32,000 bases of DNA from Nostoc punctiforme PCC 73102 (GTDB lineage Bacteria; Cyanobacteriota; Cyanobacteriia; Cyanobacteriales; Nostocaceae). Positions 1 through 32,000 of the stretch are shown piece by piece (the stretch's first letter is position 1; every line of letters starts with the position of its first letter). The notes below the pieces were generated by a model that saw only the letters and a program-made list of their open reading frames with translations, was not told where the DNA came from and did no database searches. The position numbers were made by a program, and so were the translations under genes. The stretch is taken from positions 6,960,001 to 6,992,000 of the forward strand of contig NC_010628.1 in assembly GCF_000020025.1 (NCBI RefSeq). Direction: 5' to 3'.

Positions 1-1
1 C

Positions 2-367
2 TCAATTAATGTTCGCCGCTTTTTAGCTCTGACCCTTGAAAAGGGAGGTTATCAAGTAGAGCAAGCTAAAGATGGTCAAGATGCTTTAGAAAAACTCCAT
101 AGTGGATTGAGAGTTGAGGCAGTAATTTGTGATATTGAAATGCCTCGCCTTGATGGTTATGGTTTTTTGGGTAAGGTAAATTCAGATGTTGATACAAAAA
201 ATATTCCAGTTGCAATGCTGACTTCTCGTAGCAGCAATAAACATCGGCAACTAGCTATGCAATTGGGGGCGCGGGCTTACTTTTCTAAACCTTATAATGA
301 GCAAGAATTATTGCAAACGTTGGAGGAAATAATTCGGAATGTGGCAGAAAAGGCAGCTTCTAATTGA
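2..367 (+). CDS. Response-regulator receiver (CheY-like REC) domain; 3' part of a gene that starts left of the window
   Basis: The frame is open from base 2 (INVRRFLALTLEKGGYQVEQAKDGQDALEKL...). Receiver hallmarks are present: the phospho-acceptor region VICDIEMPRLDG, a conserved T in MLTSRS and a conserved K in YFSKP. The TTG at 107 in the ORF track is not the real start. Confidence 0.8.
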   Translation, partial: SINVRRFLALTLEKGGYQVEQAKDGQDALEKLHSGLRVEAVICDIEMPRLDGYGFLGKVNSDVDTKNIPVAMLTSRSSNKHRQLAMQLGARAYFSKPYNEQELLQTLEEIIRNVAEKAASN

Positions 368-399
368 TAATTCATAATTTGAAACAAGAATGCGACAAG

Positions 400-650
400 A
401 AGACCATTTTTAGAGACGCGATTCATCGCGTCTTTACCCAAGGGGATATTGCAATTATTAATTGAATTGATATTAGTATCCTGGCGGCTAGAAGTCTCGG
501 CTACACAGACAAAACCCGCACTTCTCTACGAGACGCTGCGCGTAGCTTGCTTCCACGAAGTGGTACGACAAGCTCAGTGACCGCCTGTGCGGGTTAAAAG
601 CTACTGGCAAAAATTTGGTTTTTGAGACGCGATAAATCGCCGTCTCTACA
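400..650. repeat. Composite dispersed intergenic repeat (hairpin / MITE-like)
   Basis: Two GAGACGCGAT..ATCGCGTCTC-type hairpins (414-433 and 624-646) flank a long stem made of AACCCGCAC (513-521) and GTGCGGGTT (587-595). The core CTCTACGAGACGCTGCGCGTAGC (524-546) recurs as an exact reverse complement at 20554-20576. Confidence 0.7.
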
Positions 651-1233
651 ATTATTTTGGTATTATCTGAACTGTATTGATTGATATCACTAATAATCGT
701 CTAGCTTTTTCGTGATACTATTTGTGTCAATTGAAATAATCTCTACATCAACTCAGTTTGTAGTGAATTTATGGTAACTGTAACACTGACGGCTGTAGCA
801 ACTACACTTTGGACTAAGCCTCTGGAGAAAATTGGCGAAAACATTGGTGATGCTGCATGGATGCAAAGTGGCAAGTTAATAGAAAAGCTCCAACACAAAT
901 AGGTCATTAGAGCATGATGCTTTTCTAGAAAATGCAAGAGGAAGAAATCTTCTTCAAGACAAATAAAACTATTTTGGGATAAGTGGAAAGTGACTAACGA
1001 AGAAATGGAAAAAATGGCACTTAATATTTGCTAATTGTTATAACCTGCAAGTTGCTAACAGCGTACTACAAGTAAAAAAATATGAGTCTCTTTTTTTGGA
1101 AAAGCCACAGTGCCAGGTAACGGAAACGTAGACACCGCAATACTTCGTGGAAAATGGCTTGTTTGTGAATCTTCACAATTTTCTGTAAGCTTTATATGTT
1201 AGACTTTACAAGTCTGGACGCGGGAGAAGATAT

Positions 1234-3186
1234 CTAAAGTCTATTGGTGTTGGTTGGTGGGCAGAACGAACAAGTCTGGACGCGAGAGAAGAGATTTGTA
1301 TTTAGAATTGTGGAATTAGGCAGCCAAGGCAGGTGTCCGTAGGAGGTACTTGTAGTATACGTAATCTCGTGACGGTCGAGCCATCGCTTCTCCATCGTTT
1401 CTTCTTGTTTAAATCCAAACCATAAATCTTTTACAACTTTCTCATCCTTGCGCCAGCTAATGCGATCGCCAAACTTGTCGTAGTCTCTTCCGACGCTTTC
1501 CCAAATGCGCTTTTGCACGCTAAATCCAAAACGCCCATTGCTATATTTTACCCACAGTTGGTCAATAGTGCGTAAGTCAGTACAAGGAAAGTTTTCAATA
1601 GATTCACTACTTAACCAGCCATCTTTTTCTCTGCCAGTAGCTTTGAGCATAACTGCTAAAGTTTCTTGATCTGCTTCTTTCCACTTTCCAGCTTTGAGTA
1701 AATCGTGTAACCGCGTATAGTCTACACCATTCTCAGAAATCAGGTCATCATTTTTTTGTTGTCGTGGGCGTTGCAGTGTTTCTGCTTCTTGTTGTCGTAC
1801 CTGCTCGGCTTTTTGTTGTTCTCGTTGTAGCCGCAACCTTTTTGCTTCTTCTCGTTGGCGTTTTAGTCTTTCTCCTTCTTGTTGTTGTCGTATTCTCTCG
1901 GCTTCTTCTATTGGAGCTAAAATTATTTCTTCAATTCTCTTTACATGCTCATTCTTAAGTCCTAACAACTGCTGGAACTGTTTTAATCCATTGTGTACAT
2001 ATTCATCTAGAGGATATTGTGCTTGAACTGCTTTTTTAAATTTCTGCTCATAACGCCGCAGGTTATTTCCGTACTCTTCTTTTTCTTGTTGTTTCTGTAT
2101 CTGAAGCTGTTTTTGATATTCCGCTTCTTTAATAGATGTAATCTCTAACTCAATCTGTGCTACATCCTCATCTCTTAAACCTAAAATATCCTGCTGATAA
2201 TCCTTCAGTTTATTCAGAGTAAATTCATATAGTGGATATTTTTGTTCAACAGCCTTGGCAAAAGCTTGTTTATAACTTTTTAAATTTGCAACTCGTCTAC
2301 GTAAAGGTTCTAAGACATCAGTTTCTATTTTCTCGGCTTTTTCATCTGTAAGTTCAAATGTTTTCCGTTTTGGCTTTAAAATTAAGAAAGCAAATTCATC
2401 AAGTTCACCATCTTCTTTGACATATTTTTCAACAAGCTTGCGATACTCTGCTTCTGGATTCTTTGGAGCATGAGCTAGAAAAATATTGTATCCTTCTTTA
2501 TCCAGAATGATATCTGGTGTCATATTAGACTTCACTATTTTGACTTTTGCCTTGGCGTAAGCATGCAATTCATGTACATAAATATTGCCATCGTTATCTT
2601 TGTCTGCTGCGCCTGTTTCAATTCCCTCAACTAAATACTGAGTGTAGAGCGAAAGTGTTGAACCTTCTTGTTCAAAAGAAGTTTGAGTTGCACTTGAAGA
2701 TGTGAGAACAACTCGTCCCTCCGCGCCTAACTGCTTCTTGATATCAACACCGACACTTTTTGTTCGCCAACCTTGAGCGATCGCACCACTGTAGCAAGCA
2801 TCTAAAATCAAAACTTGCCGTTTAGCATAGCAATTATTTGATTGTCCTCGGATGAAATTTGCGTCTACAGCAGTAGCTTCAAAATCTTCTTTAGCTGTAT
2901 TTCGAGTCGCTAAATAGAGATGATCTTCATCATTAGTAATACCATGACCAGAAAAAAAGAATAATACTAAGTCATCTTTTCCAGCTTCTCTAAACAGCTT
3001 TTGAATTGCCTTTCGCATGGCGATCGCATCGGGATTCAGCAGCCGTTCAATCTGCTCAAAACCTCCCAGGTTTGGGTTTTGCAAAACTCGCTGCATAGCT
3101 TCCACATCATTGAGAGCAGATGACAGGGGCGGGATACCTTCACCATACTCACTGACTCCAATCAGCAGCGCTATCTTCTTAGACAT
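1234..3186 (-). CDS. Orthocaspase (peptidase C14 caspase-like domain) fused to two ~70-aa helical repeat modules, a Q/E/R-rich coiled coil and a C-terminal GUN4-like domain
   Basis: The caspase His/Cys dyad contexts are FFFSGHGITN and LILDACYSGA. The middle has a duplicated module (KQAFAKAVEQKYPLYEF...LGLRDEDV and EQKFKKAVQAQYPLDEY...LGLKNEHV). The GUN4-like C-terminus reads DYTRLHDLLKAGKWKEADQET...FPCTDLRTIDQLWVKYSNGRFGFSVQ. The likely start is the ATG at 3186; the ORF track uses an upstream GTG at 3195. The ATG overlaps the stop of the upstream gene (ATGTCTAA). Confidence 0.88.
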   Translation of the reverse strand: MSKKIALLIGVSEYGEGIPPLSSALNDVEAMQRVLQNPNLGGFEQIERLLNPDAIAMRKAIQKLFREAGKDDLVLFFFSGHGITNDEDHLYLATRNTAKEDFEATAVDANFIRGQSNNCYAKRQVLILDACYSGAIAQGWRTKSVGVDIKKQLGAEGRVVLTSSSATQTSFEQEGSTLSLYTQYLVEGIETGAADKDNDGNIYVHELHAYAKAKVKIVKSNMTPDIILDKEGYNIFLAHAPKNPEAEYRKLVEKYVKEDGELDEFAFLILKPKRKTFELTDEKAEKIETDVLEPLRRRVANLKSYKQAFAKAVEQKYPLYEFTLNKLKDYQQDILGLRDEDVAQIELEITSIKEAEYQKQLQIQKQQEKEEYGNNLRRYEQKFKKAVQAQYPLDEYVHNGLKQFQQLLGLKNEHVKRIEEIILAPIEEAERIRQQQEGERLKRQREEAKRLRLQREQQKAEQVRQQEAETLQRPRQQKNDDLISENGVDYTRLHDLLKAGKWKEADQETLAVMLKATGREKDGWLSSESIENFPCTDLRTIDQLWVKYSNGRFGFSVQKRIWESVGRDYDKFGDRISWRKDEKVVKDLWFGFKQEETMEKRWLDRHEITYTTSTSYGHLPWLPNSTILNTNLFSRVQTCSFCPPTNTNRL

Positions 3187-3586
3187 TCCCGCCACCCATT
3201 GCTGCTAATAAGTCTTTTGCCACTCTCTCACTTTCTAGTAGCTCTTTTCGGCTTTTAGCTTCAATATTGACTTCTTTATCGCCAACTTTGACAGTAATTT
3301 TTATCGGTTTGTCACCCAGGCGATCGCCCAAGAAGCTTAAAAACCCTTTGACATTCTTTATACTCACCTCAGCCGTCAGCACTCCGATCAAAGTGGCAAA
3401 TCCTGGCTTGCTTCCCACTTCTGGGTTCAAATCTTCGGCGCGATCGGCCTTCTCCACCTCATCCAGATCCCTAATTTCCCGCAGCAGCTTGCTAGCTATT
3501 TTTTGCCGTCTCTCATCATCTAACTCTGGGTCATCAACGGCAAAGGTGAACTGAATCGTGGGTTTGCCTGTCATCATAACCTCCAA
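3179..3586 (-). CDS. Small EACC1-like protein (effector-associated constant component 1), co-transcribed with the orthocaspase
   Basis: The ORF is 135 aa. It has an acidic N-terminal helix (DDPELDDERRQKIASKLLREIRDLDEVE), a central G-rich hydrophobic segment (GSKPGFATLIGVLTAEVSIKNVKGFLSFLGDRL) and a C-terminal beta segment (IKITVKVGDKEVNIEAKS). This layout matches the EACC1 family as I remember it. Its stop overlaps the caspase start codon by 8 nt. Confidence 0.65.
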   Translation of the reverse strand: MEVMMTGKPTIQFTFAVDDPELDDERRQKIASKLLREIRDLDEVEKADRAEDLNPEVGSKPGFATLIGVLTAEVSIKNVKGFLSFLGDRLGDKPIKITVKVGDKEVNIEAKSRKELLESERVAKDLLAAMGGGNV

Positions 3587-3694
3587 ATTCCCCTTAGATA
3601 CACGGCATTTTAGACTACACCGTAAAATTCTACGATTTCGGATAAAAAAAAGATAGTCTACAAAAAATATTAGGTAAAAAAATTGTTGTTTCCT

Positions 3695-4020
3695 TACGAA
3701 CGCTTATCCGTTGGTAACAAAAACTTATGCGTTCGTTACCAACACAATTTGTTTCGTTCAGAACGCTTATGCAATTGTTAACAACACAAGTTGTTTCGTT
3801 CAGAACACTTATGCGCTCGTTGACAACACAACTTGTTTTGTTCAGAACGCTTATGCAATTGTTAACAACACAACTTGTTTTGTTCAGAACGCTTATGCAA
3901 TTGTTACCACAACTTAAGTAAAGCTTATCAATGAAGTTGTTTCGTTACCAGAGTTTATCTATTTGTGACAAACACTTATGCGATCGTTAACAACACTTAA
4001 ATAAAACTTATCAATAAAGC
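3695..4020. repeat. Tandem repeat array, 42-bp period, with five well-conserved units at 3721-3930 and degenerate flanking copies
   Basis: The motif CTTATGC recurs at 3724, 3766, 3808, 3850 and 3892, exactly 42 bp apart. Related CTTATCC or CTTATCA copies lie at 3703, 3924 and 4007, and another CTTATGC at 3975. The unit is about ACGCTTATGCAATTGTTAACAACACAACTTGTTTTGTTCAGA and contains the adjacent palindromes CAATTG and GTTAAC plus the dyad AACAAC-ACAA-GTTGTT. Confidence 0.9.
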
Positions 4021-4272
4021 TAGTATGAATTGATACTTTACAAGTAGTCTTTAAAACTATAGCAAATAGCGATCGCAAAATTTGACTGCATACTAAAGCG
4101 TTTCTAGCGATACAGGCAAGATTTCACAGCCTTCTGAAAATTATTCAATTAGATTTTGAATCTCTGCGTTATCAAAATCCGCTTGGCAAATTAATTTTAA
4201 ACATTATGATGTATCTATGTAATTGTACAAGTATTTTTTTATTCCTTTAGAAATTAATACCAGGAGTTTTAA

Positions 4273-5046
4273 GTGACAAAAAACAATAAAAAAAAGGCTA
4301 TCGTTCAAGCTATTTTCACAGCCGTTGCCTTGGGTTTGGTGATAATGCAAGTGGAATCAGCCCAAGCTGCGACTTTGACGGTTAACAATCTTGATGACAG
4401 TGGTGTTGGCTCGTTGCGAGACACTATCAACATTGCAAGTAGCAATGACGTGGTAGAGTTCTTATTGGGTAGTAATCCCAGTACAATTACACTGACGAGT
4501 GGGGCACTTGCGATGCCTGCGGCGGGCTATGCCTACGTAAATAACCTAACTATCAATGGCCCAGGTAGTAATTTACTTACCATTAGTGGCAATAATCAAT
4601 TCCCCGTGTTTAACATTAACGCCGCAGATGTTACACTTTCCGGGCTAGCGATCGCTGGTGATATCAATGGTTACAATTCTAGTAACGTAACGTTTTTCAA
4701 TAGTACTGTTAACGACAACGTGAAAATAGATAACAGTACTGGTAACGTAACGTTTATTAATAGCACTATCAACGGCAATAGTGTGCAGATTAATGCTAAT
4801 ACATTGACGCTGATTAATGATAGTAATGTAACAGTTCCAAGTAACCCGATCGGCGGCGGCAATTCTGGGCAAAGCAGTAGGGGTGGCAATATTTCAATTG
4901 GAGCAGGCACCATCACTATTACAAGCCCTAACGTTACTCTGAGACAAGTACCCGAACCAAGTGCGATCGCTGGTGTTATACTTGCTGGTGGTCTGGCTTG
5001 GTTAGCGAAGAGAAAGCAAACCCCACTTTGTAAAGCAAAAGTATAA
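4273..5046 (+). CDS. Secreted PEP-CTERM-anchored protein with parallel beta-helix-like N/S/T-rich repeats
   Basis: A GTG start follows an AGGAG ribosome-binding site. The signal peptide is KKAIVQAIFTAVALGLVIMQVESAQA. Repeated NxTxxNSTVN motifs are present. The C-terminal PEP-CTERM sorting signal is VPEPSAIAGVILAGGLAWLAKRK. Confidence 0.85.
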   Translation: MTKNNKKKAIVQAIFTAVALGLVIMQVESAQAATLTVNNLDDSGVGSLRDTINIASSNDVVEFLLGSNPSTITLTSGALAMPAAGYAYVNNLTINGPGSNLLTISGNNQFPVFNINAADVTLSGLAIAGDINGYNSSNVTFFNSTVNDNVKIDNSTGNVTFINSTINGNSVQINANTLTLINDSNVTVPSNPIGGGNSGQSSRGGNISIGAGTITITSPNVTLRQVPEPSAIAGVILAGGLAWLAKRKQTPLCKAKV

Positions 5047-5177
5047 TTACATATTTAAAGTAGTGATTAGCAAAGATTCTGAATGAGACTTTTCATACAT
5101 AGCTATCAGGGTATACTTCTGAATCTAGAATTGAAAAACGCAGCAGTTAATAATAAATCAGCAAATAGTTTAAAAAT

Positions 5178-5205
5178 GTGGAGGTTGACTTGTGTCAACC
5201 TCCAC
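5178..5205. terminator. Bidirectional rho-independent terminator between convergent genes
   Basis: This is a perfect 12-bp stem, GTGGAGGTTGAC-TTGT-GTCAACCTCCAC. It is flanked by TAAAAAT on the left and AAAATTTTGTTT on the right, giving a U-tract on both strands. Confidence 0.75.
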
Positions 5206-5277
5206 AAAATTTTGTTTGATGATTGCTGTAAATACTAAATCAATTTTCTGAAACTAAAATACTCCCAGCAATCTTTA

Positions 5278-5562
5278 TTAAGCCTCTACTTTTACACCCT
5301 TCCAGAATGCCACATAACCCTCAATATTCTTAGCCTTCTCCTTGGTGCTGGGATAGTACCAAGCAGCATCTTTGTTGATTTGTCCATCAACCTCAATACT
5401 GTAGTAGCTAGCGACACCCTTCCAAGGACAAGTAGTGTGGGTATTACTGTCTGTGAAGTACTCCTTGTTAATGGTGTCAGCAGGGAAATAATGGTTGTTT
5501 TCCACAACTACGGTGCGATCGCTTTCGGCTAAAACTGCGCCATTCCAAATTGCTTTCGGCAT
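5278..5562 (-). CDS. DUF427 domain protein
   Basis: MPKAIWNGAVLAESDRTVVVENNHYFP...TTCPWKGVASYYSIEVDGQINKDAAWYY is the characteristic DUF427 pattern. The ATG at 5562 is preferred over the GTG at 5589 used in the ORF track. Confidence 0.8.
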   Translation of the reverse strand: MPKAIWNGAVLAESDRTVVVENNHYFPADTINKEYFTDSNTHTTCPWKGVASYYSIEVDGQINKDAAWYYPSTKEKAKNIEGYVAFWKGVKVEA

Positions 5563-6140
5563 AAGTGAGTTTGCAAATAAACTATACACTTAACATTTTG
5601 ACACGATCGGCTTATTTTATCCTCCCGAACGCCTAACTTACACCAGAGTCCATCTAATCTCAAATCAATAATCAATAAGGTTTATAGAAAATTTTGCAAT
5701 GCCAGTATTAATTAGCATCACTTTTGCTTATCAAATTAAAAATTAAAAGTATTTGCTTCTATCGGAAAGATTTCCTAGCATATTGGTATGGAAACTTTAA
5801 GTAGCTAAAAAAAGTTGGATTTCAGTTTATAGCCAAAAGTAAAAAATCTCTAGAAGGGAAAATCGTTATTACATATATATGAGCGATCGCACCTTTGAGA
5901 GCGGCTAGTAAACAAGATATTTAATTTAGCGCACTTTTGCATTTTCTAAGTTTTTACTTACTAAATCTTTTACAAATTTTCAACTCCTGAGAGTGGGGTT
6001 AATTTGACTTAGCTATTTGGTGTAATTAATAAATCAAGCTATCAAATAAACTGAGTGAAAAATGTTGAGATTTATAAAAACCAGACTCTGCAACTAAATA
6101 ATACTGACTGGTGTACTTCGGTTTAATTAAGGATAACTGT

Positions 6141-6368
6141 ATGAAAATTCCAAACTTGATAAATTCTGCACATCTTGTTGCTTGGATTAATTCTATGCCT
6201 AAAATCACTAGTGCTCATACAGCCAATAATCAAAAATCTGACGCATCAGTGAACACATTCGTCAACTCTGACGTTTTATCTAGCTATTCCAAGAATGTAA
6301 ATTCTCTCAAATCATTTGATACTGCTTCTCTTGCATATCAAATGATGGGCCTGAGTAATTTTGATTAA
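6141..6368 (+). CDS. Small hypothetical protein (75 aa), shorter paralog of the next gene and possibly decaying
   Basis: MKIPNLINSAHLVAWINSMPKITSAHTANN aligns with MKLTNFINSALIVACIAFVPGIVDAQTVNN of the downstream ORF. SLKSFDTASLAYQ aligns with YLQPFNIAFLAYQ. The ATG at 6141 is preferred over the GTG at 6111. Confidence 0.35.
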   Translation: MKIPNLINSAHLVAWINSMPKITSAHTANNQKSDASVNTFVNSDVLSSYSKNVNSLKSFDTASLAYQMMGLSNFD

Positions 6369-6477
6369 AGAATATTTCGGAAGATATGAACTGAATGCCA
6401 ATAGCCTAAGATTACTAAAAAAAAGAATTTTGTTACTAGATGAAACTAATGAATCTAGCTTAATTGAGGAAAAAATT

Positions 6478-6849
6478 ATGAAACTGACAAATTTTATAAA
6501 TTCTGCACTTATCGTTGCCTGTATTGCTTTTGTGCCTGGAATTGTTGACGCTCAAACAGTTAATAATAATGGCAGACAAACCAACACAGATTTGCAAAAT
6601 GCCAGCTATCTTCAACCTTTCAATATTGCCTTTTTAGCTTATCAAGGTGCTTTCCGAGAACAGGGTATTCCCAGTGCGGGTACTTTGTTATCTGAATTCC
6701 AAATAGGAAACCTAACAGCGAAAGATATAGTGCAGGCTGCTATCAAGGCTAATAAGTTACCAACGCAAGTTTTGAGCGATCGAGGTTATGTTAATGCGGT
6801 CGAGTCGCAGGTGACATCAATGATCAATGGTAATGACATCGGTAGCTAA
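6478..6849 (+). CDS. Small secreted hypothetical protein (123 aa)
   Basis: The ATG at 6478 follows a GAGG ribosome-binding site. The signal peptide is MKLTNFINSALIVACIAFVPGIVDA. The TTG start at 6361 in the ORF track adds an implausible N-terminal extension. Confidence 0.5.
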   Translation: MKLTNFINSALIVACIAFVPGIVDAQTVNNNGRQTNTDLQNASYLQPFNIAFLAYQGAFREQGIPSAGTLLSEFQIGNLTAKDIVQAAIKANKLPTQVLSDRGYVNAVESQVTSMINGNDIGS

Positions 6850-6994
6850 AGATGAGTAAAAAAACAGGGAGCAGGGAGCAGGGGGACAAGGGGGAATTAT
6901 TGAACAAGCTCTCTCTCCCTTGTCTCTTCTTCATGCCCCCTGTCTCTTAAATCAAACTCACCTATCCCTAGTTACTCATCGGATTGGGCATGAA

Positions 6995-9190
6995 TCACTG
7001 CGCTGGCAATTTTGGATGTGTAGTTGAGTACTTTCCTACGATTCCAGAAATCTCAGGGTTGTAAAGTCTCAAATAATTCCAGTAGTTGCCAAATACTTGA
7101 CGTACATAATTTTTGGTTTCATCAAAGGGAATTTGTTCAACAAACTCATCTGGGTCTTGTGTAGTTAAAGTTTGTAGCCATTTGGAGACATTGCCAGGCC
7201 CGGCATTGTAACTAGCGATCGCTAACAACGAGTTATTGTTATATTGCTGATGGGTATGATCCAAATACCATGTACCCAGCATAATATTATCGTTGGGATT
7301 TTCGAGGTTTATTGTTTTGATATCCACCTTAATTTGTGGGGCGATCCATTTAGCTGTACTCGGCAACAGCTGCATTAAGCCAGTAGCATCAGCGACGGAT
7401 TTGATTTTTGGCTCAAACCTTGACTCTTGACGCATCAAAGCAGTTACTAGCAGGGGATTGAGTTTACGCTCAAGAGACCATTTTTCCGTCTCTCGGAGAT
7501 AGGGAAATGGATAACGCGCTTGCCAGTAGGCGATCTGTTTGCTCAGAGTTTGATATTGGGCAAGTTCTGCTGGTGTTTCCCGGTCTTCCAACTTAGAGAT
7601 TTTATCAATTCCAATGAGATTTTCTCCCCTTGCCTGCCGCATCAACCCTTCAGTAAATTGTTCTGCTACTGTTGGCTGAATTTTATTCTGAAATTCCGTT
7701 TCCCATTGCAACCAGGCATCGCGGTCTTGACCCAGCAGATACAATTCTTTGAAAGTCTCAGAACCAGCCGGTGGTAATGAACGCTGGGGTGCGATTACTT
7801 CAGGGTTCATGACGCGCACGTTGTCGAAGTTGCCGACATTAAGCCCCCGCATATTCGCTGCTCGCCAAGCATAGTAAGAGTAGGGAAACTGACTAATTAC
7901 ATAGTCATAAGCAGTTTGAGATTCCTGCTGTTTTCCTAGCGAAGCTGCCCATTTCCCGACCCAAAAGCCTGCTCTTGGAGCCAAAATACTGTTGGGATTG
8001 TTAGTAACAATTGGTTCTGCCCATTGCCAAGCACCGACGTAATCTTTGGCTTTGGCTTTATCTTGGGCGATTTTCCAGCGATACTCTGCGGCTTCATCAG
8101 AATTGCCATATTTGGCTATGAGTAATTGCCACGCCGCGCTAGCTGACTTTTGATCCTTGAGGGTTTCGAGAGTTTTGGCTTTTTGTACTAGTGCAGTAGC
8201 AGCTTGTTTAGGAAATTTACTAATTACCTGCTCAAGATAGGGTAAGCCGTCTTTACCTGTTTTTGCTGTTTCTGCTAACCGTAGTAGTGCAGTCCCAGCT
8301 TCCTCGGTAGTGGGAAATTGCTGTACCAATTGTTTATAAGTGGCGATTGCTATTTCTTTGTCTTTGCCTCCCACCTGTAACCCTCGTGCAGTCCGGTAGA
8401 GATTGCGCGATGTTTTGGGTGCTTTGGCATAAGCATTCGCCGCTTTCAAAAATTGACTATTTTCCCAGTAGCTTGTACCAATGAGTTCCCAATCTTCGGG
8501 TTTGAGGGTAGTCTGTTTGACTAACTGATCTAAAACGCCCACTATGCCTGGTTGATCGTAGGCATAATTAGCCAAAATCAATTGTAATTTTGGCTGATTG
8601 GGGTTTTCTTGCAAGCGTTTACGAATAATTTCCCAAGTTAGAGGATTGGAAGGAAATTGAGCGATCGCAATTTCTTGTTGCTTCGGTTGGGCAATCAGAT
8701 ATATTGCTTTCACCGAAGCCGCTTCTTTGGGATACCGTTTCAGCACACTTTGCCTGAGATCCGAAGCTTTGCCATCTTCGCCCAGCATATCCTCTGCCTG
8801 AGCCTGTTTCAGCAAAATGTAGGGTGCAAGGATGGGATAGTCTTTATCTAATCCTTGGAGTAAAGCCAGGGCTTTTTGGGCTTGGGTTCTTTCAATGTAA
8901 TCACTCGCCAAAAGATAACGAGCGCGATTTCGGTCTGGCGATCGCGACTGCCCTGCGATCGTTGCTAGTTTTGCCGCCCGTTCTGGCAGAGATTGTGATA
9001 TCAGCGGAAAAACGGCTGATTGGGCAATGCTCGCATCAGATGTTTGCTCTGCCTGATTTTTACCCAGTTTGAGCCATTGCCCAACGGTTTTACCAATCTC
9101 AGGTGCTGATACCATTGCCCCAGCTAAAAAGGCAAACAGTGCCGCACCCGCGATTATAGAAATTTGCTTTTTCTGTAGTTTCTTCAGCAT
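6995..9190 (-). CDS. slt: Soluble lytic murein transglycosylase (Slt70-like: superhelical TPR-like N-domain plus SLT catalytic domain)
   Basis: An N-terminal signal or anchor is present (ISIIAGAALFAFLAGAMV). The catalytic block is LMRQESRFEPKIKSVADATGLMQLLPSTA...AIASYNAGPGNVSKW. Confidence 0.88.
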   Translation of the reverse strand: MLKKLQKKQISIIAGAALFAFLAGAMVSAPEIGKTVGQWLKLGKNQAEQTSDASIAQSAVFPLISQSLPERAAKLATIAGQSRSPDRNRARYLLASDYIERTQAQKALALLQGLDKDYPILAPYILLKQAQAEDMLGEDGKASDLRQSVLKRYPKEAASVKAIYLIAQPKQQEIAIAQFPSNPLTWEIIRKRLQENPNQPKLQLILANYAYDQPGIVGVLDQLVKQTTLKPEDWELIGTSYWENSQFLKAANAYAKAPKTSRNLYRTARGLQVGGKDKEIAIATYKQLVQQFPTTEEAGTALLRLAETAKTGKDGLPYLEQVISKFPKQAATALVQKAKTLETLKDQKSASAAWQLLIAKYGNSDEAAEYRWKIAQDKAKAKDYVGAWQWAEPIVTNNPNSILAPRAGFWVGKWAASLGKQQESQTAYDYVISQFPYSYYAWRAANMRGLNVGNFDNVRVMNPEVIAPQRSLPPAGSETFKELYLLGQDRDAWLQWETEFQNKIQPTVAEQFTEGLMRQARGENLIGIDKISKLEDRETPAELAQYQTLSKQIAYWQARYPFPYLRETEKWSLERKLNPLLVTALMRQESRFEPKIKSVADATGLMQLLPSTAKWIAPQIKVDIKTINLENPNDNIMLGTWYLDHTHQQYNNNSLLAIASYNAGPGNVSKWLQTLTTQDPDEFVEQIPFDETKNYVRQVFGNYWNYLRLYNPEISGIVGKYSTTHPKLPAQ

Positions 9191-9560
9191 GAATACCCGC
9201 TGAAAAGTTCCGATGAATTTCCTGAAACTTTAACACTCCTAACCATCAGTATTACCAATTTTTAATTTTAGATTTTTAATTTTATGTACAAAAATACTAA
9301 TTTTCAATCCTATAGTCGAGGGTAATGGGCAAAAATCACAGGTTAATTAATATTACATCTATCTTTAGTATGAGAAATTTAGTTACAGAATTTCATCACA
9401 TGACAAGTCTTGCACAATGGAGGGTCTGCTTTCTCTAACCCTCTAACTGGCGGCTAAGATCCCCCGCCGACGGTGATCCCTTTAAAAAGGGGGTAAAAGA
9501 GGGTTAAAAGCCTCCCTTTTTAAGGGGAGTTGGGGGATATTCAAAAGATTAAAACGTTAA

Positions 9561-9708
9561 AGGACTTCCAAATAAAAAATGTCCCAAAACTGACGAAAAA
9601 CCCTTTCTATTTCTCCTCTCTCTCTGTGTTCTCTGTGTCTCTGTGGTAGCCTGCGGCAAGCCGCTCCGCGTCTACGTTTATTTGGATAATTTATTTCTTG
9701 CAAGTCCC
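9561..9708. repeat. MITE-like element with terminal inverted repeats
   Basis: The inverted repeats are AGGACTTCCAAATAAA (left) and TTTATTTCTTGCAAGTCCCT (right). The core GTGGTAGCCTGCGGCAAGCCG..CGTCTACG (9644-9677) recurs in reverse complement at 20325-20356. Confidence 0.6.
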
Positions 9709-9865
9709 TAACCGAACCGTATTAGGCGATAGGTAGTTTACGAACTTAACTAGATACTTAACTAGATCCTTAACTTTCCTCAATTTACCGTTATCGCCCT
9801 GCCTGAGCAACTCCTATAGATTGAAAGTGTTCTAAAAGACACAGGAAATCAAAGGACAAAACATC

Positions 9866-12800
9866 ATGAGTTCAACAATCACCGAAATCATCTCAATTGT
9901 AAAAGACTCGATCGCAAAAACTGGACAATTCACCCTCAAGGATTCCACAATCAATACGCTTCCCCTCGGCAAATTGATGAATCTTTTAGAGATTCCACAA
10001 CTAGACTTCAACCTTATTGTTAGTGATTCTGAGAATACGATTACGATCGCAGGACAATCCTCGCTTCTGGGTGCTGGGAAGATTGCGATCGAAGCCACAT
10101 TTGGAGAAGTCGATGGTACGGTATCTTTTAGTGTGGGTGCTAAAGATATTTCGTCGTGTTACATTCCCGGAATCAGTTCCTTGGTATTAGAGCAGGGACA
10201 ATTTGCACTACATGTTACCGGAAAAGCTGATGACGTGACTGGGACATTTAGCGGCAGTATTCACGTGGGTGATACGACCATTTCGAATGCAGTATTTGAG
10301 GTTACTAAAAAAGACACTGATATTGTGTTGCATTGGATGATTGCGGAACTAGACCTACCTGCAATCTCAGATGTATTTCTGAATCATGTTTCCTTACCGG
10401 CTGAACTGCCTACTTTTCACTTCAAAGATATTGCGATCGCTATCTCGCCTCAAACAGGCGCATTTTCCTTTGAAATTATTGCTAAGGATCTTTGGGAATT
10501 TCCAGCCAATGGAGGCGATCTGAGTATTAGTGAAGTCAGCCTGACAATTGAGCGAGATCGGCGAGATAGCCTGACTCATTGCGCGATCACAATTCAAAGT
10601 AACGTTGAAAAAGAGATTGTCAACGGCTTGAAAATTAAAGATTTTCAACTCACTTTTGACTTGAAAGGAGAGGATTGGTCAGTTGACGGTAAAGTCAACG
10701 CCGATGTGTTTGATGATTCTGTCACCCTGGAGGCTAGCTACAACCAATCTCAGGCAGGCAAAACCCTGAAGCTGGCGGCTGAGGTTGATATGCATCCTGT
10801 AAATTTAGGGGAAATCAGCTTGAGTCTTTTTGGTTTGGAACTGGAGTTTACCAAACCTGCGGCTCAAGAAGGCGAAGTAGTTCCCCTCGAATGGAGCGTT
10901 GCGGCGGCAGGAAAACTATCGATTCCGGGTGCGATCGAGAGTGATGGCCAACTGACGATTTTTAGAGAAGAGAAAGCCAGGGGACTGCAATTTGAAGCAA
11001 TTCAGGCAGCCGTATCAATTCCGCTTCCGTCTACACAAGGCATGATGGAACTGAACTTTGAGCGTCTGTCAATTTCTGGCAGTTCCAGTGATTGGACATT
11101 TGCTGCTGCTGTCGATCTGGCATTTCAAGGCTTGAATCCCACCGTTCAAGCACATTTGCCGAAAGACCCGATCGCTATGACCTTTACGGCAAGCAAACAG
11201 GGGGTTATCCTGAGCATTGCTAGCAAGAGTGACATTGAGTCGATTTACTTCACCGTCCCACCAATCGAACTAGAGAGCGATCGCATCGAGTTAGGTACTG
11301 CCAAAATTGGGTTTTCTAGCCTCAGTATCCAATTAGGTCGAATTGTCGATCTAGAAGCAGAGTTGAATATCGGTCTACCCTCACAACTGAATAATCTATT
11401 TGGTCGCAAGAAAGACGAGAACGGACACATTGAAAACGATGCCGATGGCAACCCACTTCCAGCAGTAGAGTTCTTCCGCACCCTCGATTTACATGACGAA
11501 GCTGATACAACGGTGCAAGTGAAGCTCGTGATTAGTAAAGCAGGAATTACGCTCCTTCCTGAAACATCTTTTATTAAGGCCATCGAGTCGCAGACTGACG
11601 CAACTGGAAAATCTTTTTGGCATTGTGATTTCGGTGAATACGGTGAGATTAACGTCGATGTACCCAACTTTAGCTACACCGGATCAAGCTTTGCTGCCAG
11701 TGGTGGATTTGAGGTAGTCAAACCCTTGGCTTTACCACTAACCCCAATTCAGCATTTGTTAGCAGCTTGTAAACTTCCTGGTGCTGCCGCCATGCTGCCA
11801 GATCGTTTGCCTCTCGATCAAGAAATCAATGCTGAGAACTTTGTGGACAAGCTCACCGAACGTCTAGAAGCCTTACTTGCCAAGCTCGGTAGCGGCAAAC
11901 TGTCTAATGCAGCCAAAGAAGTTCTAGAGACTATCTCCCAAAGCTTCCACAAGCTCCCCACAAGCTTCATGGAATACCTCAACTTTAAAATGCCGCAAAG
12001 CTTCCAGTTTGAGGTTGCCGCCTCGCCTGCTGGAGCCTTGCAGTTTAAAGCTAGCGTCAAAAAAGACGATCCGCCAATTAAATTGCTGTTTCCTAGCTTG
12101 ATGCTGGGGATGCCTGTTCTCAATGGTGTGACGCTTCGCAGCATTTCCTTTGGTGAAACCGCAGGCGGACAGTTGTTCTTGCTAGAAATGGACGCTGATA
12201 TTGATCAGTTTGATTTAGCTACCTTAGTTGCTGCGATCGCATTGCCTGAAGATCGCGATCCGCTACCTAGTACTCAAGCAATACAACGTCGCTTGCGGTT
12301 AAACAATACGGTGATGGTGCTACCGCTTGAATTTCCGGTACCGATTCCCATGTTCTACGACAATATTGGTATCGAGTATCTGGGCTTAGAAGGCTTAACG
12401 CTCCAAGCACACGCCCAATTTCCTAAGCCGACAGTTGAACTTCAGAAAATTAGTAACTTGCTGTCTGATATCAAAGAGTTCTTCACTAACTCTGACCACC
12501 CAATTCCAAATCAGCTTCCTGTAGAATTCAAATTCTCGCTCAATCAAAACTATCTCCAACTTCCCAAGTATCTTGGCGGTCAAGCGCTAGGTACTCAAGG
12601 AGATGGACCCACCCTAGATGACAAAGATATAGTGCATCTACTCCAGGGGATAAGAACCTTGTCAGTGAATGAGTTGATTCAGGCATTACCACTAAATCAG
12701 CGCGTGGGCAGTACCCAGGTTTCCTTTGGGCCACTGTCTAGCAGTTTAGGCTGGCTGGTGACAACCCCTGATGAATTTAGTCAAATTATTACCCAACCAA

Positions 12801-15295
12801 CATCGAAAGCGATCGCTTATTCTGCTTTGGGATTGACCACAGATTTGCAAGCAACTCAAATTTTATCAGTGCTGCCTTCTGCCTCAACCGCCAATGAGCA
12901 GGGTATTGTCGCCTTTCTGCGAGGTAACTTTAATGTCGGTAGCGCCAAACTAGACACTGTTTTTGGTCTAGCTGCTTCTTCTAAGGGATTCAAGACCGGA
13001 TTCGAGATCAAAGGTGCGATCGCGAAAGTTGTCACCCTAAATTTAGCAGGAGCGATCGCCATCGCATCTCCAAAAATCGCGCCTCCCACATCCTATGCGC
13101 TGGCATTTAACGGGCAGAGCGATTACGTTAAACTCAATAATCCTGCCGCTTTGAATTTTACCGGAGCAATCACCATCTCTGCGTGGATCAAACCCGATGC
13201 GATCGATGGATTACAAAACATCGTTGCTCACGGCTATACCTCATCTCCAAGCGGAGAGGTCTACCTCAGAATTCTCAATGGACAATACCAATTTGGTTAT
13301 TGGGGATTAAACAGTCTTCCTTTTGAACAACTGGTTGCTGCATCGATTCCGGCTGAAGATGTGGGGAACTGGGTCTATCTAACCGGCGTGTTTGATGGTG
13401 GAATGTGGCGGCTATACCGGAATGGTCTACTCATGAATGCAGTTGCTGGTTCTCAAGGAGCGATCCAAGTTAGCGAGAACTGGGCGATCGGAGCCAGAGG
13501 AACGGGAACAGAGCGATTCTTCAAAGGGAAAATTGCCGATGTCCAAATTTGGAATAGGGCGCGTTCTCTCGAAGAAATTGGCGCAGCAATGATGCGATCG
13601 CCCAAGGGCAATGAACCCGGATTAATTGGCTACTGGCAACTTAACGAAGGTTCGGGCACAGTGGCGCACGATGCCACCGCAAACGCCAATCATGGGCAGC
13701 TTCAGGGAACTCAATGGCAGCTAATCACTGCTAATAATACTGCTTTCCGTTTAGATGGAAGCAGCAGTCTGTCGATCCCGCTGCTGAATTCAGAACGACC
13801 AATTTCTAAGGGTCAGGTGCAATTAATCGACAATCAAAACAATCATCAGTTCCACTATGAAGGCGATTTGCAGCTATTTTCCAGCAATTCTCTCTTGAAA
13901 GTGAACGGCAACCTGAAAGGCGACATCAACGATAAAACTTATCGCTTCTCTGGGGATGTCACAACCTCACTAGCGGGTTTAACGCTGCTAGGTGCAAAAG
14001 CCTTAATTGAAAACGATCTCGTTTGGTTAGAAGGAACCTGGCTTGGAAACCAAACTAAGCTCACTCTCCAAACTGCCGATAAAGCTTGGCAGATAAAGGG
14101 TATAGCAGGGTTTAATCTGCCGAACCTTAGCGTTGATTTAGGAGTTGTCAACAAAGTGGTTGGCAGCAATCTCATCAAGGTTGCAGATAACCTTTCAATT
14201 AACGTTGCGGCAAATCTGTCTTTAGATATCACTCTGAGTAACAACGGATTTTCCGCCACTGTTTCGCCTAACTGTACATTGAATGGTCAAAAACTCCCCC
14301 TATCATCCTTTACAATTACTGTTGCTCCATCTACTTTGGAGGCTTTAGCCGAACAGATCAAACAGAAGATCAAAGAGCAAGCTAGTCAAATTTTTGATAT
14401 GCTGTTCCCAAATGCCCAAGCTTGGCTGGATGGCATTAGCTCCAAAGCGATCGCCTGGACAACGAATGCCTACGCTGATATGGGTAAGGTTCTGGGAAGC
14501 ATCTACGGTCAGAGTGCTAGCCAAGCCGTTAGTTTGCTCAAGGGTGCAAAATATGATGTAGATACAGTGGGACATGTTCTCAAGGAAGGGTTTGGCAAGA
14601 CATCTGACGAAGTTACCCAAATTCTTCATGATGCTCAATACTCAGCCATTGAAGTAGGGCAGACCCTAAATCGTGTCTTTGGCAAAGGGGCAAATGAGGT
14701 CACTTCCGCTCTGAAAGCTGTAGGTTACAAGGCAACTGATGTTGGGCAAATGCTCGTGAGTGTCTTTAATGCTACCGATAATCAGGTCGCCTCATTCCTC
14801 AAAACCGCAGGTTATACCGCATCTCAAGTGGGACAGGTGCTCTCTGATGTTTTCCACGAAAGCAGCCAAGCAACTGCTCAAATTCTCAAGAATGTCGGCT
14901 ACACCGTATCTGAGGTGGGACAGGCACTCGCTGATGTCTTCCAGCAAGGCAGCCAAGCAACTGCTCAAATTCTCAAGAATATTGGCTACACTGCATCTGA
15001 GGTGGGACAGGTACTCTCTAATGTCTTCCGCCAAAGCGACCAAGCAACTGCTCAAATTCTTAAGAATCTCGGCTACAACGCATCTGAAGTGGGACAGGTA
15101 CTCAAAAACGTTTTTGGTAAGAGTGCGAATGATGCAGCTTCAATCCTCAGTAACGTTGGCTACTCAATCATAGATGTTGCTCGCGTACTTAAGGATACAT
15201 TCCAGCAGGGCAAAGATTCAGTCTGGAATTTTCTCAAACGAATAGGGGTTTCTATTTGGGATATCCCCAAAATTATCAAAGCTTTGTTTGGTTAA
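9866..15295 (+). CDS. Giant (1809 aa) multidomain protein of unknown function, with an N-terminal ~1070 aa lacking any motif I recognise, a LamG/concanavalin-A-like lectin domain and nine 29-aa C-terminal repeats
   Basis: This is a single uninterrupted ORF with no signal peptide (MSSTITEIISIVKDS). The LamG-type block at about 13090-13700 reads ALAFNGQSDYVKLN...ITISAWIKPD...WVYLTGVFDG..WRLYRNG...FKGKIADVQIWNRARSLEEI. The repeats span 14513-15292, with consensus SQATAQILKNVGYTASEVGQVLSDVFQQG. Confidence 0.85.
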   Translation: MSSTITEIISIVKDSIAKTGQFTLKDSTINTLPLGKLMNLLEIPQLDFNLIVSDSENTITIAGQSSLLGAGKIAIEATFGEVDGTVSFSVGAKDISSCYIPGISSLVLEQGQFALHVTGKADDVTGTFSGSIHVGDTTISNAVFEVTKKDTDIVLHWMIAELDLPAISDVFLNHVSLPAELPTFHFKDIAIAISPQTGAFSFEIIAKDLWEFPANGGDLSISEVSLTIERDRRDSLTHCAITIQSNVEKEIVNGLKIKDFQLTFDLKGEDWSVDGKVNADVFDDSVTLEASYNQSQAGKTLKLAAEVDMHPVNLGEISLSLFGLELEFTKPAAQEGEVVPLEWSVAAAGKLSIPGAIESDGQLTIFREEKARGLQFEAIQAAVSIPLPSTQGMMELNFERLSISGSSSDWTFAAAVDLAFQGLNPTVQAHLPKDPIAMTFTASKQGVILSIASKSDIESIYFTVPPIELESDRIELGTAKIGFSSLSIQLGRIVDLEAELNIGLPSQLNNLFGRKKDENGHIENDADGNPLPAVEFFRTLDLHDEADTTVQVKLVISKAGITLLPETSFIKAIESQTDATGKSFWHCDFGEYGEINVDVPNFSYTGSSFAASGGFEVVKPLALPLTPIQHLLAACKLPGAAAMLPDRLPLDQEINAENFVDKLTERLEALLAKLGSGKLSNAAKEVLETISQSFHKLPTSFMEYLNFKMPQSFQFEVAASPAGALQFKASVKKDDPPIKLLFPSLMLGMPVLNGVTLRSISFGETAGGQLFLLEMDADIDQFDLATLVAAIALPEDRDPLPSTQAIQRRLRLNNTVMVLPLEFPVPIPMFYDNIGIEYLGLEGLTLQAHAQFPKPTVELQKISNLLSDIKEFFTNSDHPIPNQLPVEFKFSLNQNYLQLPKYLGGQALGTQGDGPTLDDKDIVHLLQGIRTLSVNELIQALPLNQRVGSTQVSFGPLSSSLGWLVTTPDEFSQIITQPTSKAIAYSALGLTTDLQATQILSVLPSASTANEQGIVAFLRGNFNVGSAKLDTVFGLAASSKGFKTGFEIKGAIAKVVTLNLAGAIAIASPKIAPPTSYALAFNGQSDYVKLNNPAALNFTGAITISAWIKPDAIDGLQNIVAHGYTSSPSGEVYLRILNGQYQFGYWGLNSLPFEQLVAASIPAEDVGNWVYLTGVFDGGMWRLYRNGLLMNAVAGSQGAIQVSENWAIGARGTGTERFFKGKIADVQIWNRARSLEEIGAAMMRSPKGNEPGLIGYWQLNEGSGTVAHDATANANHGQLQGTQWQLITANNTAFRLDGSSSLSIPLLNSERPISKGQVQLIDNQNNHQFHYEGDLQLFSSNSLLKVNGNLKGDINDKTYRFSGDVTTSLAGLTLLGAKALIENDLVWLEGTWLGNQTKLTLQTADKAWQIKGIAGFNLPNLSVDLGVVNKVVGSNLIKVADNLSINVAANLSLDITLSNNGFSATVSPNCTLNGQKLPLSSFTITVAPSTLEALAEQIKQKIKEQASQIFDMLFPNAQAWLDGISSKAIAWTTNAYADMGKVLGSIYGQSASQAVSLLKGAKYDVDTVGHVLKEGFGKTSDEVTQILHDAQYSAIEVGQTLNRVFGKGANEVTSALKAVGYKATDVGQMLVSVFNATDNQVASFLKTAGYTASQVGQVLSDVFHESSQATAQILKNVGYTVSEVGQALADVFQQGSQATAQILKNIGYTASEVGQVLSNVFRQSDQATAQILKNLGYNASEVGQVLKNVFGKSANDAASILSNVGYSIIDVARVLKDTFQQGKDSVWNFLKRIGVSIWDIPKIIKALFG

Positions 15296-15323
15296 GCGAG
15301 GTTAAGTCTAATCGGCAATCATG

Positions 15324-15348
15324 GGGTGGGCACTGCTCACCCTTTTTT
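15324..15348 (+). terminator. Rho-independent terminator of the giant gene
   Basis: The stem-loop GGGTGGG-CACTG-CTCACCC is followed by TTTTTT, 29 nt after the stop codon. Confidence 0.7.
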
Positions 15349-15425
15349 CTTAACCGTAGTAGAAAAGCTGTCCACAGTCTCCTAGATTAGAGATAATATT
15401 TCCAAAGCAATAACTCTCAAAAGTC

Positions 15426-16046
15426 ATGACTCAAGCTATACCCAAGCTAATAACCTTTGAGGAATTTGCCGATTGGCTACCCGACAATCGACGAGTCCGC
15501 TACGAACTACATAAAGGACAAATTGTTGAGATGGCACAACCAGTAGGGGAACACGAAGATGTTAAAGGATTTTTGACGATAAAGCTTAGTGCTTCAATTG
15601 ACCGATTAAACCTGCCTTACAGTATCCCCAACCAAGCTATAGTTAGACCTCCTGAAAAAGATTCTGGTTACTTACCAGATGTATTGGTGCTAAACCGTGC
15701 CAATCTGGTAAACGAAGAATTATGGAAAAAACAATCTACCGTTAGTTTGGGTGCATCGATCCCTTTGGTAATTGAGGTTGTATCAACTAACTGGCGGGAT
15801 GATTACTATTTAAAATACGCTGATTACGAAGAGATGGGTATCCCAGAATACTGGATTGTCGATTATGCTGCTTTGGGTGGACGCAATTTTATCGGCAATC
15901 CTAAACAACCGACAATTACCGTTTGTAACTTGGTTGATGAGGAATATCAAATAAGTAAGTTTAGAGATAACGATCGCATTATCTCCCAAACCTTTCCCGA
16001 ATTGAATCTCACCCCAAACCAGATTTTTCAAGCTGCTGTAATCTAG
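15426..16046 (+). CDS. Uma2 family (DUF820) putative restriction-endonuclease-fold protein
   Basis: The sequence ITFEEFADWLPDN..RYELHKGQIVEM...PDVLVL...LVIEVVS...YEEMGIPEYWIVD is typical of the highly expanded cyanobacterial Uma2 family. Confidence 0.85.
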   Translation: MTQAIPKLITFEEFADWLPDNRRVRYELHKGQIVEMAQPVGEHEDVKGFLTIKLSASIDRLNLPYSIPNQAIVRPPEKDSGYLPDVLVLNRANLVNEELWKKQSTVSLGASIPLVIEVVSTNWRDDYYLKYADYEEMGIPEYWIVDYAALGGRNFIGNPKQPTITVCNLVDEEYQISKFRDNDRIISQTFPELNLTPNQIFQAAVI

Positions 16047-16049
16047 CGT

Positions 16050-17309
16050 TTATCGTTTTGCCAATTCTGGAGTCCGCCCTTTCAAGCCAATCATCAACTT
16101 CAGCATAAACACCTTTAAAAGGGGTACTCGTTGCAAAAACCATAAACCCAAGCGACGAACCACCACTACAGGTAAGAAGTTATTAGAAAACATCCGATCT
16201 AACAAATCGGTGAAACCTAAAATAGTCAGGTTTTCCAACTTGCGCCAGCGTTCATAACCTTTAAGAATTTGAATGTCGCCAATATCTTTACCCGCTTGGT
16301 GCGCTGTTTGGATTACTTGCGCCAAAGCTGCTGCATCCCGAATTCCCAAATTTAAACCTTGTCCACCCACAGGATGGCAATTGTGCGCCGCATCACCAAT
16401 TAATGCCAGTCGGGGGAGAACATAGCGATCGCTTTGCATGAGTTGTACCTGGAATACAAAGCGATCGCCTAGTAATTCCAATTTCCCCATCTGATCGCCA
16501 TAACGACGGGTGAGTTCTGCTAAAAATTGCTCATCATCTAAGGCACACAAAGCTTTTGCTTCTTCGTGAGGGGCTGTCCACACAATGCGGCAACGGTTCT
16601 CTGGTAAAGGTAAAATCGCAAAGGGCCCGCTAGACCAAAATCTTTCGTAAGCGGTGTTATTGTGAGGTTTTTCTGGTTTGACAAATGCCACGATGCAAGA
16701 CTGCCAATATTTCCAGCCGGAGGTTTTAATACCAGCAGCTTGACGAATTGGCGATCGCGCCCCATCTGCTGCTATCAGTAATTTGCTGCGAACTGTGTAT
16801 AACTGATCGGCTACTTTAATATCTACTGCGACTATATCTTTCTGGTACTGTGTATTTACCACTTCAGCCGGACACAGATATGTCACATTTGGACAATCTT
16901 GGACAAACTCCTGCAAAGGCTGCAACAGCGCTTGGTGTTCCGCCACATAACCCAACTCTGCTGTATGTATATCATCTGTGGTAAATTCCACCACGTTGGG
17001 ATAATCGGCATCAGAAAGACGAACTCGGCGATATTTGGCGATTTGAGGCAATATTTTGTCCCAAACTCCAATTCCTTGGTAAATTAACGCCGAAAGCTGA
17101 TGAACTGCATAAGCTTGTCCCTTAGCTACCGCCGCTGATGCGACTTTCGCCTCAATCAGCAAGATACTCAAGCCAGAATCTTTTAAAGCAGAGGCTAGAG
17201 TTAACCCAATAATCCCACCGCCGACAATTACCAAATCATATTCATATCCCCGCAAGTCTGGCGGTGTTGGTTGAGGGGAGAGAGGTTGCTCAAGCTGCGT
17301 TAGGGCCAT
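16050..17309 (-). CDS. FAD-dependent hydroxylase/monooxygenase, UbiH/UbiF/COQ6 family
   Basis: The dinucleotide-binding motif is YDLVIVGGGIIGLTLA. Other matching motifs are ADGARSPIR and LIGDAAHNCHPVGGQGLNLGIRDA. Confidence 0.88.
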   Translation of the reverse strand: MALTQLEQPLSPQPTPPDLRGYEYDLVIVGGGIIGLTLASALKDSGLSILLIEAKVASAAVAKGQAYAVHQLSALIYQGIGVWDKILPQIAKYRRVRLSDADYPNVVEFTTDDIHTAELGYVAEHQALLQPLQEFVQDCPNVTYLCPAEVVNTQYQKDIVAVDIKVADQLYTVRSKLLIAADGARSPIRQAAGIKTSGWKYWQSCIVAFVKPEKPHNNTAYERFWSSGPFAILPLPENRCRIVWTAPHEEAKALCALDDEQFLAELTRRYGDQMGKLELLGDRFVFQVQLMQSDRYVLPRLALIGDAAHNCHPVGGQGLNLGIRDAAALAQVIQTAHQAGKDIGDIQILKGYERWRKLENLTILGFTDLLDRMFSNNFLPVVVVRRLGLWFLQRVPLLKVFMLKLMIGLKGRTPELAKR

Positions 17310-17499
17310 TGTTAAGTTAGGTTACAGCGTCTTTTACTCTTATTTTGACGCGATCGCGCCTCCTTGAGCAAGTTAATGAAAAAACCCGTTGATTGGTAGG
17401 GATTTCAACGGGGTTAAATAATGCAGTTATTTTTTCAGAGAAACCAATACTAAACTTTATTACAGAGCTACTAGAAACTGCTGCACATAATAGTAACTA

Positions 17500-17688
17500 T
17501 TAATGAGTTTTAGGAGCTATATTTTTAGCATGATGTTTGTGATGTTTGTGGTATTTTACGTGTTTAATTTTACTAGATTTTGTGGCAGCAACATGGTGGA
17601 TAGTTTTCGCTTGAGCTTGAGATGCAAAAGCGGTTACAGGCGCAGCAAAAATTAAAGCCAAAAGTAAAGCTTTAGCGAACTTATTCAC
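17500..17688 (-). CDS. Small secreted His/Lys-rich peptide (62 aa)
   Basis: A GTG start lies 9 nt after a GAGGA ribosome-binding site. The signal peptide is MNKFAKALLLALIFAAPVTAFASQAQA. The mature part is KTIHHVAATKSSKIKHVKYHKHHKHHAKNIAPKTH. Confidence 0.55.
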   Translation of the reverse strand: MNKFAKALLLALIFAAPVTAFASQAQAKTIHHVAATKSSKIKHVKYHKHHKHHAKNIAPKTH

Positions 17689-17879
17689 TTGAAATTCCTC
17701 ATCAACTAATCAACAATCTAACTATCCAATAGGTATATGTCATGAGTTTGTAATTGATATGAATCTTTCATGTCTATTTTTACAACCGTAAAATATCGTA
17801 ATTATAGAGAATACTTGGCTAATCAGAGTTGGTGGTATTTCAAAGTTAGATGTAACATTTTGCTCTGTGCAAACTTTGA

Positions 17880-18638
17880 TTAAGAAATGCTGAGAGCCAT
17901 CAATTCTTCTGTTATGTCAAAGTTAGCTGTGACATTTTGCACGTCATCCAAGCCTTCTAGAGTATCAATTAACTTGAAAAGCGATCGTGCCTGATCTGGA
18001 TCGGTAACTTCTACACTATTACTAGGAATCCAGCGAAATTCGGCATCAGTTACCTTAAAGCCTTGATTTTTGAGCGTCTGACTAAGGGCTTCTAAATTGC
18101 CAATATCAGTAAAAACTTCAGCCATCTCATCTTCAGTCATCTCATAAGATTCAGCACCGCCTTCGAGGGATGCTTCTAAAAGCTGTTCTTCGTCAATCAC
18201 ACCCTGTACTACACAAACGCCTTTTTGATCGAACATCCAGCTAACGCAACCTGTTTCACCAAGATTGCCACCATTTTTACTAAAAGCTACACGCAAGTCA
18301 GCAGCAGTGCGATTGCGATTATCTGTGAAGGCTTCGATTAAAATCGCTACACCACCAGGGCCATAGCCTTCGTAGCGAATTGCCTCAAAGATAGCGTTAT
18401 CACCGCCAAAAGTGCCTGCCCCTTTAGCGATCGCTCGTTCAATATTATCATTGGGGATACTCGCTGCTTTTGCCTTGTCAATTGCCGTGCGAAGTTGAAA
18501 ATTCAGCGCCGGATCTGGTACGCCGCTTCTAGCCGCCACAATAATCGCCCGCGATAACTGAGTAAAGGTTTTCCCCTTTTTTGCATCTACTACCGCTTTT
18601 TGGCGCTTAATATTTGCCCATTTACTGTGTCCTGCCAT
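17880..18638 (-). CDS. yebC: YebC/PmpR family DNA-binding transcriptional regulator
   Basis: The N-terminus [25 protein letters not shown] and the 252-aa length are diagnostic of the family. Confidence 0.92.
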
Positions 18639-18785
18639 AATCTGAAATTATCAAAACTCTATTCAAGATTAGGATATAAACGCTTGCAAAAACCATGACT
18701 TAAGATAATTGTGCAACTCTACATCAAAGTGGCAAAGTTATGTTGAAGCAGCTACGAGAATCGATCAATCATTTTAATCAACATC

Positions 18786-20132
18786 ATGCACAATTTTTTT
18801 TCGCCTCCTCGCTATGCCAAGCGAAAAAGAAAGAGACTATCAAATTATCTTAGGAAATTACTCTTTGTATTATTCGTAGGCATAATAGCTTTAGTTGGAT
18901 GTCAAAGTATTCTACCTGTTATTAAGGAACATAAAGTAATTCATTTAACCCTGTGGCAAGGTGTAAATCCGCCGCCAAATCGGGATGTGCTGCAAAAACT
19001 AGTAGACAAATTCAATCAATCCCACCCAGATATTCAAGTAGAGTCGCTTTATGTTGGGCAACAGGATCAACAAACGCCCAAGATTTTAGCAGCAGTGGTA
19101 GGAAATGCACCTCCAGATTTATTGTGGTACAATCCGACGATCGCAGGTCAATTGGTAGAACTCAATGCGCTTTTACCTTTGGATGAACTGCTGGATAAAT
19201 CTCCAATCAAAGCCGAAATTGACCCCGCTTTATATGGATCGATGAAATACAACGGTAAAATTTGGTCCGTGCCCTTTGCTACAAATAATGTTGGTATTTT
19301 TTACCGTCCGAGTTTGTTTAAGGCAGCAGGAATTACTGAATTACCCAGGACTTGGCAGGAGTTTGCACAAGTTGCCAAGAAATTAACTCGTGATACCAAT
19401 GGTGATGGACGAATCGATCAATATGGGATGTTTCTACCTTTGGGAAAGGGAGAATTTACAGTGTTCACCTGGTTGCCGTTTATGTGGAGTGGAGGTGGTG
19501 AGTTAGTGAGTGGTGATTCACAGAATGCAGCAGCAGTAAATTTGCAAAACAATCAAGGCGCGATCGCAGCTTTGCAATTCTGGCGTGATTTAATTACGAA
19601 AGGTTCCGCGATTTTATCTGGCCCAGAACGGGGTTATGAGACAGATGACTTGCTCAGTGGTAAAGTTGCAATGCAATTAAATGGCCCTTGGACTCTGGGG
19701 CAATTTCAAGAGACTGGTGTCGATTTTGATGTTTTTCCAATTCCTGTTGGACAAAAACCTGCTACTGTTATTGGTGGTGAGAATCTCTTCTTTTTCAAAA
19801 CTACACCGAAACGTGAAAAAGCAGCTTTTAAGTTTGTCGAATATGCTTTGAGTGAAGAATTTCAGACAGAATTAGCATTGGGAACTGGTTATTTACCAGT
19901 GAATTTGAAGTCTCGTGAAAGTCCAAAATATCAAGATTTTATCAAAAAAATACCACAGGTAAAGGTATTTTTAGACCAAGCTAAATATGGGCGATCGCGT
20001 CCCATATTTCCTGGTTACAATCGAATTTCTGACAGTGTAGGTCGGGCGATTGAATCTGTGCTGTTGGGTAAAAGTTCGCCAGCAGAATCACTCAAAGCAA
20101 CACAGCAACGTTTGGATTTGATTTTCAAGTGA
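18786..20132 (+). CDS. ABC transporter substrate-binding lipoprotein (family 1 extracellular solute-binding, sugar type)
   Basis: A lipobox LVGC follows the hydrophobic segment. Typical sugar-binding-protein motifs are present (WSVPFATNNVGIFYR, GPWTLGQF, GGENLFF). Confidence 0.85.
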   Translation: MHNFFSPPRYAKRKRKRLSNYLRKLLFVLFVGIIALVGCQSILPVIKEHKVIHLTLWQGVNPPPNRDVLQKLVDKFNQSHPDIQVESLYVGQQDQQTPKILAAVVGNAPPDLLWYNPTIAGQLVELNALLPLDELLDKSPIKAEIDPALYGSMKYNGKIWSVPFATNNVGIFYRPSLFKAAGITELPRTWQEFAQVAKKLTRDTNGDGRIDQYGMFLPLGKGEFTVFTWLPFMWSGGGELVSGDSQNAAAVNLQNNQGAIAALQFWRDLITKGSAILSGPERGYETDDLLSGKVAMQLNGPWTLGQFQETGVDFDVFPIPVGQKPATVIGGENLFFFKTTPKREKAAFKFVEYALSEEFQTELALGTGYLPVNLKSRESPKYQDFIKKIPQVKVFLDQAKYGRSRPIFPGYNRISDSVGRAIESVLLGKSSPAESLKATQQRLDLIFK

Positions 20133-20297
20133 TTAAAGCGCGTAGTTTACCGCCATAAGCATCGCATCCCGTTTAAATCAATATGTTTAGGTTAATATCA
20201 TTGCTTTGTGAGGCTGCACCAAATTTTCTTTCTTTGTGTCCTTTGCGGTTCGTTCCTCATATATTCATACAGGATTGGTATAAGTCTTAACTCTTTT

Positions 20298-20412
20298 AGG
20301 ACTTACGCAAGAGTTACGGAATAACGTAGACGCTTCGGCTTGCCGCAGGCTACCACAGAGGCGCAGAGGACACGGAGAAATAAGAGTTTGAGAGATATTT
20401 TGCGTAAGTCCT
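20298..20412. repeat. MITE-like element, same family as 9561-9708 in the opposite orientation
   Basis: It has perfect 13-bp terminal inverted repeats, AGGACTTACGCAA and TTGCGTAAGTCCT. The internal CGTAGACGCTTCGGCTTGCCGCAGGCTACCAC is the reverse complement of the core at 9644-9677. Further related repeat debris extends to about 20640. Confidence 0.7.
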
Positions 20413-20661
20413 ATCTTGATCAAAGTCAATTTTTTTTAACGTAGACGCAAAGCGGTGAGCCAGTCCGGTGGACGGGTTCCCCGGCATAAAGGAACTGGCG
20501 TTAGCGTAGCGGTAGCGATAGCGCAGCGTTAGCGTACTCTTACGGAGAAGCGAGCTACGCGCAGCGTCTCGTAGAGAGGAACGAGCGTCACCCGTAGAGC
20601 TTGCCGCAGGCTACTGCAAAGAAAGAGAAGGAAGAAATGCTCAACTGAACTGTATTGCCGT

Positions 20662-22233
20662 TTAAATTACAAATGGTTCAAGTTCGCGGTTATACCATTC
20701 ATCTTCAATCCGTTCAGTAACCAACGGTCTAATGATAAACTTAGGCGGGCTACCATCCAGAACATCAATCCGCACACATGAGTAAGGTAGGCGATTCTGA
20801 AAAGTGCGATCGTGACGACCCACAAAAAGCGTTGAATCGGCAACTTTCCGAGTGGGTTTACCTGCAATTTCCGTAAAAGTCTCCATTAATTCAGTCCCCT
20901 TTCGCCTTTGATAGCGGGGACGATGACCACTACCACCAGAGATAATGCAGTTAATGTGAGAGTCAGCAAATCCGGTATCAGTTGTACGAAGATGCTCCAA
21001 ACAGTGAGCGTGACCATTTAAAATCAAATCGACTATGGGACGTTCTTTAATTAGAGAACCAAGATTTTCTGCCACTTGTTCAAACACCCAGCGCAAGCGA
21101 TGGCGAACTGCCAAGGTTTGTGCTTGATTCCATTTAGTAGCTTCTGTGACGTAGGGAGGATGGTGGAAAAAGATTACGCGTCCGCGCACTTCGGAGGTGT
21201 TCCAAGATTCAATTAGTCTGCTTCGCAACCATTCAAGTTGTTCAAAATCGATCGCAGGCATTTTATGAGATGCCAATTGTTTTTCAATATCGATTTTGAT
21301 CTCGTTTATTTGGTCTAGTTTGGCGCTAAGTTCATCAAGTTGTTCAGCTTCGGCGGGTTTATCCGGGTTGAGGCGATCGCATATTCCCAAAATCTGCAAT
21401 TCTTCTCGATCTATTTCCTGGCGACGCTTTTGCAATTCCCGGCGATAAATTTTCCCCTCTTCAGTTGCAGGTAAAGGTGATGGTGTATTAAAGGTATTAG
21501 AATCCAGTGCGAAAAAGTCAATCCCGCCATAACGAAAGGTGTAATAGCGATTGGGTAAGCGGGTAAATTGTCCGGGTTCGTAACGCAAACACCGCCCTGT
21601 ATCGGTCTTAGCAGTGTAGTGTCGATCTAAATGACGTTCTAACTCTTGTGGGGAAGCGATCGCCTGCGTATAGTCCATAAATGCCCGCGCATAAGCATTT
21701 CCTTGATACGATCCATGCCAGCCAATCTCGATATCTTTGTAGCGGAACAAGCGACGTAATGAAGATGTTGTACCAGTAACCAAACGGTACATCAACGGCA
21801 CATCGTAATAATCATGATTACCTGGCACTGGCAAGAATGGCATATTAAATACCATGCGGTCATAAGGAATGCTTTTCGGCTTGTCACCACCTACAATAAA
21901 TTCCCGGTAAGGCTCAATAAAGTTTGTTGAATAATATTCTTGGGAACCAACCACATAGATTACATCACCTGTGTGCAACACAAAACTGCAATCATCCCGG
22001 TGAGGAAGCATCAATTCGGCAACTTTTCGTTGGGGGTGATGGCGAGAATGGGATTTGGTGCCGGAATCACCAATAACCATAAAGGAAAATTCTGGACTAT
22101 CTTCCCTGCGATCGTCAATAACCATGCTGGTTTGGTCAATTCCCCGTTGCACAAAACTTGGATGCATCCACCGCACCCGTTCCTTCATCTTTTGAATTTT
22201 TACAGGAATCGGTGGATCGGAAATCAATTTCAT
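20662..22233 (-). CDS. Calcineurin-like metallophosphoesterase with an inserted coiled-coil segment
   Basis: The ordered phosphoesterase motifs are VIGDSG, HTGDVIY, PGNHDYYD, FFHHPPY and NGHAHCLEH. Confidence 0.85.
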   Translation of the reverse strand: MKLISDPPIPVKIQKMKERVRWMHPSFVQRGIDQTSMVIDDRREDSPEFSFMVIGDSGTKSHSRHHPQRKVAELMLPHRDDCSFVLHTGDVIYVVGSQEYYSTNFIEPYREFIVGGDKPKSIPYDRMVFNMPFLPVPGNHDYYDVPLMYRLVTGTTSSLRRLFRYKDIEIGWHGSYQGNAYARAFMDYTQAIASPQELERHLDRHYTAKTDTGRCLRYEPGQFTRLPNRYYTFRYGGIDFFALDSNTFNTPSPLPATEEGKIYRRELQKRRQEIDREELQILGICDRLNPDKPAEAEQLDELSAKLDQINEIKIDIEKQLASHKMPAIDFEQLEWLRSRLIESWNTSEVRGRVIFFHHPPYVTEATKWNQAQTLAVRHRLRWVFEQVAENLGSLIKERPIVDLILNGHAHCLEHLRTTDTGFADSHINCIISGGSGHRPRYQRRKGTELMETFTEIAGKPTRKVADSTLFVGRHDRTFQNRLPYSCVRIDVLDGSPPKFIIRPLVTERIEDEWYNRELEPFVI

Positions 22234-22404
22234 GGCTGATAACTCTTGAATGCTTAACGCACAAGCTGATTGTAACGAAATAATAAGGATTTTATTTGAA
22301 ATTAGGATTTACGCACTCAAAATCTAAAACCCCCTTAAAAAGCTTGGGTCTTTATCTTGTGCGATCGCAAAAGTATATGCTACTATCAATATTCGTGTGG
22401 TTAA

Positions 22405-22478
<74 letters not shown>

Positions 22479-22485
22479 TTTTTTT

Positions 22486-22600
22486 TGTACAGTGACTAAT
22501 TATTTGTCGTCGGTGACAGATTAATGTCGTTGGGACTAATTAACTGTCGTCGGGACGAATTGATGTCGTTTAGGTGCCAGTGACAGATTAATGTCATTTA
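22486..22600 (+). mobile_element. Transposon end: terminal TGTACAG plus five ~20-bp TnsB-binding-type direct repeats
   Basis: The terminus is TGTACAG at 22486-22492. The repeats are GTGACTAATTATTTGTCGTCGG (22492-22513), TGACAGATTAATGTCGTTGGG (22514-22534), GACTAATTAACTGTCGTCGG (22534-22553), GACGAATTGATGTCGTTTAGG (22554-22574) and TGACAGATTAATGTCATTTA (22581-22600). From memory this closely resembles the ShCAST donor end that I believe is called LE. Confidence 0.85.
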
Positions 22601-22621
22601 TTTACAGAGACTATAGCGATA

Positions 22622-22653
22622 ATGTCAACGTAGCGCTCTCTTTCAACCCTCCC
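22622..22653 (-). ncRNA. Delocalised short (homing) crRNA: truncated repeat GGGAGGGTTGAAAG plus tRNA-Val-matching spacer
   Basis: On the minus strand, a 14-nt truncated repeat (22653-22640) is followed by AGAGCGCTACGTTGACAT (22639-22622). That spacer is identical to 22426-22443 in the tRNA, and the match ends after 18 nt. Confidence 0.8.
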
Positions 22654-22664
22654 TAATAAAAATT

Positions 22665-23554
22665 ATGATAACCCACCTAGTACCTGGCAGGTTATTAAAA
22701 CATTTTTGTATGCGTGCGTAATGATTTCAGATTTGCCTTTCAACCCACCCAGTACCTGGAGGGTTGTTGCCACCAGGAGGCATCTAGAGGAATCCGATGG
22801 ATGGTTCTTTCAACCCACCCAGTACCTGGAGGGTTGTTGCCACACCATTAATCGCCATCCGCCAGATAGAATCCAATCTTTCAACCCACCCAGTACCTGG
22901 AGGGTTGTTGCCACATTCAAGATTATTTGGGGCATCGGAATATTAATCACTTTCAACCCACCCAGTACCTGGAGGGTTGTTGCCACGCAGAGCTTCTTCC
23001 CGGATGTTTTGAAGTTCGCCCTTTCAACCCACCCAGTACCTGGAGGGTTGTTGCCACACCAGGATTACCAATACACTCAGCAGTAAAACAACTTTCAACC
23101 CACCCAGTACCTGGAGGGTTGTTGCCACCGGTAAGCTTATTCTCATCAAAAGTGACATCCTCTTTCAACCCACCCAGTACCTGGAGGGTTGTTGCCACGG
23201 ACGTAACGAAAAAGGTATTCGCGAAAAGTTCTGCTTTCAACCCACCCAGTACCTGGAGGGTTGTTGCCACTATTAAGTGCTGTAGCAAATTCAGGTAATC
23301 TATCCTTTCAACCCACCCAGTACCTGGAGGGTTGTTGCCACTTCCGCACCGTTGTGGAACATGCCGTCGTTACTCTTTCAACCCACCCAGTACCTGGAGG
23401 GTTGTTGCCACATTAGGAGTGCAATGCCAGCGAAATACACACATTGGCTTTCAACCCACCCAGTACCTGGAGGGTTGTTGCCACATCCCATCGCATCTGC
23501 TATCCCCTGAGTAGCGCCTTTCAACCCACCCAGTACCTGGAGGGTTGTTGCCAC
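22665..23554 (-). CRISPR. Type V-K CRISPR array: 12 identical 37-nt repeats, 11 spacers of 33-36 nt, plus one more spacer and a degenerate terminal repeat
   Basis: The repeat on the transcribed minus strand is GTGGCAACAACCCTCCAGGTACTGGGTGGGTTGAAAG. Plus-strand repeat starts are 22737, 22807, 22878, 22950, 23021, 23092, 23162, 23234, 23305, 23375, 23448 and 23518, each 37 nt with no mismatches. The degenerate repeat is at 22665-22701 (ATGATAACCCACCTAGTACCTGGCAGGTTATTAAAAC). The leader is on the cas12k side, right of 23554. Confidence 0.95.
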
Positions 23555-23744
23555 CCACTCAGTTTCAAAATATTGTAGGGCAACTTTTCTAGATTTCCTC
23601 AGCGCGTATGTTTCCCAATTTCCTATTTGAGCCTCAGTCACAAGAATCATATCTGTATGGAAAAACGATAAATTCAGACGGGGCAAGGTATTTGGAACTT
23701 GCGCGAAACTCTTAGAAATTTTGCCTTGATTTTAGTCCTTCAAA

Positions 23745-23974
23745 TGAAGAATTGGGGAGGGTTCCCCCTTGATCGGGGGTGATTCAGTAGCCACTACAGC
23801 AGTACATCCGCGCCCTTATTGCTGGGAGCGCACCTATCCTGTCATAAAGACAGCAGCATCAGGGTGAGCAGCTACTAGGGTCAGAAAGCAAGACTATATT
23901 GCTACAGTCAAACTAACCCTCATTTAACACAGTTCAGAGGCTGCAAGCAGCATGAATTGCGGCGCTATTAATAT
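23745..23974 (-). ncRNA. tracrRNA of the Cas12k system (ends approximate)
   Basis: The minus strand from 23974 reads ATATTAATAGCGCCGCAATTCATGCTGCTTGCAGCCTCTGAA...GGATAGGTGCGCTCCCAGCAATAAGGGCGCGGATGTACTGCTGTAGTGGCTACTGAATCACCCCCGATCAAGGGGGAACCCTCC. From memory this is almost collinear with the ShCAST sgRNA scaffold. The 3' AACCCTCCC is complementary to the repeat 3' part. TTGACA-like -35 boxes lie on the minus strand at 23980-23985 and 23998-24003. Confidence 0.8.
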
Positions 23975-23999
23975 TCTATTGTCAAGGTTCAGATATTTG

Positions 24000-25919
24000 T
24001 CAACTTCGCCTAGCTAGCCGATCATGGTAAGCAGAAAGTGCTAATTCCTTTGCTTGTTCATGAGGGCTACCTCTAACAGGTTGTTTTCCCTCTTCAATCA
24101 CAATTCCTGCCTGACTACCTTTACTTTGAATACTCTGTATTAATCTGCCATAGCTCCACTTGTGAACATTAACTCGGTATTGTTTGGCGTATTTTTGCTG
24201 AACTTCTACGGAGCCTGGACATTTTGCTTCGGCTATAGCTTGAATTTCACTTTGAACAATCTCTCGCATATCCCCTAGCTTAGGCAAAACTATATTGCCA
24301 GCTTTATAGGTTTGTGCGATCGCAATAATTTCTTTAGCCAATAATCTGTCTACATACTGCCCTAACTCAGATGTACCAAATTGATTGGGAGAGAAGCTTT
24401 TTTGTGCTTTGTGGCGTTCGTGGGATGATGATCGCTGTTGTCGTCTTTGCCGATTCAGAAGTTCGTAATTGTCGCCAAGTAACTGGCGGATACTCCGGTA
24501 AGCTAGAACTTTACCTGCGATCGCATCTACTACAGCTACGGTGGCAGGTTTTTCTAGTCCCAGGCTTACTCCAACCAAAATGTGTGATTGACCTTGGTAA
24601 AGGGGTTGACTAGGACGCTCAAAGCTATTATTCATTCGATTAAGCGTTGATTCTTTACGTTGAATAAAAGCTTTCTGTGTATCCTTTAGGTCACTTTTTT
24701 CTTTCATCTTCGTGATGAGTTTGCTAATTTCTTCTGCTTTCTCTTGGCGAACCTGTTCTGTTCCGTCAGCAGTCCATAGGCGATTGTCAACACAGCAGTA
24801 GAGGTTCAATCGGTTAAGGTTCCAAGGTTCGCTCTTACCCTCTCCTTCTTGCCAAACTAGGTGACCATTTCTGAGAGTGAATAAGCCACTAGAATACTGG
24901 CTTTTACTTTGGCGTTTAGTTTGTTGATCTTCTAGGAAACGTTGAAACCAGTGAAGTTGGCGATTGTCGCAGTATACCTCAAAGCTAAGATCGCTCAATC
25001 CATTGAAGTGAACACACAGCCTACCTTTTTGATTCTTTGACCAAACCATATCCTCGTTCGTTTCAAAAACAAGGGGGAATGGAAGAGAACTTGGTCGAGT
25101 TAATAGAATATCCTGCCAGCGCTTGGCTTCGGCGTTATCTTCAGGAAAGGTGGTTGTAGCAGTGAAGAGTGTCTCTAACCATTTACGATTGGTCAAATCT
25201 CGACCTTTAGGCATCCGACTTATTAACTTTTCGGTAAGCCTTTGAATTTGGATTTCAACTTGACGACGACGTTTAGCAAATTTTTCTGAATCTTCTTCTT
25301 TATCGCTAAGTTTGCAGCCATTTTTCAATAAGTAGCTGATGGCGCTGCGGCTAAGGATGTCTTCTGTCTCTTGGTAAGCTTCAAATAATTTATTGGATAA
25401 ACTGCGGTCAGAACTAGATGACGAGGATTTTTTAGCCTCCTTGCCCTTTTTTGTTTTGGGTTGAGAGCTATCTGAGTCAGATGTTGGCATAGCTTTTGCC
25501 AAAATTTCAGAGGCTTTGGTACGAATAGCCCCCATACTAGAACCGCTAGTTTCCACAAGTTCAACATCACTGTTGAGCATTTCTAGCCAGCGCATTTTGC
25601 CGTCTAGCTGTTGCTGTAGACGTTTTTGTATAGCCAGCCAAGACTTGTAGATGTAGTCCACAATATGAATCGCCGACATATATAAACGGCTAGGTTGACC
25701 TACAAAGCGAGGGTCAGTCTTGAGAGGTTGGCACAGTTGACTAACAACAGTTGTTGGAAGCTTACCTTGTTGTCGCCAATTCTCGAAGTCTGGGTGTTTA
25801 CCAAGTTGTTCAATTAGTTCATTAATTAAGGGTGTGTTTAAAGTTGCCATCAATTTCCACAGTTTTTGGCGGGTTGATTCACTGGCAATAAGACGGCACT
25901 GGATAGTAATCTGACTCAT
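24000..25919 (-). CDS. cas12k: Cas12k (type V-K effector, naturally nuclease-deficient)
   Basis: The ORF is 639 aa. From memory, MSQITIQCRLIASESTRQKLWKLMATLNTPLINELIEQLGKHPDFENWRQQGKLPTTVVSQLCQPLKTDPRF... is nearly identical to the ShCas12k N-terminus. RuvC-like motifs carry substitutions at catalytic positions: GVSLGLEKP where active enzymes have an Asp, and IVLPKLGDM where they have a Glu. The gene is adjacent to the tracrRNA and array. Confidence 0.93.
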   Translation of the reverse strand: MSQITIQCRLIASESTRQKLWKLMATLNTPLINELIEQLGKHPDFENWRQQGKLPTTVVSQLCQPLKTDPRFVGQPSRLYMSAIHIVDYIYKSWLAIQKRLQQQLDGKMRWLEMLNSDVELVETSGSSMGAIRTKASEILAKAMPTSDSDSSQPKTKKGKEAKKSSSSSSDRSLSNKLFEAYQETEDILSRSAISYLLKNGCKLSDKEEDSEKFAKRRRQVEIQIQRLTEKLISRMPKGRDLTNRKWLETLFTATTTFPEDNAEAKRWQDILLTRPSSLPFPLVFETNEDMVWSKNQKGRLCVHFNGLSDLSFEVYCDNRQLHWFQRFLEDQQTKRQSKSQYSSGLFTLRNGHLVWQEGEGKSEPWNLNRLNLYCCVDNRLWTADGTEQVRQEKAEEISKLITKMKEKSDLKDTQKAFIQRKESTLNRMNNSFERPSQPLYQGQSHILVGVSLGLEKPATVAVVDAIAGKVLAYRSIRQLLGDNYELLNRQRRQQRSSSHERHKAQKSFSPNQFGTSELGQYVDRLLAKEIIAIAQTYKAGNIVLPKLGDMREIVQSEIQAIAEAKCPGSVEVQQKYAKQYRVNVHKWSYGRLIQSIQSKGSQAGIVIEEGKQPVRGSPHEQAKELALSAYHDRLARRS

Positions 25920-25938
25920 AAAAATAAAATATCATATA

Positions 25939-25953
25939 AATACACTATGTATT
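25939..25953. promoter_or_regulatory. Perfect 6-3-6 palindrome AATACA-CTA-TGTATT in the cas12k/cvkR divergent promoter; candidate CvkR operator
   Basis: The palindrome was read directly. It lies 20 bp upstream of the cas12k ATG and 47 bp upstream of the cvkR ATG at 26000. It resembles the ACA..TGT inverted-repeat operator reported for CvkR, which is a recollection. Confidence 0.55.
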
Positions 25954-25999
25954 CTTAAAAAAATTAAATTTAAAAAGTTGCTTCTGTAGGATGATTTCT

Positions 26000-26452
26000 A
26001 TGGAAGAAAAATTCTACACAAGCACAGAAGCTGCTGAAATTACTAATTGTTCCCGTCGTCAATTACAGTATTGGCGAGATAAAGGTGTTGTTATACCAAC
26101 TGTGAATACCACAGGTAAGGGACGTAATGTTTACTACTCCGTAGCTGACCTGTTGACGCTAACTGTGATGCATTATTTATTGTCTGTTGGCTTAAGCTTT
26201 GAAGTTTGCCGGGAAGCTTTGGCTATGTTGCAAGATAAGGAGCCTTGGCTGTTTGAGGAATTTGTGTCTAAAAAAAAGATGAGGCGACTGATGCTGATAT
26301 CTAACGCCTCTCAGCAAAAGTATTTAACATTAGCAGAATTTGATAAAGAGGCAGCGCTAGAAGCTCTTTGTCAAGGGCAGACTGTAATTCCTTTTTGGTG
26401 CGATCGCATTCACGAAGTCTTACACCAAAACCTCAAACGCTTTAGTGAGTAA
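26000..26452 (+). CDS. cvkR: MerR-family HTH regulator, CvkR-type repressor of V-K CAST
   Basis: The MerR N-terminal helix-turn-helix is YTSTEAAEITNCSRRQLQYWRDKGVVIPT. The gene is divergent from cas12k, as in Anabaena PCC 7120 (alr3614/all3613). Starting at the second ATG (MEEKFY) gives 150 aa; the first ATG at 25991 gives 153 aa. Confidence 0.8.
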   Translation: MEEKFYTSTEAAEITNCSRRQLQYWRDKGVVIPTVNTTGKGRNVYYSVADLLTLTVMHYLLSVGLSFEVCREALAMLQDKEPWLFEEFVSKKKMRRLMLISNASQQKYLTLAEFDKEAALEALCQGQTVIPFWCDRIHEVLHQNLKRFSE

Positions 26453-26740
26453 CATTAAGTACTATATGCTGCATAACAATACTTATAATTTAGTAACATT
26501 ATGCTTTACCCAGAATCTGAAAAAGCCTAGACCTCTCTCAAAACTCAACTACAGCAGATCAAGCCTGTTGACATCTAGAAAAATACAATTTACTAATTGC
26601 CTAATAAAAGCCGTAAATTTACATACAGCTTGTAGCTATTTACCAATTACCCTTATAAAAAGATTGAGGGTATATTTCTGCTGTGTATATAAATAAGCAC
26701 TTTAACATAGCCAAGTTAGCTGCGGGTTAATGCGGAAGTT

Positions 26741-27388
26741 ATGCCCACATTGACCATTAATCAGCGCCTTGATGCACTGCTACCAAAGCTGCAAGATGCA
26801 CGTCTGCTGAGTAACCGTGGCATTGGTAACGAAATTGGCTTTTATATTTTTGATTATGACGCTGAATATGAACCACTGGTACAGCGCTACGTCGATCGCC
26901 TGAAGCTGCAATTGACGAGTTCACCCTCCGGGTTCGCCAGTCCCTCTTTGTCGGAACAACAAGACCGGGCTGGCTCACCGATCCAGCTTATTTTGCTGGA
27001 AATTGACCTTTACAAGACTATTCTCGACATTTTGTCAGAACGAGGGGTACTCAAAAAAGCTTTTGAGTTGGAAGCAACTAAAGGAAATGCTGCCCTGGCT
27101 AAGACCGTTGCGCCTCTTGTCCGACCTGACCAGGTTATTGCCTACATCCAAAAAAAACTTAGGGGTGATGAACAGCTTGTAATCATGACTGGAGTTGGTG
27201 CTAGCTGGCCCCTTTTACGATCGCACAGTATTCTCAACAACCTACACCCAGTACTTGACAAAATCCCTCTAGTGATGTTTTTCCCTGGTTCTTACGATGG
27301 GCACGAACTACGCCTATTCGACACCTTTAAGGATGACAACTACTATCGGGCCTTCCCTCTGATTCCCCACCAACAACACCACCTATGA
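26741..27388 (+). CDS. brxB: BREX protein BrxB (DUF1788)
   Basis: The N-terminal motif is GIGNEIGFYIFDYDAEYE. The characteristic C-terminus is LVIMTGVGASWPLLRSHSILNNLHPVLDKIPLVMFFPGSYDGHELRLF..DDNYYRAFPLI. The stop overlaps the brxC start (ATGA). Confidence 0.85.
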   Translation: MPTLTINQRLDALLPKLQDARLLSNRGIGNEIGFYIFDYDAEYEPLVQRYVDRLKLQLTSSPSGFASPSLSEQQDRAGSPIQLILLEIDLYKTILDILSERGVLKKAFELEATKGNAALAKTVAPLVRPDQVIAYIQKKLRGDEQLVIMTGVGASWPLLRSHSILNNLHPVLDKIPLVMFFPGSYDGHELRLFDTFKDDNYYRAFPLIPHQQHHL

Positions 27389-30300
27389 ATATCGCCGAAC
27401 TCTTCCAAAAAGACATTCACCGTAATATCAATGGCGTTATCAAAGTTGGGCAGAAGGACGACGAGAATATCCGTCAAGAATTGGAAGAGTATGTCGTTAC
27501 CAACGAACTGGATAAGCACTTTCGGACATTTTTTGAACGCTACACTAATGCCCTAAATAATCCTACGGATAAAATGGGTGTATGGATTGCTGGATTTTTT
27601 GGCTCAGGGAAATCTCACTTTTTGAAGATTCTGTCGTACCTATTGGCTAATCATCAACTGGAAAATAGCCGTGCTTTAGATTATTTTGATGAAAAACGCA
27701 TACCCGATCCGATGTTGCAAGCCTTGATAGCACAGGCGGCACATAGTTCTTGCGATGTGATTTTATTCAATATTGACTCTAAAGCTGATGCCAATAATAA
27801 AAACCATAAAGAAAGCATTACCAAGGTCTTTCAAAAGGTATTTGACGAGCATTTGGGGTACTTTGGGACGGTTCTTCCCATTGCTGAGTTTGAACGTCAA
27901 CTAGATCGCCAAGGTAAATATGCAGCTTTTCAACAAGCTTTCTTGGCAGAGAGTGGCTTGGAATGGAAAGAAAACCGAGATGCTTGGGGTTTTCATCAAG
28001 ATGCGATCGCTAGTGCATTACAAACTAGCACGGGCATGAGTGCAGAAGCGGCTAACCGCTTACTGGATTTTGGCGAACAAAATTATACTCTGAGTCCAGA
28101 AAAGTTTGCTGGCATGGTAAAGCAATATCTGGATAGTAAAGGGCCGCAACATCGCCTAATTTTTATGGTGGATGAGGTAGGACAGTATATTGGTGAAGAC
28201 AGCAAACTGATGCTGAACTTACAGACTGTTGTGGAAGATTTGGGTACTTACTGTTTGGGAAAAGCTTGGGTGGTGGTGACATCCCAAGAGGCAATGGATG
28301 AGATTACCAAAAACAAGATTAAAGGCGAGGATTTTTCTAAGATTATTGGTCGTTTTTATCGCCCACTGAATTTGTCTTCTGCTAATACCGATGAGGTAAT
28401 TAAGTTACGTCTGCTCAGCAAAACTGATGCGGCGCGGGCTGGGTTGGAAGCTTTGTATAGCCAGAAGATTGCTATTCTGAGAAACCAAATTGCTTTTACT
28501 CAAGACAGTGCCGATATGCCGGGATATGGTAATCCTCAAGATTTCTTTACCGCTTATCCCTTTATTCCCTATCAGTTTAATCTGTTACAAAAGGTTTTTA
28601 CTCAAATTCGCCTCATGGGTTCTGCTGGCAAGCACTTGGCATCAGGAGAGCGATCGCTATTGGATGCATTTCAGGTTGCATCCCAAGCGGTAGCCGGAGA
28701 ACCCCTTGGTGTGCTGGTTCCGTTTCACACCTTTTACATGGCAGTAGAAGGCTTTTTGGATAGTTCGATCAACCAAGTTATTATTCAGGCGGGTCGGAAT
28801 CCGCAACTAAATTCTTTTGACATTGACCTATTGAAGACCCTATTCATGGTCAAGTATCTGAAAGAAATTCGGGCTAATTTGGATAACTTAACTACTCTTA
28901 GCTTAAGTAATATTGACCAGGATAAACTAGCTTTGCGGCAGCAGGTAGAAGCAGCTTTGGGGCGGTTGGAACGTCAAACTCTTATCCAGCGTAATGGCGA
29001 TGAATATATTTTCTTGACCCATGAGGAGCAGGATATTGGCAGAGAAATCAAAAATACTCCAGTTGATTCAGGAAAAGTCAAAGAAGAACTACGAAAGCTT
29101 ATTTGGGAATCAATTTTCACTGATAAACTATTTCGTTACAGTCAGCGACACCAGTATAAATTTAACCGCAAGCTGGATGAACAACTCCATAGTCAACAAA
29201 GCGATATAACTCTGCACATTGTTACTCCTTGTGCTGAAACTTACACTGCTATGAAGGAGGATACTTTCTGCATTGGTACTACAGGGGGAGGTTATGAGGT
29301 CTTAGTGCGATTGCCTTATGAGCAACGTTTGGTAGATGACCTCGAAACCCTTGTTAAGACAGAAAAGTATATAAAATTGAAAAGTGGTAGCAACCTCAGC
29401 CCTAGCATCCAGAGAATTTTAAGAGATCAAAGCGACCAAAATAGTAAGCGGTGTGAGGATGTGAAAACCATCCTAGAAAATTTGATTACTCGTGCTGATG
29501 TATTTGCCTGTGGTAGCAAGTTAGAAATTCGCAGCCGAGACACTAAAACCTTGCTGAACGAAGGTTTGAGCTATTTGGTAGGCAATGTGTATCAAAAGCT
29601 CGGTTACGTGGCTAGTGGTTTTGAAAACGAAGATCAGGTAAGCAATGCCCTAACTCGTGAGAGTCAAGAACAAGATATTAACGGACAGCCTGTTAATGTG
29701 GCTGCTCATAGTGAAATGCGAGCTTGGTTAATGGAAGAAACCCGCGTTCGCCGCCTTGTCAGTATTAAGGCATTGGTAGATAAGTTTGCAGTCCGTCCCT
29801 ATGGGTGGTCGGAATTCGACACTTTGGGGGTGATGGCGGAACTTGCTAACAAGGGTGTAATAGAACTGCGACACGCTCAAGGTAACGTTAATCTGCATGA
29901 TAAAGGTTTAGTGATGCAGTTGCGATCGCGCAAAGAAATAGATAAATATACCGTCCGCCTTACTGATGAAATTAACCCAGCAAACTTGAAGATTGCCAAA
30001 GATATGGCCAGTGACTTACTCAATGGCAATATGTCTAGCGATCCACAGTTGCTATTTGAACAATACAAAAATGCCCTAACAAAACGCTCTCAAGAACTTG
30101 AAAGTTGGTTAATCCAAGCAGAAGGTGGGCTTCCCTTCGCTGAATTACTGCGTACTAACTTAAATTTGCTGGCTGAATTGTTAACCAAGGATAGTGCGGC
30201 TAAGTTTTTCGACACATTTCGTCAGCGACGGGATGATATAGAAGAATTTATCGAAGATGTGCAAAAGCTGCAATCCTTCTTTAGCACACAAATTAAGCTG

Positions 30301-30924
30301 TTCCAGCAAGCTCGTAATGACCTGAAAACTCTAGAACCAGAACTACGCCATATTAGTGAGCCAGATTTGCTCAGGCGGGTGGATTTAGTTAAGCAAATTT
30401 TGGCGATGTCTGACCCCACTGCCAAGATTCCAGAATTAGCAATGTTACTCCTACCTGTCAAAGATAAGGTGCAGGAAGCGCTAACAACTCAAATCTATCA
30501 GGTGGAGAGTAAAAGCAAGGCAATGCGGGAGAAATTAGCTGAGTATGTGACTTCCGCTCACGAAGACATTTCTGCACAGCTTGACCTCAGCAATATCACC
30601 CAAGACATCGATAAAGTTGTCACCTCAGTTAACCAGGTAACAAGTATCGATTCTGCGATCGCACGTCAAAGTGAACTAGAAAGCATCCTCCCACAATTGC
30701 TGCAAAAAGTAGATCAGCAAGCCAATGAAATCATTCAGCGTCAGTCAAACAATGGCAGTAACGGCAAAGTTACTTGTGTCAAACCCATCGTATCGGTGCA
30801 GGTAGCGAGAGTTGCGCCTAAACCCCTACTGGAAACACTCCAAGATGTGGATGTTTATCTAGAGGCGTTGCGGAAAACCCTATTAGATGAGATTCAACAA
30901 AATCATCGCGTTCGTCTTGAGTAA
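27385..30924 (+). CDS. brxC: BREX ATPase BrxC/PglY
   Basis: The protein is 1179 aa with Walker A GFFGSGKSHFLK and a Walker B-like LIFMVDEVGQY. Its size and its position between brxB and pglX fit BREX type 1. Confidence 0.88.
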   Translation: MNIAELFQKDIHRNINGVIKVGQKDDENIRQELEEYVVTNELDKHFRTFFERYTNALNNPTDKMGVWIAGFFGSGKSHFLKILSYLLANHQLENSRALDYFDEKRIPDPMLQALIAQAAHSSCDVILFNIDSKADANNKNHKESITKVFQKVFDEHLGYFGTVLPIAEFERQLDRQGKYAAFQQAFLAESGLEWKENRDAWGFHQDAIASALQTSTGMSAEAANRLLDFGEQNYTLSPEKFAGMVKQYLDSKGPQHRLIFMVDEVGQYIGEDSKLMLNLQTVVEDLGTYCLGKAWVVVTSQEAMDEITKNKIKGEDFSKIIGRFYRPLNLSSANTDEVIKLRLLSKTDAARAGLEALYSQKIAILRNQIAFTQDSADMPGYGNPQDFFTAYPFIPYQFNLLQKVFTQIRLMGSAGKHLASGERSLLDAFQVASQAVAGEPLGVLVPFHTFYMAVEGFLDSSINQVIIQAGRNPQLNSFDIDLLKTLFMVKYLKEIRANLDNLTTLSLSNIDQDKLALRQQVEAALGRLERQTLIQRNGDEYIFLTHEEQDIGREIKNTPVDSGKVKEELRKLIWESIFTDKLFRYSQRHQYKFNRKLDEQLHSQQSDITLHIVTPCAETYTAMKEDTFCIGTTGGGYEVLVRLPYEQRLVDDLETLVKTEKYIKLKSGSNLSPSIQRILRDQSDQNSKRCEDVKTILENLITRADVFACGSKLEIRSRDTKTLLNEGLSYLVGNVYQKLGYVASGFENEDQVSNALTRESQEQDINGQPVNVAAHSEMRAWLMEETRVRRLVSIKALVDKFAVRPYGWSEFDTLGVMAELANKGVIELRHAQGNVNLHDKGLVMQLRSRKEIDKYTVRLTDEINPANLKIAKDMASDLLNGNMSSDPQLLFEQYKNALTKRSQELESWLIQAEGGLPFAELLRTNLNLLAELLTKDSAAKFFDTFRQRRDDIEEFIEDVQKLQSFFSTQIKLFQQARNDLKTLEPELRHISEPDLLRRVDLVKQILAMSDPTAKIPELAMLLLPVKDKVQEALTTQIYQVESKSKAMREKLAEYVTSAHEDISAQLDLSNITQDIDKVVTSVNQVTSIDSAIARQSELESILPQLLQKVDQQANEIIQRQSNNGSNGKVTCVKPIVSVQVARVAPKPLLETLQDVDVYLEALRKTLLDEIQQNHRVRLE

Positions 30925-30988
30925 TATTACTTAGTTTTACCAATCATTTTCGTACCTTTATTGCATCACCCTATTCCCTCATCAGCTT

Positions 30989-32000
30989 ATGAACCGCACC
31001 GCTATCAAAAACTTTGCTATTTGGGCGCGTCGTTACCTACGAGAACAAGTTAAAGCTCGTGCTGCCCAATTTGGTATAACTCACAAAAGTATTACAGAAC
31101 CTCAGACAGTGGCGGGGGGACTATTAGTAGCTGGTCAAACGCTAAATACCACGGAAGCAAACCAGTATCATCAACTGCGAAATCGCTTGCAAGATTTAAC
31201 ACTAAGTTCCAGCCAGTCCCAGGCGGTAGATGCGCTGATAGATGAAATTGCCTACACCTGGTTTAACCGTTTGGCGGCATTGCGGTTTATGGAGGTGAAT
31301 GGATATATCGGGCGGGTGTTGAGTAGTAGCGATCCAAATTTGGTAGACCCTGATTTGTTACGCGATGCTAGTTCTATTGCCGAAATGGGAGATTTACCGG
31401 GTCTTGATTTGGATACTCTCAATGAGTGGCGTAGTTTTGCCAATCGTGATCCCAACCCCGATGAGTTTCTCTACCGCCGTTTGCTGTTAGCTCAGTGTAA
31501 AGCTTTGGCAGAGGGAATTCCAGCACTGTTTGACCCTCGCCAGAACTACCAAGCGCTGTTTTTACCTGGAAATTTGTTAAATCAGGATTCAATTGTACGG
31601 CGGCTGGTAAAAGAGATTCCAGAGGAGGACTGGCAGAATATTGAAGTAGTGGGTTGGCTGTATCAGTTCTACATTTCGGAACGCAAGGATGAGGTGATTG
31701 GGGCAAAGTCGAAGGTTGCAGCCGCAGATATTCCAGCAGCGACTCAATTGTTTACCCCCCACTGGATTGTTCGGTATATGGTGGAGAACAGTTTAGGGCG
31801 GTTATGGTTAGAGGCGCACCCAGAATCACGCTTGCGTGAGTATATGCCTTACTATTTGGAAAATCCTAACGATAATGGTGAGGGTGAAAAACCGCAAGCT
31901 TTAACGCCTCAAGAGTTGACCGTGATAGACCCTGCTTGTGGTAGTGGTCATATTTTGGTGTATGCGTTTGATTTGCTGTTTGAAATTTACAAAGAACAAG
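30989..32000 (+). CDS. pglX: BREX adenine methyltransferase PglX, 5' part (runs off the window)
   Basis: The ATG is at 30989, and the ORF is absent from the track because it has no stop in the window. It translates as MNRTAIKNFAIWARRYLREQV...EIAYTWFNRLAALRFMEVNGYI...QLFTPHWIVRYMVENSLGRLW...IDPACGSGHILVYAFDLLFEIY (SAM-binding motif I). Confidence 0.85.
   Translation, partial: MNRTAIKNFAIWARRYLREQVKARAAQFGITHKSITEPQTVAGGLLVAGQTLNTTEANQYHQLRNRLQDLTLSSSQSQAVDALIDEIAYTWFNRLAALRFMEVNGYIGRVLSSSDPNLVDPDLLRDASSIAEMGDLPGLDLDTLNEWRSFANRDPNPDEFLYRRLLLAQCKALAEGIPALFDPRQNYQALFLPGNLLNQDSIVRRLVKEIPEEDWQNIEVVGWLYQFYISERKDEVIGAKSKVAAADIPAATQLFTPHWIVRYMVENSLGRLWLEAHPESRLREYMPYYLENPNDNGEGEKPQALTPQELTVIDPACGSGHILVYAFDLLFEIYKEQ

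Follow-up and report, generated by a model that had tools for sequence, protein, structure and literature searches.

Probable left end of a ShCAST-like type V-K CRISPR-associated transposon beside tRNA-Val(GAC) in Nostoc punctiforme PCC 73102

A tRNA-Val gene followed by a terminus, a CRISPR array and cas12k

The stretch of DNA analysed here, hereafter the window, comprises 32,000 nucleotides of Nostoc punctiforme PCC 73102 (NC_010628.1, positions 6,960,001 to 6,992,000), and all coordinates refer to it unless a contig is named. It harbours a tRNA-Val(GAC) gene followed by a run of T residues, a TGTACAG terminus with direct repeats, a short repeat-spacer unit, a CRISPR array, the cas12k gene, a regulator gene and genes of a BREX system. 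The features are as follows.

22405..22478, plus strand: tRNA-Val(GAC), the chromosomal attachment-site gene, which is the target and not part of the element (ARAGORN; Rfam tRNA, 75.5 bits, full length)
22423..22425, plus strand: protospacer-adjacent motif (PAM) GTT for the att-targeting crRNA, read from the sequence
22426..22442, plus strand: 17-nt protospacer inside the tRNA gene, 0 mismatches; the perfect match extends to 22443
22481..22485, no strand: predicted left copy of a 5-bp target-site duplication, TTTTT
22486..22493, plus strand: 8-bp left-end terminal sequence TGTACAGT, identical to the published ShCAST left-end (LE) and right-end (RE) termini
22494..22513, plus strand: predicted TnsB-binding site L1, long form, GACTAATTATTTGTCGTCGG; matrix score 14.8 bits; aligns to ShCAST L1
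22515..22533, plus strand: predicted TnsB-binding site L2, short form, GACAGATTAATGTCGTTGG; 19.5 bits; aligns to ShCAST L2
22534..22553, plus strand: predicted TnsB-binding site L3, long form, GACTAATTAACTGTCGTCGG; 13.2 bits; aligns to ShCAST L3
22554..22572, plus strand: predicted TnsB-binding site L4, short form, GACGAATTGATGTCGTTTAGG; 16.5 bits; extra relative to ShCAST
22582..22600, plus strand: predicted TnsB-binding site L5, short form, GACAGATTAATGTCATTTA; 25.1 bits; aligns to ShCAST L4, at +97
22622..22653, minus strand: att-targeting ('delocalized', truncated) repeat-spacer unit, with the spacer at 22622-22639 and a 14-nt repeat remnant at 22640-22653
22665..22701, minus strand: degenerate terminal CRISPR repeat; 22670-22696 is an 85% match to the repeat core
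22737..23554, minus strand: CRISPR array of 12 repeats (Rfam CRISPR-DR15, 12 matches, each of 52.2 bits)
24000..25919, minus strand: cas12k, 639 residues, full-length match to ShCas12k (PDB 7n3o), 1209 bits
25991..26452, plus strand: MerR-type regulator, CvkR homologue (Pfam MerR_1; match to Alr3614, PDB 7xn2, E = 3.4e-68)
26741..32000, plus strand: BREX cargo, with brxB, brxC and the start of pglX (Pfam BrxB, BrxC), running past the window

TGTACAG occupies positions 22486-22492, directly after seven T residues (22479-22485). Both ARAGORN and Rfam call an intact tRNA-Val(GAC) at 22405-22478, so the terminus begins 7 bp beyond the 3' end of the tRNA, and the window reads, in order, ...GTTACGTCCA TTTTTTT TGTACAGT GACTAATTATTTGTCGTCGGT GACAGATTAATGTCGTTGG GACTAATTAACTGTCGTCGG GACGAATTGATGTCGTTTAGGTGCCAGT GACAGATTAATGTCATTTA.... 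Ten independent short-read assemblies, drawn from ten sequencing runs, agree exactly on the junction between the tRNA, the T-run and TGTACAG. The preliminary description of this locus, made from the sequence alone, had held that the tRNA is left intact. The full-length Rfam and ARAGORN calls bear this out, as does 100% identity to an unoccupied tRNA-Val(GAC) copy on contig L078, which belongs to another genus. At that uninterrupted locus no TGTACAG follows the tRNA, and similarity to the window ends one base past it.

The CRISPR array and cas12k lie just inside the terminus. The Cas12k protein aligns end to end with ShCas12k, with 540 of 639 residues identical (84.5%). Beyond the window, a PglX-like methyltransferase follows brxC in Logan contig L001 (7465-11001). 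Logan contigs that match Cas12k, BrxC or the flanking phosphoesterase measure 11 kb at most, and their sequence is interrupted at the array and again shortly after pglX. All of them stop 24 bp after pglX, which suggests the presence of a repeated sequence there. The element continues past position 32000, and the 32-kb window contains no tnsB, tnsC or tniQ. Pattern and consensus scans of both strands of the 32 kb found no inverted end of the ...ACTGTACA type. A search of a plasmid collection returned trivial tRNA matches only.

Five packed repeats and a spacer that matches the tRNA gene

The left end appears to be made of the 8-bp sequence TGTACAGT and five direct repeats of about 20-22 bp, which are predicted TnsB-binding sites; four are contiguous, and the fifth starts 28 bp further on. 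All are on the same strand, at +8, +29, +48, +68 and +96 from the terminus, with start-to-start spacings of 21, 19, 20 and 28 bp. They fall into two length classes, a long form with ATTA-NN-TGTC (L1 and L3) and a short form with ATTA-N-TGTC (L2, L4 and L5). The preliminary description had correctly located the TGTACAG terminus and the five repeats after the tRNA. It had also recognized the contiguity of the first four, for which it gave a spacing of 20-21 bp; the measured values are 19-21 bp. The 6-bp gap that it placed ahead of the fifth repeat holds if the sites are counted as 22 bp. Its consensus, GAC(A/T)(A/G)ATTAA(T/C)TGTCGT(C/T)GG, suits part of the set: without gaps, this 20-nt sequence matches only L1 and L3 (with at most 3 mismatches), because the short forms drop one base between ATTA and TGTC.

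We scored the repeats with a weight matrix built exclusively from internal sites of tnsB-proximal (right) ends of other genomes, with none from the window. The training sites lie outside the search pattern, and the threshold for a hit was at least 8 bits. At this threshold the 32 kb yielded matches at exactly the five repeat positions, on the plus strand, and no others on either strand. No paired matches within 120 bp occurred in 200 first-order Markov random sequences. The repeat cluster is thus well beyond chance. That it represents a fortuitous or unrelated feature, such as a tRNA terminator region or the binding array of another regulator, is hardly credible. A T-run does follow the tRNA, and we found no support for that idea beyond this. 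Against it stand the specificity of the matrix and the random-sequence controls, the conservation of site positions across elements with six different att spacers, and homology to the ShCAST LE, which has been bound experimentally.

Directly after L5, the sequence TTTACAGAGACTATAGCGATAATGTCAACG (22601-22630) resembles a degenerate terminus plus site, with 2 mismatches to TGTACAGTGAC. It overlaps the att spacer and is conserved in the tRNA-Val lineage, and its score is under the site threshold.

As for the choice of target, positions 22426-22443 inside the tRNA gene and 22622-22639 inside the element form a perfect inverted match of 18 nt. The latter abuts CTTTCAACCCTCCC (22640-22653), the 3' portion of the minus-strand CRISPR repeat. 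Together they make up a repeat-spacer unit, encoded by the element, in which the repeat is truncated and the spacer is a tRNA sequence. In type V-K systems the LE is expected some 60-66 bp downstream of a GTN PAM that adjoins a crRNA-matched protospacer. Here, 60 bp separate the GTT from the LE, which starts at +61, and the spacer matches the protospacer at 17/17 positions (18/18 when extended). The end thus faces the PAM (GTT at 22423-22425, LE start 61 bp from it), as had been proposed at the outset. The same tRNA-Val spacer is present at seven or more other loci among the matches listed, with PAM-to-LE distances of 58-61 bp and differing junction bases. This combination of a shared spacer and dissimilar junctions suggests that elements have inserted repeatedly and independently at this site.

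In agreement with the initial view of a transposon terminus, the 8-bp terminus and sites L1 to L3 run collinearly with those of the published ShCAST LE. The alignment that had been called for yields 47/51 identical positions with the ShCAST LE oligonucleotide (Park et al., PMC9876797, Supplementary Table 1) and 61/67 with the LE used in electrophoretic mobility shift assays (EMSA; PMC9527255, supplement). We conclude that 22486-22600 is, with high probability, the LE of a ShCAST-like type V-K CRISPR-associated transposon (CAST) integrated 7 bp downstream of tRNA-Val(GAC).

Left ends, right ends and rearranged relatives

Scanning a genome collection with the pattern TGTACAGTGACNNATTAN{1,2}TGTCG gave at least 120 loci, whose titles designate cyanobacteria or metagenome bins, except for two contigs of one bin labelled Acetobacteraceae. 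With one viral contig and the window, the set comprises at least 128 ends. Among the matches listed (128 ends), 36 ends have LE-type offsets (8, 29, 48, (68) and 96/97) and 26 have RE-type offsets (8, 28, ~109, ~139 and ~195). Outward cas12k and/or a flank-matching att-crRNA accompany 23 of the 36 LE-type ends listed, and an inward tnsB within 600 bp accompanies none (0/36). Conversely, 17 of the 26 RE-type ends listed have an inward tnsB that starts within 600 bp, and cas12k or a homing unit is found at 0/26. The window end belongs to the LE-type spacing class; neither RE spacing nor a tnsB reading inward was found at 22486-22600. L103 (Scytonema hofmanni UTEX 2349) is the ShCAST RE as published and has the same native flank. 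It displays RE-type spacing and five sites by scan, and ShCAST-like LEs have four by scan.

The full five-site pattern, including the site at +68, occurs at 18 or more other loci, in which att spacers of six kinds were detected. It is therefore a conserved LE variant rather than a peculiarity of this locus. Location next to tRNA genes is common, as 61 of the 128 ends listed lie 2-48 bp 3' of a tRNA in the same orientation. The tRNA is tRNA-Val for 19 of those 61, and the gaps there measure 2-12 bp. When LE and RE loci of the same assemblies were paired, no clean pair with matching duplications emerged. A single, tentative CTTTT match links an LE and an RE locus from different assemblies (L074 and L100). 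The native flank downstream of tRNA-Val did not come to light when right-end flanks were compared by blast with all loci.

These data bear on the possibility that 22486-22600 is the right end of an element, or one end of a non-CRISPR-guided Tn7-like transposon that finds tRNA genes through TnsD/TniQ. We regard both as very improbable. In prototypic Tn7, it is the right end that is packed and proximal to the target. Moreover, tRNA-targeting Tn7-like elements devoid of Cas12k do exist in cyanobacteria (Hsieh & Peters 2021). Nevertheless, LE-type spacing never adjoins tnsB among the matches listed, the window excludes a tnsB reading inward from the 22486 end, cas12k and the array are adjacent, and the element's own crRNA matches the tRNA at the correct distance from the PAM. 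The V-K literature calls the PAM-facing end LE (Hsieh & Peters 2021; PMC9876797). By definition, the right end is the one beside the transposase genes and PAM spacing is measured from the left end; the attachment site of Cas12k elements adjoins the end opposite the transposase genes (Hsieh & Peters 2021). Given this definition and the placement of the LE at 61 bp from the PAM by Park et al. (PMC9876797), the CRISPR-proximal, PAM-facing end is the LE. The preliminary description had mentioned that name, and it agrees with both sources.

Related loci display a variety of rearrangements. In L020, L024, L106, L120, L123 and L126, only tRNA-Val and the terminal ~25-30 bp of an LE are left. Such remnants suggest frequent decay or turnover of elements at the attachment site. 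In L024, L106 and L112, the end is cut after the first TnsB site and followed by a shared sequence, TGTGACTTTACCCATAACTTTGCCGC..., with a hairpin-like GCCGCAACGGC. The same sequence is found inside L110, and it may be another mobile element that has landed there repeatedly. In L130, two terminal fragments of an end stand back to back and form a 51-bp palindrome (5301-5351; TGTACAGTGACTAATTATTTGTC ACCGC GACAAATAATTAGTCACTGTACA). A truncated CRISPR repeat directly precedes it within a very small remnant at tRNA-Val, and no matching 5-bp duplication was found at this palindrome. Upstream of a truncated LE fragment in L094 (3950-4190) are inverted, related but distinct TnsB-like sites (GACATTAATTTGTCAA and GACAGATATTTTGTC), suggesting abutting ends of another Tn7-like element. 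L078 carries two tRNA-Val copies 4.7 kb apart (7000-6925 and 2330-2140, minus strand). One is the intact, unoccupied copy. The 5' half of the other has diverged, and this second copy precedes an LE with five sites that has neither an att-crRNA unit nor an array. Finally, the viral-classed contig L013 (IMGVR_UViG_3300025449_000010) has tandemly duplicated LE-like ends on its minus strand (4593-4616 and 4771-4794). The distance between them is 178 bp, and each contains four packed sites.

A distinct arrangement was observed in at least five relatives, L014, L063 (443), L083 (4152), L094 (4422) and L112 (4884), where a second TGTACAGTGAC end always occupies the same nucleotide position within a CRISPR repeat. 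The second end is in the LE orientation, straight after the first 17 nt of the repeat (CTTTCAACCCACCCAGT|TGTACAG, with the junction string CAACCCACCCAGTTGTACAGTGAC), and the junction is homologous to 22753|22754 of the window. Arrays that differ in the adjacent spacer (at least three kinds), and also a different CAST (L083), share this junction. A GTT occurs 59-66 bp upstream of the second ends, and the junction keeps a constant position with respect to the repeat and not to this GTT. The second ends usually retain only ~25 bp. They may have arisen by nested insertion, auto-integration or inversion.

It is also conceivable that the end in the window is a genuine V-K CAST LE that now belongs to an immobile fossil, whose RE or whose tnsB, tnsC or tniQ genes have been lost or broken and whose repeats are relics. 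We consider this unlikely. The 32-kb window contains neither transposase genes nor an RE, and many relatives at tRNA-Val have only the terminal ~25-30 bp or are rearranged (L020, L024, L106, L120, L123, L126, L130, L112 and L094 among them). By contrast, all five sites in the window score 13-25 bits, the att spacer matches the tRNA perfectly, the 12 repeats of the array score alike, the cas12k open reading frame is full-length and aligns end to end with ShCas12k, and the CvkR homologue is intact. All that is visible of the element is intact. Its mobility should not be assumed, since several relatives at the same tRNA-Val site have decayed or been rearranged.

Putative mechanism and comparison with known systems

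By analogy with ShCAST, the att-crRNA would guide Cas12k to the protospacer in the tRNA gene, beside the GTT PAM, and TniQ and TnsC would assemble on the Cas12k-crRNA complex at the target. TnsB, presumed to bind the repeats of the LE and the RE, would then attach the TGTACA 3' end to target DNA some 61 bp downstream of the PAM, leaving the LE on the PAM side. Such an insertion would duplicate 5 bp, predicted here to be TTTTT (22481-22485), and it would spare the tRNA. A duplication of 5 bp has been stated for V-K CASTs, with CGTAG at both flanks of native ShCAST (Tenjo-Castano et al., PMC9527255). The packed spacing of TnsB sites in the LE versus their spread in the RE is thought to set the fixed orientation of insertion. 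The role of the internal sites in this process has been stated to be an open question (PMC9371665).

With this end identified, one boundary is set for a naturally occurring ShCAST relative that appears intact and carries a BREX defence island. A single stretch of 250 bp displays every hallmark of RNA-guided homing to a tRNA gene. LE sites vary naturally in number and spacing (five here versus four in ShCAST), and such variation is also raw material for genome engineering. It is tempting to go further and speculate that five-site LEs form a functionally distinct subclass, and that the second ends in CRISPR repeats reflect a repeat- or self-directed (auto-integration) pathway, undescribed as far as we could find. 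We deem these proposals quite unlikely. If the first were correct, a five-site LE might accommodate one more TnsB protomer than that of ShCAST, with altered efficiency or orientation fidelity.

The LE of ShCAST (S. hofmanni UTEX 2349) is the closest point of comparison. Both LEs have the identical 8-bp terminus TGTACAGT, sites L1 to L3 at +8, +29 and +48 with long and short forms alternating (61/67 identity over the first 67 nt), and a distal site at +96/97. In both systems the LE is oriented towards the PAM, 61 bp away, with a truncated att-crRNA unit immediately on its inner side. The published descriptions of ShCAST fit this picture. Its ends have 8-bp termini and 22-bp sites that overlap by 1 bp, denoted L1-L4 and R1-R4 and unevenly spaced (Park et al., PMC9371665), and the transpososome substrate has the LE 61 bp from the PAM (Park et al., PMC9876797). 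EMSA with ShTnsB gave five shifted bands on the RE and four on the LE, on which three sites are annotated (Tenjo-Castano et al., PMC9527255). The native RE consists of an inverted TGTACAGT plus repeats (PMC9527255, supplement). V-K elements have no TnsA and transpose replicatively (PMC9527255).

The two elements also differ. At +68, where the window has its fourth predicted site, ShCAST has the non-site sequence GACCCATCAGCGTTGC, so that the predicted count is five in the window versus four (L1-L4) in the published ShCAST LE. The native flank and duplication of ShCAST is CGTAG, whereas the window element lies at tRNA-Val with a predicted TTTTT. The BREX cargo is a further difference. The architecture of this LE, the logic of its attachment site and its naming have all been described already for type V-K CASTs. 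The sole, modest departure from ShCAST is the additional predicted TnsB site at +68, which is common to at least 18 other elements. As for AnCAST of Anabaena/Nostoc sp. PCC 7120, it likewise has a MerR-type regulator gene divergent from cas12k, and the match of the window's regulator to Alr3614 is full length. Judged by Cas12k similarity alone, the window element is closer to ShCAST than to AnCAST.

Prototypic Tn7 offers a more distant parallel. Its right end, Tn7R, contains several packed, directly repeated TnsB sites of ~22 bp beside the attachment-site gene, and Tn7 has a TGT...ACA terminus and a 5-bp duplication. The packed, target-proximal end of Tn7 adjoins the tns genes and is named the right end, targeting relies on the TnsD protein and not on RNA, and the element has TnsA and moves by cut-and-paste. 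The likeness of the window LE to Tn7R, in packing and in proximity to the target, thus reflects a difference in naming conventions, not a conflict.

The window element also agrees with those catalogued as Tn7-CRISPR-Cas12k at tRNA attachment sites (Hsieh & Peters 2021). They have a truncated repeat with a 17-nt spacer beyond the array, a GTN PAM and a tRNA attachment site beside the end distal to the transposase genes, which is named the left end. We found no differences between the window element and the members of that catalogue, and it looks like one more element of the same kind.

Follow-up and report, generated by a model that had tools for sequence, protein, structure and literature searches.

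In the type V-K CRISPR-associated transposon (CAST) of Nostoc punctiforme PCC 73102, the regulatory module very probably consists of the repressor CvkR acting on cas12k through an operator at positions 25939-25953 of the window, that is, of the whole 32,000-nt stretch of DNA that was analysed. The features of this module are as follows.

24000-25919, minus strand: cas12k coding sequence, 639 aa, the predicted target of repression
25926-25934, minus strand: extended -10 element of the cas12k promoter (Pcas12k), TGATATTTT, with TG at -15/-14 and TATTTT at -12 to -7 (A of the cas12k ATG as +1)
25939-25953, no strand assigned: candidate CvkR operator AATACACTATGTATT, a 15-bp 7-1-7 inverted repeat at -34 to -20 of cas12k
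25953-25958, minus strand: -35-like TTAAGA of Pcas12k, 21 nt upstream of TATTTT, a weak and inferred element from a consensus scan
25987-25992, plus strand: -10 element of the cvkR promoter (PcvkR), TAGGAT, at -13 to -8 from the ATG at 26000
26000-26452, plus strand: cvkR coding sequence, 150 aa, predicted repressor of the MerR family

The MerR-type helix-turn-helix protein had been taken for CvkR in an initial annotation of the sequence, and comparison with published proteins bore this out. The cvkR product was identical to Alr3614/CvkR of Anabaena 7120 in 103 of 149 residues (69%, ungapped), and the 150-aa protein of the window was identical to WP_012411902.1. In Ziemann et al. (2023; PMC9938897), Supplementary Data 1 gives this entry under Nostoc punctiforme PCC 73102 with the label CvkR. 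When the ORF was read as 153 aa, its residues 9-78 matched the Pfam family MerR_1 (E = 3.1e-17), and a match to PDB entry 7XN2 (Alr3614) extended over residues 2-152 with the non-canonical C-terminal region included (E = 3.4e-68). NCBIfam held no dedicated CvkR model, and the sole match there was a sub-threshold one to CueR. Six of the seven putative DNA-contact residues were kept (R19, R20, Q23, Y24, K40 and R42); the seventh, N66, was replaced by S, which is the majority residue at this position across 20 aligned homologues. In Anabaena, a CvkR variant with five of those contact residues and N66 mutated lost binding, and R42E alone had the same effect (PMC9938897).

The size of the protein had been given as 150-153 aa, and only the lower figure was upheld by the starts of the homologues and by the position of the -10 box. 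Two start codons on the plus strand are available, at 25991 (153 aa) and at 26000 (150 aa), both leading to the same end at 26452. Nearly all of the 120 homologue matches listed were called at or near 150 aa, and the aligned relatives began with MEEKFYTSTE or MEGKFYTSTE; the short form of Alr3614 is supported by 49 of 53 homologues (PMC9938897). We take 26000 as the true start, since the first two letters of the ATG at 25991 are also the end of the TAGGAT box. That a 153-aa ORF appears at all is explained in the same way, its ATG (25991-25993) falling on the conserved TAGGAT, with the G that completes the ATG conserved too. For comparison, 80 loci encoding CvkR relatives were fetched, none of them 100% identical to the window; cvkR started with ATG in 77 of these, and the remaining three alignments began downstream of the start codon.

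The gene opposite to cvkR was clearly recognised as cas12k, with 978 bits to the NCBIfam model NF038191 (V_Cas12k) and 1209 bits over residues 1-639 to ShCas12k (PDB 7N3O). Its first 25 residues matched WP_012411901.1 in Supplementary Data 1 of PMC9938897, and a longer printed passage agreed with the ORF. The head-to-head arrangement of the two genes was as previously described: exactly 80 nt (25920-25999) lay between the start codons of cas12k and of cvkR (26000), a gap typical of the family (80-81 nt). Divergent cas12k was present in 75 of the 80 related loci with gaps of 64-111 nt, 41 of them being 80 or 81 nt, and it started with ATG in 73 of those 75. The BREX cargo genes brxB and brxC were found downstream of cvkR. 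The N. punctiforme PCC 73102 element has been reported to span 6982486-7010421 (27.9 kb; PMC9938897). Since the regulator is identical to, and the start of Cas12k matches, entries of Supplementary Data 1 in that paper, the locus had already been catalogued; the CvkR gene and the element of N. punctiforme are thus published, and the earlier recognition of them was correct and not new.

On the plus strand, AATACA (25939-25944), CTA (25945-25947) and TGTATT (25948-25953) form a perfect 6-3-6 inverted repeat within the AT-rich 80-nt gap, exactly where it had been placed by the initial annotation. It can be called a perfect palindrome in this 6-3-6 reading; the functional 7-1-7 unit is an imperfect one (AATACAC / ATGTATT). 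For Anabaena 7120, DNase I footprinting and EMSA with the cas12k and tnsB promoters gave 5'-AnnACATnATGTnnT-3' as the CvkR operator (PMC9938897). A motif scan showed that AATACACTATGTATT differs from this sequence by a single mismatch, namely at position 7, where it has C in place of T. It spans -61 to -47 relative to the cvkR ATG, and the best motif match began at -60 to -66 from the cvkR ATG in about 60 of the 80 related loci. When 26 loci with gaps of 80 or 81 nt were aligned, the window site fell column by column onto fully consensus-matching operators, including those of ShCAST and of Anabaena-type loci. The identical 15-mer was present in seven loci of the closest clade (L001-L005, L007 and L049) and also in Desmonostoc locus L088. 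The proposal that the palindrome is the CvkR operator of cas12k is well supported by this one-mismatch match to the published motif at a conserved position, and it is on these two features, not on the bare palindrome, that the predicted operator at 25939-25953 rests.

The same 26-locus alignment was used to define the promoter elements on both sides. For Pcas12k, the columns T-12, A-11, T-7 and T-15 were invariant and G-14 was at least 90% conserved, and for PcvkR the T, A and final T of TAGGAT were invariant. No indels were found beside either ATG. The candidate operator extends from the final base of TTAAGA (25958-25953) to 5 nt before the TG; it is upstream of the cvkR core promoter, with 11 nt between it and the -35 region of PcvkR. 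The 80 nt had been described as one shared promoter; the common gap was confirmed, and what it contains is two back-to-back promoters with the operator in Pcas12k only. The -35/-10 spacer of Anabaena Pcas12k is also 21 nt long (PMC9938897). Orthology of the protein, together with conservation of the motif, of its position and of the promoter boxes, was observed directly. Apart from these elements, most Anabaena-type 81-nt loci were seen to have an extra conserved half-site, ATGTGTTTT, between the operator and cvkR, some 10 nt from the operator, and TTAAATTTA takes its place in the window clade (25963-25972 of the window) and in ShCAST.

The geometry of the promoters bears on the transcription starts as well. 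Because the -10 columns are conserved and no indels occur between box and ATG, the start of cas12k is predicted at the A of its ATG, and no Shine-Dalgarno sequence was read upstream of this gene. In Anabaena 7120, dRNA-seq placed the starts of both cas12k and cvkR at the A of the ATG, so that both mRNAs are leaderless there (PMC9938897). By analogy, leaderless cas12k and cvkR mRNAs would fit the promoter geometry and the near-universal ATG starts at the window locus. That the cvkR mRNA is strictly leaderless is less certain: should a longer transcript exist, the AGGA within TAGGAT, which precedes the ATG by 8 nt, could serve it as a Shine-Dalgarno sequence.

By analogy with Anabaena we infer how the module may work at this locus, including CvkR binding, cas12k repression and the transcription start sites. 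CvkR would act as a homodimer of the 150-aa MerR-family protein and as a repressor. Its operator would occupy most of the 21-nt spacer between TTAAGA and TGATATTTT, and the bound dimer would block RNA polymerase from the spacer/-35 region of Pcas12k; with the polymerase kept off the promoter, little Cas12k would be made. Transcription of cas12k and cvkR would each begin from the A of its own ATG, yielding leaderless mRNAs, and a second operator would be expected just upstream of tnsB, beyond the window. Since 11 nt lie between the operator and the PcvkR -35 region, cvkR is probably not autoregulated. Against autoregulation also speaks the behaviour of Anabaena CvkR, which bound P43, the cas12k half of the intergenic region, and did not bind P45, the cvkR half (PMC9938897).

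It had also been claimed that CvkR of Anabaena represses cas12k and hence CAST activity. In Anabaena, repression by CvkR was demonstrated for the cas12k and tnsB transcripts, with an indirect effect on tracrRNA (PMC9938897), so the first half of the claim holds for the Anabaena cas12k transcript; the second half goes beyond the published data, and, as far as we could see, Ziemann et al. (2023, Nat Commun 14:924; PMC9938897) report no assay of transposition. To call the system the on/off switch of the transposon is an over-reach, as repression at the transcript level is what has been published even in Anabaena.

The placement of the operator inside the spacer invites comparison with a classical MerR switch, in which CvkR would sit in an over-long spacer and an effector would cause it to untwist the DNA and activate cas12k instead of merely relieving its repression. 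In the promoters regulated by MerR, CueR and SoxR, the operator is located inside the -35/-10 spacer, as it is in Pcas12k, and the 21 nt between TTAAGA and TATTTT, the same as in Anabaena, would suit such a mechanism. For the Anabaena promoter, a DNA-distortion mechanism was raised by Ziemann et al. themselves (PMC9938897). We nevertheless consider activation of this kind quite unlikely, since in Anabaena the cas12k transcripts increase when cvkR is deleted, and in a cell-free system a reporter is expressed from Pcas12k with no CvkR present (PMC9938897). CvkR is thus dispensable for promoter activity in the cell as well as in the cell-free system, which argues that no activator is needed. Furthermore, the conserved TG makes Pcas12k an extended -10 promoter that should be largely independent of its -35 spacing, and the structure of CvkR has no recognisable effector pocket (PMC9938897).

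Simple repression by CvkR would place it beside McdR (from mycobacteria), HnoC and BldC, which by description are MerR-fold repressors that occupy promoter DNA and are not distortion activators. The operators of these three are described as overlapping the -10 element and the transcription start, whereas the window operator lies in the spacer. We know of no link of McdR, HnoC or BldC to transposons or CRISPR systems. Anabaena CvkR and McdR share 33% identity (PMC9938897).

The single mismatch of the operator deserved separate attention. Relative to the consensus-form operator AATACATTATGTATT, the window operator AATACACTATGTATT has C25945 in place of T. The commonest natural deviation, seen in 12% of symmetrised sites, was this C at position 7 or its symmetric counterpart, G at position 9; the operator of locus L051, AATACATTGTGTATT, carries the mirror change, and that of L011 carries both changes (ACAC-A-GTGT). 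Judging from these sequences, the published consensus might be better written as AnnACAYnRTGTnnT. The window CvkR and the ShCAST CvkR have the same recognition helix, and so there is no sign of a compensating protein change for C7.

One could argue that C7 weakens binding and that the operator is decaying or non-functional, leaving cas12k partly or fully derepressed in this lineage. With a weight matrix built from 31 CvkR sites of other loci, AATACACTATGTATT scored 12.6 bits; the 31 training sites scored 13.5-23.6 bits, so that AATACACTATGTATT is the weakest of the family. Of the two half-sites, the one on the cas12k side differs among members of the closest clade, being ACAC in the window, ATAC in L006 and ACGC in L008; the other half-site is altered only in L051, and the window clade is without the extra ATGTGTT half-site that most 81-nt loci have. 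All of this would fit decay, but the identical 15-mer has been kept in L001-L005, L007, L049 and Desmonostoc L088, the C7/G9 deviation is the commonest variant among otherwise intact systems, the core ACA/TGT triplets of AATACACTATGTATT are intact, and L011, by carrying both changes, preserves the dyad symmetry. We therefore judge a decaying operator to be very unlikely.

A broader suggestion is that either the operator is drifting, with the asymmetric ACAC and the loss of the ATGTGTT half-site making the repression of cas12k in the N. punctiforme-type clade leakier than in Anabaena or ShCAST, or CvkR has a role beyond cas12k; we hold this to be unlikely. Hints at a role beyond cas12k come from the loss of cas12k with cvkR kept in Desmonostoc muscorum and from a weak site between cvkR and brxB. 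In Desmonostoc muscorum LEGE 12446 (L088, 9500-10010), a 99%-identical cvkR was found with the same operator and BREX genes and with tRNA-Val adjoining. Its cas12k was reduced to roughly the first dozen codons and the tracrRNA was also gone; neither a full-length cas12k nor a CRISPR array was seen in the 10 kb upstream. This locus is a decayed CAST that has retained its repressor. The weak site, GTAACATTATGCTTT, is at 26493-26507, 41 nt past the cvkR stop and upstream of brxB; it is motif-like with two mismatches and scored 7.6 bits. TATAAT (26484-26489) lies just before it, and in L001-L003 the site was kept and TATAAT was not. No family-wide motif signal was found downstream of cvkR across the related loci. 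With its low score, the unconserved TATAAT and the missing family signal, GTAACATTATGCTTT was treated as probably a chance match and not as a CvkR site.

Operators of a different form were met elsewhere in the family. Loci L061-L080 encode a second CvkR subgroup, about 48% identical, with the N-terminus MQETFFTSKE and with R19 changed to L and K40 to T. Their gaps are 64-71 nt, and two tandem ACA-N4-TGT sites (e.g. AACAATATTGT and AACATATTTGT) replace the ACA-N3-TGT operator, which suggests from sequence that repressor and operator specificity may have changed together. In Mojavia pulchra (L046), a second cvkR paralogue directly follows the first and has its own perfect motif, AGTACATCATGTGCT (4491-4505), 63 nt upstream of its ATG.

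To see how much weight the palindrome and the motif can bear by themselves, both were compared with chance. Of 20,000 shuffles of the 80-nt spacer, 8,494 (42%) contained a palindrome as good as the observed one, counting any perfect inverted repeat whose arms were 6 nt or longer and whose loop was 0-5 nt; significance of the bare palindrome was therefore rejected. The weight-matrix score of AATACACTATGTATT was reached by only 26 of 20,000 spacer shuffles. Across the window, about 1.6 one-mismatch motif matches are expected by chance, and three other 15-mers scored at least as high as AATACACTATGTATT, one at 9858 and two in tandem-repeat copies at 3825 and 3867. As AATACACTATGTATT ranked only fourth, the matrix scan alone was discarded as a means of singling out the operator, and it is position, not sequence by itself, that singles it out within the window. 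If the palindrome had arisen by chance in AT-rich DNA, or belonged to some unrelated regulator, CvkR would act elsewhere. This reading would agree with the 42% of shuffles and the 1.6 expected matches, but we give it practically no credence in view of the positional conservation in about 60 loci, the column alignment with full-consensus operators, the 26 in 20,000 local shuffles that matched the score, and, for an unrelated regulator, the fact that by eye no NtcA-type GTA-N8-TAC site was seen in the spacer.

The other high-scoring matches lie in unrelated surroundings. The top one, AAAACATCATGAGTT at 9858-9872 (13.6 bits, one mismatch), overlaps the ATG of a 1809-aa Laminin_G_3 protein outside the transposon. 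At about 3700-3990, between the ORFs at 3179-3586 (minus strand) and 4273-5046 (plus strand), there is a tandem repeat of about 42 nt, GTTCAGAACGCTTATGCAATTGTTAACAACACAACTTGTTTT, whose AACACAAnTTGTTT cores give rise to spurious CvkR-matrix matches of 13.3 bits. No Pfam match was obtained for either of the two flanking ORFs.

In Anabaena, a second CvkR operator is present at PtnsB (PMC9938897). The tnsB gene of the window element lies beyond base 32000, and the motif was therefore looked up in relatives; it was found 34 nt upstream of the tnsB ATG in L050 (ATAACATTATGTATT) and in L087 (ATAACAATATGTTTT), just inside the left-end repeats of TnsB sites. The TnsB ORF of L050 matched the PDB entry of ShTnsB and showed 80% identity to an approximate ShTnsB query sequence. 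With this query, the TnsB search returned no entry named for N. punctiforme, and the candidates P0134 and P0121 were rejected as a source of tnsB for the window element since they came from other organisms. Contigs bearing the brxC of the window were at most 11 kb long and ended in pglX, and the 10-kb flank of Desmonostoc L088 ended inside BREX.

The opposite end of the element lies within the window and showed the following features.

22405-22478, plus strand: tRNA-Val(GAC), found by ARAGORN and Rfam, the attachment site beside the transposon right end
22622-22653, minus strand: putative short homing crRNA, made of the truncated repeat CTTTCAACCCTCCC (22640-22653) and the 18-nt spacer ATGTCAACGTAGCGCTCT (22622-22639)
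22665-22714, minus strand: degenerate CRISPR repeat copy, from a repeat-family search
22737-23554, minus strand: type V-K CRISPR array of 12 repeats (Rfam CRISPR-DR15, 12 matches)

Directly after tRNA-Val, at 22494-22620, repeated units of about 20 nt (GACTAATTATTTGTCGTCGG and similar ones, with TGTCGT cores) were observed; they probably serve TnsB as binding repeats at the right end of the transposon. The repeat-family search picked out end-like repeats at 22494-22553. Over its 18 nt, ATGTCAACGTAGCGCTCT is the exact reverse complement of 22426-22443 in tRNA-Val. The segment 22622-22653 has the right-end repeats on one side and the main array on the other, and it looks like a "delocalised" homing crRNA of type V-K CASTs.

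Two characterised elements allow the module to be placed. Like the window, the AnCAST of Anabaena encodes a 150-aa CvkR (Alr3614, PDB 7XN2) with a MerR winged-helix N-terminus and an unusual C-terminal dimerisation region, divergent from a 639-aa cas12k across a gap of about 80 nt (82 in Anabaena, 80 in the window). Both have a 15-bp operator inside a 21-nt -35/-10 spacer and start codons at the predicted transcription starts. They differ in the operator, which is AATACACTATGTATT with C at inner position 7 in the window and ATAACATTATGTGTT in Anabaena, in residues 66 and 134 of CvkR (S and C in the window, N and S in Anabaena), and in the cargo, since a BREX system lies beside the window cvkR, unlike in AnCAST. 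Binding, repression and leaderless starts have been shown for the Anabaena orthologue (PMC9938897). According to its legend, the promoter alignment in Supplementary Fig. 6 of that paper covers the AnCAST subgroup (PMC9938897). The closest characterised transposon is ShCAST of Scytonema hofmanni UTEX 2349, whose CvkR (WP_029636314.1) is 81% identical to that of the window. The two agree in the 80-nt gap, in the promoter blocks on either side and in AATACA as the left arm of the operator; the ShCAST operator (L009), AATACATAATGTGCT, occupies the same place with zero mismatches, compared with one in the window.

Type V-K CASTs are under development as genome-insertion tools, and to our knowledge CvkR is the sole characterised native regulator of these transposons. 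The window locus itself brings nothing conceptually new. The present analysis corrects the gene start to that of the 150-aa protein and makes clear that the palindrome is meaningful only through its motif match and its conserved position. As a natural C7 operator variant near its ShCAST relative, the locus could serve to gauge how much sequence change the repressor tolerates.
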